Of a stretch of 64,000 nt of DNA, positions 1-64,000 are shown piece by piece. Numbering within the stretch: the first letter of the stretch is position 1; the number at the start of each line of letters is the position of its first letter. Source of the stretch: an uncultured archaeon (GTDB lineage Archaea > Thermoplasmatota > Thermoplasmata > Thermoplasmatales > Thermoplasmataceae); assembly GCA_000965745.1 (NCBI GenBank), contig CP009479.1:1504001-1568000 (forward strand), read 5' to 3'. The notes beneath the pieces were generated by a model, which was given only the letters and a program-made list of their open reading frames with translations, ran no database searches and was not told the DNA's origin. The position numbers were made by a program, and so were the translations under genes.

Positions 1-354
1 AGTCAATACCTGAGAGACAACAAGCATAAACTCTACAATTTTGTAGCGGGTGCCCTTGCAGATAGTATTATCATCAACTCTGCCAATGTTGAGGCAAGAA
101 TCGATAAGAGCAAGGGAAAAGCTGTATTGAGAAAGGATTTCAACAGATACTTTGAGGATAAACTCAGAAATGGCTCTAGGATAGGAAAAATAGACATCTA
201 CCACAGTGACTCAAGGAATTTTAGCGGGTTGCAGTTAGTGGACATCTTAGCGTGGTCCGTGTTTCAAAGATTCAACAATGCTGATCTTTCCTATTTTGAT
301 TTGATAGATACCGTGAAATTTCCACAATATATGGTGGAACTATGGAAGAAGTGA
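1..354 (+). CDS. DUF3800-family protein (5'-truncated by window edge)
   Basis: Frame 1 is open from base 1 (SQYLRDNKHKLYNFVAG...) into the 127..354 ORF. The C-terminal DSxxxxGLQLVDILAW motif is typical of DUF3800. Confidence 0.75.
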   Translation, partial: SQYLRDNKHKLYNFVAGALADSIIINSANVEARIDKSKGKAVLRKDFNRYFEDKLRNGSRIGKIDIYHSDSRNFSGLQLVDILAWSVFQRFNNADLSYFDLIDTVKFPQYMVELWKK

Positions 355-357
355 GCC

Positions 358-413
358 AGAGCCGATTGGAACGTTTAAACGTCCACCTCAAGGTAGGCTT
401 GTCCAATCGGTCT
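358..413. ncRNA. Candidate structured RNA next to DUF3800 gene
   Basis: GCCGATTGGA (361-370) pairs with TCCAATCGGT (402-411). The stem encloses palindrome ACGTTTAAACGT (371-382) and a second hairpin (383-397). Confidence 0.5.
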
Positions 414-525
414 TACCTGTAAGTAAACATTGTTAACAATGTTATAAATGTTTACACCGTACTCACTATCCGAGACACACCTGCGGGGTGCACCCGGTTC
501 AAACATACGATGGTCTTAATTATAG

Positions 526-1068
526 TTAAATACCTAACTTTCTATACTTATTATACTCCTCCGGAATGAACTTCCTGATCCAGCCTATCGAGAAGGAATT
601 GAACGGTGACAGTTCCTGGAAACTCTTAGAAATGAGGGATTTCATGTGATGTTCCGATGCAATGAAATTTCTCGATACAACTCTCTTTATGCTCTTCCAT
701 ATGAATTCAATTGGGTTGAGATCAGGCGAGTATGGCGGCAGGAAAATGAGTTCTATTCTGAGTTCTAGGGATAATTCCATCACCTTTGCTGCATGATGTG
801 ATGCAAAATTATCCAGCACCACCTTGATCTTCTTTTCAGGATTGTTCCTCCTTATCTCAACCAGAAACGCGCAGATATCCTCCTTCCTTGATCGCTCCAT
901 GAAGCTGCATGTACTTGTGCCATTGATTGCATAGAACCCTATGCAATTGATTCTGTACTTAGCTGTGTTCTTTATCTTCTCTGACCTTTTGAAGGACCAC
1001 ATCCTTACAGTGTTGGATGTGTTCTGTGGAGATGACTCATCCAGGAATCCTATGATCTCATCATCCAT
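526..1068 (-). CDS. IS630 transposase, DDE catalytic part
   Basis: Motifs FLDES, VVLDNFASH and FLPPYSPDLNPIEFIW. Confidence 0.92.
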   Translation of the reverse strand: MDDEIIGFLDESSPQNTSNTVRMWSFKRSEKIKNTAKYRINCIGFYAINGTSTCSFMERSRKEDICAFLVEIRRNNPEKKIKVVLDNFASHHAAKVMELSLELRIELIFLPPYSPDLNPIEFIWKSIKRVVSRNFIASEHHMKSLISKSFQELSPFNSFSIGWIRKFIPEEYNKYRKLGI

Positions 1069-1079
1069 GCTGATCTGGC

Positions 1080-1562
1080 CTAAGTTTTTTTTAGCCTTTC
1101 CTCAGCGTCCTTTGGACGCCTGAAGTCATGCGGATATGGCTTTGAGTACTTCATGCCCATCTGCCTGAGGATCGTGCGTACATGCTTCTGTGAGAACCTG
1201 ATTCCGAATCTCTTCTCAATGAGTTTCTGTACCTCCTCTGTGGTCCAGTCATCCCTTTCCTGCAATATTGTCCTGAGGCGTTCTTTCTTCTCCCCGGAGA
1301 GCTTAGCGGGCTTGCCGCCTGCAAATCTAGGTGCAAGGCCGTCATATCCATCCTCATTCCACCGGTCCTGCCACTGGTACCCGACCATCTTGTACACTCC
1401 GACCTTGGATGCAGCCTCTTCCACTGAATCTCCGTTGTAACGGTGCCTGACAAAGTACAGGCGCTTGAGGATCCGAGTGTCCTTCTCCAGTGTCTTGATA
1501 CGCTTTTCAAGCTCTTCCACACTCATTTTTCTGTCAATTGGTATGGTCTCCTTCCTGCCCAT
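1080..1562 (-). CDS. IS630 transposase, HTH part (probably joined to the DDE part by -1 frameshift)
   Basis: Motifs W..RWNEDGYDGL and WTTEEV...FGIRFS. An A8C run at 1084-1092 lies just before the stop. Confidence 0.9.
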   Translation of the reverse strand: MGRKETIPIDRKMSVEELEKRIKTLEKDTRILKRLYFVRHRYNGDSVEEAASKVGVYKMVGYQWQDRWNEDGYDGLAPRFAGGKPAKLSGEKKERLRTILQERDDWTTEEVQKLIEKRFGIRFSQKHVRTILRQMGMKYSKPYPHDFRRPKDAEERLKKT

Positions 1563-1639
1563 GGTTGTATAATACTAATACGTATTAAAAGTATGGTATT
1601 TAACTATAATTAGTATGTAAGGGACGCCTAAGGGTGGGA

Positions 1640-1930
1640 CTACATAGAGGGGTGGTTACCGTCTCGCTTTGTCGGTTTGAGTCCCGTCCTTATGTGTCTT
1701 CCGCATTTATGGCAGCGAATTCGTGAGACGTTCCCCGTGTATTTCCATTCATGGCCGCATCCCTTGCATTCGATAAGAATGCCCGGTATTTCTTCCCTTA
1801 ACGATGTGTCCAGCTTGTAGAGGCGCATCCTCAGATATGATTCTATATCAATAGACGGGTTGCTCTGTTTTATACGCCTAAGAACAGCTTCCTCAACAAC
1901 CAACTTGATCTCTTTTTTCGTCTCTATCAC
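1640..1930 (-). CDS. Small Zn-ribbon protein with RHH-like N-terminus
   Basis: CKGC...CHKC pairs; GGAGGTG SD; overlaps the upstream gene. Confidence 0.65.
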   Translation of the reverse strand: MIETKKEIKLVVEEAVLRRIKQSNPSIDIESYLRMRLYKLDTSLREEIPGILIECKGCGHEWKYTGNVSRIRCHKCGRHIRTGLKPTKRDGNHPSM

Positions 1931-2142
1931 CTCCCCTCGACATTTTCTTTATGGCATTCTCTAGTTCCAGTTTCATCGTGACAACCGCACAAGCAATAGA
2001 CAACAGCAGTTTCCTTGACCCCGAAATATGTGCCAAGATCATTGAGTGCTGCTCCCTGGCACCTTTCATGTTTTTCGTTCCGGCAATCCCTGAAAATATA
2101 CGGGATGTCTTTATTGAATAATGAGGGTGAATCATGCTTCAT
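1927..2142 (-). CDS. Small Cys/His-rich hypothetical protein
   Basis: CRNEKHERC...CLCGCH motif; overlaps both neighbours. Confidence 0.55.
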   Translation of the reverse strand: MKHDSPSLFNKDIPYIFRDCRNEKHERCQGAALNDLGTYFGVKETAVVYCLCGCHDETGTRECHKENVEGR

Positions 2143-2536
2143 CGTATTGCCCTCCCTTGCTCAGCCGATCCCTTATCTCCTTACGCTGTTCATCTGTGAG
2201 GGAATCCCATCTTTTCCGAGCTGCGAGCTTCCTGTTATATTCTTTGCTCAGATAGCCCCGGTATGGCAACCTTGACTTCAGTTCATCGGGCATGGATAAC
2301 CAGTACTTATGGCGTGTAGGTTTGGCCATTTCACACTTTGGATCGTCCTCAATACTTGTCCTTATATCTATCAGTATGTCGAGCGGGCATTTCGGGGCAG
2401 AACATATCTCGAACCTCGAACAGTAAGACATTGATTCAAGCGATAACGACTCCTTATCATTGGTGAAATCGTTTCTTTTTGTCTCATTTGTCCGGTCTCT
2501 CAGAATTGAAGGGGTCTCACCTGATTGCTTACTCAC
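2132..2536 (-). CDS. Cys-rich hypothetical protein
   Basis: CSRFEICSAPKCPLD...C cluster; operon-like overlaps. Confidence 0.6.
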   Translation of the reverse strand: MSKQSGETPSILRDRTNETKRNDFTNDKESLSLESMSYCSRFEICSAPKCPLDILIDIRTSIEDDPKCEMAKPTRHKYWLSMPDELKSRLPYRGYLSKEYNRKLAARKRWDSLTDEQRKEIRDRLSKGGQYDEA

Positions 2537-2718
2537 TGTCTTACTCTCCTTGCTACTCTTTGCAGAATCTTCTTTGAAAATTCTGGAAGTCTCCGCACGA
2601 TCTCTTTCCTCAATTCTCTCAGTTTCGTTCTTTCCACCTTCTTATTTTTATCCTGATTCTCTCCTCCAGTTCCTGGGCCCTCGATGCAAAAACAAAATAT
2701 GCGAACATGAGGGCTCAA
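2533..2718 (-). CDS. Small basic hypothetical protein
   Basis: Fills the operon gap with a GTGA overlap. Confidence 0.4.
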   Translation of the reverse strand: MSPHVRIFCFCIEGPGTGGENQDKNKKVERTKLRELRKEIVRRLPEFSKKILQRVARRVRQ

Positions 2719-2731
2719 AGTTGTAGATTGG

Positions 2732-2932
2732 TCATTTCATCAACTCCTTTTTGTCCAGTTCCTCAAGAATCAGCAACACACGGTCTTTTCTAATGGCCCC
2801 GGAGCCGTAAATCCCATCATAGTAAAGGTACAGGTTATGTTTGTTGCCGTAAAATTCCTGTGTTCTTTCGGCTATGCTTCTCTCGACCCTGGAACCGTCC
2901 GGGGATTTGTGGAAGATAGCGATGAATTTCAT
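2732..2932 (-). CDS. Hypothetical protein
   Basis: ATGA overlap with the helicase stop; GGGGGTG SD. Confidence 0.55.
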   Translation of the reverse strand: MKFIAIFHKSPDGSRVERSIAERTQEFYGNKHNLYLYYDGIYGSGAIRKDRVLLILEELDKKELMK

Positions 2933-4767
2933 TGCGGATCACCCCCTTTTAGCTTTATTTTACACTGTGCGATTAGCTCCTTGGTCTTTGGGCTCTCAGG
3001 ATAATACTCTACAATATCGCCGGCTTTGTAGACTGTCATGTTGAAGTAAAACTGTTTCAGGACAATGTAGGAGCGGTTAGGAGATGAATTCTTACCCGTG
3101 TTTTTTTGTTTTTCAGGGGAAAAGTTTCCATTTCTAATGTCAGTACTGTCAGTTTTATTCTGTGAGCCGGATTCCCTAGGCTTGCTACCACTTACATTAG
3201 CTTTTTTCGATTTTTTAATGTCAGGGTCTAATGTCAGCTTCCCGGTGCCGGATTCCCTAGGATCAGCTTGCGTACTGACATTACTGACATTAACTTCATA
3301 ACTTTTTTCCCCGCTGTCCAGTTTAGTTATTCTTTTTGTCCTGTTTCCGTCCGAGAGGGTCTCGTACAAAAAGCCCAGTTCAAGGAGCGTAGGAGATAGT
3401 TCTCTCAGGTTCCGACCCAGTCTCCTTTCGTCCTTCGGCATGTGTTTCCTCTGCGGCTCGGACATCAATTCATAAAGAATGTCGAACAATTCTGATGTTG
3501 TGCCTCTCCAGACGTCCCTATCCGCCATGAGGGTCCGGATTCCTTGAAGTATGGTAGTGTCCTTTGCTACATCCACGATCTCATTGTGCTTGGCTTCAGT
3601 ATATGCATTGAAGAATGACATGGCAGGGAGCCCCATGGCCCTGATTCCACACTCGGCCCATATAACGAAGTCCGCCATTCTCGGCAATCTCCCCTTATGT
3701 TCCGATTCTACCTCAGGATAGAGCTTGATCGCCTTCGGGATAACTGATAGAATGAATCCCCTCACTTTCGGTATGAGCATGTCCGCCTTGCTTCTAATCT
3801 CTGCGTCAGTGAGCCTTGCGACCTCGGACATCACGCCTAACTCGATGGGACATTCACGATCCATAAAGTCCGGTTTGTATCCCGGCCTGTTGATCCCATT
3901 CATAATGATCGGTCGCTTCAGCTTGAGGATCACCTCTCCCATGTTGGTGTAAAGCTCCCTGGTCCTGAAGCCCTGTCCTGTTGTCAGTCTGCAAATAATA
4001 TCTGAAATGTAGTCCGGCATGATTGTATTCACATTATCGAAGGCCAGCATGCCCTGGTGCATGGCTGATATCGAAAGGTCCCTTTCGTCATGCTTGAGGG
4101 ATTGGCTGTTAGCCCCGCTTGGATCGAATAGTTCCCGCTTTGTCTCGGTGCAAGAAGTCTTGCCGGCCCCGTGTCCGCCGGTAACAACTTCCATGGCATG
4201 AGGAATGCCGGGAATGAAGCGGGAAAAATCAAGGCCCATTGAAAGGATTTTGCCGTTCTCTGTGAGATTCCACAGATTGACAAGTGCCTGGTGGTCCTCT
4301 AGCTTTCCGTCCTTGATGGGAGCTTCGAGCATGCCGGCATATCTTGCCGTGTAGGGCTGGTCCGGTAATTTGAGACTGAATCCCGAATCTGTGATGAAAT
4401 AAACCTTACCGTCCGGCCTTATAGGGTCGTAGATAAATCCCGCTTCATGCTTGGCGACTCTTACCCCTAAGTCCCTGATGCTCTTTGAAGCAAGATAGCG
4501 GGCATAACGCTTTATGTTGGCTATCTCCTCGCCGTTTGGGAGTTCGCCCAGCCTGGAGTACTTCCTCTCGGTTAAGAGACCCTCGAAATTCCGGCCCTCT
4601 ATCTCCAGTGGTATGTTATCATCCTCAACATAGAATCCCATCCCCTGGGGATTGCTGAAAAATTGGCCTGTCAGGTGATTCAACAACTGGCTCTTGTTGT
4701 CCTTACCCGTTGCCTTCTTCCCTTTCACCTGTTTGTTGATTTTCTGAATGTCCTTATCCGGATTCAT
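2929..4767 (-). CDS. SF3/AAA+-like replicative helicase/ATPase of mobile element
   Basis: Walker A GGHGAGKT, Walker B MLAFDN, RPIIMNGI sensor, DFMDR Arg finger and a C-terminal wHTH-like segment; follows the primase. Confidence 0.75.
   Translation of the reverse strand: MNPDKDIQKINKQVKGKKATGKDNKSQLLNHLTGQFFSNPQGMGFYVEDDNIPLEIEGRNFEGLLTERKYSRLGELPNGEEIANIKRYARYLASKSIRDLGVRVAKHEAGFIYDPIRPDGKVYFITDSGFSLKLPDQPYTARYAGMLEAPIKDGKLEDHQALVNLWNLTENGKILSMGLDFSRFIPGIPHAMEVVTGGHGAGKTSCTETKRELFDPSGANSQSLKHDERDLSISAMHQGMLAFDNVNTIMPDYISDIICRLTTGQGFRTRELYTNMGEVILKLKRPIIMNGINRPGYKPDFMDRECPIELGVMSEVARLTDAEIRSKADMLIPKVRGFILSVIPKAIKLYPEVESEHKGRLPRMADFVIWAECGIRAMGLPAMSFFNAYTEAKHNEIVDVAKDTTILQGIRTLMADRDVWRGTTSELFDILYELMSEPQRKHMPKDERRLGRNLRELSPTLLELGFLYETLSDGNRTKRITKLDSGEKSYEVNVSNVSTQADPRESGTGKLTLDPDIKKSKKANVSGSKPRESGSQNKTDSTDIRNGNFSPEKQKNTGKNSSPNRSYIVLKQFYFNMTVYKAGDIVEYYPESPKTKELIAQCKIKLKGGDPQ
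3135..3292. repeat. Iteron-like array (putative replication origin) inside helicase gene
   Basis: TAATGTCAG at 3135, 3216 and 3229; inverted at 3275 and 3284; 1-mismatch copies at 3144 and 3191. A 15-bp direct repeat GCCGGATTCCCTAGG occurs at 3166 and 3247. Confidence 0.7.
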
Positions 4768-5704
4768 TAACTATGACCTCTAAAAATTCCATGAGTGCGT
4801 TAGGTCCCGCTACCTTTCCCTTCCCGTCCTTGAGCCTTGATATTGATGCATTATAGGCATTGGAAACAATCCAGGGCCTGTACTGTCCTTGTCCGGTACG
4901 CTTTATCAGTTCGCCGATAATGTATAGAAGGTCATTCTCTGTTCCACCTGATCCGGCGATATATCCGCTTATCCTGAGCATGAAGTTATGGAGCTTGCCC
5001 GTTCCGTTCTGCCAATACGGCGTAAGGACCTCTATTATCGTTTCAATGTCTTTTATTCCGTCCCCTATGTGTCTCGGCAATACCGAGCCTTCATATCCCG
5101 GCTTAACTGAATCCTTGAATAGCTTATTCTGGTCCATCTCCATCAGCGTGGAATAATTCTCAAACACATTGCCGGTAAGAAGGAAAAATCTCCCATAATC
5201 GTAAACCTCGATGGAATGTCCCCTTAGCTCGACGGCGGACCCTAGTCCCTGGGGCTTGGCTCCTTTAACAACGATGTGAACACCATTGCCGGAAATTGAA
5301 ATCTCGGTATAGCTCTGAATCTCATTGATAAGGTCAAGTACCCAATCCTCAATTTTGCCGTCATGGATCACGTTATCAAAATCAAGCCCGGTATAGTCAT
5401 GATTAAAAAAGAAGCTCAGATACTCGGCATTTCTGACGCTAAAAAAATTCGTCCATGTCCTGGGGTCGTTGCTCTTGGCCGGATAGCCATTTATTTGGTA
5501 TGGATATTTTTCATATTTTCCCTTGCCCTGATTCCAAACGGCTTTGGCAATACCCCACTGTTTTTTTAACCTCATTTCAAGCGGGACCGAGAAATTGCGT
5601 TTCGCATAGCCCGAGACTGTGAACGGTATTTTTATATTGCGTGTTGCATTATTACTTCGACTCGAATCTGCCGATGAGAAGTCACTTTCTCTCTTTTTGT
5701 TCAT
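4754..5704 (-). CDS. Primase-polymerase (AEP superfamily, NrS-1-like)
   Basis: Motifs DPRTWTNF, GLDFD, YTEISISGNGVH and IEVYDYGRFF. The start was moved to ATG 5704 (ATGA overlap). Confidence 0.8.
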   Translation of the reverse strand: MNKKRESDFSSADSSRSNNATRNIKIPFTVSGYAKRNFSVPLEMRLKKQWGIAKAVWNQGKGKYEKYPYQINGYPAKSNDPRTWTNFFSVRNAEYLSFFFNHDYTGLDFDNVIHDGKIEDWVLDLINEIQSYTEISISGNGVHIVVKGAKPQGLGSAVELRGHSIEVYDYGRFFLLTGNVFENYSTLMEMDQNKLFKDSVKPGYEGSVLPRHIGDGIKDIETIIEVLTPYWQNGTGKLHNFMLRISGYIAGSGGTENDLLYIIGELIKRTGQGQYRPWIVSNAYNASISRLKDGKGKVAGPNALMEFLEVIVNESG

Positions 5705-5865
5705 GACGTGGGTGCCTCCATCCTTAGCAGGCGCTCCCACGTCTGCATTTTGCTCAGATAGTCATCAATGTCCAGTCTATCGGGCTCCGACAGGATCAGT
5801 GTCTTGACCGGATCAGGAAACTTGATCGCCTTTGCCTTGAGGTCCTTAATATCGACTTCAGTCAT
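5701..5865 (-). CDS. Small hypothetical protein (54 aa, not in ORF track)
   Basis: MTEVDIKDLKAKAIKFPDPVKTLILSEPDRLDIDDYLSKMQTWERLLRMEAPTS; overlaps both neighbours. Confidence 0.65.
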   Translation of the reverse strand: MTEVDIKDLKAKAIKFPDPVKTLILSEPDRLDIDDYLSKMQTWERLLRMEAPTS

Positions 5866-6031
5866 TGTCTAGCACCGTGGGAAAAACCCTTATTGAGCCA
5901 TCCGCCTGTAATTCAACCGTCAGATCGGAGTACCTGCCAATCCCCTGGGCCTTAACCCACTCAGAGGGCAGCGTCATCTGGAAGCTGCCCTGCACCTGCA
6001 TGGCCCTCCTTTTCCATCTTATAGGGTTCAC
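5858..6031 (-). CDS. AbrB/MazE/SpoVT-like DNA-binding protein (57 aa, not in ORF track)
   Basis: RRAMQVQGSFQMTLPSEWVKAQGI...LTVELQADGSIRVFP; GTG start. Confidence 0.7.
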   Translation of the reverse strand: MNPIRWKRRAMQVQGSFQMTLPSEWVKAQGIGRYSDLTVELQADGSIRVFPTVLDND

Positions 6032-6104
6032 ACTATGATTATCGATTACGAGGTATTGATCGTCTTTTTAGATTCACGGAGCCACTATATAAATACATAT
6101 ATAC

Positions 6105-6137
6105 AACCATATGATTAACCATATGATTAACCATATG
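6105..6137. repeat. 12-bp tandem repeat in divergent promoter region
   Basis: AACCATATGATT x2.75 (6105, 6117, 6129) next to the AT-rich TATA-like stretch 6087-6103. Confidence 0.85.
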
Positions 6138-7075
6138 TGGCTGACTTTTTCCCAAGGGGCGTGACCGGTCTCATAATCTACAGGGGGCTGAGGTTCGCGA
6201 GGAAAGCCGACTTTCTAGAATTGTGCGATTATCTCAGGTACGTAGGAAAGAAGCTCTCCAAGCCTGAACGGTCGTTTTACAGTCAAAGAAGGAACAGGAC
6301 TGTTAACTATGCCCTATCCAAGCTCTCAAGTTATAACTTAGTAAAATGGGATGAAAGAGCCAAGAGATACGAATGCAAGGTTGATTATGAAGCCTATCTC
6401 AAGTTCCTTAGGGAGACTGCTGATGAATTGTATCAGAGGGGAAAAAGAGGAATTGAGCACAGCATCATGAAGCTTATAGAAGATTACGTAGACAGAGGGA
6501 TGAAGGATCCATCAAGAAATGTTGGGATCTATCATTCTGCAAGGAGTTCCATGGAACCCGAGTTCACACAAGAAGAAAGGGATCTCTTGGACTGCAACGG
6601 CTGGAACAAATACAACTCGATAGGTGAGGTCTACATGGACGACCTACTGCAGCTTGATCTTCTTGAAAAATTAATTCTCGAAAGAGGATGGAAAGCCCAA
6701 GCAGTGAGCGTCTCAATGTCTGAGATCGTCATGGACCAAGACAAAGAGAGGAAATGGATCAATGAAAAACTAGGGTTGGAGGGCCTACGTCAAGAACACC
6801 TCAAACTCAGGGCATCCGGCCCAATAAGAATCGATTTAGAAGCGGAACCAGAAGCATGGGATATTCTGACGGCCGAAGGATTGGCAGCAAGACGGGTGTT
6901 CAAATTAGAAGGATGGGACACAGAGAAAGCTCAAAGGAGGTACGAGTTATTTGGAGACTCCGTGTTTCATAGAATGGTTACAACAAAACCCTGGTGGTTG
7001 CGAACAGCAAATGAGAATGAAGACATTGAAAATATCTACTGGGGAGAAAAAGAGAAAAGGTCGAAGGATAAGTAA
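6137..7075 (+). CDS. Hypothetical protein, possible N-terminal winged helix
   Basis: 312-aa ORF. TVNYALSKLSSYNLVKWDERAKRYE resembles a wHTH recognition helix and wing. No integrase motifs seen. Confidence 0.65.
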   Translation: MADFFPRGVTGLIIYRGLRFARKADFLELCDYLRYVGKKLSKPERSFYSQRRNRTVNYALSKLSSYNLVKWDERAKRYECKVDYEAYLKFLRETADELYQRGKRGIEHSIMKLIEDYVDRGMKDPSRNVGIYHSARSSMEPEFTQEERDLLDCNGWNKYNSIGEVYMDDLLQLDLLEKLILERGWKAQAVSVSMSEIVMDQDKERKWINEKLGLEGLRQEHLKLRASGPIRIDLEAEPEAWDILTAEGLAARRVFKLEGWDTEKAQRRYELFGDSVFHRMVTTKPWWLRTANENEDIENIYWGEKEKRSKDK

Positions 7076-7164
7076 CATCATAGTTATTTAAAGTTGACTA
7101 TCACGGGTATATACTATTCATCAGTTTAGAGAGTCAAATATAGGGGTTTAAACCTAAATTGGTA

Positions 7165-7236
7165 TGGACCGGCGGGGATTTGAACCCCGGACCTCTTCCA
7201 TGCCAAGGAAGCGATCTACCTCTGATCTACCGGCCC
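7165..7236 (-). tRNA. tRNA-Ala(GGC)
   Basis: GGGCCGG/CCGGTCC-A acceptor with G3:U70; anticodon arm CTTCC-TTGGCAT-GGAAG; GGTTCAAATCC T arm. Confidence 0.96.
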
Positions 7237-7422
7237 TTATCTGCCTGATCTCAAACAACACGCGAACCAAGCTTGCGAACATACTAACGTGATTCATAAA
7301 TGTTGTGCAGAAGATCTTGCAGGCTATCTTATGAAAACCAGTACGTGCATGCTATCCGGCAATTCGCTATAGTTGAGTCTACGGCATAAAACTTTATATC
7401 TACACGGCTATCTTATCACCGG

Positions 7423-8979
7423 ATGCCTGCTGAAATTCCAGATTACCACATCTCCGATAACGGACAATTGGATACTCAGCACGGGAAAAAGATACAGGTT
7501 GTTGAGGAATATCCGGTAGTAGAAGGCATAGCATCAGTACGGATCCTGCTTAACAGTGATGATCTTGAACACATATATTTTGTAAAGGAGCCGGAAAATG
7601 GGTTCAGAGAATTGAAAATTATTGACAGCATGGTTTCTGAGATAGAAAGAATGATCCCCCTCCTCCTGGAAGGCGGCGAATTAGATACTTTCCAGGACCT
7701 AGATTATGTGATAAGCAAGTACATTTCTGACCGGCATCATGATTTCGACAATGATCTGAAGAAGAAGCTTATGTATGCGGTGCAGAAAAAACACGTGGGA
7801 TTTGGAAAATTACATGTTGCGGTATTGGATGCCGAAGTGGAAGATGTCTCATGCAATGGACCTGGAATGCCTGTCTTCGTTTACCACAAGAAGTATGGGT
7901 CGCTTAAAACGAATATCTACTTCAAGAATGAAGCTGAACTTTCTTCAAACCTGGTAAAATTTGCCCAGCTGTGCGGGAAGGAAGTTTCAGTCAGCAGCCC
8001 AATTCTTGACGGAATAACAAACGCAGGACACAGGATTCAGGGAATGTACGGACACGAAATTTCACCAAAGGGTTCTGCATTTACCATAAGGCTGTTCAGA
8101 GAGAAGCCTTTCACACCGATCGATCTAATGAAGTCTGGTTCTGCTTCCGCTGAAATGATAGCCTACTTCTGGTATATGGTAGAATACCTGAATTCTGCAC
8201 TTATAGTCGGTCCACCTGCGGTTGGAAAGACATCCACCTTGAATTCAATCCTCATGCTTGTTCCACCAAACACAAAGATATTCAGCATTGAGGAGACGAG
8301 AGAAATCAACATTCTGCACCCAAACTGGGTGGCAGCTTCTACGAGGGAAACAAGCAACACATCCGCCAGCTTCAGGGGCACGGACACCGTAATAGACCTT
8401 TTTGAGCTTGTCAAGATGGCGATGAGGCAGAGGCCCACATATCTTGCAGTAGGTGAAGTCAGGGGGAAAGAGGCATACACGCTCTTCCAGGCTATGTCCA
8501 CAGGGCATACCACATATTCTACAATGCATGCCGAATCCATGTCAACACTTCTCAACAGGCTTGAAAGCGAGCCTCTGAATGTTCCACGGATACTTGTATC
8601 CTATTTGAAAACTGTAATTATAGCGCATTTCATCAGGAAGGGGCAGGGAACAATCAGGAGAATAACTGAGGTAAACGAAATAGTGGGTGTGGACAGCAAA
8701 ACCGGCGAAGTGATATACAACAGGGCGTTTTCCTACGACTCCAGGACAGATACCCATGTGTTTTCAGGGTACAGCCTTCTCCTGAAAAAGATAGCCGCCC
8801 TTAGAAACATAGATGAGGAGGCTCTGATGAAGGAATTTCAGGACAGAATTTCATTGATAGATGGCCTCGCAAATAAAGAAAATCTCGAATACCGGGAAAT
8901 CGCTGAAACAGTATCAAGATACTACAATGGGAGAAGGGATGAGTCAAGAATCATCAGGAAGAGTAAAGATGGAGAGTAA
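7423..8979 (+). CDS. Type II/IV secretion (type IV pilus, FlaI/TadA-like) ATPase
   Basis: GPPAVGKT, SIEETREI, MRQRPTYLAVGEVRG and STMHA. Confidence 0.92.
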   Translation: MPAEIPDYHISDNGQLDTQHGKKIQVVEEYPVVEGIASVRILLNSDDLEHIYFVKEPENGFRELKIIDSMVSEIERMIPLLLEGGELDTFQDLDYVISKYISDRHHDFDNDLKKKLMYAVQKKHVGFGKLHVAVLDAEVEDVSCNGPGMPVFVYHKKYGSLKTNIYFKNEAELSSNLVKFAQLCGKEVSVSSPILDGITNAGHRIQGMYGHEISPKGSAFTIRLFREKPFTPIDLMKSGSASAEMIAYFWYMVEYLNSALIVGPPAVGKTSTLNSILMLVPPNTKIFSIEETREINILHPNWVAASTRETSNTSASFRGTDTVIDLFELVKMAMRQRPTYLAVGEVRGKEAYTLFQAMSTGHTTYSTMHAESMSTLLNRLESEPLNVPRILVSYLKTVIIAHFIRKGQGTIRRITEVNEIVGVDSKTGEVIYNRAFSYDSRTDTHVFSGYSLLLKKIAALRNIDEEALMKEFQDRISLIDGLANKENLEYREIAETVSRYYNGRRDESRIIRKSKDGE

Positions 8980-9895
8980 CAGCAACATACCTGAGAATGG
9001 GAAACGTTCAAGAACTGCCGTCAACCTCAAGAAACAGTTTTTTTTCGTGAACGTCTCAACAGTGTTGTTGGGCAGGTTTTTCTCTGATCAGTCCAGGTTC
9101 TCAAGAACTTCAAGGGAACTTTCTGTCTCAAAAATACCCCTTACCCTGAAGGAGTTTCTTTCCACAGTTGCACTTTCATCCGTAATATTCGCCGTGGCCC
9201 TGACAGCCACCATGACGCTTCTATCCATGCTCTATCCCAATCTGGCATTCCTGTTGTATTCATTCACTTTTCTGATCACGGTAGCATTCATTGCCCTTCT
9301 CCTTGAACTGCCGAATATCGTTACACGGAACAGGATGAGGGACATAAATGCAAAACTTCCCGTGGCCATCGCGTTTGTGGCCACTCTCGCATCGGCGGAT
9401 GTATCAGTTGACGAAATAGTCAGGGAGCTTGGCCAGGCCCGGGAATTTGGGGAAATCTCCAGGGAAGCCAGATCAATATCTGTTTCGAGCAGAATGTTTG
9501 GGAAGGATATAATCAGCGCACTCAGGGAATCATCAGCACTGTCTCCGTCCCCGAGACTCGCAGATTTTTTCCAGGGGATCACAACCACTGTAACGACAGG
9601 CGGAGACCTCAAACTTTACTTCACTACAAAATCAAGAGAATATTACGGGGAACAGGAGAATCAAATCAAGAAGAACTCAGAATCAGTGGGCATCATGAGT
9701 GAAAGTTACATAACCGTGGGAGTTGCCTTTCCGCTGATACTCATGATAATCCTGGGCGTGGTCGGTGCCCTGTCGCCAGTTTCCCCGGCATCAGTAATTA
9801 CATTTCTCTACCTTATCGGCTTTGTAATGATCCCCGCGCTGGCAGCATTTTTCACATACATTCTCCGCTCGACTCTCAGGGAGGTGGAAACATAG
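8939..9895 (+). CDS. Type IV pilus membrane platform protein (TadC/FlaJ-like)
   Basis: T2SSF-like INAKLP..., FGKDIISAL, SPSPRLADFF; TM helices. Start is 8939 or 8969. Confidence 0.85.
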   Translation: MSQESSGRVKMESNSNIPENGKRSRTAVNLKKQFFFVNVSTVLLGRFFSDQSRFSRTSRELSVSKIPLTLKEFLSTVALSSVIFAVALTATMTLLSMLYPNLAFLLYSFTFLITVAFIALLLELPNIVTRNRMRDINAKLPVAIAFVATLASADVSVDEIVRELGQAREFGEISREARSISVSSRMFGKDIISALRESSALSPSPRLADFFQGITTTVTTGGDLKLYFTTKSREYYGEQENQIKKNSESVGIMSESYITVGVAFPLILMIILGVVGALSPVSPASVITFLYLIGFVMIPALAAFFTYILRSTLREVET

Positions 9896-10722
9896 AAAGG
9901 AAGGCGGCTGCAGGATTGCTTTCATTATTATTTTCTGCAGTTTTCATTGCCGGCAGTGCTGTTTTTACGACTTCTGCGTACAGCATCAGGGAAAATCCGA
10001 TATTCATCTCATCAATCGCAATTGCTGTGCCGATGATAGCCTACGGGAGCTTCGACTATATTGAAATCCAGCGGATATACAAAGCAGAACGGAAACTTCC
10101 TGATCTGCTGAGGGACCTCTCAAATTACACATCATTCGGAATTCCCCTTTCTGAAGCCTTCATGAGAATAGGGATGAATGACTACGGTATTCTCACCGGA
10201 GGTGTGAGGAGAGTTTCATCACTTGTCACCGCGGGGGTTGGCTTCGAAAAAGCAGTGAAGGAGCTTGGCTCGGGAGTAAAGTCATCAAAGATAGCAATGG
10301 TCTCAAAAATTCTCCAGAAGTCCAATGAATCTGGCAGCAACACTTCAGATGTCATATGGATACTTTCCGAATTCTCCACCAGGGCAGAACTTCTGCGGGG
10401 ATCACGGATAGGTGACATGAAGAACTACAATCTTGTCATGATAATATCCTTCGCAGTTTTCCTGTTTGTTATTCTGTTCCTTGATGTCAGGTTCCTGCAG
10501 GTTATGTTCGAACACAGCATTGCGACCGGCTCCTTTATAGCCGGAAATCTTTCAAGCTCCACCATCGAAAACGCATTCAGTGTAGGGGTCATTGTTCAGG
10601 CTGTTGCAATCGGCATGATATCGGGGGTACTTAGGGATGTGAGAATCACTTCAGGCCTTCTTCTGTCAGGCATTCTGGTTGCCGTGACAACATTCATCTT
10701 CTCTGTTGCGGGGGTGTTCTGA
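9892..10722 (+). CDS. Second TadB/TadC-like membrane platform protein
   Basis: ERKLPDLLRDL...GIPLSEAF...YGIL. Start is either in-frame ATA 9892 behind a GGAGGTG SD or TTG 9916. Confidence 0.85.
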   Translation: MERKAAAGLLSLLFSAVFIAGSAVFTTSAYSIRENPIFISSIAIAVPMIAYGSFDYIEIQRIYKAERKLPDLLRDLSNYTSFGIPLSEAFMRIGMNDYGILTGGVRRVSSLVTAGVGFEKAVKELGSGVKSSKIAMVSKILQKSNESGSNTSDVIWILSEFSTRAELLRGSRIGDMKNYNLVMIISFAVFLFVILFLDVRFLQVMFEHSIATGSFIAGNLSSSTIENAFSVGVIVQAVAIGMISGVLRDVRITSGLLLSGILVAVTTFIFSVAGVF

Positions 10723-12257
10723 TGGTGAAACGCCGTGGTTCCGGCAACAGCCTGGATGAGGTTCTTTTTTCAAGGGACCTCACAATTCCGGAACAGAGGG
10801 AGAACGATCTTTTCACCTATGAGATTGACCCGGGAAGGGTATACTCGAGAGTGCACATATCAGAGGACAGCTCAATCATGTACGACCTGGTTGAGCCTTA
10901 TATGAACGAGATTCTCCACAAGATATATATCAGCCTTAGGGAGAAGATAGTGAGGCTCATATCCGACCGGTCAGGGAACGGGAAAAAGGTTGCGGACACC
11001 GCGGAACAGATTAACGAAGCTGTAGTTTCTTCATCTCTGGAGCAGAAAGGAAAGAAACTGGTATACTACTACCTGAACAGGGATTTTCTCGGATTGGACA
11101 TAATCGACGGCCTTCTGAAGGACCCCAATATTGAGGATATTACTTGCGATGGATCCCACGTGCCGGTTTTTGTTTACCACACGTCCTACGGTTTCATCCC
11201 CACCAACGTCAAATTCAGAAACGATGAAGAGCTGAACTCTTTCATAAGGAAGACAGTTCAGAGAACAGGAAAAAATATTTCCATATCATCCCCACTGGCA
11301 GATTCGATTCTGCCGGATGGATCAAGGATCCAGGCATCACTGGGCAGGTATGTGACCACAAACGGCCCCAGCTTCACCATCCGGAAATTCAAGGAGGTGC
11401 CGCTAAGCCCGATTGACCTGATCGTCAACGGCACAGCATCACCCGATATATTCGCCTACCTGTGGATACTCACGGAGTATGGCGCCAACATAATGATTAC
11501 AGGTGGAACGGCCACAGGCAAAACCACATTCCTTAATTCAATCCTTCTATTTGCTCCCCCTGAAAAGAAGATCGTGAGCATAGAGGATACCCGGGAGATC
11601 AACCTGTATCATGAAAACTGGCTTTCTACAGTGACCAGGCCTGGGTTCGGGCAGTCATCAGAAGGCAGGAATTCTGGAGAAATTGACATGTTCGACCTTC
11701 TCGTCTCATCCATGAGGCACAGGCCCGATTATGTTGTCATAGGTGAAGTAAGAGGCAGGGAGACGTTCACCGTGTTCCAGGCAATGTCTGTGGGCAGGTA
11801 TTCCTACTGCACCTTCCATGCAGATGGAGTGGATACGCTTATTCACAGGCTTGAATCCAAACCCATCAATATCCCGAGAAACCTGATCTCATCACTCGAT
11901 ACTGTTGTAGTCCTTTCCATGGCAGAGAGGGATGGCAGGCAGCAGCGGATAACATCTACTATATCAGAAATTACAGGCCTTGACCAGGGCAGTGGAGAGA
12001 TAATTACAAACCGGCTTTACGACTGGGAACCTTCTTCAAACGTTTATGAATCATCGCTTTTCAGCTACGTTCTGGAAAGAATAGCGGAACGGACAGGGCA
12101 GTCCCTCTCTGACCTTGAAAATGAGCACAGGCTGAGAACCATGCTGTTGAGGTCCATGATAGAAAACGGAATAACCAGGTTCGATGATGTTGCGTCAATT
12201 GTCAGAAAATATCACAGGGACAGGGATTCAGTTCTGGACAACTATTCTATTCATTAG
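10722..12257 (+). CDS. Second type II/IV secretion ATPase
   Basis: GGTATGKT, SIEDTREI, MRHRPDYVVIGEVRG and CTFHA. Confidence 0.92.
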   Translation: MVKRRGSGNSLDEVLFSRDLTIPEQRENDLFTYEIDPGRVYSRVHISEDSSIMYDLVEPYMNEILHKIYISLREKIVRLISDRSGNGKKVADTAEQINEAVVSSSLEQKGKKLVYYYLNRDFLGLDIIDGLLKDPNIEDITCDGSHVPVFVYHTSYGFIPTNVKFRNDEELNSFIRKTVQRTGKNISISSPLADSILPDGSRIQASLGRYVTTNGPSFTIRKFKEVPLSPIDLIVNGTASPDIFAYLWILTEYGANIMITGGTATGKTTFLNSILLFAPPEKKIVSIEDTREINLYHENWLSTVTRPGFGQSSEGRNSGEIDMFDLLVSSMRHRPDYVVIGEVRGRETFTVFQAMSVGRYSYCTFHADGVDTLIHRLESKPINIPRNLISSLDTVVVLSMAERDGRQQRITSTISEITGLDQGSGEIITNRLYDWEPSSNVYESSLFSYVLERIAERTGQSLSDLENEHRLRTMLLRSMIENGITRFDDVASIVRKYHRDRDSVLDNYSIH

Positions 12258-13566
12258 AACGGGGAGTTTTTTCATCCGGTGATCCCTCGCTTGCTCCAAA
12301 GAGCCTGTCGGACAGTATTGGAAGGTATATTGTCTGCAGCACAATTGAGAACAGCACAACGAATGATGTGGAAACCGAAATCAGGGGCCCCCATGTTATA
12401 AGTACCTGATTGTTGGTATTGAGCCCCACGGCATAAGGCAGCGTGGAAAGAACAACGGTGACCACTCCCCTCGGGCCAGTGAGCGAGAAGAATGCCCTGA
12501 TTCTATTGTTAATTGGCGGTCCCCTCCCCTTCCTTCCTGAAATTCCGAGTGCTGCAAATACTGATGCCGGGCGGGCAATGAAGATCACGACCAGGGAAAG
12601 GGCAAAGCCTATCAGGGCATACTCGAACAGGTCACCTCTGGTAATCTGGCTTCCGAGGAGCAGAAATATCACAGTCTGGAGGAGGAATGCAAGACTCTGC
12701 TGGAAATTTGACTCCCTGTTCCAGAAAATGCTCTTGTCGGAGAAGTTCCCCACTATCGCACCCGTGGCTATAACTGCAGGGAAGGGGGTTATTCCAGCGG
12801 CTTCCAGAAAGGTGAATTCGAGGATCACGATGCCGAGAAGAAGGCCAACGACGAAATTCTCGAAATTGAGAAGCTTGTTTACATAGATCACTGTGAAGCC
12901 GATGGCGATCCCCACAACCGAGGGAACTGTAATCTGAAGCAGGAAGAACGATGCAATGCCTCCCGCGAATCCAACATAGTGGGCAAAGACACTGAACAGG
13001 GCAACATAGTTTGAGCTTGGCGCAACAAGGACTATTGCTATCGTTACGAGAATGATGCCCAGCGGGTCGTTGAAAAGGCTCTCCCCTACCAGGGTTCCGG
13101 AGATGTCCTCCTTGATTCTCATCCTCCTGAACAGGGGTATCAGCGTTACCGGATCGGTAGGTGAAACGATGGCCCCGAACAGGAACCCAACGGAGAAGGG
13201 AGCGCCTGTTATGAGCGAGAAGAAGAGTCCTGCAACTAGGGCGGTTATGATGATACCGACTGTATCAAGGGAAATAATCCTCCAGAAATGCCTCCTGAGA
13301 ACCCTGAAACTTATGTTGTGGCTCTCGTAATAGAGTATGAATACGAGGGCCAGGAGTCCGAATCCCACTCCCCCGAAATTGTTCATGAAGTTGACGGCAA
13401 ATCCAGTCTGAACGATTCCAAGAACGGGCCCGAAAAGTATGCCGAGTACAATAAGGATCGGGATCTCAGCTACAGATACCTTACGGGCAATAGGTATAGC
13501 AAAGGCTGCCAGAATTAGAATTAGACTTATCTGGTAGTATTCCGTTGTTATATCTATTACCGCCAT
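12247..13566 (-). CDS. Na+/H+ antiporter (CPA1/NhaP family)
   Basis: SPTDP, GESLFND and GPRG motifs; ~12 TM segments. Confidence 0.9.
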   Translation of the reverse strand: MAVIDITTEYYQISLILILAAFAIPIARKVSVAEIPILIVLGILFGPVLGIVQTGFAVNFMNNFGGVGFGLLALVFILYYESHNISFRVLRRHFWRIISLDTVGIIITALVAGLFFSLITGAPFSVGFLFGAIVSPTDPVTLIPLFRRMRIKEDISGTLVGESLFNDPLGIILVTIAIVLVAPSSNYVALFSVFAHYVGFAGGIASFFLLQITVPSVVGIAIGFTVIYVNKLLNFENFVVGLLLGIVILEFTFLEAAGITPFPAVIATGAIVGNFSDKSIFWNRESNFQQSLAFLLQTVIFLLLGSQITRGDLFEYALIGFALSLVVIFIARPASVFAALGISGRKGRGPPINNRIRAFFSLTGPRGVVTVVLSTLPYAVGLNTNNQVLITWGPLISVSTSFVVLFSIVLQTIYLPILSDRLFGASEGSPDEKTPRSNE

Positions 13567-13581
13567 GAATGCTGATCATCC

Positions 13582-14313
13582 TCAATTATCCTTTGTCAGT
13601 GGCATTCTCCTCTTGTGCCGGGAGTTGAGATACATCAGGTGCACCTTCCTGTGCCTGCCTGATATCTCACCCGTTTTCCTTTCAAAGAGGTCCTTGAGTA
13701 TTTCATCAAGGTCATCGTATGACATTCCCAGTTCGGTTTCGTCAAACTGGTTTGCCCACAAACCCGCCGAAGGCCTCTTGTTTATTATTGATATTGGTAC
13801 ATCGAGCTCCCTGGCCAGCTCCCTGACCTCATGTTTGTAGAGGCCAATTATCGGCTCGATATCACAGCCTCCGTCGCCGTATTTGGTAAAATATCCTACA
13901 AGGTTCTCGCTCTTGTTGGTCGTCCCTACCACAAGGCCATTATACAGGTTTGAATGGTAGTATAGAGTGACCATTCTAACTCTCGACTTCATGTTTCCTA
14001 TGATCTTGGGATCTGAAGCAGAGAGCGTTTTCCTGAATGCATCAACCATTGGTTGTATGTTGACCGTCTTTACATCCACGCCTGATGCTTCAGCGAGCTC
14101 ATTTACATCCCTGTAGTCACTTTCCGGGGTGCCCTCATCGGGCATGAATACAGCGACTATGGAATCTTTTCCAAGAACCTTCTTCAGGAGCATCAAAACA
14201 GTCGCGCTGTCTATTCCGCCACTGACTCCAACGACTGCTTTTTTCTTCCCCAGGTTTTCAGACAGGAACCCGGTGATCTCCTCAAGATTCTTTGATTTGT
14301 GCTGCATTGACAC
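13582..14313 (-). CDS. nadE: NH3-dependent NAD+ synthetase
   Basis: SGGIDS, GNMKSRVRM, GYFTKYGDG and PSAGLW. Confidence 0.95.
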   Translation of the reverse strand: MSMQHKSKNLEEITGFLSENLGKKKAVVGVSGGIDSATVLMLLKKVLGKDSIVAVFMPDEGTPESDYRDVNELAEASGVDVKTVNIQPMVDAFRKTLSASDPKIIGNMKSRVRMVTLYYHSNLYNGLVVGTTNKSENLVGYFTKYGDGGCDIEPIIGLYKHEVRELARELDVPISIINKRPSAGLWANQFDETELGMSYDDLDEILKDLFERKTGEISGRHRKVHLMYLNSRHKRRMPLTKDN

Positions 14314-14426
14314 ATTTCATTATATTTACTGGTCAAATAAATATTACTGAGTCAATTTATTTACAGACCTTTGAATATTCCTCTATTACTTATAAATATA
14401 ATCGAAAATATTTTAACGCCGGTGCC

Positions 14427-15311
14427 TCAGTCAACGAAATTTTTCATCTGAGCCCTAGCCGCCTTTAGCAGGTTCTCGAACATGCACGCTGTAGTAACTG
14501 GTCCGACACCTCCCGGAACGGGCGTTATGGCTTTTACCTTGTCCTTGATGCTTTCAAAGTCCGCATCGCCGGTCAGCTTCCCGTTGGCGTAGTTTATTCC
14601 AGCATCAATTACTATGGAATTTCCAGTCACGTGATCAGGCGTAAGAAACCCGGCTTTACCCACCCCAACAACAATAAAGTCACTCTCCCTCGTTATCTTA
14701 GGGATATCATGCGTCCTGCTGTGGCACACGCTCACGGTAAAATCCCTGTTGAGCAGCATAAGGGCCAATGGCCTGCCAATAACAGGAGACCTGTTGATTA
14801 TTGTGACCGTTGAACCCCTTTCAGGCTCCTGCAGTTCTATGAGCGTCCTGATGGCCTGTGCAGTGGCAGGCAGCATGTACTCTCTGTTGAGTGCAATCTT
14901 TCCCTGGTTTATCTCGGTTATGCAGTCTATGTCCTTCTGCGGGTCAATACGCTGTGCAATTCCAGTGTGATCAAGATGGGGGGGCAGTGGAGCTTCTATT
15001 ACAATACCGTTTGTACTGCTATCCGCTGAAAATCCTGAGATTACCTTCCCCAACTCCTCTTCTGTAGTCTTTTCGCCAAGTTCCGTAAGCTCGACATTCA
15101 CACCAAGCTTCTTCCCGTATCTCATCTTGGACCTGATGTATGATGCAGAAGAATCGTCTCCTCCCACAGAGATCAGTCTCATCGACGGAACTATGCCGGT
15201 TTCCGATCTTAGCGAGGCGATATCCCTTATCAGCTTCTCCTTCTTTTCAGAGGCAACAGCCTTACCGTCTATAAGCATCCTATTACCAGATCTGATAGCG
15301 TTCAGCTCCAT
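14427..15311 (-). CDS. folD: Methylene-THF dehydrogenase/cyclohydrolase
   Basis: KDID, RSPVIGRP and TPVPGGVGP. Confidence 0.95.
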   Translation of the reverse strand: MELNAIRSGNRMLIDGKAVASEKKEKLIRDIASLRSETGIVPSMRLISVGGDDSSASYIRSKMRYGKKLGVNVELTELGEKTTEEELGKVISGFSADSSTNGIVIEAPLPPHLDHTGIAQRIDPQKDIDCITEINQGKIALNREYMLPATAQAIRTLIELQEPERGSTVTIINRSPVIGRPLALMLLNRDFTVSVCHSRTHDIPKITRESDFIVVGVGKAGFLTPDHVTGNSIVIDAGINYANGKLTGDADFESIKDKVKAITPVPGGVGPVTTACMFENLLKAARAQMKNFVD

Positions 15312-16396
15312 TTAATGACTGACTTTATCTCTCCATGCGGTTTGCTGGTGAACACACCTGTATCAGCGGGATCGAATTTTGCTGTTATCATGTTGCTGAG
15401 AGCATCCCCGTGTATGTACTTCCATTTCCTCAGATATCTGATTGCGGTTTCATAGTGGGTCTTGGCAGCATCAACCACTCCCGCGACGGTTATATTCCTC
15501 TCAACAAGGTAATCTATGAAGCTTCCGTCAACCTGTGCTTCCGGGGCTTTTCCGTTTGTTCCAAAGAGGATGGCGACGGCGTTGTAGTTCAAGTACTTCA
15601 TGAACCTGAATACAGTCCCCGGGTCCCCACTGGTGTCGATAAGCAGGTCAATCCCACCTTTGACAACCTCTCCCTCATTTTTTGAATAATCAACAAAATT
15701 CACTCCAAAGCTGTTCAGCATCTCGACGTTTGAATCTTCAATCGGATGTCTGTTCACGGCCATAGTGTCAAAACCATACTCTCTCGACATGAAGGCATAA
15801 AGGTAACCCTGCGTGCCGGTCCCCACAACTACGGAACGTTTCCCATCAAGAGTGGAGTCCTTGCCAGCGTAAACTGCTCGCCTGCTTACCACATCGAAAA
15901 CTTCGAACCCCTTTACGACGTTCTTCAATGGCTCAGTCAGAACAGCAATGTCTGATATGTTGCTGTCAGATACCTTGACAAGATTCTCAATTCTGTCATA
16001 AAAATGTTCTCTCATGAATCCATGGAGCCCTGTAATTCCCGCTTCATGCTTGTCGCCGTCGGAGCAGTTGTCAGGCCTGCCTATGGAACAGTTGACACAT
16101 CCTCCGGGCCTTCTCACAAGAGGGACAACATAATCGCCCTTCTTTATTCCGAGATTGTTATCTGCGATTTCCAGAACCCGGCATAATGATTCATGGCCCA
16201 GAACAAGTCGATCCTCTCCTTCAGGATTGTAAGCGAATGGCAGTGATCCTCTGACAATGCCCCTGTCTGTGCCACATATACCAGTGTAAACAGGTTTAAG
16301 CTTCACTTCAAAATTTTCCGGCTCTTCTAGGTCTATGCTCTCATAAGTTACTCCGCCCCTGGGAGCTCTAGTGGTAAGGGCCATTACAGAACTCAT
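15302..16396 (-). CDS. gdh: Glucose 1-dehydrogenase (archaeal Zn-dependent MDR)
   Basis: GICGTDR, LGHE, VRRP, CVNC..GRPDNC and LTEPLKN. Confidence 0.88.
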   Translation of the reverse strand: MSSVMALTTRAPRGGVTYESIDLEEPENFEVKLKPVYTGICGTDRGIVRGSLPFAYNPEGEDRLVLGHESLCRVLEIADNNLGIKKGDYVVPLVRRPGGCVNCSIGRPDNCSDGDKHEAGITGLHGFMREHFYDRIENLVKVSDSNISDIAVLTEPLKNVVKGFEVFDVVSRRAVYAGKDSTLDGKRSVVVGTGTQGYLYAFMSREYGFDTMAVNRHPIEDSNVEMLNSFGVNFVDYSKNEGEVVKGGIDLLIDTSGDPGTVFRFMKYLNYNAVAILFGTNGKAPEAQVDGSFIDYLVERNITVAGVVDAAKTHYETAIRYLRKWKYIHGDALSNMITAKFDPADTGVFTSKPHGEIKSVIKWS

Positions 16397-16441
16397 GATC
16401 CTGCGATCTGATATGATTATATAAAGTATGTTCAGATAATA

Positions 16442-17029
16442 CTAAAGCAGATGCCCCATTTTTTTCTTCTTGGTTTCAAGGTAAAACTCGTCAAATTCAG
16501 TGGGTGAACTTTTCATGGGAATTATACCTTTTATTTTTATCCCCCGTTCCTCAAGATATTTTATCTTTGCAGGGTTATTGGTTATAAGCCTGACAGATTT
16601 GATCTTGAAATAATTCAGAACGTTTATGACATAATCATATTCCCTGTTGTCCGCAGGGAGGCCAAGCCTGAGATTGGCATCAACAGTATCATACCCCTCA
16701 TCCTGGAGGCTGTAGGCTTTAATCTTGTTGAGAAGCCCTATCCCCCTTCCTTCCTGCCTGAGATAGATAAGCACTCCATAATCCTGTTTGCCCAGAAAAA
16801 CGAGGGACTTAATGAGCTGATCCCGGCAGTCGCATCTCCTTGACCCGAATACATCCCCGGTGACACATTCCGAATGTATCCTCAGGGGCACTTCTTCCTT
16901 GCCTTCGACATCTCCCCTGACAAGCACTGCGTGTTCGGACTGGTCATCGGTCTCGAAGGTGTAAATCCTGAATTCTCCAGCCATCGTAGGAAGCTTTGCA
17001 CTGGAATAATACTCGAACATCTTTCCCAT
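16442..17029 (-). CDS. ribA: GTP cyclohydrolase II
   Basis: [22 protein letters not shown] and TNNPAK. Confidence 0.95.
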
Positions 17030-17124
17030 CAGTTAGTGGTTTGTGGTATAAAATGTATTGTCATAAGTTCTTTGACACAGCACGCTAGACCGAATCTCCA
17101 GAGTGTGTGACCCATTGAAGCAGG

Positions 17125-18378
17125 TCACCCCACATGTGACATCACATCAGTCTGCATGGGCTTATCCAAGTTTTCTTCAATCTTGCTGCATACGATGTAC
17201 CTGCCATCAACCCTGAAAATGTAGAGATCCACTTCACCTGTGAGGTCAGTTTCCATATCCCTCCGGATCGTATAGTATTCTTCCGGATCAACAGAAAACC
17301 TGATGATGGCGTTTCTGCAATTCCTTTCTTTCAGGGTTCCGGTAAGCTCGGATTCATTGACAGTATCCAGCACTTCGAAGGCTTCTCCCGGGAACATCCA
17401 TTCCAGTTCATTGTCTGAAGTAAGGACAAATCTTCTTCTGTCTTTAACCAGAAGGGAAAATTCGCCGAGTTGTTTCACACCGTTAAGAAGCCTTGCATAC
17501 TGCAGGGAAATATCCGGGACGTAAAGGTACCTGCCCACTCTCCCGGCTTTCATGAAGTCGGAGGGGGAAGGTTTGCCCCGGATTCTCACATTCCAAGGCA
17601 GGATAACTGCCGACGATTCTGAATGACCCAGGTCGCCCTGGTAAAGGGTGAGCCTGTTCAGGGAGCCTCCTATGGAAATGTATTCTTTCTCCCCTTCTAG
17701 TGTCAGGTTGTCCCATGAAATCTGTGGAGGAAGATCAAAAACAAATTTCTCAGTTTTTCCCGAAAGCAGTTTCCTGAGAACAAGTGGTGAAGGTATAAGT
17801 GAAGGGAGTGACCTTTCCGACTCTGTTTTCGGCCTGAGAGGATCGGAAAAGATTACAGTTTCCTCATCAACTTTCAAGTTTTCAATTACATTGGCATAGT
17901 CTGCATTTATCACCCGATCAGGTGAATGTCCATATACAGATCCGTTAAGTTTCGTCATTGTCGCCCGCAAGGCTGAAACCTCGATTGAGGTGACTGAGCA
18001 AGTCTTAGAAAAGAATACCGACTGCATGCCTGCGCCGCATCCAACATCCACCATATTGGAGGATTGAAGCCTACCTGCCCTGTACAAGCCAACGATCTCG
18101 GGGGTGGAGTAGCTTGCAGAGTATGAATCGAGCCAGAGCCTGTTCCATTTAGTGAACTTGCCCGAAACGCTTAGCCTGGATCTGGCAACTTCAATCGCAC
18201 CTTCGAACATTATTGGCCCTTTGCCCAAGTTATTCCTGATTTTCTGTTCATCATGGCCTGACCGTAATGACTCTACGATATTATCGATGTACTCATTGGC
18301 AGAATCTAATTTTTCCCGGTCCCGGTATAGCTCATCCAGTTCTCTGGAGAACCTTCTTTCATTCTTCAACGGGAGCAC
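17125..18378 (-). CDS. SAM-dependent methyltransferase with THUMP-like C-terminus
   Basis: YSTPE, DVGCGAG and FSDPLR. Confidence 0.75.
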   Translation of the reverse strand: MLPLKNERRFSRELDELYRDREKLDSANEYIDNIVESLRSGHDEQKIRNNLGKGPIMFEGAIEVARSRLSVSGKFTKWNRLWLDSYSASYSTPEIVGLYRAGRLQSSNMVDVGCGAGMQSVFFSKTCSVTSIEVSALRATMTKLNGSVYGHSPDRVINADYANVIENLKVDEETVIFSDPLRPKTESERSLPSLIPSPLVLRKLLSGKTEKFVFDLPPQISWDNLTLEGEKEYISIGGSLNRLTLYQGDLGHSESSAVILPWNVRIRGKPSPSDFMKAGRVGRYLYVPDISLQYARLLNGVKQLGEFSLLVKDRRRFVLTSDNELEWMFPGEAFEVLDTVNESELTGTLKERNCRNAIIRFSVDPEEYYTIRRDMETDLTGEVDLYIFRVDGRYIVCSKIEENLDKPMQTDVMSHVG

Positions 18379-18471
18379 ATTACAGTATGCTTTTAAATTA
18401 TAGCTTGTAGTGTTCAGTGAAAATTATGCCATCGACCAAAAATTAATTAATCCGCAGAATGTTTTGGCAGA

Positions 18472-19362
18472 GTGGATCCGGTAAAGGTTGGCAAAGTTAA
18501 GGAAATCTACGACGAAGGCGAAACACTGCTTTTTAAATTTACGGACAAGATCTCTGTCTTTGACAAGATCATCCCCTCGCTCATTCCACACAAGGGAGAA
18601 TCTCTGTGCAGGACAGCAGCATTCTGGTTCAAGGTTGCCGAGGAATCTGCACACGTGAAAACCCACTTCAGGGAGATGCCTTCAAAAGATGAGATGAGAG
18701 TTACAAAATACTTTGTTCCAGACCATAAAGGAAATCCTTTCGAAGTTGAGTATGTAATCCCAATTGAGTTCATCACAAGGTATTATGTTGCCGGGTCCCT
18801 CTACGACAGGCTGAAATCAGGGGAGGTAAAGCCCATAGACATCGGACTGAATTCCATGCCTGAATACGGGGAAGAGCTGGACGACCCATTTTTTGAAATG
18901 ACCACGAAATATGAGAAGTTTGATCGCCCGCTGACTGTCGGTGAAGCCATGGAGCTAGGGGGCATGAGCAACTCAGAGCTCGTCGAAATCAAGGAAGTGA
19001 TCTACAAGATCGACAGGCGCATGAACAAGCAGGTTCGAAACAGAGGACTCATCCACGTCGACGGAAAGAAGGAATTCGCCTTCGGGATCAGGAGGGCGCC
19101 TGTTGTCATAGACACCTTTGGCACTGCAGACGAGGACAGGTTCTGGGACCTTGAGGAATACGAGAAGGGCAATATTATTGACCTCAGCAAAGAGTTCGTC
19201 AGGCAGTATTACCGGGATATCAGTTATCACGAGAGGCTTTACGCCGCAAGGGAAGCCGGAGAAAAGGAACCTGATATACCTGCCCTTCCGGATGAAATGA
19301 TAAAGAAAACATCTGATCTTTACGTATCCATGTTTGAGAGAATAACCGGGCAGAAGTGGTAG
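18472..19362 (+). CDS. purC: SAICAR synthetase
   Basis: GKVKEIY, DKISVFD, DGKKEF and SKEFVRQ. Confidence 0.95.
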   Translation: MDPVKVGKVKEIYDEGETLLFKFTDKISVFDKIIPSLIPHKGESLCRTAAFWFKVAEESAHVKTHFREMPSKDEMRVTKYFVPDHKGNPFEVEYVIPIEFITRYYVAGSLYDRLKSGEVKPIDIGLNSMPEYGEELDDPFFEMTTKYEKFDRPLTVGEAMELGGMSNSELVEIKEVIYKIDRRMNKQVRNRGLIHVDGKKEFAFGIRRAPVVIDTFGTADEDRFWDLEEYEKGNIIDLSKEFVRQYYRDISYHERLYAAREAGEKEPDIPALPDEMIKKTSDLYVSMFERITGQKW

Positions 19363-19374
19363 GAAACCTCTACT

Positions 19375-19770
19375 CTATTGTATGCCCAGGTCAATCTGTG
19401 TTTCTATGTAATGCCAGAGATGGTGCTCGATCTCATAGGACCATAGCGCTTCGGGAACTTCAATAAAAGCAACCATGGGGCTGAGGAAGAACGCTTCAAT
19501 CGAGGCGACACCAAGATTCTTAAGCCATTTTCCAACACCGATCCTGATCTTGAAATCGTTGTGATCTCCCTGTATTACAACCGTAAGTGCACGATCCATG
19601 GCAAGAAGTGTCCTCATTACTCCTCCCTTCCTGGCCTGTATCAGGGTGCCATGAGGGTGTTTCGAAGTCTGGGTTCTGAAACCTTCTTCCTTGAAAAAAT
19701 CAACAATGAGCTCCGATAGGGTGTCTAGATTAACGTCTTTTGCCTGAAATTCCCTGATTGCACTCTTCAT
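19375..19770 (-). CDS. Hypothetical protein
   Basis: Clean ORF between purC and a divergent gene. Confidence 0.7.
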   Translation of the reverse strand: MKSAIREFQAKDVNLDTLSELIVDFFKEEGFRTQTSKHPHGTLIQARKGGVMRTLLAMDRALTVVIQGDHNDFKIRIGVGKWLKNLGVASIEAFFLSPMVAFIEVPEALWSYEIEHHLWHYIETQIDLGIQ

Positions 19771-19880
19771 ATAACTGTATCTTAACGGATTACAAAATAT
19801 GATCGCAAATTGGTAGAAATCGAGAAATTCAGATTTCCAGAAAACCTAATATACCATGGATAGATATTAAGCTGATAAAA

Positions 19881-20363
19881 ATGGACGAGGAAGTCAGGAA
19901 CAATGAAGAAAAGGAAGAAGAAAGAGTGGAAGGAGAGAAGAAAAGCGTCTCAATTAAAGGGGTGAAGAAGGACGTATACAACAGAATGATACAGATGGCC
20001 AGAGACAGCGGAAGGACCCTTGGAGAATTGACCAACGACGCATACAGGACATTCATAGGGACAATAGACGGGGCAAAGAATGTCTCGCAGAGCTTCGTGG
20101 AAGGCACCAAAGCTTCTAGAATAACTGCCATTGAAAACATCAGAAACCTCACCCTGACAAGCAGGGATCTCGAGGAGATAGGACACAGGGTAGATCTTCG
20201 CAACATAGATGACCTTGATCTAAGCGATGTTGATGATGAAACCTTTGACAAGTACATTCACCAGATCACGGGAATAAAAAACCTCAGTATCTCATCCGAA
20301 CTGAAAAAATCCAAAGTTCTCCTGAAAGCGAGATTTATCGATAATATCATACAGAGGAAATAA
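19881..20363 (+). CDS. Hypothetical protein with RHH-like N-terminus
   Basis: SVSIKGVKKDVYNRM..MARDSGRTLGEL..DAY. Confidence 0.7.
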   Translation: MDEEVRNNEEKEEERVEGEKKSVSIKGVKKDVYNRMIQMARDSGRTLGELTNDAYRTFIGTIDGAKNVSQSFVEGTKASRITAIENIRNLTLTSRDLEEIGHRVDLRNIDDLDLSDVDDETFDKYIHQITGIKNLSISSELKKSKVLLKARFIDNIIQRK

Positions 20364-20466
20364 GAAGGTTTTCCCCTTATTTCCTGCATTTTTACCAGCC
20401 TTTGCCAGGCATGCCATTTTACTTCCAGTCAAATTCATGTGTTTTTGTTTTGCCGTATAAAATTTA

Positions 20467-21135
20467 ATGCAGGATCAGCTATTCCATATCCTCATGGTCT
20501 CCGCAGATTACAGCATACTTAACAGAAATCGTATTTCAGGCACCAGCCTGGAAAAGGTGATGGCAATCGATCTGGAAACCCTTGTAGATAGGTATAATGG
20601 CTTCCTTACAGGTGAGAGGATCATAGCCATATCTGTGAGCATGGGCCATCCCGACATAGAGACCAGGGTCATGGTAGCAGAGGAAGACTCCAAGAGTGAG
20701 GAGGATAGAATTATCAGGGAATTTGACAGTATGCTGGAAGAGCGTGACCCGGATGTTCTGATCGGCTACAACCATACTGGATACGATTTACCCCTTCTTC
20801 AGCTTAAGATGAGAAACAGGCCCTATAGTCAGCAGTTCTGGAATCTCAAGTATTACCTTGGCACCGCATATACAATGGATATGATGTACGTTATTGCCCA
20901 TGATCTCCATACCAGCGGCGAAAATTTCAGAATAAGAAAGCTTAGGGATGCAGTTAATCATGAGAAATATGAAAAACTCCCTCTTATGAGGGCAAAAGAC
21001 CTTGTTGTAAACCCCAACATGAACGTTGGGGAAGCGATAAAGAACCTATGGCTTAACGACAGGAAAAATTTTGAGGCTTACTGCCAGGGGGATACCCATG
21101 ACATTCTCAGGATATTCTATTCAATATTTGGTTAA
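20467..21135 (+). CDS. Stand-alone DEDD 3'-5' exonuclease (RNase H-like)
   Basis: ExoI DLET, ExoII GYNHTGYD and ExoIII YCQGD. Confidence 0.8.
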   Translation: MQDQLFHILMVSADYSILNRNRISGTSLEKVMAIDLETLVDRYNGFLTGERIIAISVSMGHPDIETRVMVAEEDSKSEEDRIIREFDSMLEERDPDVLIGYNHTGYDLPLLQLKMRNRPYSQQFWNLKYYLGTAYTMDMMYVIAHDLHTSGENFRIRKLRDAVNHEKYEKLPLMRAKDLVVNPNMNVGEAIKNLWLNDRKNFEAYCQGDTHDILRIFYSIFG

Positions 21136-21162
21136 TCCGGGGAACTTCAGGCGATATTGTAT

Positions 21163-21585
21163 CTATATGTCGCCAAACCTGCTTATGAGATCTGTCAGGT
21201 TGTCCATATAATCCCTGAATATTCTCAGAATGTCCTTAGACGTTATAACGCCAAGCAGTCTGCCATTTTTCATGACAGGGATCCTCCTGATGCCCCTCTC
21301 ATTCATGACAGATACGACCTTTTCGGTTGGTGTATTGGGCTCAACCCAGAAAAGCTCCTTTTGCATGATGTCCCCGAGTGCTACATCATCGGGGTCTAAC
21401 CCCTTAGAGATTATCTTCGAGATGAAGTCCCATTCTGTGACAATTCCCGCCGGAACTCCATTTATGTCAACCACAATGAATCCCTGGTGGTCATTTGCCA
21501 TTATCTTTGCGGCATTTGAGGCCTTGATTGTCGAAGACAGTGTACTGTGAGCCTTCTGCATTATATCCTGGGCATACAGAACCAT
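21163..21585 (-). CDS. CBS-domain protein
   Basis: GIVTEWD, IRRIPV and GVITSKDI. Confidence 0.9.
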   Translation of the reverse strand: MVLYAQDIMQKAHSTLSSTIKASNAAKIMANDHQGFIVVDINGVPAGIVTEWDFISKIISKGLDPDDVALGDIMQKELFWVEPNTPTEKVVSVMNERGIRRIPVMKNGRLLGVITSKDILRIFRDYMDNLTDLISRFGDI

Positions 21586-21624
21586 GTCAGGTAATTTATT
21601 CGAAATATTTAAGACAGATGTATC

Positions 21625-21858
21625 AGACTCCTTTGTGAACCGCGGAGTTTAAAATCGGACGGGGTACTCATGACTGAGTAGCATTTCATTCGCGCTGTCC
21701 AGGGCACCAACTACTTCTTATGTTCTCTGCAGACTCGGGTCCAGGGGGGGTCTCTTGGAAAACTTTCCCAGGAGCATCGGCTTACCTCATTCATATGCAT
21801 TTTCGGCAGAACGTTCTGTCCGGCCTGTTCCGACGACAACGACGTCAGCTTGACGCGC
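21625..21858. ncRNA. Candidate multi-hairpin structured RNA
   Basis: GC-rich intergenic stretch with a closing stem (21655-63/21824-33) and hairpins at 21665-80, 21752-74, 21805-20 and 21843-55. Confidence 0.4.
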
Positions 21859-21908
21859 AAAATAATAAGAAACTGTTTAATAGGTTGTTAAAATAGAGGA
21901 GCGTTATT

Positions 21909-22556
21909 ATGGTGGACATTATGGACCAAAGGCTACAAACTGGAACAACCACTGTCGGCATTATCGTTAAAGACGCCGTTGTCATGGCAACTGAAAGGAG
22001 AGTGACAATGGATCACTTCATCATGCACAAGGACGGCAAGAAACTTCACCAGATCGACACACACGCAGCTATGACCATTGCAGGGCTTGTGGGCGATGCC
22101 CAGGTTCTTGTGAGATACATGTCTGCAGAACTTGAGCTTTACAGACTCCAGAAAAAGGTCAACATGCCTATATCTGCAGCTGCAACATTGCTTTCAAACA
22201 TACTCAACCAATCCAAGTTCTACCCCTATATGGTTCAGATACTGATAGGCGGAGTAGACAAGGAACCACATATATTCTCTGTAGATGCTGCAGGAGGGTC
22301 GGTTGAGGACACATATGCCAGCACAGGTTCAGGATCCCCGTTCGTCTACGGTGTCCTTGAAAACGGATATAGAAAGGACATGACAAAGGATGAGGGTATT
22401 GAGCTAGTAGTGAGGGCCATAAGTGCGGCCAAGCAGAGAGATTCTGCCTCGGGCGGAGTAATAGACGTTGGAGTTATAGACCGTAAAAATGGATTCGTAC
22501 AACTGCCAACGGACGATGTCCTGAACAGAATCAACAAATTTGACCTAAAACTTTAA
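21909..22556 (+). CDS. psmB: Proteasome subunit beta
   Basis: Propeptide followed by TGTTTVG; GSGS; RDSASG. Confidence 0.96.
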
Positions 22557-22610
22557 TCATTCCCCACCTTATATATATTAATCAATCAATGAAACGGAGC
22601 GTTTTACGCA

Positions 22611-24530
22611 ATGTCTTTTAGAGACTATTTATCAGAAACAAGGAGCTTATTCGATAAGCTCTACCCGGACAATCAGATCACCGAGGTCGACTACGAAGGA
22701 CCAACAATCGTCCTGTATACAACAAACCTTGATCTATTCTCAAAAAGGGATGATCTCGCCAGGCAAGTTGCACAGGAAATAAGAAGAAGGGTCAACATCA
22801 GGCCAGACCCTTCCATACTTGGTGATGAAGAAGAAGCAAAGAAACAGATTGAGTCAATAATTCCAGAGGATGCAGGTATTCATGACATTTATTTTGAATC
22901 AGACACCGGTGAGGTCGTAATAGAGGTGGATGAGCCTTCTATTGTAACTTCAAAGAATTCAAACTATATATCTGAGATCAAATCGGAGACAAAGTGGTCC
23001 CCTAAGGTCGTGAGAGCCCCTCCGATTTACTCCAGAACGGTAAAAGAGATGAGGGAGCTCCTCAGGGAATTCAAGACAGAAAGGAAGTCTTTCCTTCACC
23101 AGCTTGGAGAGAAACTTAATGCTCCTCCAATGCCAGGTGAAACTTGGATCAGGGCAACTGCCCTCGGGGGCCACAGAGAAGTTGGAAGAAGCGCCACACT
23201 TATTTCCACGAACAACTCGAAAATACTTGTGGACTGCGGTATGCTCAACGTGACTGAGGATGATCAGCCATGGTCAGAGGCCCCATACCTTTATCTTCCT
23301 GAAATTCAGCCATTTTCTAATCTTGATGCCATAATCCTTACTCATGCTCATCTGGATCATTCAGGCCTGCTTCCAATTTTGTACAAATATGGTTATGAAG
23401 GGCCTGTTTACATGACCCCTCCAACAAGAGATCTAGCAGCACTTCTTCAGAACGATTACATAAAGGTAGCCCACGCTGAAGGGAAAAAAGCGCCGTATGA
23501 ATCAAAGCACATAAGGGATGAAATCAAGCACTCCATCGTCCTAAGATACAATGAAACAACGGACATCACAAGAGATGTGCGCCTGACATTCTACAACGCC
23601 GGCCACATACTAGGGTCAGCATCAGTCCATCTTCATTTTGGCGAGGGAATGTACAACGTTGTTCTCAGCGGAGATGTCAAGTTCGAGAAATCCTGGCTCT
23701 TCAACCCTGCAAACAACAAGTTCCCGAGGGTAGAGGCCTTTATGACAGAGTCCACATATGCCGGAAGAGACGATTATACAAATTCAAGGCCGGAGGCATC
23801 CAGAACTCTAGTTGATATAGTCAACAGGACATTTGACAGGGGAGGTTCAGTTCTGGTTCCCGTGTTTGCTGTCGGGAGGTCCCAGGAAGTAATGCTTGTT
23901 CTGGAGGACGCAATCAGGGACGGAAGGATAAAAAATGTCCCGGTATACCTCGACGGCATGATCTGGGAGGCCACCGCAATTCATGCAGCATATCCGGAAT
24001 ACCTGAACAGGGAACTGAGAGAATCCATAATGCTGAAAAGGGAAAACCCTTTTTTGAACCCGATCTTCAGGAAGGTAGAATCCAGGGACCAGCGTATGGA
24101 GATATGTGATTCCAACGAAAACCAGATCGTACTCGCAACCTCGGGTATGATGAACGGCGGACCTGTCATGGAATATTTCAGGAATTGGGTCGATGATAAG
24201 AAGCATTCGCTCGTTTTTGTGGGATACCAGGCGGACAGAACTTTGGGAAGAAGGATCCAGAGAGGTTCAAATGAAGTTTCACTATCAGAGGGCGGAAGGC
24301 AGAACAAGTATCCAGTAAACATGGCAATTGAGACTGCAGAGGGCTTTTCCGGGCATTCTGACAAGAGGCAACTGCTGGCATATATCGCAACAATGCAGCC
24401 CAAGCCACACAAAATACTCGTCAATCATGGCGACGGTGAAAAGGCAGCAGACTTTGCAAGGCTGGTCAAGTCAAGATTCGGTATAGATGCAGTAGCAATG
24501 AGGAATCTCGAAACTACAAGGCTCTACTGA
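22611..24530 (+). CDS. fttA: Beta-CASP ribonuclease aCPSF1 / termination factor FttA
   Basis: N-terminal KH domains, EVGRS, HAHLDH, AGHILGS and GFSGHSD; adjacent to psmB. Confidence 0.93.
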   Translation: MSFRDYLSETRSLFDKLYPDNQITEVDYEGPTIVLYTTNLDLFSKRDDLARQVAQEIRRRVNIRPDPSILGDEEEAKKQIESIIPEDAGIHDIYFESDTGEVVIEVDEPSIVTSKNSNYISEIKSETKWSPKVVRAPPIYSRTVKEMRELLREFKTERKSFLHQLGEKLNAPPMPGETWIRATALGGHREVGRSATLISTNNSKILVDCGMLNVTEDDQPWSEAPYLYLPEIQPFSNLDAIILTHAHLDHSGLLPILYKYGYEGPVYMTPPTRDLAALLQNDYIKVAHAEGKKAPYESKHIRDEIKHSIVLRYNETTDITRDVRLTFYNAGHILGSASVHLHFGEGMYNVVLSGDVKFEKSWLFNPANNKFPRVEAFMTESTYAGRDDYTNSRPEASRTLVDIVNRTFDRGGSVLVPVFAVGRSQEVMLVLEDAIRDGRIKNVPVYLDGMIWEATAIHAAYPEYLNRELRESIMLKRENPFLNPIFRKVESRDQRMEICDSNENQIVLATSGMMNGGPVMEYFRNWVDDKKHSLVFVGYQADRTLGRRIQRGSNEVSLSEGGRQNKYPVNMAIETAEGFSGHSDKRQLLAYIATMQPKPHKILVNHGDGEKAADFARLVKSRFGIDAVAMRNLETTRLY

Positions 24531-24669
24531 ACGGACTTTGAAGGTTTGAGGAACATTCGTGAAATACCTTAAAATAGCACATTACCCACGAGTACCCCAA
24601 CCCTGAAAATGGTCCATTTTGGACAATTGTACCAATAAGTGAATATATACCATTTCGAATCAACTGACT

Positions 24670-26448
24670 ATGGCTAACAAAATAGCGATCACAGCTATAG
24701 CACTAATAATGGTAGTATCCGCGGTCTCCGTGGTTGCTACAGCCGACACAAACAGTGGACAACAGCCAATAAAACTGGGAAACTACTCATTCAGCGACAA
24801 CACATCGACTAGCGCCATTCTCAATCTGAGCTATAAAACAGACAGTGGAAACTCATTGATTGCCAAATCCATAGACACAATGGGCAACAGCGCAGCACTG
24901 AGCCTGCCATCAGGTTCAGACTCAAACAGCATAGTTTTGAACAATGTAACGGTGACATCAGCAGGAAGCGAGAATGTTATTCTCTTTTCTACCGTGGGCT
25001 CACAAATCACAGGGAACCCGACAATGGCCTTCAACCTTAATACAAACGTATCCCAGGTAAACCTGACCTCAAACCAGTACAGCTATCTGCAGAACCACTC
25101 AAGCAGAGTTCTGACAGACTTTGTTTCACATCCGATATACGATCTGCTGGTTAATGGAACAACCTTCTATCTGTTTTCGAATGCTAATTCAACAGCAACT
25201 AAGGACTCAGTAACTTACCATGACAGCACTATCCTGCTCGGATCAAAGCTCATCGTAGGACTCAGCTCAGCAAACGGAATCAAGGACAGAGTTGAAAAGG
25301 AAATGGAGCACCACAAGTCCGCCTCGCCGTTTACCTACAACAACACAACGGGGCAGCTGACCGGAAGGTTTGTCTCCATGCAGTACAACGCAACTGCTGG
25401 TACGATATACAACTACATGGACAGCATGGGTAACATGACAATATTCAACAGCATAAGTGCAGCAGGAAACGGATCCATAGGCAACACCTACCTTGGGCCG
25501 GTATTCCCAACGCTTCAGCCAATAGTGGCAGGCAGTGTCTTCTACTATTCGAACAACACAGTGGTCTATCAGATGCACGACAACCCCGCCATGGTTTCAA
25601 ATTACTATCTGAGCAACGGCACCCTTACAATGAACGTATCCTCTGGCCTCAACGTAAGCACATACAACCCGCCAAAGGAAGACGTCTCACATCAGAGCCT
25701 TCCAGCGAACTTCTCGACAAACGTAGACCTTGGTGATCAGTACGATGTCCAATCCTCATCTACTATCGTGTTCCTTCACAACAATACATTCACGGGTTCA
25801 ATATTCGTCAACGGGGCAAACGTTTCAGTGAACGGCAGTTCGGTATCTATCTCAACAAACCAGACAGCGCACATAACATTTGTCGCACCTCCAGGACTCC
25901 AGAAGGTCAAGAGAAGTGTTGAAAGCGATCTTCAATACGGCATAAACCATGGAAAGCTTGCAGCAGTCCTGGTCCTTGGGGCTCCTGGCCAAAGCAGCAG
26001 CAATGTTAGCGTCAACTACAATGGATCTATGCAGATTGCTGTTCAGAACGTGACGGCTAACAAGGTACTCCTGAAAGTCAGCTCCAAGATGCACGAAGGA
26101 AACAACTTCGCCATCTTTGTTCCAAACAATGTGATACAGAACAACTCAAAGATTACAGTCAAATTCGACAACCAGACAATAACACTCACCAGCGGAGTGG
26201 GGTCAGTCATAAATGCTACGAGCACTACTCAGGCATCATTCTATTACGTGACGACAAATGGCGGAACACTGGTAGTGATACACGTGCCACACTTCTCTAC
26301 CCATTCCATTGAGATAGTGAACAGTGCTGTTAGTCCGTCCAGCCCATCAGGCTCCATGCCAAACGGAGAAATCCTGTATATTGGACTGGGCATAGTAGCA
26401 GTCATAGCTGTGATAGCAGGCGTGTCGCTAACAAGAAGAAAGAGATGA
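24670..26448 (+). CDS. Secreted, C-terminally anchored Ser/Thr/Asn-rich surface protein
   Basis: Signal peptide, many N-x-S/T sequons, VPHFSTHS motif, TM helix plus RRKR tail. Confidence 0.85.
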   Translation: MANKIAITAIALIMVVSAVSVVATADTNSGQQPIKLGNYSFSDNTSTSAILNLSYKTDSGNSLIAKSIDTMGNSAALSLPSGSDSNSIVLNNVTVTSAGSENVILFSTVGSQITGNPTMAFNLNTNVSQVNLTSNQYSYLQNHSSRVLTDFVSHPIYDLLVNGTTFYLFSNANSTATKDSVTYHDSTILLGSKLIVGLSSANGIKDRVEKEMEHHKSASPFTYNNTTGQLTGRFVSMQYNATAGTIYNYMDSMGNMTIFNSISAAGNGSIGNTYLGPVFPTLQPIVAGSVFYYSNNTVVYQMHDNPAMVSNYYLSNGTLTMNVSSGLNVSTYNPPKEDVSHQSLPANFSTNVDLGDQYDVQSSSTIVFLHNNTFTGSIFVNGANVSVNGSSVSISTNQTAHITFVAPPGLQKVKRSVESDLQYGINHGKLAAVLVLGAPGQSSSNVSVNYNGSMQIAVQNVTANKVLLKVSSKMHEGNNFAIFVPNNVIQNNSKITVKFDNQTITLTSGVGSVINATSTTQASFYYVTTNGGTLVVIHVPHFSTHSIEIVNSAVSPSSPSGSMPNGEILYIGLGIVAVIAVIAGVSLTRRKR

Positions 26449-26506
26449 TAAATAGATAATAATCAACACATTTGATCTGCCCCACCGGAATTTGGAACAC
26501 TTTTTC

Positions 26507-27382
26507 TCATTTTTCATCTAGTGCTACCTCCATTTCTTTCGATTCAAATCTTTCCCTGAATGCCTGATCATCCCGGAACTTCCTCCTGAACTCCCTTGGA
26601 GGAAGATAATCAATGGATGAATGCGGCCTGCATTCATTGTAGTCGGTGAACGCCTTTTCTATTGTCCTGGATACTTCACTGAAATCCCTGAACTCGTTTG
26701 GCCAGATGTAATCTGTCTTTATGCTGTTGTGGAAGGACTCAATGTTTCCGTTGTCCTCTGGAGTGTGTTTCTGGATATACTCCAGCCTTATCCCAAGGAG
26801 TTTCATGGCGTTCCTGAACTCATGGGATTGATACTGGGGGCCATTGTCAGTTCTCAGTACCAAGTTCTTTGGTACTGTACCATTGAAAGCAAGAAGAACA
26901 GCGTTTTCCACCGATCTTACGGCATCTTTTGCCATGCATGACCTGGAATAATGAAAACCCTGCCATTCCTTCGTGAAACAGTCCTTTATACACATCAGAT
27001 AGGTCATTCCAGAATCAGTGGGAATATACGTGATATCAGTTTCCCAGAGTTGATCAGGACCATTTGGACGGAAGAGATTCCTGGACTTTGTTCTCCCTCT
27101 GTGTTTTGATGCAGGAAGGGAGAGATTGTTATCCTTCAGCACCTTCCTGACAGTTTTCTGGTTCACCTTCGTACCTTGGTTCCTCAGTATTGCCCATACT
27201 CTCCTGTATCCGTATGTTGGCCTTTCGGAAGCGATATCCCTGATCTTGCTCTGCACAGATAGATCAAGCCTCTGAATATGTCTCTTCCTGGGTGCGTAAT
27301 AATATCCGGACAGTGAGATTCCGGATATTCTTGATGCGTTTCTCAGAGACATCATAGGTTTCAGATCTTCAAGAACCATCAT
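26507..27382 (-). CDS. IS3 transposase OrfB (DDE)
   Basis: YGYRR, WETDITY, RTDNGPQY, NGNIESF and YN..RPHSS. Confidence 0.94.
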   Translation of the reverse strand: MMVLEDLKPMMSLRNASRISGISLSGYYYAPRKRHIQRLDLSVQSKIRDIASERPTYGYRRVWAILRNQGTKVNQKTVRKVLKDNNLSLPASKHRGRTKSRNLFRPNGPDQLWETDITYIPTDSGMTYLMCIKDCFTKEWQGFHYSRSCMAKDAVRSVENAVLLAFNGTVPKNLVLRTDNGPQYQSHEFRNAMKLLGIRLEYIQKHTPEDNGNIESFHNSIKTDYIWPNEFRDFSEVSRTIEKAFTDYNECRPHSSIDYLPPREFRRKFRDDQAFRERFESKEMEVALDEK

Positions 27383-27657
27383 CTTGACCTCCCTTGTAGC
27401 CTTTTTTTAAAAGCATCTATCACCAGGCTCTGGTCTCCTATGATCTTCTTGAGGTCATCGATCTCCTCGTCCCTGCTGTCAGAATTCCTTCTCTGAGCCA
27501 GTGCAGATTTTCCTCCCTGGATGAACTGTTCTCTCCACTTGCTAAGTTGCACAGGATATATGCCGTGCCTCCGGCATATCTCCGCCTGTGTCACATTGTC
27601 TGAGAAGGATTCCATGACGATCTGGAACTTCTCCTCAGCCGAATATTTGGACTTCAT
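27379..27657 (-). CDS. IS3 transposase OrfA (HTH)
   Basis: YSAEEKFQIV...ICRRHGI...LSKW; A7G slippery run at 27401-27408. Confidence 0.92.
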   Translation of the reverse strand: MKSKYSAEEKFQIVMESFSDNVTQAEICRRHGIYPVQLSKWREQFIQGGKSALAQRRNSDSRDEEIDDLKKIIGDQSLVIDAFKKRLQGRSR

Positions 27658-28056
27658 GAAGAGACCTCCATGTTCCGGAAAACCACTTTTCGCATGCTCT
27701 TTATGTATCTGTTCTTGTCTATAATATTAATCCTAGAGTGTTCCAGTCCTATGATGGTTCGGTTCAACATTTTTTATATTCCAAAAATTTATTTTTCTTG
27801 TATATTTTATTTCGGCCTATGGAAAAATAGGGCCATGCAGCATTCCATACGTATTTATGCACCAATTTTCTTTCAATGCGCCCGGATTGTAATTCTCCCA
27901 TGATCCTCTTTGCATGGCATCTTTATGGCACTTAACTCAGACGCACACGTAAAACAGCCAGTGGCCCGCCTTCTGCGCCGTGAAAAAAACGCTGAACATA
28001 TAAGGTATCTAGCTAATGAGAAGAATTCTGATAGAAACAATACAGGTGACAAAAAA

Positions 28057-29853
28057 ATGAAAGCATCATCTAAGGGTAAACTACTTGTCACTGCTGTAAC
28101 ACTTGCGCTCGCGTTGTCATCAGTTTCGGTTTTTACCGGAACGGCTTCTGCGGCACTGGTGAATACACAGATGGGTAATTTCTCCCTGACATATGATAAC
28201 GTCACGAGCACCGTGTATAACGTTAACTATTCAAACACAAACTATACGCTGAATGTAGCCAACTCAATTGCAACAAGCGGTTTGAACGCACCAATTTCGG
28301 CGGTAAGCCATCTGGATGTAAGCAAGACTCTCCAGCTTACCAACGTTACTCTATTCTCAACTGAGGACAAAGATATGTTGCTATTGTCTACAACAAACTC
28401 TTCACCGGCTCAAATTCCTTCTATCACGGTAAACTTGCCGAGTGTAGCTACGCAGGTGTCACTCACGACACAGCAGAAAACAGCAATAGAAGATAGTTCC
28501 AACCCGCTTATGGCGACTTTCCTGCCAAACTCGATTTACAGGATAACGGTTACTGACGGGTATGTGTATTACTTCTCCAACTCGCCATCTTCACTTACCA
28601 ATGGTGCCAAGACTATAGTGTTCCAGAACAGCAGTTTCATACCGGGGACCTCCCTCGTAGTGGGAACCACACCGAGCGGAACCATAAAGTACTCTCTCGA
28701 CAAGCAGAAAAATAACTTCAATCTGAGCCTTGATCCACTTACCTATGATCCCACAACTGGAGATGTAACCGGAACCTACCTGTCCTTGAACTTCAATTCA
28801 GCAACAGGAATAATCAGTGACTATACGAACAAATACACAAACACGAAGATCTTTGACCAGATTTACACTACTGGCAACGGCAGCATCGGCGGCGGATTCA
28901 TAAGCCCTCTATTCCCGGGAATTAATCCTCTGATGATTGGCAGTGTCTTCTACTATGCCAACAACACAGCTGTATACCAGGTACACAACAATCTTGCCAC
29001 TGTAGGGAACTTCTTCATAAGCAATGGGACAACAGTGTTCAAAGTGGCCTCGAATCTCAATGTCAGCACATTCAACCCGAGCCAGAATGCCATAGGCCAG
29101 AAACACATGTACGGGTACAACTACTCCAATTTCAGCAACCTGAATCTGGGCAGCCAGTTCATGGTACAGGCGGCACCCACAATAATAATGATATCGAATG
29201 ATAACTTCAGGGGCGAGCTGTTCGTACATGACGGAGTAGTTTCTGTTTCGGGCAAGACTGTAAGTGTTACCACCTCAAGCATTGCACACGTTACTTTCGT
29301 GGCCCAGGTTTGGTTCCTGCAGACACAGCTTCAGGTAAGGAACCAGCTTCAGTATGCAATACAGCACGGCATGCTGGGCGCAATGGTTTCCGTGGGTCCT
29401 GATGGGCACACGGGCAACAACATGACTACGTTCTACAACAGCTCAATGCAACTTAGAGTACAGAATGCAGAAACCAACAGAGTGCAGATCCAACTTGAGT
29501 CCAGGATGCAGCATGGGACAAACTTTGCGGTTTTCATACCGAATGAGATAATCAAGAACACGTCCCAGTTCACTTTCAGGTATGATAACCAGGAAATGAA
29601 CATGCTAACCAACATGAACAGTGTCATGAACTCTACAAACCAGAATCAGGCATCTTACTACATGACACAGGTCAATGGAGGCACACTGGTAGTGATAAAT
29701 GTTCCGCACTTCACTACGCACAGCCTTGAGATAACTGCCACTTCTGCAGGCGGGATGGACAACCTCTGGCTCTACGTGATAATAACTGTGGTGGTTGTAG
29801 CTGCTGCAGGGATTGCTGCGTTTGTGATTATCAGGAGGGGAAGAAGAGGATAA
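28057..29853 (+). CDS. Surface protein, paralogue of 24670..26448
   Basis: Start ATG 28057 after AGGTGA. It shares GSVFYY.NNT.VYQ.H.N and GGTLVVI.VPHF.THS; TM helix plus RRGRRG tail. Confidence 0.85.
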   Translation: MKASSKGKLLVTAVTLALALSSVSVFTGTASAALVNTQMGNFSLTYDNVTSTVYNVNYSNTNYTLNVANSIATSGLNAPISAVSHLDVSKTLQLTNVTLFSTEDKDMLLLSTTNSSPAQIPSITVNLPSVATQVSLTTQQKTAIEDSSNPLMATFLPNSIYRITVTDGYVYYFSNSPSSLTNGAKTIVFQNSSFIPGTSLVVGTTPSGTIKYSLDKQKNNFNLSLDPLTYDPTTGDVTGTYLSLNFNSATGIISDYTNKYTNTKIFDQIYTTGNGSIGGGFISPLFPGINPLMIGSVFYYANNTAVYQVHNNLATVGNFFISNGTTVFKVASNLNVSTFNPSQNAIGQKHMYGYNYSNFSNLNLGSQFMVQAAPTIIMISNDNFRGELFVHDGVVSVSGKTVSVTTSSIAHVTFVAQVWFLQTQLQVRNQLQYAIQHGMLGAMVSVGPDGHTGNNMTTFYNSSMQLRVQNAETNRVQIQLESRMQHGTNFAVFIPNEIIKNTSQFTFRYDNQEMNMLTNMNSVMNSTNQNQASYYMTQVNGGTLVVINVPHFTTHSLEITATSAGGMDNLWLYVIITVVVVAAAGIAAFVIIRRGRRG

Positions 29854-29916
29854 TTCCCCCAATATTTTCACTGTTTTTAAAATATTTTTGATTTTTTTTC
29901 ACTCTATTTCCAGTAT

Positions 29917-30588
29917 TCAGAAAGGAAATTTCCCGTTTGGTGAAACTTCCTCCCAGTCATCCAGAAAGCGCTTTAGCCCTTCCTCAGTCTTAGGGTGAGC
30001 AGGAAGCTTCTTAAGAACGTCAAACGGAAGGGTGACCACATCAGCTCCTATTATCCCGGCTCTGAGAACGTGCACAGGATTCCTTATTGATGCGACCAGG
30101 ATGTTTGTTCCAATGGCATAATTCGTAAACACTGTCTTGATCTGATCAATTATCTGCATACCATCCTGCCCTATGTCGTCAAGCCTCCCAACAAACGGGG
30201 AAACATATTCCGCCCCCGCCTTGGCGGCAAGGAGAGCTTGCACGGGATTGAATACCAGTGTGCAGTTAACCGATATGTTCTCGCTCTTGAGCGTCTTAAT
30301 GGCTTTAAGGCCATCGAGCGTCATAGGTATTTTCACAACGGCATTGCTTCCGAGCTCAACGATCTTGTGTGCCTGTTTGATCATGGTCTCATAGTCGGTG
30401 GCAACAACTTCCACACTGACAGGCCCTGGTGTAGTTTTCACAATCTCCCGTATGATGCCTGCAAGGTCTTTGCCTTTGCCTGCAACCTTAGAAGCCAGCG
30501 TGGGATTGGTGGTAACGCCGTCCACCAGCCCCCATTCAACTCCAGTCTTAATCTCTTCTATATTTGCCGTATCAAGAAATATTTTCAT
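29917..30588 (-). CDS. tal: Transaldolase / fructose-6-phosphate aldolase family
   Basis: FLDTAN, GVTTNP, VKIP and [11 protein letters not shown]. Confidence 0.93.
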
Positions 30589-31528
30589 ATTTTCTCTCCT
30601 CCCTGAAACATCCTTCTGTTTCCTTTATGATATCATTAACACCCATATGGAAATAGTCAAAAAGGTCCCACGCCTTTCCTGATTTTCCGAAAGTGTCCTT
30701 CATGCCAACTCTTCTAACGTGCACCGGGTATTCTTCGGACGTGACCTCGGAGACTCTGCTCCCGAGCCCGTTATAGATTGAATGCTCTTCTGCTGTCACA
30801 ATCTTGCCTGTTTCCCTGGCAGCTTTCAGTATCGCTTCACGGTCAATGGGCTTCATGGATGACATGTTTACCACCCTTGCGTCTATTCCTTTGTCCTTCA
30901 ACCCTTTTGCCGCTTCCAGGGACAAGCCTACCATTGCGCCATTTGCTATTATTGTTATATCGCTCCCGTCTTTCAGGGTTGTAGCTTTTCCTGGAATGAA
31001 TTCATAATCAGGCTCATTCACTACTGGAAATTTTTCCCTTGAAAGTCTTACATAATAAGGCGTAGTTGTCTTCTCTGCAAGGAAGTTGATCACGCTTCTT
31101 GTCTCTATGGAATCAACGGGAACTATGACTTTCATATTTGGAAGGCCTGACATTATGCCGACATCTTCAATAATCTGGTGTGTGGCCCCATCCTCGCCTA
31201 CCGTCAGTCCTGCATGGGAAACTACAAGCTTAACGTCAAGGTTGTTGTAGCATATTGACTGCCTCATCTGTTCGTACGCCCTGGTCAGGAAAATTGCGAA
31301 TGTAGATGCAAATACCTTCTTGCCGGACAGTGACAGCCCCGCTGCGGTAGCTACCATGGACTGCTCCGCGATTCCCATCTCAAAGAATCTTTCAGGATAC
31401 TTCCTGGAGAACAGCACCGTCTTGGTAGAAGTGGAAGTGTCACAATCCATTACTATGAGGTCCTTGTACTTTCCCCCAACCTCTACAAGCTGCTCACCAT
31501 ATGCATCTCTAAGACTTTCTGCCGCCAT
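30572..31528 (-). CDS. Transketolase C-terminal subunit
   Basis: [14 protein letters not shown] and EEHS..GLG. Confidence 0.93.
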
Positions 31529-32359
31529 TTACAGGCCCCCTGCGATCTCTTCCAGGGCCTGCCTGAACTCATTTTCGTCCTTTGGCGGGGAACCATGATA
31601 TTTCGGATTATTCTCCATGTAGCTTACACCTTTGCCCTTTACTGTATTGGCAACAATTACTGTAGGCCCATCGTTATAGCCTTTGGCTGCGTGTATGGCC
31701 TCGATAATTTCGGGTATGTTATGCCCATCTATCTCAATAGTGTTCCAGCCGAAACTTCTCAAAGCAGCCGGAAGATCATGCAGAGGCATGATGTCATCTG
31801 TGTTTCCGGTCTGCTGAACCCTGTTTCGGTCTATTATTGCAGTGAGGTTGGAAAGTTTGTATTTATATCCCGACATGAGAGATTCCCAGACGCTTCCCTC
31901 TTCAATCTCTCCATCTCCAAGAATAACATACGTCCTGTACGACTTCCCATCCAGCCTGGCAGCGAGAGCCATGCCCACGCCTATTCCGAACCCCTGCCCG
32001 AGGGACCCTGTAGATGCTTCAACACCAGGGACGCCTCTATGGACATGGCCTTCAAGCTTAGAATTGAGTTTCCTGAATCCGGACAGAAGGCTTTCAGGGA
32101 AGTAGCCTCTCAGAGAAAGGGTTGCGTAAAAGCCTGGTGACGCATGGCCCTTGCTGAGAACAACCCGGTCCCTGTCAGGATCATTTGGTTTGAGCGGGTC
32201 AATATTAAGTTCTTTGAAATAAAGAACTGAGAGTATGTCGGCAAGGCTCAATGAACCTCCCGGGTGCCCGCTCTTTGCGGCATATACCATTTCAACGGAC
32301 TTGGTTCTTATGCTTGCCGCCATCTTCTTCAAATCCGAAACTGAGTAATTCTGCATCAT
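31529..32359 (-). CDS. Transketolase N-terminal subunit
   Basis: GHPGGSLS, DR.VLSKGH, STGSLGQG and GDGE. Confidence 0.93.
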   Translation of the reverse strand: MMQNYSVSDLKKMAASIRTKSVEMVYAAKSGHPGGSLSLADILSVLYFKELNIDPLKPNDPDRDRVVLSKGHASPGFYATLSLRGYFPESLLSGFRKLNSKLEGHVHRGVPGVEASTGSLGQGFGIGVGMALAARLDGKSYRTYVILGDGEIEEGSVWESLMSGYKYKLSNLTAIIDRNRVQQTGNTDDIMPLHDLPAALRSFGWNTIEIDGHNIPEIIEAIHAAKGYNDGPTVIVANTVKGKGVSYMENNPKYHGSPPKDENEFRQALEEIAGGL

Positions 32360-32533
32360 ATAAATCTCCAGTTAAAATTGTAAATAAGCGGGATCAGGGT
32401 AATGTTGAATCTGATCTGCACGGATAAGTTCACGTGTCCAGATTAAACCCTTTATTAAAAAACTTTTTTTTAACTCATCTATTTAAATTAAGCCGAAATG
32501 TAAAAATGCAGGCGCCTGGGGCAGTAAGCCTCG

Positions 32534-33619
32534 TCAAGCTACAAAATCAAGATCATCTTCGGGCTTGGTTGCCTGGCCGCCCCTGCCTTTGTTGTACTCA
32601 GATGCGAGCCCTGTTGCTACAATCAGTATCTCAACCTGTCCTTCGTAGCTGTCATCTATGTTTGCACCCCAGATGATCTTTGTATTCTTCCCCACTCTTT
32701 TCTGAACTTCCTCTGCGGCATTGTTGGCCTCCTGAAGCTGCAAATCCCTTCCTCCTTTAACATTGACAATAACTCCGGTTGCAGTGGACATGTCCATCTG
32801 GAGAAAAGGTGAATTGACGGCCTTGTCAACGGCATCTATTATTCTTGTTTCCTCGCCCTCCTTGGAAACGCCAATGCCGATCATAGCCACCCCGGAATTC
32901 TGCATTATCGTTTTGAGATCGTTGAAGTCGAGGTTAATCAGGCCAGGATTGGTTACCAAATCGGTTAGCCCAACGATTGCCTTTACGATGATTTCATCGG
33001 CATACTTGAAAGCCTTTTCAAGTGGTAGATCTGGCACAAGTTCCAGTAACTTGTCGTTTGGAATTATGATGACTGTATCTGAGGAATTGATCAGCTTGTT
33101 CAGGCCCCAGTCTGCGTTCTGCTTCCTCACAACGCCTTCAGATTTGAACGGAAGGGTAACGACCCCTATTGTGAGAGCACCAAGGTTCCTGGCTATTCTT
33201 GCAATGTAATGGGCTGACCCAGTGCCGGTGCCTCCTCCTAGGCCTGCTGTAATGAACATGATATCACTCCCGCTCACATATTTTAGTATTTCCTGTTCAG
33301 ACTCCCTTGCAGCTTCTTCGCCTATCTTGGGGTCTGCCCCAGAGCCAAGACCTCGCGTAAGGTTCTTTCCAAGCAGTATTTTATTGTGGGACCTTATTCT
33401 TAACAGGTGTGGCGCATCAGTATTGCAGGCGATAAGCCTGGCCTCTTTAATGCCTTCTTTCATGAGTCGGCTGATGCTGTTTGATCCGGCTCCTCCTGCC
33501 CCAAAAATCTTGATGTGTACTTTCAGTCTCTCAATAACACTGAGGAGTTCGTCATCTGATGTCCTTGCCACATCATCTTGTTCATGAAACTGGAATCCAT
33601 AGTCAGAGCCGCTGTCCAT
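32534..33619 (-). CDS. ftsZ: Cell division GTPase FtsZ
   Basis: GAGGAG, NTD, GLGGGTGTG and NLDF.D; start moved to ATG 33619. Confidence 0.95.
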   Translation of the reverse strand: MDSGSDYGFQFHEQDDVARTSDDELLSVIERLKVHIKIFGAGGAGSNSISRLMKEGIKEARLIACNTDAPHLLRIRSHNKILLGKNLTRGLGSGADPKIGEEAARESEQEILKYVSGSDIMFITAGLGGGTGTGSAHYIARIARNLGALTIGVVTLPFKSEGVVRKQNADWGLNKLINSSDTVIIIPNDKLLELVPDLPLEKAFKYADEIIVKAIVGLTDLVTNPGLINLDFNDLKTIMQNSGVAMIGIGVSKEGEETRIIDAVDKAVNSPFLQMDMSTATGVIVNVKGGRDLQLQEANNAAEEVQKRVGKNTKIIWGANIDDSYEGQVEILIVATGLASEYNKGRGGQATKPEDDLDFVA

Positions 33620-33723
33620 TTGCACGCAGCTTAATAATGGAAGCCACATTATTAATTCTTTTGCGTAAGGTGAAATAGACGCCCGCAATAAAAATTAGTG
33701 TTTCTGGAAAAATGTTTTATTAT

Positions 33724-34947
33724 TCACCTGGTCATCCATGACTTCTGTTTCCAGAAGGTAATGAGCCCGTACAGTGTGGTAGCAAACATTATTCCAAGCG
33801 CAATTGACCCGAAGGCTATCGTTTTTATTCTTTCCTTGTTTATCTTCGCAGCGATTGCTCCCAGGAAAATCACGTTCCCTGCAACATTCAGCATTAGCAG
33901 GATTGCCCTTGCGAATTCGGTATACGCATAGTGCGTGGCCCTTAGAAGCAGGAGATCCTCGATCTGGGTAAGTGCATCCAGCGCAACTCGCCTGTGCACT
34001 GCAAACTCAAGGTAAAGCCTGAATATCGCGAGTAATACCACTAGAACAGGGAGGAGGTACATGTACACCATTTCGAAGGTGTAAAAGGCCCCTGCCTTTC
34101 TTGCTGTCCCGTTAAATATTTCTTTGAAGAAATGAGTCCACCCTACCCTTGACCACCTTATCTGCTGCTTGACGAATTTCTTGTAATCCTGGGGCGGGTC
34201 CGTGAAGACAGTAACCCGGTAATCCTTGATTGCCCTGTAACCGGTTTTTGTTATGTAGCTGGTTATCTGCCTGTCATCGCCCATAACACTCTTCCTTCCC
34301 ATGACTTTGTTAGAAACAAAAGAGCCGGACTGGATCAGGGGCTTCACCAGGGAGGTCCTGTAAAGTGCACATCTCCCATCAAGAACCATGACGTTTCCAT
34401 GGGCCGACATGGCCCTGAAGACAACCTCTCTTGCCCTCTCCAGAAATTCTGCGCTGTATGACACCCCTGTTTTGTTGCTCCTTACGGCGATATTTGTCCC
34501 GACACCGCCAACATCCTCCTCCATTAGTGACAGCATGCTTTTTACAGCACCCGCCGGAATGACGGTGTCGCTGTCTACAAACATAACGTATTCGGTATCG
34601 ACATGATTGAGCAGCAAGGAGAGCGCTTTTCTCTTCCCCCCTCTCTCTTCAGAAAGGACAAAGGTTCCGCCATTCTCCTCTGTAATCGTTCTGTAAGGTT
34701 CATTGCTCGAGTCTCCGAGGACAACAAACTTGACCCCCTGTCCCGACACTGCGGAAACAACATTTCTGAATGTTTCCACATTCTCATTGTAAACGGGGAT
34801 GGCTATAGTTACCTCTTTATCGTCAACTTCCACATTTCTGCCCTGCTCATCCTTGTAATAGACTGAAGAGTAGGTATTCAGTATATAATACGTGAACGAA
34901 ATTGCCGTAAACAGCAGTAGTATTAGGTACAGATAGAAATACTGCAC
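33724..34947 (-). CDS. Processive GT2 glycosyltransferase (hyaluronan synthase/NodC-like)
   Basis: GGKR, FVDSD, GDDRQIT and QQIRW; TM segments at both ends. Confidence 0.85.
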   Translation of the reverse strand: MQYFYLYLILLLFTAISFTYYILNTYSSVYYKDEQGRNVEVDDKEVTIAIPVYNENVETFRNVVSAVSGQGVKFVVLGDSSNEPYRTITEENGGTFVLSEERGGKRKALSLLLNHVDTEYVMFVDSDTVIPAGAVKSMLSLMEEDVGGVGTNIAVRSNKTGVSYSAEFLERAREVVFRAMSAHGNVMVLDGRCALYRTSLVKPLIQSGSFVSNKVMGRKSVMGDDRQITSYITKTGYRAIKDYRVTVFTDPPQDYKKFVKQQIRWSRVGWTHFFKEIFNGTARKAGAFYTFEMVYMYLLPVLVVLLAIFRLYLEFAVHRRVALDALTQIEDLLLLRATHYAYTEFARAILLMLNVAGNVIFLGAIAAKINKERIKTIAFGSIALGIMFATTLYGLITFWKQKSWMTR

Positions 34948-35009
34948 ACAACAAAATTATTATATAGTATTAAACGTTGCTGGTGCAATAGCGAATTTCA
35001 GGTAGAAAT

Positions 35010-36611
35010 TTACTGTGCCAGAATTTCCTTTAGCACCTTCTTATCTATTTTGCCTGTGCTTGTTTTCTGGAACTCCCCGACCCTTCTGAATTCATCTGGT
35101 ACCCAGAACTTGGCGATTCTGCCGAATTCAACGTAGCTATCAAGGTGCTCCCTTATCTTTTCTTCTGTTACTGTTTCATCCCCTGAATAGAAAGCTACAG
35201 GCCTTTCGCCCCATTTCTCATCGGGTTTGGCAACCACAGCTACTTCCTTCACTCCTTCGCATGTGCTGATGACATCTTCAAGGACAAGTGATGGTATGAA
35301 CTCCCCTCCTGACTTGACCGCATCCTTTTCTCTGTCAACTATTGAGATATATCCAAGATCGTCCACTACTGCGAGGTCACCAGTGTGCATCCATCCGTTT
35401 TTCCACAGTTTCTCGGTTCCGGCAGGATCCTTGGTGTACTGTTTTGTAAGCCAGGGGGCCCGGACAACAATCTCTCCTATACTCTTTCCATCCTTGGGAA
35501 CCTCATTTCCTTCACTGTCTATGACCATGAGATGAACAAGCGCTATCGGAAGTCCTGTTTTGAGGCTCACTTCAAACTTCTCATCATCGCTCATCCTGAG
35601 GACATCCTGATTGAAAGTTGCGAGAGTGAGAACCGGAGCAGTTTCAGAAAGGCCATACCCTGCGCTGACTTCCATGCCAAGCTCTTTTGCCTTCATTGCC
35701 AGTCCTCTGGGAAGTGCTGATCCTCCAATTATTACCCTGAACTTATCTTTCCCAACAAAATTCTGGACATCCGGGACATTCATGATCATGTAAAGAATTG
35801 AAGGAACCATTGCTGAAACAGTGACGCCCTGTTCCTTAATTATCCTGGCGAGCCGTGGGTAGTCATACTTTCCAGGGAGCACGTATTTCATCCCCTTCAT
35901 AATTCCAGAATAGGGAAAACCCCAGGAATGGACGTGAAACATGGGCACCAGTGGCATAAGGACGTCCTTGCTCGTCACCGAAAGGGGAAATTCATTGAAT
36001 GAAACTGCAGTTCCAAGGGTGTGAAGAACTATCTGTCTGTGCGTGAACGAAACACCTTTCGGCATCCCTGTGGTTCCGGAAGTATAGAACGTAGTTGCAA
36101 GATCATCTTCATTAAGTTCCGGAAGGTTGTCTTCTGCTTCCTTTGACACCAGGTCATCATAGTCATAGAGTGGAGACAGCTTGTCCTTCACTTCCCCATC
36201 CTCAGAGTATACAATCCATCCCTTGATAAAACTGAAAGCGGACTTGTTCTTCTCAATTATGGGGACGAACTCATCCCTGATAATGACATAAGTGTCTCCT
36301 GCATGCTGCATTGTGTAGAAAATCAGCTCCGGGGGGTACCTGATGTTAACGGTGTGTATTACTGCCCCGGCCATTGGGATGGCATAATATGATTCCAAGT
36401 ATCTGTTAGTATCCCAGTCAATAACTGCAACAATGTCCCCTTTTTTCACGCCTATTCTTACAAGTGAAGACGCCAGCCTCTTCACTCTTTCGTAGAACTC
36501 TTCGTAAGTGTAATCCTCTTTTCCCTGGTAGGTTATGATCTGACCAGGAGTCCTCAGAGCGGCAGACGAGATTATTTTGTCTATTGTGAGCTGATAACCT
36601 TTATTATTCAT
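35010..36611 (-). CDS. Medium/long-chain acyl-CoA ligase
   Basis: YTSGTTGMPKG, GYGLSET, GWMHTGD and TSTGKIDK. Confidence 0.92.
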   Translation of the reverse strand: MNNKGYQLTIDKIISSAALRTPGQIITYQGKEDYTYEEFYERVKRLASSLVRIGVKKGDIVAVIDWDTNRYLESYYAIPMAGAVIHTVNIRYPPELIFYTMQHAGDTYVIIRDEFVPIIEKNKSAFSFIKGWIVYSEDGEVKDKLSPLYDYDDLVSKEAEDNLPELNEDDLATTFYTSGTTGMPKGVSFTHRQIVLHTLGTAVSFNEFPLSVTSKDVLMPLVPMFHVHSWGFPYSGIMKGMKYVLPGKYDYPRLARIIKEQGVTVSAMVPSILYMIMNVPDVQNFVGKDKFRVIIGGSALPRGLAMKAKELGMEVSAGYGLSETAPVLTLATFNQDVLRMSDDEKFEVSLKTGLPIALVHLMVIDSEGNEVPKDGKSIGEIVVRAPWLTKQYTKDPAGTEKLWKNGWMHTGDLAVVDDLGYISIVDREKDAVKSGGEFIPSLVLEDVISTCEGVKEVAVVAKPDEKWGERPVAFYSGDETVTEEKIREHLDSYVEFGRIAKFWVPDEFRRVGEFQKTSTGKIDKKVLKEILAQ

Positions 36612-36685
36612 GCGACTCACAAAACACAACAACTAGGGCAAGATAAATTTTGCTCCGTATTTTTCACCCGTATTCCAGATTTCGG

Positions 36686-37687
36686 CTACATTGAATTTAC
36701 GGAGAGCCCGATATCGGTTAGATCAACGGAGTTTAGGGCAATTCTGACGCTATTCGAGACAGACAGTTCCTCTCCAGTTATTGAAGTATTGAACGGGAGG
36801 CCGGTGAAATTCCAGAATGTTAACCCTGCTGCTTTCTGGAAAGTGGACCCGGAATTGTTGAACTGCTGAAAGAATGCGTAGTTCCACTGGTTTACAAAGG
36901 AACTGCTTATATTGTAATGGTAGCTGTTCAGTGTAATGTTGTCTATGGTTCCCAGCGTGCCATTTATTGCCGCAAGTTCCCCAACGGCCATGGAAGTTTG
37001 CTCAACAGAACTGTAATGAAGTGTCAACATCGTTGAGCCAACAGAAGATGCAGTTGTTGATGGTCCGGTAATGTTGTAAAGTGAGGACCCCAATGAAACC
37101 TGCCCTCCAGAAGAGACGTTGAGCGAAATTGGGAGGGGACCTATAGCTGTGGCGGGATTATTCCTTCCCTGTACCTGGATCAGAAAGCCATCCTGAAAAT
37201 CGTATGATGTCGGCGTAGTGAACTGTGTATCGGCAGAACTCTTGAACACTCCCTTTCCAGAATACGCGTGTGAGATGTTATAGTAAAATACCGAACCTGT
37301 GGAATTTGTGTACGATACAGTAATCACGTATTCCATGGAAGAAGAAAAGTTGTCCAGGTTACGCGAAAACGAGATCGAAGTCGGTGTGGAAGGGGAAAAG
37401 GGCGGAACCCCGCTAATTCCAGTAGGGAAGCTGTACGACACCATCTGCCCCTGGACAGCCCTGGAATCCGAAAGCTCATTCGAAAATTTGTAAAACGCAT
37501 TCTGGGTTTGCTGATCATAATGCTGCTCATTTGCTGTTCCAGTGGCAGGAACGTACCACAGAATGAACGTTGTGAAAAGTGATACAGCTATGGCAAATAT
37601 AAGCACAGTGCCGATCACTTCCGCTACTGCACTGTCATTCTTTCCATGCCTCGTACACTTTCGCTTCAGAATACAGGGTTTCACCAA
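36686..37687 (-). CDS. Large type IV pilin-like protein (class III signal peptide)
   Basis: Charged leader KNDSA|VAEVIGTVLIFAI followed by a Ser/Thr/Asn-rich body. Confidence 0.75.
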   Translation of the reverse strand: MVKPCILKRKCTRHGKNDSAVAEVIGTVLIFAIAVSLFTTFILWYVPATGTANEQHYDQQTQNAFYKFSNELSDSRAVQGQMVSYSFPTGISGVPPFSPSTPTSISFSRNLDNFSSSMEYVITVSYTNSTGSVFYYNISHAYSGKGVFKSSADTQFTTPTSYDFQDGFLIQVQGRNNPATAIGPLPISLNVSSGGQVSLGSSLYNITGPSTTASSVGSTMLTLHYSSVEQTSMAVGELAAINGTLGTIDNITLNSYHYNISSSFVNQWNYAFFQQFNNSGSTFQKAAGLTFWNFTGLPFNTSITGEELSVSNSVRIALNSVDLTDIGLSVNSM

Positions 37688-37967
37688 TATTTACCTGCTT
37701 CTTCAACTGCAAGACATTAAATAATGTTTCCACGGTGGGATGCCATCAGATTTCTGCAGCCGCCCATATGACGAGCATTTCAGGGATGGTCTGGTCCGAC
37801 GTGTATCCTCGGCCGGCTCTGCTACGGAATTCTGCCTTGATGTGGTAAGGTGATTGAGAAAATAAAAGGCCTTGCAAAGATGCTCGCTTGTGCCATTAGC
37901 ATCCTGGAGCACGACATGATCCAACATCGCCTCAAAAAAACTTTAAGTCAACCAACAATCAAAGTTC

Positions 37968-39329
37968 ATGGGAGTATCTCCACTGGATTACCGGTATGGA
38001 AGAGAAGAGGTCAAAAAAATCTTCTCGGAGGACATGAAACTGTATTACATGCTTTTGGTTGAAAAGGCGATTGCCCAGGCAGAAAGTGAAAAGGGCCTCA
38101 TACCGGTTGAAGCCTACAATGAAATAGCGAAGGCAGTGGACTCAGGTGGGGTCAGCCTCAAGCGAGTCAAGGAGATAGAGGCCGAGATAAGCCATGATGC
38201 TATGGCAGTGGTCAAGGCCCTCACTGAAAAATGCGAGCAAGGTGGAAAATATGTGCATTTTGGAGTAACGTCCAATGATATCCTTGACACATCAACTGCC
38301 ATGCAGCTAAAAGAATTCTACCACATCCTTCTGGGAGATCTGTTCGAGATCCAGGAGGCCCTGTCTGGAATTATTACCAAACACAAGAGGACGGCAATGC
38401 TTGGCAGGACTCACGGTCAGTGGGCAAGCCCCATAACGTTCGGCCTCAAAATCTCGGTGTTCTTGACGGAGATAAACAGGCACATCACAAGGCTTCTTGA
38501 GGCTCGAAAACGGATTCTAGTCGGGAAAATATTGGGGCCTGTAGGCACTGGCGCGTCAATTGGCGAGAAAGCCCTCGAAGTGCAGGAAAGGGTAATGCAA
38601 ATCCTGGGGATATTTCCCGAAGACGGCGCAACTCAGATTGTGAACAGAGACAGATATGTGGAATATCTCTCCATAATCAACGGAATTGCAACTTCCCTCG
38701 AAAAATTCGGCACTGAAATCAGAAACCTCCAGAGACCGGAGATCGCTGAAGTTTCCGAGTTCTTCGACCCTTCAAGACAGGTCGGGTCCAGTGCAATGCC
38801 CAGCAAACGCAACCCTATCTCATCAGAAAATGTCTGCAGCCTTTCAAGGCTGATACGAAGCCTCATCATTCCAGAATACGAGGCAGCTGTAACCTGGCAC
38901 GAGCGCGATCTGACCAACAGTGCGCTCGAAAGGTTCACGATACCCTATTCATCAATCCTTATAGATTATACAATCAGGAGGATGGATTCCGTATTCAGGA
39001 ACCTCTACGTAAACACCGAAAGGATGCTGGAGAACGTGAACAGGGACCAGACAATAATGTCCGAGAGTGTGGTTTCCGCTCTGACGAGGAATGGTGTTCC
39101 GAGGCAGGATGCCCATGAACTTGTCAGGAATGCTTCCATGAGGTCGTACGAGAAAAACCAGGCCCTACAGAAATCTTTAATTGAACTTGGTGCCATGAAG
39201 TTAATGGACTCAACCACTCTTGAGAGTGCACTTGAGCCTTCGAATTTTCTTGGCGTATCGGACAGAATATGTGATTCGGTGCTTGGGGCTACTGAAAAGC
39301 TGAGAAGGGACTATGAGAGGGACATTTAA
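37968..39329 (+). CDS. purB: Adenylosuccinate lyase
   Basis: HFGVTSND, GRTHGQ and GSSAMPSKRNP. Confidence 0.95.
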   Translation: MGVSPLDYRYGREEVKKIFSEDMKLYYMLLVEKAIAQAESEKGLIPVEAYNEIAKAVDSGGVSLKRVKEIEAEISHDAMAVVKALTEKCEQGGKYVHFGVTSNDILDTSTAMQLKEFYHILLGDLFEIQEALSGIITKHKRTAMLGRTHGQWASPITFGLKISVFLTEINRHITRLLEARKRILVGKILGPVGTGASIGEKALEVQERVMQILGIFPEDGATQIVNRDRYVEYLSIINGIATSLEKFGTEIRNLQRPEIAEVSEFFDPSRQVGSSAMPSKRNPISSENVCSLSRLIRSLIIPEYEAAVTWHERDLTNSALERFTIPYSSILIDYTIRRMDSVFRNLYVNTERMLENVNRDQTIMSESVVSALTRNGVPRQDAHELVRNASMRSYEKNQALQKSLIELGAMKLMDSTTLESALEPSNFLGVSDRICDSVLGATEKLRRDYERDI

Positions 39330-39916
39330 TGGCAGGAGACTTTGACAGGGAACAGAACCTGAAGGAAAAAATAATTTCGGACCTTACAGAAGGAGAGAAA
39401 TCCATCTCAGGGCTCCAGAAGTCTCTTGAAAGCAAGGGCGTAAATCACCACAGGCTGTACCTTACAGGTTACCTTAAGGCCCTTGTCGATATTGGTTTAC
39501 TCAAGGAAAAAGAAATCAAGCCTGCCAGAATCTATTTCCCACTTTATCACGAATCCAAGGACATCTACGATTACACCGGCAGAATTTCCAGGTTATACGA
39601 TGAAGATTCATCCGGGGACAACGTTCTGATGATTCTCTATACTCTGTTTTCCAGGCCAATTTTCATGAGGGAGATTGAAAGGTGCAATGTTGACCTGCCA
39701 AGGAGCTACAGAAAGGTATCGAGCCAGAAAAGGCTGGATTACATAAAGAAACTTGAAGAGACGGGGATAAAGATACCACAGAACAATATGATGATTGAAC
39801 CAACTCACCGTGACGTTTCTCAGCTTGTGCATTTCATGAGGGAACTGGTAATTTCAGTTTTCGACTTGAAGAGATACACGCTTCCGGAAGAAAGCACACA
39901 GAAAACGCTCGACTGA
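39329..39916 (+). CDS. Winged-helix domain protein
   Basis: SISGL...HRLYLTGYLKALVDIG. Confidence 0.65.
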   Translation: MAGDFDREQNLKEKIISDLTEGEKSISGLQKSLESKGVNHHRLYLTGYLKALVDIGLLKEKEIKPARIYFPLYHESKDIYDYTGRISRLYDEDSSGDNVLMILYTLFSRPIFMREIERCNVDLPRSYRKVSSQKRLDYIKKLEETGIKIPQNNMMIEPTHRDVSQLVHFMRELVISVFDLKRYTLPEESTQKTLD

Positions 39917-39920
39917 TTTT

Positions 39921-40580
39921 TCATTCACGCTCGTGCCTCACAAACAGGCCACTTTCTATCAGAAGGTATCCTCCAGACCCTTTCCAGTGCTTGCTTACTT
40001 TTTCAAGGTCGATCTCCCCAGCCCCGGCCAGGCCTTTGACAAACGTCTCATATTCTCCGCCTTCTCCGGCGACATTTATTCCAATTCTCCTGTCTATATC
40101 GGACATCTTTTCCAGGAATTTTTTGTCGATCTTTCTTCCCAGGTCCTCTTCACCAAGCCCTTCGGCCGATACCGAAACGACTATAGCTTCTATGCCTGCA
40201 CTGATCATTTCTTTGAGAAGCAGGTACTGGCTCTTTCTCCATATCGGCGTGTATGAAACCATGCCAAGTTCGGTACATATTCTCTCTATCCTCGTTTTCT
40301 GGTAATCAGATGCAATTGCTCCAGATATAACGGCCTCAACGCCTTCGGATCTTGCATTTTCCAGTGAAGTCCGGAAATCACGCTCCTTGACATGTTTCAC
40401 ATTAAGGCCCAACAGCTTGGCAGAAAGGTCCGCAGCTGAGGTGTTGGGAAAGTGAAACATCATTGAATACTCTTCAGGGTCTATCGTGATTGCATATTGC
40501 ACATCGAATCCCTGCTCCATAGCTATAAGGGCAGAGAAGAATGAATCTTTTCCCCCGGAGAACAGGGAAACTGCTTTCAT
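39921..40580 (-). CDS. dph6: Diphthine--ammonia ligase
   Basis: SGGKDS, GAIASDYQ and GEGGEYET. Confidence 0.88.
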   Translation of the reverse strand: MKAVSLFSGGKDSFFSALIAMEQGFDVQYAITIDPEEYSMMFHFPNTSAADLSAKLLGLNVKHVKERDFRTSLENARSEGVEAVISGAIASDYQKTRIERICTELGMVSYTPIWRKSQYLLLKEMISAGIEAIVVSVSAEGLGEEDLGRKIDKKFLEKMSDIDRRIGINVAGEGGEYETFVKGLAGAGEIDLEKVSKHWKGSGGYLLIESGLFVRHERE

Positions 40581-40639
40581 ATGAGTCCCATGAGCGCGTT
40601 ATGGTTTTATATATTTAATGAATCACCGAGTTGATAAAA

Positions 40640-41113
40640 ATGGCATTGAAAGTTGGCGACAAAGCGCCGGATTTTGAAGTACCAGACCAGAACCTGAAGG
40701 TAAGAAAGCTTTCAGATTTTAAGGGAAGCAACGTAGTTCTGGCTTTCTTCCCTGGAGCATTTACATCAGTATGCACCAAAGAAATGTGCACTTTCAGGGA
40801 TTCCATGGCGAATCTTAACAAGCTCAACGCAAAGGTTTTGGGTGTAAGTGTTGACCAGCCATTTTCAAACGCCAGGTTCGCAAAGGACAACAACCTGAAC
40901 TTTGACCTTCTCAGTGACCTTGGCAGGGAAGTCAGCAAGAAATATGGCGGTTTGCACGAGAACTTCGTTAACGTCCCCGGTCTCGTAGCTTCAAAGAGGT
41001 CCGTTTTCATAATAGACAGGAATGGCACTGTGAAGTATGCTTGGGTATCAGAAGACCCGGGAGTCGAGCCCGATTACAGGAAAATAGAAGAAGAACTCTC
41101 GAAGATTGAGTAA
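40640..41113 (+). CDS. Peroxiredoxin (Bcp/AhpE-like)
   Basis: [15 protein letters not shown]. Confidence 0.92.
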
Positions 41114-41181
41114 ACCTCAACTCTTCCAAGGTTTTTTTATTTTAGAAAATAAGTAATATTTCTGTTATATGTGTGAATTAG

Positions 41182-41649
41182 ATGAATAAGGACATCGCAA
41201 GAAAACTCATAGCAATAGTTGCCAGTGAAAAAAAGAATGTTAATAAATACTCAAGGCAGGATTTCGTTACAGTCCTGTCGTACAAGAGGTCCCTGCTTGA
41301 ACCGGAGGCGGTCGATGAGTTCCTGGCAAAGAGCATGGAATCAGGAATTTTGATAGAAAAAGAAAATAACTATTCCCCAAACTTCAGCACATCCGGGATA
41401 GTTGTTCCACTCGACTTCGCCGTAAGCAAAGAGGACCTTTTTTCTGATTCAGTGGAGAGGCCTCTGGTGGACAGGCTCCTGGATGCTGCGTCTGCTTCGG
41501 GCAAACTTACAAAGAAGGAGGCGATGGCACGCGCAAAAGAACTTCTAAAAAATATGCACTACATCAACTTCGAGATAGCGTTGCTTTCCGTTATTATCGA
41601 TGAGGGCATTGAAGCCGACCACTTCCTCAAGGAAATGGCAGCAGAATGA
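41182..41649 (+). CDS. DUF2240-like archaeal protein
   Basis: F...LSYKR..L.P..V..FL, PNF....VVPLDF. Confidence 0.6.
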   Translation: MNKDIARKLIAIVASEKKNVNKYSRQDFVTVLSYKRSLLEPEAVDEFLAKSMESGILIEKENNYSPNFSTSGIVVPLDFAVSKEDLFSDSVERPLVDRLLDAASASGKLTKKEAMARAKELLKNMHYINFEIALLSVIIDEGIEADHFLKEMAAE

Positions 41650-41652
41650 TTT

Positions 41653-42393
41653 TCAGGCCCCTTCGAGCCTCTGGGCTATCTTGATCGCCTGCTCAACATC
41701 TTCCATTTCCATGGCGATGTCAGAAGCCATGTCGTACATATAGTCAAATGACTGCTTGAATGCCTTTTTCTCTTTCTTGTTCTTGATCTGGGAAGAAATC
41801 TTGTCTATGAGGTCTAGTGAATCCAAGGCTATCTTGAATGCACCTTTCTCGTCCCCATTTTTCCTCATGAGTGCTAGCTTTCCGTGAAGGGCTTCAAAAT
41901 AGTTGTCCCAGTCTCCTGATTCTCCTGCGCTTGAAAGAACCTTCTCATAAATGTCCACAGCTTCCTTCTGTCTGCTTTTCTCCTTCGACAGGAGCTCTGC
42001 CTTGGCGAGAAGGCTTATGTTAATCAGCACATCATCATTGACAGACCCAGCTCTCTTTGCAGCCTCTTCAAAGAATTCAACGCTCTTCCCTTTAGACCCG
42101 CCATCCATCTCAATATATCCAAGGTTTAGGAGATCCATTATCTGCAGATCCAATTCATCCGTCTTCTCGTGAACCTCAAGAGCTTTTTTTCCATAATCCA
42201 GGGAGTTTTCGTTGTTCTTGGGCTGAAAAGCGTAATAAGCCTGTGAAATTTTGTAATACAACTCCCCTGCCACCGAACTAGATTTGTCCTCTACGGACTC
42301 CAATGCCTTCGTGTATTCTCTTATGGCATCGATGTATTTCTCTTTCTGGAGGCTCTTGTCGCCTGACTTCATTAGATCTTCGACGTTTTCCAT
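41653..42393 (-). CDS. TPR-repeat protein
   Basis: Helical repeats such as YIDAIREYTKALE and LLNLGYI. Confidence 0.75.
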   Translation of the reverse strand: MENVEDLMKSGDKSLQKEKYIDAIREYTKALESVEDKSSSVAGELYYKISQAYYAFQPKNNENSLDYGKKALEVHEKTDELDLQIMDLLNLGYIEMDGGSKGKSVEFFEEAAKRAGSVNDDVLINISLLAKAELLSKEKSRQKEAVDIYEKVLSSAGESGDWDNYFEALHGKLALMRKNGDEKGAFKIALDSLDLIDKISSQIKNKKEKKAFKQSFDYMYDMASDIAMEMEDVEQAIKIAQRLEGA

Positions 42394-42424
42394 TTGATTC
42401 TGACCTCTAATAATGGATTAATAT

Positions 42425-43696
42425 TTATTTGTTGGCTGAAAGCTTCTCCAAAATCTCTTTTGCACGAGTCATTGTAATGTTCTTCTCATCTATCATCATC
42501 TGTGAAACTTCGTCTATAAGAGTACCCTTTGCTCCAGCTGAGAGGGCAAGCTGTCTTGCATGAAGCTCCATGTGCCCTCTTTGAATTCCTTCGGTAGCAA
42601 GCGCCCTTACGGCGGAAAAATTCTGTGAAAGGCCAACAGCCGCCAGCACATTGGCAAACTCCCTGGAATCTTTGATTCCCAGTATCTTTTTCGCAATCCT
42701 GGCCTTGGGGACATTAGCGGTTGCTCCTCCAACTGTTCCTACTGCCAGCGGTATTTCTATGGATGCCAGGATGTCTCCGTTTTCATCCTTTTCATATTTT
42801 GTCAGTGATGTGTAAGAAGAAAGTGCGGCATAAGCATGTGCCCCGGCCTCAATGGCTCTCCAGTCGTTGAGTGTAGCGAGTACAACGGCATCTATGCCGT
42901 TCATTATCCCCTTGTTGTGGGTAGCTGCCCTGAAAGGATCCTGTGCTGCAAATTTGTAAGCACTGATGATGGAGTCTACAACTTCCTCTCCACCTAGATC
43001 CTCTTTCCTGAACTTTGCCCTGGCCCTAGAAAGCCTGTGCACACTCAGATTGCTCAATATTCTCAGATTGACCTTCGCGCCTGTCAGTTTTTCGATCATG
43101 GGGGCAATATATTCACACATGCTGTTGACCACATTGGCGCCCATTGCATCCTGGACATCAACCAGAATGTGAACTACTATCATCCTGTATGGCGAATCAA
43201 ATACCCTTACCTCAAGGTCCTTCGCTCCAGCATTGAGCTCGGCAAGGGTCTTGCTTCTCGTATTTGCTGCCTTAATTATTTCAGCCTTGTTCTCCAGGAT
43301 CTTCTTCTTAGTCGCTTCTGAAGATTCATACCCTTCAAGCTGTATTTGCCCTATCATGATGGGATTGGTGGATTCGCAGTAAAATCCGCCGGTCTCCCTC
43401 GCAACTTTCGCAGAATTTGAACAGGCTGCAACAACTGAGGGCTCCTCAATCGCCATTGGGATAAGATAATCTTTGTCGTTGATTCTGAAGTTTGTTGCTA
43501 CTCCTAGTGGGATCTCTATCGTGGAAATCGTATTCTCTATCAGGTGGTCCGCAACTTCTATTGGAAGGGTCCCAGTGTTTTCCAGTGTGCTCATTTCTTC
43601 TTGTGAAAGGTTGCAGAATTTCCTGACAAACTCAAGCCTTTCCCCTACTTTCAGCTTGTAGAAGCCTGAGACTTGAGAGCTTAACTTCTCTTCCAT
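42425..43696 (-). CDS. HMG-CoA reductase, class II
   Basis: IEN, EEPSVVAA, DAMGAN, THNKG and GIQRGHMELH. Confidence 0.93.
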   Translation of the reverse strand: MEEKLSSQVSGFYKLKVGERLEFVRKFCNLSQEEMSTLENTGTLPIEVADHLIENTISTIEIPLGVATNFRINDKDYLIPMAIEEPSVVAACSNSAKVARETGGFYCESTNPIMIGQIQLEGYESSEATKKKILENKAEIIKAANTRSKTLAELNAGAKDLEVRVFDSPYRMIVVHILVDVQDAMGANVVNSMCEYIAPMIEKLTGAKVNLRILSNLSVHRLSRARAKFRKEDLGGEEVVDSIISAYKFAAQDPFRAATHNKGIMNGIDAVVLATLNDWRAIEAGAHAYAALSSYTSLTKYEKDENGDILASIEIPLAVGTVGGATANVPKARIAKKILGIKDSREFANVLAAVGLSQNFSAVRALATEGIQRGHMELHARQLALSAGAKGTLIDEVSQMMIDEKNITMTRAKEILEKLSANK

Positions 43697-44130
43697 TGGG
43701 ACGCGTATTTGCAACGAATTAATAAATTGGATCTCCTCTGCATATTGTGGGCAACACCCCGGAGGAGTCGGGTGTGGGAACTGTGCAATTTGGAAAGTCA
43801 GGAAGCATCATAAGACAGGATAAAGGTAGCGGGGAATGGGATGATGGTGAAGAAAGGATCAGAAAGGCACTACTGAATGCAGTAGAAGATGGGATAATAG
43901 ATGCAGCCTGTCACCCTCTGTGCTTAAGAATCTCGGGATGATCGACTCACTCGATGTTGACTACTGTCGTAGATTGTGCGGGAGAACCATAATGCCCATG
44001 GCTGTATGTCAGAAGTATGTCCCGTATGGATCTGTTGTACAACTCGATGTACTCGAATTGTACATAATTATTTCAAACCTGGATTTTTATCAGGAAACAT
44101 ATTTAACATGCACAGAGATTAGACTTCTCA

Positions 44131-45051
44131 ATGTTAAAAAACAAGAGCGTTGTTTCCATCGATGACGTTTCGGATGAGGATATACTTGAGGTTTTCAAGG
44201 TAAGTGACCAGATGTCAAAACTAATCTCGGAAGGGAAAAAATCAGAAATTCTTTCATCCAGAATCATGGCAACATTCTTTTACGAGCCCAGCACACGAAC
44301 TCGACTCTCCTTTGAAAGCGCCATGCACCGGCTGGGAGGGTCGGTGATCAGTGTTTCTGAAGCGTCATCGTCATCTGTTGCAAAGGGGGAAACCCTTGCA
44401 GATACAATTCGAATGGCGGATGCTTATTCTGATGTGATTGTGATAAGGCATCCGCTTGAGGGTTCCGCAAGGCTTGCCTCAAAGTTTTCCTCAAAGCCGG
44501 TGGTCAACGCAGGCGACGGCGCAGGACAGCATCCAACGCAGACTTTGCTTGACCTTTACACTATCAAGAAGGAGTTCGGAAAGCTGGATGGGCTGAAGAT
44601 ATCAATGGTGGGTGACCTGAAGTATGGCCGGACAGTACACTCATTGATAAGGGCGCTTAGCAGGTTTGACGTTGAAATAAACCTCATTTCCCCCTCAATT
44701 CTGCGTATTCCTCAGCACGTTATGTCCAGGTTGCCAGCGAGAACAAAAATTACAATATCGGATAACATTGAGGAAGACATTGAGAATTCTGACGTCTTCT
44801 ACGTGACAAGAATACAGAAAGAGAGGTTTACTGACCAGAATGAATACAGGAGTGTTATCGGGTCATATTCAATCGATGGTGGGCTTGCTGGAAAGATGAA
44901 GAAGAATGCTATCCTGATGCATCCGCTCCCAAGGATTGATGAAATTGCCCCTGAGGTTGACTATATGCCACAGGCCAGATACTTCAAGGAGGCAGCAAAT
45001 GGAATACCGGTTAGGATGGCGCTTCTATCCATGATACTGGGGGGAGAGTAA
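44131..45051 (+). CDS. pyrB: Aspartate carbamoyltransferase catalytic subunit
   Basis: [21 protein letters not shown] and HPLP. Confidence 0.96.
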
Positions 45052-45515
45052 TGGTAGATAAGACTTTAAAAATATCAAAAATCAAGGACGGCACCGTCAT
45101 TGACCACATTCCTGCAGGCAAAGCGCTTAAGGTGCTCAATATCCTCAACATAAGTGAGGATGTAAGCTCGTCGGTAAGCATAGGCATACATGTCCCGAGC
45201 GGTAAGTTTGGCTACAAGGATGTGATCAAAATAGAAAACAGGTTCCTCGAAAAAATTGAGCTTGATATGATTTCACTTATCGCCCCTGAAGCTTCAATCA
45301 GTATTGTAACAGACTACTCCATCAAGGAAAAGTTCAACGTTGAACTTCCGCAGACGCTTCTTGGCCTGATCAACTGCGCAAACCAGAACTGTATTACCAA
45401 CGGGAATGAGCCAGTAAAGAGTGAATTTGAAACAATATCAAGAAACCCGATCAGTGTCAGGTGCAGGTACTGTGAGAGGGAAATGAACTATAAGGAAATT
45501 CAAGCAAGCATGTGA
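45051..45515 (+). CDS. pyrI: Aspartate carbamoyltransferase regulatory subunit
   Basis: GTVIDHI, C.N.NC and CRYCE. Confidence 0.95.
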
Positions 45516-45581
45516 GTTCAAAACACATTTTTTGCAATTAATGAGTATAAATGAATGCTGGGTGGTATTCCGGCATATCGC

Positions 45582-46340
45582 CTATGAGGCCAGAATCTGC
45601 ATTTTAAGAAGGTTAGCCTTGGCTGCCAGTTTTCTTGAAAACTCATTCACCCTTTTTGCCACCATCTGGTAGAACTCCCCTGAGAGGTATTCTCTTGAAG
45701 ACGCGTATGAATCCTCAATGAACGTCACAACTCCTGCTCCCTTCTCTTTCAGTTCGTCCAGCCCGGAATTTACCATTTCAAGATTGCTAAAGGCCAGGTT
45801 TTTTGGAATTGTTACAACATTCAGGTGAGGAATGCCTTTCTTGGAGAGTAGGCTTGAGAGTGATATGTGCATTCTTTGCGATAGCATCTCTCCAAAATTG
45901 CTGAGCAGGATAAATGAAGATGAATTGCTTGTTGAGGATAGAATTTTAGCAGAAGTAGCGTCCGGGTTGAGATTGAATTCCTTCTCGTCAACGTTGAGCT
46001 TCCCAATGGTGTGATCGCCTGCTATGAAGTCCAGTGCAACTTTTCCACCCATGGAGGACGAACTGAGGCTTCTCACGTATTCCATGTGGTCCAACTCGTC
46101 CTTGAATGTGTGGATTAGCTTCCTCCCGACCAGCGACACTATGTTGCCTTTGGCAATTCCTTCTCCACTCTCAACCGATATCAGTTCAGTACCCATAACT
46201 GCCCTTGAAGCCAGTCTGGAAATTACGTTCTTCCCAGATTTTCCGAAGGCAATGATGGAATTGTCTTTTCTTCCAGAATAATACTCAGATGCTGCGTTCA
46301 GGCAGTCATCCCTAATTGTCTCGCTCCAACCAACCAACAT
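45582..46340 (-). CDS. Degenerate FtsZ/tubulin-like N-terminal domain protein
   Basis: Colinear by eye with the FtsZ at 32534 (IIAFGKSGKNVISRL; FILLSNFG; KKGIPHLNVVTIP; GLDEL). It lacks GGGTGTG and the C-terminal domain. Confidence 0.6.
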   Translation of the reverse strand: MLVGWSETIRDDCLNAASEYYSGRKDNSIIAFGKSGKNVISRLASRAVMGTELISVESGEGIAKGNIVSLVGRKLIHTFKDELDHMEYVRSLSSSSMGGKVALDFIAGDHTIGKLNVDEKEFNLNPDATSAKILSSTSNSSSFILLSNFGEMLSQRMHISLSSLLSKKGIPHLNVVTIPKNLAFSNLEMVNSGLDELKEKGAGVVTFIEDSYASSREYLSGEFYQMVAKRVNEFSRKLAAKANLLKMQILAS

Positions 46341-46355
46341 TTTGAATCACCCAGA

Positions 46356-46751
46356 TTAAATCTCATTTTCTTTTGTAAGGTCAAAATTTTCAAGATCATA
46401 CATCTCTCTCTGTATATTCTTGTACTGCTCCACTTTTTCCCTGATGATCTTTGTTACCAGGCCATTAATCATTGCCTGGTTTGCTATATCAACAATTGCG
46501 TCTTCTATTGAGTAGAAGAACCCTTTGTCTTTTGCGCTTTGAAGGGTTTTCAGAAGAACTTTGTCTATCTTCAGGTTAATTCCGGAGGTGTCTAATATCC
46601 CGACTCTGAGCTGTGTCATGAGTTCCACCGCAGCATGCCTCATAAACTCTGATCTGCTGCCGAACCTCTGGTTTTTTTCAAGAAAACTGTCTATCTCCAT
46701 TAGATCGTCTTCCGAAATTCTCAATGTAATCTTTGTATCTCTCTGACTCAA
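46356..46751 (-). CDS. Ribbon-helix-helix regulator, CdrS-like
   Basis: KITLRI...EIDSFL...FGSRSEFMRHAAVELM, with a C-terminal extension. Confidence 0.75.
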   Translation of the reverse strand: MSQRDTKITLRISEDDLMEIDSFLEKNQRFGSRSEFMRHAAVELMTQLRVGILDTSGINLKIDKVLLKTLQSAKDKGFFYSIEDAIVDIANQAMINGLVTKIIREKVEQYKNIQREMYDLENFDLTKENEI

Positions 46752-47048
46752 GTGTGCTTTGACCTCTAAGTTTAATCTTAAGGTATATATATAAAGCTTT
46801 TTACGATGTAAGACAAATTAAATATTGATACTTTTAAATATATTTTTAAATATGTACCAATAATCTAATTCTTTAGCAGATTATACTAAGTCATGGTATA
46901 AACAGATATGTCTTCTTTATTAAATTTCGTCTGACGTTGTATATCTTTATAATACGTATAAAATTAAATTAACACCCACACTTGCTTTCTCACCACTTCC
47001 ATTCAGCTCTATTGGTAAGGTTATTAAAGGCGCCTCGAATTTGGACGC

Positions 47049-47669
47049 ATGGCACAGAATGAATATGAAGAGCTGCTGAATCGAGCGAGCGGCATATTTT
47101 CAAAATCCACTCAAAGTGAGGCAAGATTAAAGATTCCTGATCCCGACATAATAAGGGAGGGAAAGTCGACAATTGTGAGGAACTTCCAGGATATTGCTGA
47201 TATGATAAACCGAGATCCAAAGCATATTTCTAAATTTCTGATGAAGGAATTTGGTATCGGAGTAACAATATCTGGAAGGCGGCTAATAATAAACAGGAAG
47301 GTCACCTATGAGCAGATTTCAAGCAAGATAAGCCAGTACATCGATTCGTATGTCAACTGTTACGAATGCGGCTCCCCTGATACTGAATTCCTCAAGGTTG
47401 GAAGAACGAATCTTCTTTCATGCAAGGCCTGTGGCGCCCAGCACCCGATAAAGCTTGCGAGAGAATCAAGGTTTGAAGAAACTCAGCTTGAAGAGGGCAA
47501 ACAGTACGTGGTCGAGATAACGGAAAAAGGAAGTTCAGGGGAAGGAAGGGCGATGTTCAGGGGCTACAGCCTTTTTGTCCCGGGGGCAAAGAAGGGTGAA
47601 ACCGTCAAGGTACTAATAAAAAGGATCAAGCGGGGAATGGCTATAGCTGAGGTTGTTGACAAGGAATAG
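47049..47669 (+). CDS. Translation initiation factor aIF-2 beta with TRAM domain
   Basis: YEELLNRA, CYECGSPDT, CKACGA and a C-terminal TRAM domain. Confidence 0.93.
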   Translation: MAQNEYEELLNRASGIFSKSTQSEARLKIPDPDIIREGKSTIVRNFQDIADMINRDPKHISKFLMKEFGIGVTISGRRLIINRKVTYEQISSKISQYIDSYVNCYECGSPDTEFLKVGRTNLLSCKACGAQHPIKLARESRFEETQLEEGKQYVVEITEKGSSGEGRAMFRGYSLFVPGAKKGETVKVLIKRIKRGMAIAEVVDKE

Positions 47670-47678
47670 GCGGTTCTT

Positions 47679-48050
47679 ATAGGATCATCCACTCTACCGC
47701 AGGTAATACTCGACACTAATTCCATTATCTACTCCATAAAGAATAAAATCGACCTGAAGGCCTTACTGGAAAGGTTCAGCGAACTCGGGCCTGCGAAAAT
47801 TCCCCAGTGTGTAATAGATGAACTGTCAGGACTTTCTGAATCTGTCCCGGAAGCCAGGGCTGCGCTCAAGATGGCAGAAAGGTTCGAAGTAATTCATACT
47901 CAGGGAAAAGGGGATGACTGTATAATAGAAAAGGCAATTGAGACAGGTTCTGCGGTCCTGACAAATGACAGGGGGCTCGCCAGAAGGCTTAAAGAATCAG
48001 GAATAAGGGTCATATCCATCAGGGGCGGGAAAACAATAGATTTTGTATGA
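47679..48050 (+). CDS. PIN-domain protein (Fcf1/Utp24-like), missed by ORF track
   Basis: Open frame with VILDTN, IPQCVIDEL, GDD and VLTNDRGL. The only plausible start is ATA at 47679. Confidence 0.8.
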   Translation: MGSSTLPQVILDTNSIIYSIKNKIDLKALLERFSELGPAKIPQCVIDELSGLSESVPEARAALKMAERFEVIHTQGKGDDCIIEKAIETGSAVLTNDRGLARRLKESGIRVISIRGGKTIDFV

Positions 48051-48091
48051 TTTGCGTATCTCCAAGAATAATCTGAAATTTAAATGCGGAG

Positions 48092-48799
48092 ATGAGAACT
48101 GTTATGAGGGATTTTGATACAAACATATATTACGCCCTGAAGGTGATTAAGACAAAAGCAGGACCAAGAAATCACGTCTCAATTTCTTCCAGTGATCTGG
48201 CCGAGGGAATGGGACTCAGCCAGCAGTCAGCATCAAGAATCCTGATCAGGCTTGTCGAGGATGGGTATATAACCAGGACGTTTCAGAACAGAAAGCAGAG
48301 GATAGTGCTCACAGACGCCGGGCTCGATGTTCTTTACAGGGAACTCGGAAGCCTTTCCAAGATCCTCCACCTTGACAGCACCATTTCCTTATCCGGCATA
48401 GCCCAAAGCGGCCTTGGCGAAGGCAGATACTACATTTCCAGGAAATTTTACATTATACAGTTTCAGGAGAAACTTGGGTTCATACCTTATCTCGGAACAC
48501 TGAACCTCAAAATCCTCCCGGCGTTCGAAAGCCCCTTGAGAAGATTGAGGAGCAGTCCAGGCATACATATTGACGGATTCAAGACAGAGGACAGAACATT
48601 CGGCCCGGTTAAAGTATTTAACGCAACAGTTAACGGTGAGAAGTGTGCAGTAATATTCCCTGAAAGATCAGTTTACACTGATGTTGTAGAATTGATTTCA
48701 GAAAAATACCTTAGAGGAGAATTCGGCTTAAAAGACGGTGATGCCGTCGATGTGTCGGTGGACCTTAGTCAACCAGATGGGGCAGAATCCGATCAGTGA
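48092..48799 (+). CDS. ribK: CTP-dependent riboflavin kinase with N-terminal HTH (RbkR-type)
   Basis: SQQSASR HTH, SGLGEGRYY, PYLGTLN and VELIS..LR. Confidence 0.9.
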   Translation: MRTVMRDFDTNIYYALKVIKTKAGPRNHVSISSSDLAEGMGLSQQSASRILIRLVEDGYITRTFQNRKQRIVLTDAGLDVLYRELGSLSKILHLDSTISLSGIAQSGLGEGRYYISRKFYIIQFQEKLGFIPYLGTLNLKILPAFESPLRRLRSSPGIHIDGFKTEDRTFGPVKVFNATVNGEKCAVIFPERSVYTDVVELISEKYLRGEFGLKDGDAVDVSVDLSQPDGAESDQ

Positions 48800-48804
48800 G
48801 GCAA

Positions 48805-49080
48805 TCAAACCTCTATCTGGCCCGCTTTTATCTCATTAACAACCTTCTGGAAATTCTTGTCAACCTCTTCCTCGTTTAGACCACACTCTAAAAGTTCCAT
48901 GTAGATTTCGTATGCCTCTTCCCCTTCGTCAAGCTCAACTTTCTGTATGTCCCCTTTGTACACTCTTACGAAGCCGCATGATCTTCCAACTTCAAAATTG
49001 AGTCTGTAGTCTAATTCAAGCGACACATCGAATTCCGGGAGATATTCATAATTCTTCAGATGATCTGGCATTCCAATCAA
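48805..49080 (-). CDS. Acidic hypothetical protein
   Basis: Clean ORF downstream of purL. Confidence 0.65.
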   Translation of the reverse strand: MIGMPDHLKNYEYLPEFDVSLELDYRLNFEVGRSCGFVRVYKGDIQKVELDEGEEAYEIYMELLECGLNEEEVDKNFQKVVNEIKAGQIEV

Positions 49081-49114
49081 AATATGGACTCACTATATGT
49101 AAGTTAGCCAACTT

Positions 49115-51433
49115 TCAGACATACTGGTCAAGTCCGGTTTCCCACTTTTCCCTGAACTTCTGCAAGTCCTCATCAATACAGACCATTTCGAGGTCCTTGA
49201 CCTTTGCCCTTACTCCGCCTGTATTACCTATCTCAATGACTTCAATCTCCTTTAAGCATTTGAGAAATTCTTCCCGGTCCTGTTTCCTGACCTCAACAAC
49301 AATTCTGTTTCCATCTTCGGAAAACAGCTTGTTCGCAGTTTTGTTATGTGAAACCTGAGTCAGGTCAAGTTCAAATCCGATAGATCTACCGAAGGCCATT
49401 TCAAGCACAGTCTGTATTAATCCACCTGAAGATATATCATGAGCAGCCATTATAAGCGATTCTGATGATGCTGCAAGAATACCTTCAGAGATAGTTTTCA
49501 ACTCCTCATAGTCTACGTCATCCAGGCTTTCCGAAGAAACTCCGAGATGATCCAGGTAGGCACTTCCCGAAAGATTGCCAGATGTGCTGCCAACAACAAA
49601 GATCAGGTTCCCCTCACCCTTGAATTCCGAAGTTACAGCCTTGCGCACATCTTTGTTTATGCCGGTGATCATTACAGTTGGTGTGGGCTTGATATTCTTT
49701 CCGCCTGACTGGTTGTAGAGGCTCACGTTTCCTGCCACCACGGGTATGCCGAAATACCTGCAGAATTCAGAAATTGCCCTGGAAGCCTCTATCAGCTGGC
49801 CCATTACTTCCGGTTCCTCAGGGTTTCCAAAATTGAGCGAATCTACCAGGGAATGGGGCTTGGAACCTGTGACAATGATGTTCCTGTACGCTTCTGCCAA
49901 TGTGGCTTTGGTCCCAAGGTATGGATCAATAGAAACCATTACAGGCTTGGAGCCTGATGTTATCGCAAGCCCTCTATATGACCCTTCCAGTGGTTTTATA
50001 ATCGAAGCATCTGAGTGAGTTTCCCCGTTGGGCAATCCGGTAAATGGCTTAACTATGGTATTGCCCCTTACAGTGTGGTCGTACTGCCTGACCACATTGA
50101 ATCTCGAACAGTTCTGTGGTCTGGAAAGAAATTCAAAGAGCAGGGATTCGTAATTCTTCATCTCGCGCGGGACAGGATAGCTTCGCAGATCTCTAGTATG
50201 TTCCCTGTAGTTCCTTGCGTATAACGGGCCCGTTGTGAGAAATTCCAGGCTGAGATCAAGGACTTTCTCTCCCTTGTATTTTACTTTCAGATTGGGTGAT
50301 TCGATAACTTTGCCGATGATTGAAAATTCTATGTCCCATTTTGAAAATATCTCCTTTATGGCATCGAGCTTGGAGTCTGAAACGGCCAGAAGCATTCTTT
50401 CCTGGCTCTCGCTCACCCAAATCTCCCAGGGTTTCATGTCCTCAGCCTTAAGAAGCACCCTGTCCAGATCAACCTCCGCGGATAGTCCCCCAGCGTGGCA
50501 TATTTCACCCACTGAACTAGAGAGTCCGCCTCCTCCAAGGTCCTTCATACCTTCAATCAGGCCCGCTTCGTTTGATTCCAGCACGGCATGGATCAAAGGC
50601 TCTTTTATGATGGGGTTTCCCAGTTGAACTGCCCTCTGGCTTTCTTCATCCTTGTCGGAAAGCACCCTTGAAGCAAATGTAACACCATGAATTCCGTCTC
50701 TCCCGGTCCTTCCGCCGGCCAGTACAAGATTTGCACCTACACTGGCTACCCTGCTCCTTGAGATCCTGTCCTTCCTGACAATGCCTATGCACCCGACATT
50801 CACAAGAGGCATCCCATCGTAGCTCGGATCAAAGTCAACAGAGCCGGCCACAGTTGGAATACCTACCCTATTGCCATAATCCCTTATTCCTGACACCACC
50901 CCGTTCAGCAGGAACCTGTTTGAAAGTTCAGAGGTATTGGCATTATTCCCTTCAACATCTCCGAAATAGAGCGAATCGAGGAGAGCAAGTGGCTGGGCGC
51001 CCATGCATAAAACATCCCTCAGGATTCCCCCGACCCCGGTCGCAGCCCCTCCATATGGCTCTATTGCGCTCGGGTGGTTATGGCTCTCCATCTTTACGAC
51101 ATATGCGTATTCATCGTCGAAGGAAACAACTCCTGCATCGTCTTCCATTGCCAGTATGGTGTCCTCCGTGTTGAGGTTTGAGAAATATTTCTTGAGATAG
51201 AATTTTGATGACTTGTAGCAGCAATGTTCGCTCCAGGCCTGGGCCATTGCCTGAATCTCAATATCCGTGGGATTTCTTCCGAGCCCTTGAAAGTAGTGCT
51301 TCAGCATTAACATCTCATCTTTGCTCAGAGAAAGCCCCATTGATCCGCTGATATCGGAAAGTACTGAATCATCGGTTTCAGTTATGTTCACAGTCTGTGC
51401 GTGTTTACTCGATGAGTCAGGCAAATCATTCAC
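49115..51433 (-). CDS. purL: FGAM synthase subunit PurL
   Basis: WSEHCCYK, ESHNHPS, DLGGGGL and SESQERM. Confidence 0.96.
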   Translation of the reverse strand: MNDLPDSSSKHAQTVNITETDDSVLSDISGSMGLSLSKDEMLMLKHYFQGLGRNPTDIEIQAMAQAWSEHCCYKSSKFYLKKYFSNLNTEDTILAMEDDAGVVSFDDEYAYVVKMESHNHPSAIEPYGGAATGVGGILRDVLCMGAQPLALLDSLYFGDVEGNNANTSELSNRFLLNGVVSGIRDYGNRVGIPTVAGSVDFDPSYDGMPLVNVGCIGIVRKDRISRSRVASVGANLVLAGGRTGRDGIHGVTFASRVLSDKDEESQRAVQLGNPIIKEPLIHAVLESNEAGLIEGMKDLGGGGLSSSVGEICHAGGLSAEVDLDRVLLKAEDMKPWEIWVSESQERMLLAVSDSKLDAIKEIFSKWDIEFSIIGKVIESPNLKVKYKGEKVLDLSLEFLTTGPLYARNYREHTRDLRSYPVPREMKNYESLLFEFLSRPQNCSRFNVVRQYDHTVRGNTIVKPFTGLPNGETHSDASIIKPLEGSYRGLAITSGSKPVMVSIDPYLGTKATLAEAYRNIIVTGSKPHSLVDSLNFGNPEEPEVMGQLIEASRAISEFCRYFGIPVVAGNVSLYNQSGGKNIKPTPTVMITGINKDVRKAVTSEFKGEGNLIFVVGSTSGNLSGSAYLDHLGVSSESLDDVDYEELKTISEGILAASSESLIMAAHDISSGGLIQTVLEMAFGRSIGFELDLTQVSHNKTANKLFSEDGNRIVVEVRKQDREEFLKCLKEIEVIEIGNTGGVRAKVKDLEMVCIDEDLQKFREKWETGLDQYV

Positions 51434-51671
51434 CAGCCAGTGTCACCTCATAATCGTGAATTACTGGATTGACAAGGAGTTTCTCAGCCATTTTCCTGGC
51501 CTCCGCGACCGGGTCCCTGACATCATCTGAGAACTCAATCTCATAGGAGCGGACTGTATTGATTGAACTCACTCCGGTGAAACCCAGTATGCTGAGATTC
51601 TTCTTGATCGTTAGCGCTTCGGGGTCCTCCACACCCTTGAGATATTTTATCTCAATCCTCACTCGGGACAT
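51426..51671 (-). CDS. purS: FGAM synthase subunit PurS
   Basis: GVEDPEA and LLVNPVIHDY. Confidence 0.93.
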   Translation of the reverse strand: MSRVRIEIKYLKGVEDPEALTIKKNLSILGFTGVSSINTVRSYEIEFSDDVRDPVAEARKMAEKLLVNPVIHDYEVTLAGE

Positions 51672-51695
51672 GAGAAGGGCAAGCCGATAAGCGAA

Positions 51696-52460
51696 TTAAA
51701 TCTTTCCCGGATGTGCGACCGGTACAGCCTTTAAGGCACTTATGATCGGCTTAAGAACATCGTAAATCCTGTCTGCTTTTTCCGCTACAGTACCAGTGAC
51801 AATGATGTCTGCTCCTGCCTCTGCGATCTTGGACGCTCCCACAGGATCACGAATGCCGCCGCCTACTATCAGGGGGATTCTTATGCTGCTGCTAACGGAA
51901 GCAACAACTTCCTCAGAGACAAAGGTGGGAGATCCGCTTCCAGATTCAAGATATACAAGCTTCATTCCAAGCATCTCAGCGGCCAGCGAATAGGCGACAG
52001 CCTTTTCTGAGTCAGTCCTGGAGATAAGCTGGGCATTTCCCACCCTGCCCACTGTCATGCCAGGCTCGAATATCAGGTAGCCCATGGAAATAGTCTCGAT
52101 CCCCATCCTTTTCAGGACAGGGGCTGCCATTACCTGGTGTGCAATAAGAAACTCAGTCGTTGCAGAGTTCAACAGGGACATGAAGTATATTGCATCAGCG
52201 TTATCGCTTATCATAGATGCAGACCCGGGAAAAATGATAATCTTCCTGCTTGTCCTGGCTCTTATTCTTGTTATGGTTTCTTTCAGTTTCGCTGGGTCAA
52301 CCTTGGTTGAACCACCAATCATGATATAATCTGTACCGGCCTTTTCAGCCTCTTCTGCTATCACTGCAGCCCTGTCGGACCCCTGGGCAGCAGGGTCTAT
52401 CAAGGTCATGTGTATTCTTTTCTTCCTTATGGAACTTGTAATTTCTTCATATATGCTCAA
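51696..52460 (-). CDS. Geranylgeranylglyceryl phosphate synthase
   Basis: TLIDP, MIGGS, YLESGSG and VGGGIR. Confidence 0.93.
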   Translation of the reverse strand: MSIYEEITSSIRKKRIHMTLIDPAAQGSDRAAVIAEEAEKAGTDYIMIGGSTKVDPAKLKETITRIRARTSRKIIIFPGSASMISDNADAIYFMSLLNSATTEFLIAHQVMAAPVLKRMGIETISMGYLIFEPGMTVGRVGNAQLISRTDSEKAVAYSLAAEMLGMKLVYLESGSGSPTFVSEEVVASVSSSIRIPLIVGGGIRDPVGASKIAEAGADIIVTGTVAEKADRIYDVLKPIISALKAVPVAHPGKI

Positions 52461-53272
52461 TATAAACCACCTATTGTGAACGAGATCAAGCCAACAATCA
52501 TTGCAAACTTTGACAGATTCTGGCTTGTGTGTGGGTAGCCAATCTTGTATGCGGACAGGAGGAACAGGGCGTCTGCCACTGCGACTGCCCCAAGGTAATA
52601 AACGGAGAATATGCTGAGATAATATGGCAGGACAGACATTCCCACTGCTACAAGAACGGAGGCAACCGCCACTGCAGATGCGATCCTGACCCCATATCTC
52701 CTGGGCAATGTAACTCTGTCGGTATCCCCCTTCATGTCTTCAATGTCTTTTATCACTTCTCTTGAAAGATTCGCAAGTGAAGCCATTACGAAGAGTATCA
52801 GCATTTTATACGTTGAATTCACTGCGATTCCACCAAAGATGAATATGAGGCCCACCATGATGCTTATTGAAACGTTACCGACGAAGCCTCTCTTTTTCAG
52901 TGTGTACTCATAACTTACTAGAAGTGCCTCAGCAATAATCACCATGATGAAGGCATACAGGGAAATAAACAGGGCCGCCAGTATGAGCGCTGCAGCAAAC
53001 AGGATCACAGATTCCGCCCTGGCCTGGCTCATGGTAATTGTTCCCTGCACAAGGGGCCTTCCCGGGTGGTTCACTCGATCGGAATCGACATCAACTATGT
53101 CATTGATTATATTCCCTGCACCAGTAACCAGAAAAACTACAATTGAAGCAAATATTACAGGGACAAGGTAGTTTCCTATGCCCAGGCCTACGCCTATCAA
53201 CCCTGAAATCCAGGTGGCGATTAAACCCATGAGTGCATTCACAGGCCTGATTATCTTTACCCATTGCTTCAT
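52457..53272 (-). CDS. Digeranylgeranylglyceryl phosphate synthase (UbiA family)
   Basis: NDIVDVDSDRVNHPGRP and REVIKDIEDMKGD. Confidence 0.9.
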   Translation of the reverse strand: MKQWVKIIRPVNALMGLIATWISGLIGVGLGIGNYLVPVIFASIVVFLVTGAGNIINDIVDVDSDRVNHPGRPLVQGTITMSQARAESVILFAAALILAALFISLYAFIMVIIAEALLVSYEYTLKKRGFVGNVSISIMVGLIFIFGGIAVNSTYKMLILFVMASLANLSREVIKDIEDMKGDTDRVTLPRRYGVRIASAVAVASVLVAVGMSVLPYYLSIFSVYYLGAVAVADALFLLSAYKIGYPHTSQNLSKFAMIVGLISFTIGGLY

Positions 53273-53308
53273 TGAACTAGGTCGGTAACCCTTCTATTTT
53301 TAATATTT

Positions 53309-54376
53309 TTATCTGTATTTTTCTGTCATTAGTTTGGAAATATTGTCATAGGCGGTCATCAGTGAATCTTCAACTTTCAAGCCGCTAAATGAATAATGAG
53401 TTCTGTGGGACTTAACACCCATATCTGCCAGGTGCTGAGCTACTGCTTCCATCGGTGGCATATTTGACCTGACATTCCGTGCAATGTCTGAAAGCTCCAG
53501 AAAAAGTACAGAAGTGTCTTCATTCTCCAGGTAATTCAGGTAACTTTCAGATTTTGGGGAACTATGGACCAGTTTCTCGTCTGCCATCGACTTTACCGTA
53601 TCGGGATTTGAAAGTTTTCCCTTCCAGACAGGCCCCTCATCTGCATCTTCATAAGTGTTCGAAAGCAGTTTGTGCTTGTTCAGCGTGCCAATCTGCTCAA
53701 GGGTATTATCAGCTTTCGCTGCGCCATGTTCCACCCTGAATATGACCCGGTAAAAGTGGGAATGCCAGAACGAAATCTCGGGCGTTGCTGCCATATCAAG
53801 GACCGCGGCTCTCTTGGCTATGTACGAAATGAGGAGCCTTATTCCCATCTCGTGCTTGAACATGTCAGTCTTGATGTATGCATCATATCTTCTCTTCGTT
53901 TTTGCCCTCACAGACCCTGTCAGGGAAGAAAGGTCAGTAGCGGTGGCTCCCACGAATCCCCTATTCCTGACGCCTGTTATGGCTTTATCGATGTAGGGGA
54001 TTATTGAGCCATACGGGTCTATATCAATAAAATCGAAAAGATGGCGTTCTATGGTTTTCTCAAAGCTCTCATTGAATATCTCAACTCTGGCACTGTTCCT
54101 CTCGATGTTATTCAGTGCAATTCTGTAAGAGGCCGGATTTATCTCCGACATAACGGTGCTTATGCCGGCTTCCCGGTCAACCCTTATGCCTCTAATGCCA
54201 GATGCGCCAAAGGCATCCAGGAATTTCTCGGGCCTTTTTGCAGCAAGAAATGACAAAGTAAGGTCTCTGTTGAGACGCTGCGACGGGTTATAGAAACCGA
54301 CCGTCCTTGTTCCAGGGCCTTTTTTAACAGGTTCAGAAGGTAACTCTATCTGGGCCGCACCTTCATTGACGATCAC
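53309..54376 (-). CDS. trm1: tRNA (guanine-N2)-dimethyltransferase
   Basis: FYNP...NRD, ASGIRGIR, DIDPYGS and TATD. Confidence 0.92.
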   Translation of the reverse strand: MIVNEGAAQIELPSEPVKKGPGTRTVGFYNPSQRLNRDLTLSFLAAKRPEKFLDAFGASGIRGIRVDREAGISTVMSEINPASYRIALNNIERNSARVEIFNESFEKTIERHLFDFIDIDPYGSIIPYIDKAITGVRNRGFVGATATDLSSLTGSVRAKTKRRYDAYIKTDMFKHEMGIRLLISYIAKRAAVLDMAATPEISFWHSHFYRVIFRVEHGAAKADNTLEQIGTLNKHKLLSNTYEDADEGPVWKGKLSNPDTVKSMADEKLVHSSPKSESYLNYLENEDTSVLFLELSDIARNVRSNMPPMEAVAQHLADMGVKSHRTHYSFSGLKVEDSLMTAYDNISKLMTEKYR

Positions 54377-54919
54377 TTATGAACCTTCTTCTCCGCGTAT
54401 AACTCTCAGGACCTTGAACGGAAGCAAGCTCCTGTTGATTGGTGTAATGTCAAACACCCTGATACCTTCTAGGCTTCTTATTTCCTGCAGTACAGGGTTT
54501 CTGGATTTCTTGTGAAGTGTTACTATTATGGGTTTCTCGAACTTGAGAGTCTCCTCTATCTCCTTCTGGATGGTCTTGGTCACGTTCTCCAGCTTTCCCA
54601 CTTCATCAATAACAATCACGTCTGCGTTTTCCCTGGCTCTCTGTAAGCTCGGAAGCAGAATGTCCTCAAGCAATCTTGTATCTACACCTATCTTGTCTAT
54701 TTTGGCCCGGGAAATTATCCCCTTGTCAGCGAAAACTGCTCTCTTCTTGGTATATATGTCGTATATGGAATAGCCGGTGAGTTTCCCATGCTCTGCTATC
54801 TCACTGACGAGTACGCCCTGAACGTTTGAGCCATCGTGTTCAAGCATCTCAATTATTTTTCTCAGAGCATCAGCTTTAATTGAGCCAACCGGTCCGGTTA
54901 TTCCTATCTTTACCGCCAT
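54377..54919 (-). CDS. THEP1-family NTPase
   Basis: IGITGPVGSIK, IVIDEVGKLE and ITPINR. Confidence 0.85.
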   Translation of the reverse strand: MAVKIGITGPVGSIKADALRKIIEMLEHDGSNVQGVLVSEIAEHGKLTGYSIYDIYTKKRAVFADKGIISRAKIDKIGVDTRLLEDILLPSLQRARENADVIVIDEVGKLENVTKTIQKEIEETLKFEKPIIVTLHKKSRNPVLQEIRSLEGIRVFDITPINRSLLPFKVLRVIRGEEGS

Positions 54920-54925
54920 TTGCAA

Positions 54926-55288
54926 CTATTCCTCCAGGTGCATTAATGGATAATCCATTTCCTTTATGTATTCCAGCTTTGCAGTTATCTTCTCATCGTT
55001 GTATTTTACTTTTATTGTGACGTCCAGCATCTCTCCGGAGAGTGTAATGTATTTGTATACTCCCTGCCTCTTCTTCACAATTTCCCTGTCTATGCTCACT
55101 TCAGCGTCCTGGACAAATGGCTGAACCATGACACTTTCCTTCATGGCATTCTGCAGAGAAGTCAGGTTGCTTAGATTTATGGGCACTCCCACATACTGGT
55201 GATAAATGGTGCCAAGCTTTATGCCAGCTTCAAATATTGCTCTTTCTCTGTCAGTACAAGAAAAATATTCGCTGGCCGGGTCTTTCAT
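54926..55288 (-). CDS. mptD: Archaeal dihydroneopterin aldolase
   Basis: RERAIFEAGIKLG..YHQ.VG and YPLM. Confidence 0.85.
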   Translation of the reverse strand: MKDPASEYFSCTDRERAIFEAGIKLGTIYHQYVGVPINLSNLTSLQNAMKESVMVQPFVQDAEVSIDREIVKKRQGVYKYITLSGEMLDVTIKVKYNDEKITAKLEYIKEMDYPLMHLEE

Positions 55289-55502
55289 TAATAACCTATA
55301 TAGCACAAAATTAAATAAAAGTTTTTAAATTATTTTGTAGGCTCCAAATTTACGCTTGTCGTCGTGAAATGATCAATAGGAAATCTGGCATTGGCGGAGA
55401 TCACATTTCAGGCATGTTCCCATAAGGGACTTCAACAGAAAATCGATACAATGAAATACCGGCAATTCCTTAACCAGATGATAAACTATTAGGTAGGACA
55501 CT

Positions 55503-55757
55503 ATGGCAAGACGAAAAAACAACAGCAACAATCTGGCAGAGGCATTCGTTTCGTGGATGTCATTCAACGCGGCATACAGAATTTTCGGACTGGCTATGGT
55601 GATTCTTGGGCTATCATTCTACCTCGCCTGGTCCATACTTTACAACACCTGGGCCGACCCCGGGCTGTATTCGGTTACGGTTATCCTGGTTGTGTTCGGG
55701 ATACTTTCACTTCTCCTGGCCGGTGAGAAGGAGAGGAATCCAGGAAAGCAGAGATAG
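55503..55757 (+). CDS. Small two-TM membrane protein
   Basis: Two hydrophobic helices around W.DPGLYS. Confidence 0.65.
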   Translation: MARRKNNSNNLAEAFVSWMSFNAAYRIFGLAMVILGLSFYLAWSILYNTWADPGLYSVTVILVVFGILSLLLAGEKERNPGKQR

Positions 55758-55759
55758 GG

Positions 55760-57163
55760 TTATTCTCCGGCATCTATAATATCAGATTCAAGTTTGGAAC
55801 CCAATATTCTTGTTTTTTTGAGTCTCCCGTTTTCGACAAACAGGCATTCAGAATAAGGGCTGTTTCTTCCGCCGGAAAGGTCCTCAGCATCGAGGTCGCC
55901 AAAAGCCTGGAGGCCGAACCTGTTCAACTCTGCCCTCCCCATCCCTCTGCTCCTGAAGATGAACACCGAACTGCTGTTTTCAGCAATGACATTTGAAAGA
56001 TGGTTTCTTGAGAGATCATCTGGATTTTGTGTTACACATATCACCGAGGCACGGTAATGTCTTGAATGCCTTATCATTCTCGAAAGCATCTCCAGCGAAT
56101 TTTTATTTGCCAGCACCAGATGAGCCTCGTCTATGAGAATCATCTTTCTTCTATTGGGATTCTCAGCCATTGCATTGTATATTCTCCCGAGAAGGGCAAT
56201 CATCTTCCTTGAAGAGTCATCATCCAACAGGTTGCTGATCTTGTATATTTCCACATCCACGTTTCCGGAGCCATTTTCTTCATGCTCGCTTTCCCTGTCC
56301 AGGTGGGGAATGCCCGAATCTGCATTTAGTGCTACTACTTTGCAAGATCCAGGAAACATTGAGCAGGCATATTCATCGAGAGGATCCAGAATTGCAATGC
56401 TGTCAACAGAACGTGTCGTTGCGAACCTCATCAGGAGTATTTTAGCGAAGAACGATTTTCCTGATCCCGTCTCTCCGAATATCAGCACGTTGTGGGAATT
56501 CTTGTTAAAAATATCCAGAAAGACTGGTTTTTCCGTGATGTCATCAACCCCAAGAGCAACTCCTCCCGCTTTGGGAACAGGGGTGAACGAAAGTGGGAAA
56601 ATTGAGGATGCTGAATGAGTATCCATCAGGTACGGCTTACCCACATTATCCTTTGGCGACGACATCTCCTTGAGCCTGTTTGTTGAGATATACTCAACGG
56701 GTCGGACGATGAGGCCCATAAGCTTCATCACAGACGAAAATGTAGCAGCACTCTCCCTTAATTTTACTGGATGTTCCGAAGATACCCTGAAGGAAGCAAA
56801 AAGGTTCACCAGAAGTGATCTCCTGGCCCCAATTCTTGAGGACATGTTCTCAAGGTCGTATATCTGGCGGTTCAGCTTCTCGCGTTCGGAGTCCCCCATT
56901 GTCCTGCTGTACCTGATTTCAGACTTTCTGTCTGCGATGTATTTGCCAAGTGTGGATGAGCTGACTTTCTCCGGAACAGGCCTGATTATGAATTTCATCA
57001 GAACAGGAAAGCTGAGAGATTCCAGTAATGGCAGGTAATCTGTCCCACCCCCGTAGTCTGAATCCACGAGAGTAAAAACCTGGTGGTGCTGATCAGTCGT
57101 GTAATACGCTTTCCCAATCTTGAAATTTGTGTTTCTCAACCTTCTACTATCATTCATAAACAT
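55760..57163 (-). CDS. VirB4/HerA-like ATPase (compact)
   Basis: LGVD..T.KPV, NSHNVLIFGETGSGKS, ILDP, LIDEAH and RHY...VTQNPDD. Confidence 0.85.
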   Translation of the reverse strand: MFMNDSRRLRNTNFKIGKAYYTTDQHHQVFTLVDSDYGGGTDYLPLLESLSFPVLMKFIIRPVPEKVSSSTLGKYIADRKSEIRYSRTMGDSEREKLNRQIYDLENMSSRIGARRSLLVNLFASFRVSSEHPVKLRESAATFSSVMKLMGLIVRPVEYISTNRLKEMSSPKDNVGKPYLMDTHSASSIFPLSFTPVPKAGGVALGVDDITEKPVFLDIFNKNSHNVLIFGETGSGKSFFAKILLMRFATTRSVDSIAILDPLDEYACSMFPGSCKVVALNADSGIPHLDRESEHEENGSGNVDVEIYKISNLLDDDSSRKMIALLGRIYNAMAENPNRRKMILIDEAHLVLANKNSLEMLSRMIRHSRHYRASVICVTQNPDDLSRNHLSNVIAENSSSVFIFRSRGMGRAELNRFGLQAFGDLDAEDLSGGRNSPYSECLFVENGRLKKTRILGSKLESDIIDAGE

Positions 57164-57176
57164 ACCTCATATACAA

Positions 57177-57902
57177 TCATGAAAGTGATTCAAGAATCAA
57201 GCTGAGCGTTTTCCCGTCCTCCACAAGTTCGCAGTTCCCCGCAACCCCAGAGAGGGCAGACCTTATCGTATTCAAGTCATCCATGAGGCCTCTGCCCGAA
57301 ATCTCGCTGTTTCTCCCATTCCCCCACACGATGATGAAGGATCTGTAGTAATATTGATCCTCAAACAGATAATCCAGGAATCTGTTGTAATTTTCTGATA
57401 ACCTGTCAGCTTCCTCTACATGATACATTTTGGAGTCCACAGAAAAGGGTATGGCAAGGAAACTGGCCGCCCTTCCCATGGAAGAAAAGGCATTTGAAAC
57501 CGCTTTTTCAAAATCTTTCCTGCTTTCAGGATTCAACGTGTGGACGTCTGCCCCTTTAACCTCAAGGCAGTATCCTTTACTTGCGCCCTTAAGGAAGAAG
57601 TGATTATCATTTACGGCATCCACCTTCACCCCGTTTGGCGGAATCCCGCGATGCGATGAAGCTTTCCAGAGGATGCTCCTTGCCACCAGAGTTCCTATGG
57701 AAGACCCTTTCCTTACAGGAACAAAGAAAACAAGGGCAAAAACCAGTGCAAGCAGAGAGTAAAACAATGATATCTCTGACACCATGGCCGCCAGTGAAAC
57801 AGAAACAAGAATCAGCACAGCATTCCTCGCTTCCAGTCCTGCAATTTTAGGCATGAAAGTGTTTATGTTTGCAGGTATCCTGTTATTGCCCTTACTCCTC
57901 GT
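57177..57902 (-). CDS. PrgI/VirB3-like membrane protein
   Basis: RIPANIN...KIAGL..RN followed by two TM helices and a soluble domain. The start is inferred at ACG 57902 behind a GAGGTG SD. Confidence 0.6.
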   Translation of the reverse strand, partial: TRSKGNNRIPANINTFMPKIAGLEARNAVLILVSVSLAAMVSEISLFYSLLALVFALVFFVPVRKGSSIGTLVARSILWKASSHRGIPPNGVKVDAVNDNHFFLKGASKGYCLEVKGADVHTLNPESRKDFEKAVSNAFSSMGRAASFLAIPFSVDSKMYHVEEADRLSENYNRFLDYLFEDQYYYRSFIIVWGNGRNSEISGRGLMDDLNTIRSALSGVAGNCELVEDGKTLSLILESLS

Positions 57903-58932
57903 ATGAATCCACCTCGAAGCGGTTATATTCAAGATCCCGTGCCAGGGCGAAATCCTGCATCGACGTCTTTTTTGCACGGGAGGCGAAAGTGCCTGATTTT
58001 CCTGCAGTGCCGAACACATCCCCAACTGAATTCTTTACGCTTCCTGACGCAAACTTACCTATTGCCCCCGCAGGACCTGAAACAGAAGATCCCAGAAAAT
58101 CCCCGGTATTCATAAGGGAAGTTGCCGAAGAACTGAGTATCGAGCTGGCGGTAACTAGAAGGTACGGGCTGGATGCGGCCAAGATAATAAATGCAGCCTG
58201 AAGAAGGAAGTTTCCATAGAAAATATGGGCATTATACAGTATTATCAGGATAAAGAAGGGGAGCGCATTTATCTCTATGAAAAGTTTCCAGAATTTGACG
58301 GCAAGGCTATCAAACCCCTTTATAACGAAAAAAAGGGAGAACAGTGGAAGTGTGGACACAAGAAAAATGGCAAGGGCCTGTCTTATTTCAAGAACTGCCA
58401 GGAGCGCTCCTGTTCCGACGAAGTAAAGTGAAAGAAGGAGAAATTCCATGACCTGGAAAAATGGATTTTCAGAGTAGCTTGCCTTGATTTGGGCAACTGA
58501 ATTCGAAACAGACAAGAGTGAATACCAGTCTACGGACCCATAGTTCCATACCTGGAGGAATATGGCCTGAAATATCTTCATTACAAAAATTGAAGTCTGC
58601 AGGGAGAAGAATGACAAGATGACAGCAAAAACGGACCTGTAGAGCAGGGAGGAAGGGAATTGTATTTTCCCCAGTGAGTTAGAAGCCATGAGTGCAAACG
58701 AGCCGGCTAGAAGCAGGGCCCCTGCGATTGTCAGGTATATACTGTTGTAGAGGGCGTTGAAAAATGCCATAAACGAACTATTTGCCGCTATCCCAACGGG
58801 GAATGAGTACTGCGGAGTCAACCCGTAATACACAACGTAATACCAAATGGCAGCAACTAACGCTATGTAGGCATGGTTAATAAGCGAAATAAGTGCTGAA
58901 AGCGTTCCAGGCAGAGTGGAAAGCAACGACAT
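57892..58932 (-). CDS. VirB6/TrbL (CedA/TedA)-like polytopic membrane protein
   Basis: About 7-8 TM segments; R...L....LPL...W.KLF pattern; Gly/Ser-rich tail; sits between the pilin and VirB4. Confidence 0.65.
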   Translation of the reverse strand: MSLLSTLPGTLSALISLINHAYIALVAAIWYYVVYYGLTPQYSFPVGIAANSSFMAFFNALYNSIYLTIAGALLLAGSFALMASNSLGKIQFPSSLLYRSVFAVILSFFSLQTSIFVMKIFQAIFLQVWNYGSVDWYSLLSVSNSVAQIKASYSENPFFQVMEFLLLSLYFVGTGALLAVLEIRQALAIFLVSTLPLFSLFFVIKGFDSLAVKFWKLFIEINALPFFILIILYNAHIFYGNFLLQAAFIILAASSPYLLVTASSILSSSATSLMNTGDFLGSSVSGPAGAIGKFASGSVKNSVGDVFGTAGKSGTFASRAKKTSMQDFALARDLEYNRFEVDSYEE

Positions 58933-58936
58933 TTTT

Positions 58937-59227
58937 CTACGATCCGGAAACTATGAACTTGAAGATTGCATAAAGCGTACCGCTGAGGGCAAGCACATAG
59001 ATCAGTGTACCAATGAATGCATTCTTAAGCCTGATTTTTGCGTCATATCGCCTATCTTCGTCTCCGCTGAAAAAAGAAATCGCGATGGGAACCCACAGAA
59101 GCCCGATTATTACGGCGGAAACAGAAGCCACAACTTCATAGATCCGGTTTACCACACCTGACAGCTGTGAACTAATGACCAAAACGGTATTAGAGAGAAA
59201 ATGAAACTCAATAGCACTTAATACCAT
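58937..59227 (-). CDS. VirB2/TrbC-like conjugative-type pilin
   Basis: Two hydrophobic helices joined by SGDEDRRYDAKIRLKNAFIG. Confidence 0.72.
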   Translation of the reverse strand: MVLSAIEFHFLSNTVLVISSQLSGVVNRIYEVVASVSAVIIGLLWVPIAISFFSGDEDRRYDAKIRLKNAFIGTLIYVLALSGTLYAIFKFIVSGS

Positions 59228-59259
59228 TTTTGAATGATATTAATGTAATATTTAACAAC

Positions 59260-59276
59260 TTGCCATTTTGTGGCAA
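59260..59276. promoter_or_regulatory. Inverted repeat just upstream of pilin-operon TATA box
   Basis: TTGCCA-N5-TGGCAA. Minus-strand TTAAATA at 59249-59255 is about 22 bp before ATG 59227. Confidence 0.4.
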
Positions 59277-59289
59277 ATTCAATAATGTT

Positions 59290-59784
59290 TCAGGGAGACC
59301 CCTTCGCCTCCTCTTTTATCTTGTGAAGAAGTCTCATCCTCTCCTTGCTTCTCTCTTCCCCATTGCTGAACCTCAGTTTTTCCTCGTCAGTCTCAAGCAG
59401 TAAGGGTGGAACCTCGGTTGGCCTGCCACTCTGGTCAACTGCAACGTAAGTGAGATAAGCTTTGGTAGTGAAGCTTGTAGTTCCCGTCAGGCCCTCCTGG
59501 GAAAACACGTCAACTTCAATTTCCATTGTTGATCTTGTCACATGGTTTATCCTCCCCTCCAATCTTACAATGTCACCGAGCTGTATTGGGGAAAGGAAGA
59601 ACAGGCTGTCAATGCTCCCTGTCACTGCCCGCCGCCTGCCATGTTTGATGGCAACTATGGAGGCGACATTGTCGATCCACTCCATCAGGTGCCCACCATA
59701 AAGGGCATTGAAAATGTTTGTATCAGCCGGCAGGACAAGTCGCTCAATCTCCGTCAATGATTCCTTCGGTGATTTCTTCTTCAT
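59290..59784 (-). CDS. Acyl-CoA thioesterase (hotdog fold)
   Basis: PADTN...LYGG.LM.WID and TYVAVD..GRP. Confidence 0.9.
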   Translation of the reverse strand: MKKKSPKESLTEIERLVLPADTNIFNALYGGHLMEWIDNVASIVAIKHGRRRAVTGSIDSLFFLSPIQLGDIVRLEGRINHVTRSTMEIEVDVFSQEGLTGTTSFTTKAYLTYVAVDQSGRPTEVPPLLLETDEEKLRFSNGEERSKERMRLLHKIKEEAKGSP

Positions 59785-59909
59785 GGTACTCCAACGTTTA
59801 ACCCGAGAAAATACATTCGGTTTGCCGATATCTGGGTGAGAAACCTCCTCTCGAAAGGGGCTGGCGGATGTCACGATCATCTATTATACACAAGACCTAT
59901 TCATCGTCC

Positions 59910-60587
59910 ATGGCTGACTTGGAGGCAGAGAAAAAGGCGGCTGCACTTGAAGCTATCAAGCATGTCAGGAATGGAATGCTATTGGGAATCGGTACCGGCT
60001 CGACCGTATCTTATTTCATGGAAGCTCTTGCCACAAAAGTCTCAGAGGGGTTGAAAATAACCGGGGTTCCAACTTCTAAGGCAACCGAATTAAAATCCCT
60101 GGAACTTGGCATCCCCATCACAAACAATCCCACGAGGAAGATGGATATCACATTCGATGGCGCCGATGAGGCAGATGCGAACGGCGATCTTATCAAGGGA
60201 GGTGGTGGAGCCCTTCTGAGAGAAAAGATAATCGCCTTCAACAGCAATGAGATGTATGTGATGGTGGACGGATCAAAACTTAAGGCTGCCGGTGAGCTTG
60301 GAGACTTTCCGCTGCCGGTAGAGGTAATACCATTCCTGGAGGACAGGACAAAGCTGAACATTGAAAACCTAGGCGCATCATGCTCATTCAGGTCAGGCAA
60401 AAGATTCATCACTGATAACGGAAACTACATTCTTGACTGCAAATTCGGCAAAATAGAAGACCCGAAGCTTCTCGAGTCTCAAGTCAAAGATATACCGGGC
60501 ATTGTAGAAGTTGGCCTGTTCTGTGGATACGCAAACAAGATATTCGAAGGCACCTCAGTAGGATGCAGGGTTCATGAAATCAAATAG
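59910..60587 (+). CDS. rpiA: Ribose-5-phosphate isomerase A
   Basis: GIGTGST, DGADE, IKGGGGALLREK and TDNGN. Confidence 0.96.
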   Translation: MADLEAEKKAAALEAIKHVRNGMLLGIGTGSTVSYFMEALATKVSEGLKITGVPTSKATELKSLELGIPITNNPTRKMDITFDGADEADANGDLIKGGGGALLREKIIAFNSNEMYVMVDGSKLKAAGELGDFPLPVEVIPFLEDRTKLNIENLGASCSFRSGKRFITDNGNYILDCKFGKIEDPKLLESQVKDIPGIVEVGLFCGYANKIFEGTSVGCRVHEIK

Positions 60588-60589
60588 AA

Positions 60590-60955
60590 TTATTGTTTGA
60601 AGGTCTTAAGCTGTTTTATATTTGAATTTATTTCGCTGATTTTGCTTTCAAGGTCCTGGATTATTTCTTCAAGAATCTCGTTGAAGTCCTTGGACAGCTT
60701 ATACCCATGAATAGGCCTGCCTTTACCTTCCTTCTTCATGTTTCTCTTGTTGATCCATCCCTTTCTCCTGAGCCACTGCATGGCTATCGAAACCTCAGGC
60801 TGTCTCAGTCCTGTCTCTCTCTCGATTTCAACACTGGTTATTTCCCCTTTGTTTCTGATATATACAAGAGTGTATGCAACGCTCCTCGGTATATCTGAAA
60901 TTATCAGATATTTCGCCAGGCGTTCGTTCTCCTCGGATAGGGTCATATCGTTCAA
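60590..60955 (-). CDS. Archaeal wHTH transcriptional regulator
   Basis: IERETGLRQPEVSIAM...GKGRP. Confidence 0.85.
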   Translation of the reverse strand: MNDMTLSEENERLAKYLIISDIPRSVAYTLVYIRNKGEITSVEIERETGLRQPEVSIAMQWLRRKGWINKRNMKKEGKGRPIHGYKLSKDFNEILEEIIQDLESKISEINSNIKQLKTFKQ

Positions 60956-61071
60956 TAATATTATAATTCTATAAATATGTAATGGTTGCCAAAAAATACT
61001 AAAATCGCAAGTCCCTAGATTAAGAATTTGATTTTTTTCTCTTATGTAATTTTAATGAAATCGGCAATAGA

Positions 61072-61338
61072 CTAAGTCTTTGCAAGTGCTTCGAGCCTGC
61101 TGATGATCGTATACAATGAAGCTCTTCCATGAGCTGGAACATTGGGATCATTTGCAATTTCATCCAGAAGAGATACGGCTGTAGCACATCTCAAGTCGAG
61201 GCTGTCCTCTTCCTTGGACAATGCTGACCTTGAATCTGTTGCCGTCTTTCGCACATTCTTTGGTACGGATGTATCCTGTGAAAGCTCGTCCAACAGAAAC
61301 ACTACTTCTTCTAACATTTTTTCATCCATAATTTTCAC
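61072..61338 (-). CDS. UPF0147 family protein
   Basis: DTSVPKNVR and DPNVPAHGR. Confidence 0.88.
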   Translation of the reverse strand: MKIMDEKMLEEVVFLLDELSQDTSVPKNVRKTATDSRSALSKEEDSLDLRCATAVSLLDEIANDPNVPAHGRASLYTIISRLEALAKT

Positions 61339-61649
61339 TCTCCCATTAGTTGGCCCATGTCTTTCTTTATTGTGAGCACCATCATAGTCTTTGACCCCCT
61401 GATGCCTGAAATCTGGCTCATCTTGTTTACCAGGAAATCCTGCAACCCATCGTAATTGGGGAATCTCACCTTGAGGATGATGTCGTAGTCTCCTGTTACG
61501 ATAAAGACATCTTCTGTAAAATTTTCTTTTGCGAGTTCACCGCCTATGGCTTCTACCCTGCTGACATCGGCTTCTATCCCGATCAGCGCTGTTACTATTT
61601 TGTTGGTATAATATTCATCAAGTTCTTTCGATATCTCAACATCGCTCAT
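61335..61649 (-). CDS. Lrp/AsnC ligand-binding domain protein
   Basis: VTGDYDIILKV and GI..SKTMMVL. Confidence 0.85.
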   Translation of the reverse strand: MSDVEISKELDEYYTNKIVTALIGIEADVSRVEAIGGELAKENFTEDVFIVTGDYDIILKVRFPNYDGLQDFLVNKMSQISGIRGSKTMMVLTIKKDMGQLMGE

Positions 61650-61807
61650 ACAACTCTCCCCCAGCTCCGCGGTTTAGCAACTTATTGGGCCATAATCTGC
61701 CAACCGAAGCCTACAATCATGCCTCGCCGTCTATAGCACAAATCAAAATAAGAGTTTCGCCGAAGCTGAATTCACAGTCAAAAAAATTGGGAAGGGCAGT
61801 TGTTGGA

Positions 61808-61969
61808 CTAGACAAACTCTTCTTCGAGTTCCATCATGACCTGGTTCAAAACTTCTTCGAACGTCCTGCCGGAATACTCCCTTAGACCTCCTATTTCGGT
61901 TCTGAGTTTGGCCAGGTATGTTCCGTCATCTTCGAGATCAAATTCAATATTGCAAATAAGTTCCTGCAT
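61808..61969 (-). CDS. Small acidic protein (53 aa, not in ORF track)
   Basis: MQELICNIEFDLEDDGTYLAKLRTEIGGLREYSGRTFEEVLNQVMMELEEEFV; GGAG SD upstream. Confidence 0.6.
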   Translation of the reverse strand: MQELICNIEFDLEDDGTYLAKLRTEIGGLREYSGRTFEEVLNQVMMELEEEFV

Positions 61970-62044
61970 TTTTATTTCAACTCCTGACGCCTTATTTATT
62001 TGTTGTTATAAATCTTTCCCGGATATCTACTTATTCATTTTGAC

Positions 62045-63064
62045 TCACTGTGACAGATCCAGGTATACCCTTCCGAATACCTTTCTCTCAAGCATGTCAC
62101 TATAAGCTTCATTAATCCGCTCTAGGGGAACTTTCTTCCCTATAATAGGTTTTATCTTTCCCTGTGAGGTCAGTTCCAGAGCTTTTTGCATATCCTTTCT
62201 TGTGGAACTTATGCTTCCTGAGATGCTGTTGCCCTTGAGTATGATCAGGCCCAGCGGTAGGTTTACAGGTTCAGGAGTGACATTTCCTATAACCACCATC
62301 CTGCCTCCTGTCCTTAAGCTCCTCAATGAACTATCAAATGTATGGATCCCGACATTTTCAAGAGCCACGTGTACACCGTCCCCTAAAATTTCTTTGATCT
62401 CCTTGTCGAATCTTCCTCCTGAATGAACTATGTGATCGGCACCCAAATTTCGTATCTGTTCTTCCTTCCACGCAGAGCTGGTTTCAGCAATAACTTCTGC
62501 CCCTATTGCCTTAGCGATCTGAATCGCATGCGCACCAACTCCTCCTCCGGCTCCAGTTATAAGAACCCTCATTCCACTCTTTAGTCCACCAACCTCATGC
62601 AGAGCATGGTAAACCATCCCCGTAACGCAGGCAGAGATTGCTGCACCTTCATGGGTAACATTTTCCGGAACTTTTACAACACTTCTTTCAGTGACCTTGA
62701 TATATTGTGCATAACCGCCATTCAGCAATTCTCCGTAGGTTCTCTTGTTCAGGCAGAGATTTTCGTTCCCTGATAGGCAGAACTCACATTTGCCGCATGG
62801 ATCATATATGAGGCTTGCCACCCTGTCACCGTTCTTGAAATCTTTGACGTCGGGCCCTGTTTCCACAATTACTCCAGATATCTCGTGCCCGGGCACTATC
62901 GGAGTTTTTACTCTTGGAAAAAAGCCATCTCTGGTGAGGATATCCCTGAAGCAGATCCCTGTCAGCTCCTGTTTGATGAGGATCTCGTTTCCTGACACCT
63001 CGGGCTTATCCAGATCTACAACTTCAAGAGGCTCCTTTATATTGTTGAGAACCGCAGCCTTCAT
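62045..63064 (-). CDS. Zn-dependent alcohol dehydrogenase family (acryloyl-CoA reductase-like)
   Basis: GICFRD, PGHE, CGKCEFC...C and GAGGGVG; start moved to MKAAVL. Confidence 0.88.
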   Translation of the reverse strand: MKAAVLNNIKEPLEVVDLDKPEVSGNEILIKQELTGICFRDILTRDGFFPRVKTPIVPGHEISGVIVETGPDVKDFKNGDRVASLIYDPCGKCEFCLSGNENLCLNKRTYGELLNGGYAQYIKVTERSVVKVPENVTHEGAAISACVTGMVYHALHEVGGLKSGMRVLITGAGGGVGAHAIQIAKAIGAEVIAETSSAWKEEQIRNLGADHIVHSGGRFDKEIKEILGDGVHVALENVGIHTFDSSLRSLRTGGRMVVIGNVTPEPVNLPLGLIILKGNSISGSISSTRKDMQKALELTSQGKIKPIIGKKVPLERINEAYSDMLERKVFGRVYLDLSQ

Positions 63065-63209
63065 AGATTGAAATAAACTCGGGATATAAGCCATCTTTGA
63101 TAGTGGAATTAAGGTCCAATATTCTGCCATCTTTGAATCTCTACCATCATAGGGCGTATTTTCAAAGAACTCATAAAAAGGTTTTATTGCCTGTAGTGTT
63201 TGAGGATTG

Positions 63210-63989
63210 ATGGTTGATGCCAGATATTCAAGGCAGTCAATTCTGCGAGTTTTTGAACCTGGCGACTTTGACAGGATCAGGGAATCCACCATAGTGGTTG
63301 TAGGGATTGGCGGAACAGGGTCGATGGCGGCAGACCTCTTTGCCAGGGTCGGGGTTAAGAAGCTGAAAATAGTCGACAGAGATTTTGTCTCAATTTCGAA
63401 TCTTCACAGGCAGATCCTCTACGATGACGATGATATTGGCGAACCGAAGGTGGCAGTCGCCAAAAGAAAACTGAACAGGATCAACCCGGACGTTTCCATC
63501 GAAGAATGCAATGCTGCATTTGATGCATCGAATGCGGAGGACTTGATATCCGATGCAGATTTGGTGTTTGACGGAACTGATAATTTTACAACGAGGCTCA
63601 TAATAAACGACGCGTGTGTAAAACTGCGAAAGCCATGGATTTACACATCTGCAATAGAAACCTATGGGGAAGTAAAAACAATCATCCCGGGAAAAACCTC
63701 CTGTCTTGCCTGTTATGTAACGATGCCCAATCAGAGGCAGCCTGTCTGCTCAGAGGTTGGTGTGTTCCCGTCCGTTCCGAACATGGTGGCATCCTTTGCT
63801 TTTACAATGGCGATTAAGGCTTTGACCGGTCACGAGGTCTCCGGAGATCTCTTTTTTTTCGATCCATGGAAGGGCGATACCCAGAAGCTGGCCATAAAGA
63901 GAAACGATAGCTGCAAATCGTGCTCAAGGAATGAATTTGAATATCTCGACAAAAAATATTCCTCTCTCGGTATAAGGCCGTTGATCTAG
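63210..63989 (+). CDS. ThiF/MoeB-family adenylyltransferase
   Basis: RYSRQ, GIGGTG, SNLHRQ, DGTDN and two CxxC motifs. Confidence 0.9.
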   Translation: MVDARYSRQSILRVFEPGDFDRIRESTIVVVGIGGTGSMAADLFARVGVKKLKIVDRDFVSISNLHRQILYDDDDIGEPKVAVAKRKLNRINPDVSIEECNAAFDASNAEDLISDADLVFDGTDNFTTRLIINDACVKLRKPWIYTSAIETYGEVKTIIPGKTSCLACYVTMPNQRQPVCSEVGVFPSVPNMVASFAFTMAIKALTGHEVSGDLFFFDPWKGDTQKLAIKRNDSCKSCSRNEFEYLDKKYSSLGIRPLI

Positions 63990-64000
63990 ACAGGGTGTGG

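Follow-up and report, generated by a model that had tools for sequence, protein, structure and literature searches.

The window analyzed here, a stretch of 64,000 nucleotides from a Thermoplasmatales genome assembled as a single contig (G000, 99% complete), contains four ORFs at 55760-59227, all on the minus strand (Table 1). An earlier note on this DNA had read them as a type IV secretion system (T4SS) operon placed directly among housekeeping genes, with no integrase or att site nearby. Profile and fold matches confirmed all four components, and the named neighbors (mptD (DHNA), trm1, thioesterase, and rpiA) are present, along with an NTPase gene. The genes are tightly packed, with 4 nt between the pilin and VirB6 genes, an overlap of gene 3 with the end of the VirB6 gene, and 13 nt between gene 3 and the ATPase gene. 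The start codon of gene 3 is most likely TTG 57932, giving 251 aa, because ATG 57854 would leave out a conserved N-terminal PxN motif upstream of it; a length of 282 aa, as first called, is probably an overestimate. An AT-rich box precedes the pilin ATG at a similar distance in most members of the family, and the operon transcript is probably leaderless.

Neither an integrase nor a tRNA gene was found near the operon, the closest tRNA being about 48 kb away, and the composition is that of the host (45.5% GC versus a genome mean of 46.4%, and host-like tetranucleotide usage). A 16-bp direct repeat at window positions 51697 and 62009 has essential genes for lipids and tRNA between its copies and was judged to be a chance occurrence rather than an att pair. 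We also considered, and rejected, a palindrome upstream of the pilin gene, TTGCCA-N5-TGGCAA, as a regulon site; it is unique in the genome, yet unconserved even within the genus. The convergent 84-aa gene was rejected as a fifth subunit, being present in 239 of 301 genomes of the class whether or not they carry the operon.

Table 1. Features of the operon and of the unlinked coupling ATPase candidate (window coordinates unless preceded by G000)
Feature	Position	Strand	Basis or remark
TATA-like box	59249..59255	-	22-28 nt upstream of pilin ATG; read from sequence
VirB2-type pilin, 96 aa, 2 TM	58937..59227	-	PF18895 T4SS_pilin match
VirB6/CedA-fold polytopic membrane protein, 346 aa, about 7 TM	57892..58932	-	Fold matches
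Gene 3, PrgI/VirB3-like 2-TM anchor plus VirB4 N-terminal (TrsD-like) domain, about 251 aa	57177..57932	-	Start codon inferred
VirB4 ATPase, 467 aa, without first N-domain	55760..57163	-	VirB4 profile and PDB matches
Small convergent 2-TM membrane gene, 84 aa	55503-55757	+	Between ATPase and mptD
VirD4/TrwB-like ATPase, soluble	G000:1838706-1840706		PF10412; unlinked to operon

Pilin, channel, and split motor

The pilin was identified by sequence profile, scoring 28.7 bits against PF18895 (cut-off 26.6), with a weak match to the ICE pilin model NF045849; searching PDB sequences with this protein's profile turned up no pilin. Its architecture, a variable leader of about 25 aa followed by a helix, a charged loop, and a second helix, is conserved in 39 aligned homologues. 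Pilins of families f3 and f5 have signal-peptide-like leaders, and the pilin genes of families f4 and f6 have large extracellular extensions or form tandem arrays, with five genes in genome G041.

For the second protein the earlier note had suggested a Foldseek check for a VirB6 fold. The top PDB match of its AF2 model (pLDDT 81) was DotA (Z 10.0, rmsd 4.2, 226 aligned), followed by R388 TrwI/VirB6 (Z 8.0, rmsd 6.3, 215 aligned), Z scores that are modest for a helical protein and with which Foldseek and Atlas agree. The best six Foldseek matches were all TrwI (best E 0.024), and the top seven Atlas matches were mostly TrbL/TraJ families (TM 0.42-0.65). Hence, the protein has the fold of the VirB6 channel family. 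Searching Pfam and NCBIfam with its alignment returned no family, and one close homologue carries PF19590 (TrbL_3). The N-terminal part is pilin-like, residues 50-120 matching VirB2 pilins with Z 5.8.

The ATPase had been described as unusually short, its missing N-domain perhaps being replaced by the soluble part of the PrgI-like protein. Indeed, residues 99-251 of the gene 3 model align with residues 19-200 of TrwK/VirB4 (Z 8.8, rmsd 3.0, 148 aligned), TrwK was the top Foldseek match of gene 3 (E 0.0086), and genes 3 and 4 are naturally fused in 16 of 34 family genomes. This account of the length is correct but incomplete. A second cause is the loss of part of the insert that separates the Walker motifs, which has 107 residues compared with 173-182 outside the family; this helical insert is shrinking within the family. 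The anchor portion of gene 3 is recognizable by its 2-TM hairpin, its gene position, and its fusion to VirB4, with PF12666 (PrgI) matching weakly in 6 of 42 homologues (best E 0.0012). The ATPase has Walker A at residue 230 and Walker B (DEAH) at 345, both kept in 50 of 50 homologues examined, and its best PDB sequence match was VirB4 (4AG5, E 1.7e-27). Among NCBIfam models it scored 99.6 bits with Mbov_0397, 76.4 with CD1110, and 39.2 with CedB; CD1110 and Mbov_0397 were the best matches in all 29 members, with scores under the equivalog thresholds, which is unsurprising when the protein is split. With the N-domain located on gene 3, these matches identify a VirB4 ATPase.

Distribution and inheritance of the operon

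The ATPase is present, essentially as a single copy, in 35 of 36 family genomes, and VirB6 in 40 of 41, the one miss coinciding with a contig end. Gene order is the same in all 34 evaluable family loci, so that the operon is not a chance arrangement, and the housekeeping neighbors are conserved. When compared with the RpoB tree in 44 genomes (G003 was left out), the operon tree had 27-29 of 41 splits in common (shuffled trees, mean 0.28 and maximum 4), with a patristic rho of 0.86. The dN/dS ratio was 0.05-0.22 in pairs with unsaturated dS, indicating purifying selection. The marks of a mobile conjugative element (integrase, att sites, sporadic distribution) were not found; sporadic occurrence in relatives was among the things that the earlier note had named as contrary evidence. 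Synteny and tree thus bear out its proposal of domestication and support vertical inheritance, and we are nearly certain that this is a domesticated T4SS owned by the host.

The system is present in several families of the class Thermoplasmata. A cultured carrier is Oxyplasma meridianum, and Thermoplasma acidophilum, Thermoplasma volcanium, and Cuniculiplasma divulgatum are probably carriers too. For Cuniculiplasma, Golyshina et al. 2016 (PMC5155288) listed 'type IV secretion components', of which CSP5_1185-1189 form a VirB4 cluster and CSP5_0791, encoded apart from it, is an ATPase of the VirD4 family. These are very probably this system; the CSP5 positions fit G032. That one-sentence annotation did not recognize the pilin and VirB6 and did not analyze distribution, domestication, or DNA transfer. 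The literature searched (subscription journals were outside its scope) contained no study of the Thermoplasmata system beyond passing annotations. Domesticated archaeal conjugation machines were known to Beltran et al. 2023 only from Thermoproteota (Ced and Ted).

Candidate coupling ATPase and relation to known systems

The claim that no relaxase lies near the operon can be extended to the whole of G000, in which none of seven known relaxase families was found. The parallel claim that there is no coupling protein (T4CP) holds for the locus but not for the genome, as a VirD4-like ATPase is encoded 275 kb away. It scored 44 bits against PF10412 (cut-off 20.5), its Atlas neighbors are T4CPs, and its tree largely follows RpoB (20 of 33 splits, rho 0.77). 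The system is thus probably not coupling-protein-free. Across the 301 class genomes, 92 had both VirB6 and the VirD4-like gene, 19 VirB6 only, 11 the VirD4-like gene only, and 179 neither, counts that include kin and are not independent events; a neighboring control gene was present also in families lacking both. In four f3 loci a VirD4-like paralogue overlaps the VirB4 stop codon. The operon is also kept in two groups where no VirD4-like gene was found, namely f6 and the Ferroplasma-like clade (11 genomes). As a candidate for the second ATPase of a Ced-type system it is co-distributed with the operon but not found in one clade, and it would act as the operon's partner. ComEC was not found above cut-off in G000.

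The earlier note had called the operon Ced/Ted-like. Going by sequence and by the set of parts, we instead classify it as a derivative of MPF_FATA systems that is closest to the Patescibacteria T4SS and probably not a member of Ced/Ted; the ATPase scores far higher with MPF_FATA ICE VirB4 models than with CedB. The CedB model NF041017 has a cut-off of 700 bits, and a search of 61 genomes from the phylum at E 1e-20 found no CedB, although it detected the S. acidocaldarius positive control. Since the VirB4 trees, whose deep nodes are weak, had no CedB/TedB rows, it is the HMM scores and the layout that speak for independence from Ced/Ted. A quick VirB4 tree with sparse sampling placed one CPR-like row apart from the group formed by Thermoplasmata (SH-aLRT 85). 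As in Patescibacteria (PMC12102498), an MPF_FATA-derived VirB4 occurs on the chromosome with a PF18895 pilin, VirB6, PrgI, and the VirB4 N-domain on a protein of its own (TrsD), without relaxase and with the T4CP far from virB4. In those bacterial epibionts PrgI is encoded apart from TrsD and no fusion of VirB3 to VirB4 was found, whereas these archaeal hosts have PrgI joined to the N-domain, in many cases together with the whole of VirB4, and the operon lacks VirB1- or VirB8-like genes.

With conjugative MPF_FATA systems (TrsC/TrsD/TrsE of pGO1; haloarchaeal plasmids such as NZ_CP083668; PMC4027160) the operon has in common the order VirB6, VirB3/N-domain, VirB4. The best HMM scores were to MPF_FATA, and haloarchaeal plasmid VirB4s dominated the best plasmid matches; the pilin profile gave no match to a 110-aa gene of the haloarchaeal plasmid. 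These systems are mobile and have a linked T4CP, while the operon is fixed and vertically inherited. Like Ced (CedA, CedA1/2, CedB, CedD, and CedE of Sulfolobales/Desulfurococcales; PMC9905601, PMC11823120, bioRxiv 10.1101/2024.09.27.615246), it combines chromosomal VirB2, VirB6, and VirB4 without a relaxase, has a VirD4-like candidate for a second ATPase encoded away from the pilin and VirB6 genes, and has a VirB6 with a pilin-like N-terminal part. Unlike Ced, it is a single operon, its ATPase is by score no orthologue of CedB, and it has a PrgI/VirB3 anchor, of which the Ced literature describes none. Ted of Thermoproteales (TedA-TedD; PMC9905601), compared by description only, also has pilin, VirB6, and VirB4 in one locus; TedD within that locus resembles the operonic VirD4 paralogue of f3, and TedC the f3/f5 pilin leaders. 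The operon differs from Ted in its phylum, in its split VirB4 with a PrgI anchor, and in having no linked ParA, Rad50, or HerA (about 50 loci); the HerA operon of G000 lies at 912-919 kb.

Possible cargo and alternative explanations

Drawing on models of R388, Ced, and Ted, we propose a minimal T4SS derived from MPF_FATA conjugation systems, in which the PrgI/N-domain protein would anchor the VirB4 motor beneath the VirB6 channel. ATP hydrolysis by VirB4 would drive VirB2 pilins out of the membrane to form a short pilus or a junction touching a neighboring cell, and the unlinked soluble VirD4-like ATPase would couple DNA to the channel or pump it through. Because there is no recognized relaxase, we propose chromosomal DNA as the cargo, imported or exported; it may be processed by the host HerA-NurA-Mre11-Rad50 operon and would serve homologous recombination and repair, making the system a functional analogue of Ced/Ted. 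These permanent, inherited chromosomal genes, for a pilin, a channel, a split motor, and a distant candidate coupling motor, are thus a candidate for the means by which the cells exchange DNA. We lean, slightly, towards a machine that moves chromosomal DNA between cells, a reading by analogy with systems whose VirD4-like protein is essential for import (CedD in Sulfolobales) or encoded inside the locus (TedD) (PMC11823120). Against this reading, the conserved neighbors of the operon (about 50 loci) include no gene for a nuclease, ParA, or repair.

Alternatively, the domesticated T4SS could serve contact rather than DNA transfer, as an adhesion device or cell-cell bridge, in protein secretion, or in the exchange of nutrients and membrane, as proposed for the relaxase-free T4SS of Patescibacteria. 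There the same parts list (VirB2 pilin, VirB6, PrgI, TrsD, VirB4, distant T4CP, no relaxase) has a known role other than DNA import; it serves epibiotic growth, for which the T4CP is dispensable (PMC12102498), and this speaks against DNA as cargo. Retention of the operon where the VirD4-like gene was not found, the pilin extensions or arrays of f4/f6, and the shrinking ATPase insert also fit a contact function. Against it stand both archaeal precedents, which handle DNA (shown for Ced, proposed for Ted), and the fact that 92 of 111 genomes with the operon have kept a DNA-coupling-type ATPase as well, which is operonic in f3. The hosts, moreover, are mostly free-living and not epibionts. We consider this explanation rather unlikely, though it deserves serious weight.

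We see a smaller chance that the host encodes a donor or helper machine that exports DNA, including integrated elements without transfer genes of their own, by means of an unrecognized archaeal relaxase. The closest mobile relatives do export, and a haloarchaeal plasmid shares the order of VirB6, a PrgI/N-domain homologue, VirB4, and VirD4; profiles are known to miss archaeal relaxases (PMC4027160); and at least two elements in G000 are integrated at tRNA-Ala and lack VirB genes. These elements have no recognized relaxase, however, and an advantage to parasites would hardly account, by itself, for strictly vertical retention with purifying selection. Two ATPases of integrated elements (629 and 594 aa) are not clear T4CPs. 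That the operon is merely a resident or decaying remnant of an ICE or plasmid without host function is effectively refuted by tree congruence, distribution, and dN/dS, together with the fixed site, host-like composition, intact Walker motifs, and lack of an integrase. Ancestry from conjugative elements, patchy occurrence in f6 (3 of 7), and failure to find the operon in most other families of the class would fit such a remnant, as would broken frames in G011 and G038, though the adjacent housekeeping genes are broken there too.

Returning to chromosomal DNA as cargo, a broader and tentative possibility is a third independent archaeal domestication of conjugation machinery, captured once early in part of the Thermoplasmata and acting as a general route of chromosomal gene flow, with Ferroplasma and its kin running a three-gene version without the coupling ATPase. 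High levels of recombination have been documented for populations of Ferroplasma (PMC2704941); the absence of a detected VirD4-like gene from the clade in which recombination is best documented counts against DNA as cargo. If true, this would explain how the Ferroplasma populations of acid mine drainage come to recombine, and it would define the smallest DNA-moving T4SS. If the cargo is not DNA, the system would still be an archaeal counterpart of the Patescibacteria machine. DNA exchange in these acidophiles becomes a knockout or cryo-EM question on four or five named genes, and the requirements of a minimal T4SS can be read from the natural variants, which differ in whether VirB4 is split or fused and whether VirD4 accompanies it, and which include a shrunken insert.

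Identity of the operon proteins

The four operon genes are tightly packed: two of the junctions have gaps of 4 and 13 nt, and at the third the genes overlap. The earlier note had read the 96-aa and 346-aa proteins as VirB2- and VirB6-like, and both assignments held. The 96-aa protein scored above the cut-off of PF18895 (T4SS_pilin). The 346-aa protein matched no Pfam or NCBIfam family, and its predicted model (pLDDT 81) suggests a VirB6 fold: among 48,161 chains it ranked DotA first (Z 10.0) and VirB6 of plasmid R388 second (Z 8.0), values that are modest for a helical protein, rows 1-6 of a Foldseek search were all TrwI/VirB6, and an Atlas search led to TrbL/TraJ families. The Aciduliprofundum-like genome G041 (locus L069) carries five tandem genes (160-405 aa) upstream of VirB6, each with a C-terminal pilin domain and some with glycine-rich linkers, and genomes of families f4 and f6 have single pilin-domain genes (~600 aa); these are possibly adhesin-bearing minor pilins.

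Gene 3 probably starts at a TTG (251 aa), because a conserved PxN motif lies upstream of ATG 57854. Its N-terminal hairpin weakly resembles PrgI. A structure comparison placed residues 99-251 on TrwK/VirB4 positions 19-200, at Z 8.8 and rmsd 3.0, and genes 3 and 4 are fused as one ORF in 16/34 family genomes, with at least seven fusion or fission changes along the RpoB tree. Hence, the earlier guess that the soluble part of the PrgI-like protein is the missing VirB4 N-domain proved correct. A separate N-domain has precedent in TrsD of pGO1 and of Patescibacteria (PMC12102498), and a haloarchaeal plasmid has a gene 3 homologue ahead of VirB4. The ATPase kept its Walker motifs in all homologues examined, with a Walker A-Walker B spacing of 107 residues here, 66-177 within the family and 173-182 outside it where measured. 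In genus g24 of family f5 (L079, L081, L082, L316, L317) the operon is divided, with the PrgI/N-domain gene and VirB4 downstream of purL and VirB6 at another site.

Genomic setting and inheritance

The genome is a single contig (2.23 Mb, 99% complete), of which the window covers G000:C1:1504001-1568000, and it has Thermoplasmataceae MAGs as same-genus relatives. A thioesterase/rpiA block lies on one side of the operon and mptD, an NTPase gene and trm1 on the other, base composition resembles that of the host, and no integrase or tRNA was found nearby. VirB4 was present in 35/36 family relatives. Gene order (pilin, VirB6, PrgI/N-domain, VirB4) was kept in all 34 evaluable family loci, with mostly unchanged neighbours; the G036 locus is cut off by the end of its contig, G011 has frameshifts all along, and in G029 VirB6 was called short. 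Over 301 class genomes, a VirB6 profile matched 40/41 in this family (f1), 6/6 in f5, 3/5 in f3, 3/7 in f6, 6/7 in f12, 48/54 in f15 and 2/2 in f32. Four further large families gave 0/25, 1/48 (a false match), 1/25 and 0/20. Order was identical in sampled f12, f15 and f32 loci. The concatenated operon tree and RpoB had 27-29 of 41 splits in common, where shuffled trees averaged 0.28 and reached 4 at most. Rho was 0.86, and the one hard conflict (G039 versus G041) lay beyond the family; dN/dS was 0.05-0.22 for pairs with unsaturated dS. Synteny and tree comparison both support vertical inheritance. In a quick site-heterogeneous tree the 25 Thermoplasmata ATPases clustered together, though at a modest SH-aLRT of 85, and may stem from a single capture. 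Overall, the operon encodes a genuine T4SS that has been domesticated and passed on vertically in Thermoplasmatales and in part of the related Thermoplasmata. An Aciduliprofundum-like version in L281, a MAG labelled WOR-3 bacterium, may reflect a misbinned contig or transfer.

Features within and outside the window (G000:C1, contig CP009479.1 of the genome under study)
Feature	Position	Strand	Remarks
T4SS operon	window 55760-59227	-	four genes
Gene 3 probable start, TTG	window 57932	-	
Small 2-TM protein	window 55503-55757	+	motif YxTWxDxGLYS
16-bp direct repeat	window 51697 and 62009		
VirD4/TrwB-like ATPase	G000:C1:1838706-1840706 (L090:7707-9707)	+	666 aa, soluble; PF10412 above cut-off
Integrated element (L087)	G000:C1:390292-407882		
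Integrated element (L088)	G000:C1:602393-625773		
Third related integrase	G000:C1:1502399-1503712		just left of window
Split IS-like transposase	window 526-1574		
tRNA-Ala	window 7165-7236		

The direct repeat encloses 10 kb of housekeeping genes, the operon among them, and is probably due to chance. The small 2-TM protein, whose motif is conserved, occurs in 239/301 Thermoplasmata genomes, yet only 1/48 in family f11. Two related elements, with att repeats of 21 bp, have inserted at tRNA-Ala genes and encode a tyrosine integrase, a small membrane protein, a P-loop ATPase (629/594 aa), ParA, a resolvase and Orc1/Cdc6; the parts examined held no VirB genes or recognised relaxase. The third integrase is followed by the transposase, 613- and 335-aa ORFs and tRNA-Ala, and together with window 1-7236 probably represents a further integrated or decayed element, ~48 kb from the operon.

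Candidate coupling protein and known systems

Seven relaxase families searched genome-wide gave no match, agreeing with the relaxase-free reading, although archaeal relaxases may slip past such profiles (PMC4027160). The lack of a coupling protein holds for the operon's surroundings and probably not for the genome, which encodes the VirD4-like ATPase. This protein is separate from HerA, its Atlas neighbours are T4CPs, its gene is surrounded by metabolic genes and its tree largely agrees with RpoB. VirB6 and VirD4-like genes are distributed alike across the 301 genomes (both in 92, VirB6 only in 19, VirD4 only in 11, neither in 179), and a control gene was found in families without them. Searches for the VirD4-like gene came up empty in f6 and in 11 genomes from genera g3, g19 and g20, which we take to be Ferroplasma and kin. 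We consider it a candidate coupling protein of the operon machine. In family f3 (L066, L067, L072, L077) a VirD4-like paralogue (672-679 aa) overlaps the VirB4 stop codon, with a GINS-like gene next and topoisomerase VI genes upstream.

Like Ced and Ted, the operon is a chromosomal, relaxase-free VirB2/VirB6/VirB4 core. Its ATPase, however, scored 39 bits with the CedB model, whose cut-off is 700, while MPF_FATA ICE models matched 29/29 homologues (best E 1e-62 versus 1e-15 for CedB); judged by these scores, the operon is not a member of Ced. Haloarchaeal plasmid VirB4s make up most of its best plasmid matches. Micrarchaeota MAGs L297 and L302 have a differently split chromosomal T4SS-like cluster (a small 2-TM, a 7-8-TM and a 2-TM gene, then a 370-aa VirB4-like ATPase).

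Possible mechanism and cargo

By analogy with R388 and Ced, gene 3 would anchor VirB4 beneath the VirB6 platform, VirB4 would power the building of a pilus or junction from pilins, and DNA would be linked to the channel by the VirD4-like ATPase. Since no relaxase was recognised, the likeliest cargo would, on balance, be chromosomal DNA for recombination. Both archaeal precedents and the retained coupling-type ATPase argue for this cargo, as do the lack of a ComEC match above cut-off in the genome and the recombination documented in Ferroplasma (PMC2704941). Against DNA, the VirD4-like gene was not found in precisely the Ferroplasma-like clade, and the Patescibacteria T4SS, built from the same parts, serves epibiotic growth with a dispensable T4CP (PMC12102498); a role in contact or secretion is possible, if rather unlikely. 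That the machine is a donor or helper for export seems quite improbable, and a mere remnant highly so.

Neither the Ced/Ted papers nor a T4SS review from 2025 mention Thermoplasm*, as judged by term searches. A paper on E-plasma mentions a VirB4. In a single sentence, Golyshina et al. 2016 (PMC5155288) counted the VirB4 cluster of Cuniculiplasma, together with a VirD4-family ATPase encoded apart from it, among the components of type IV secretion.
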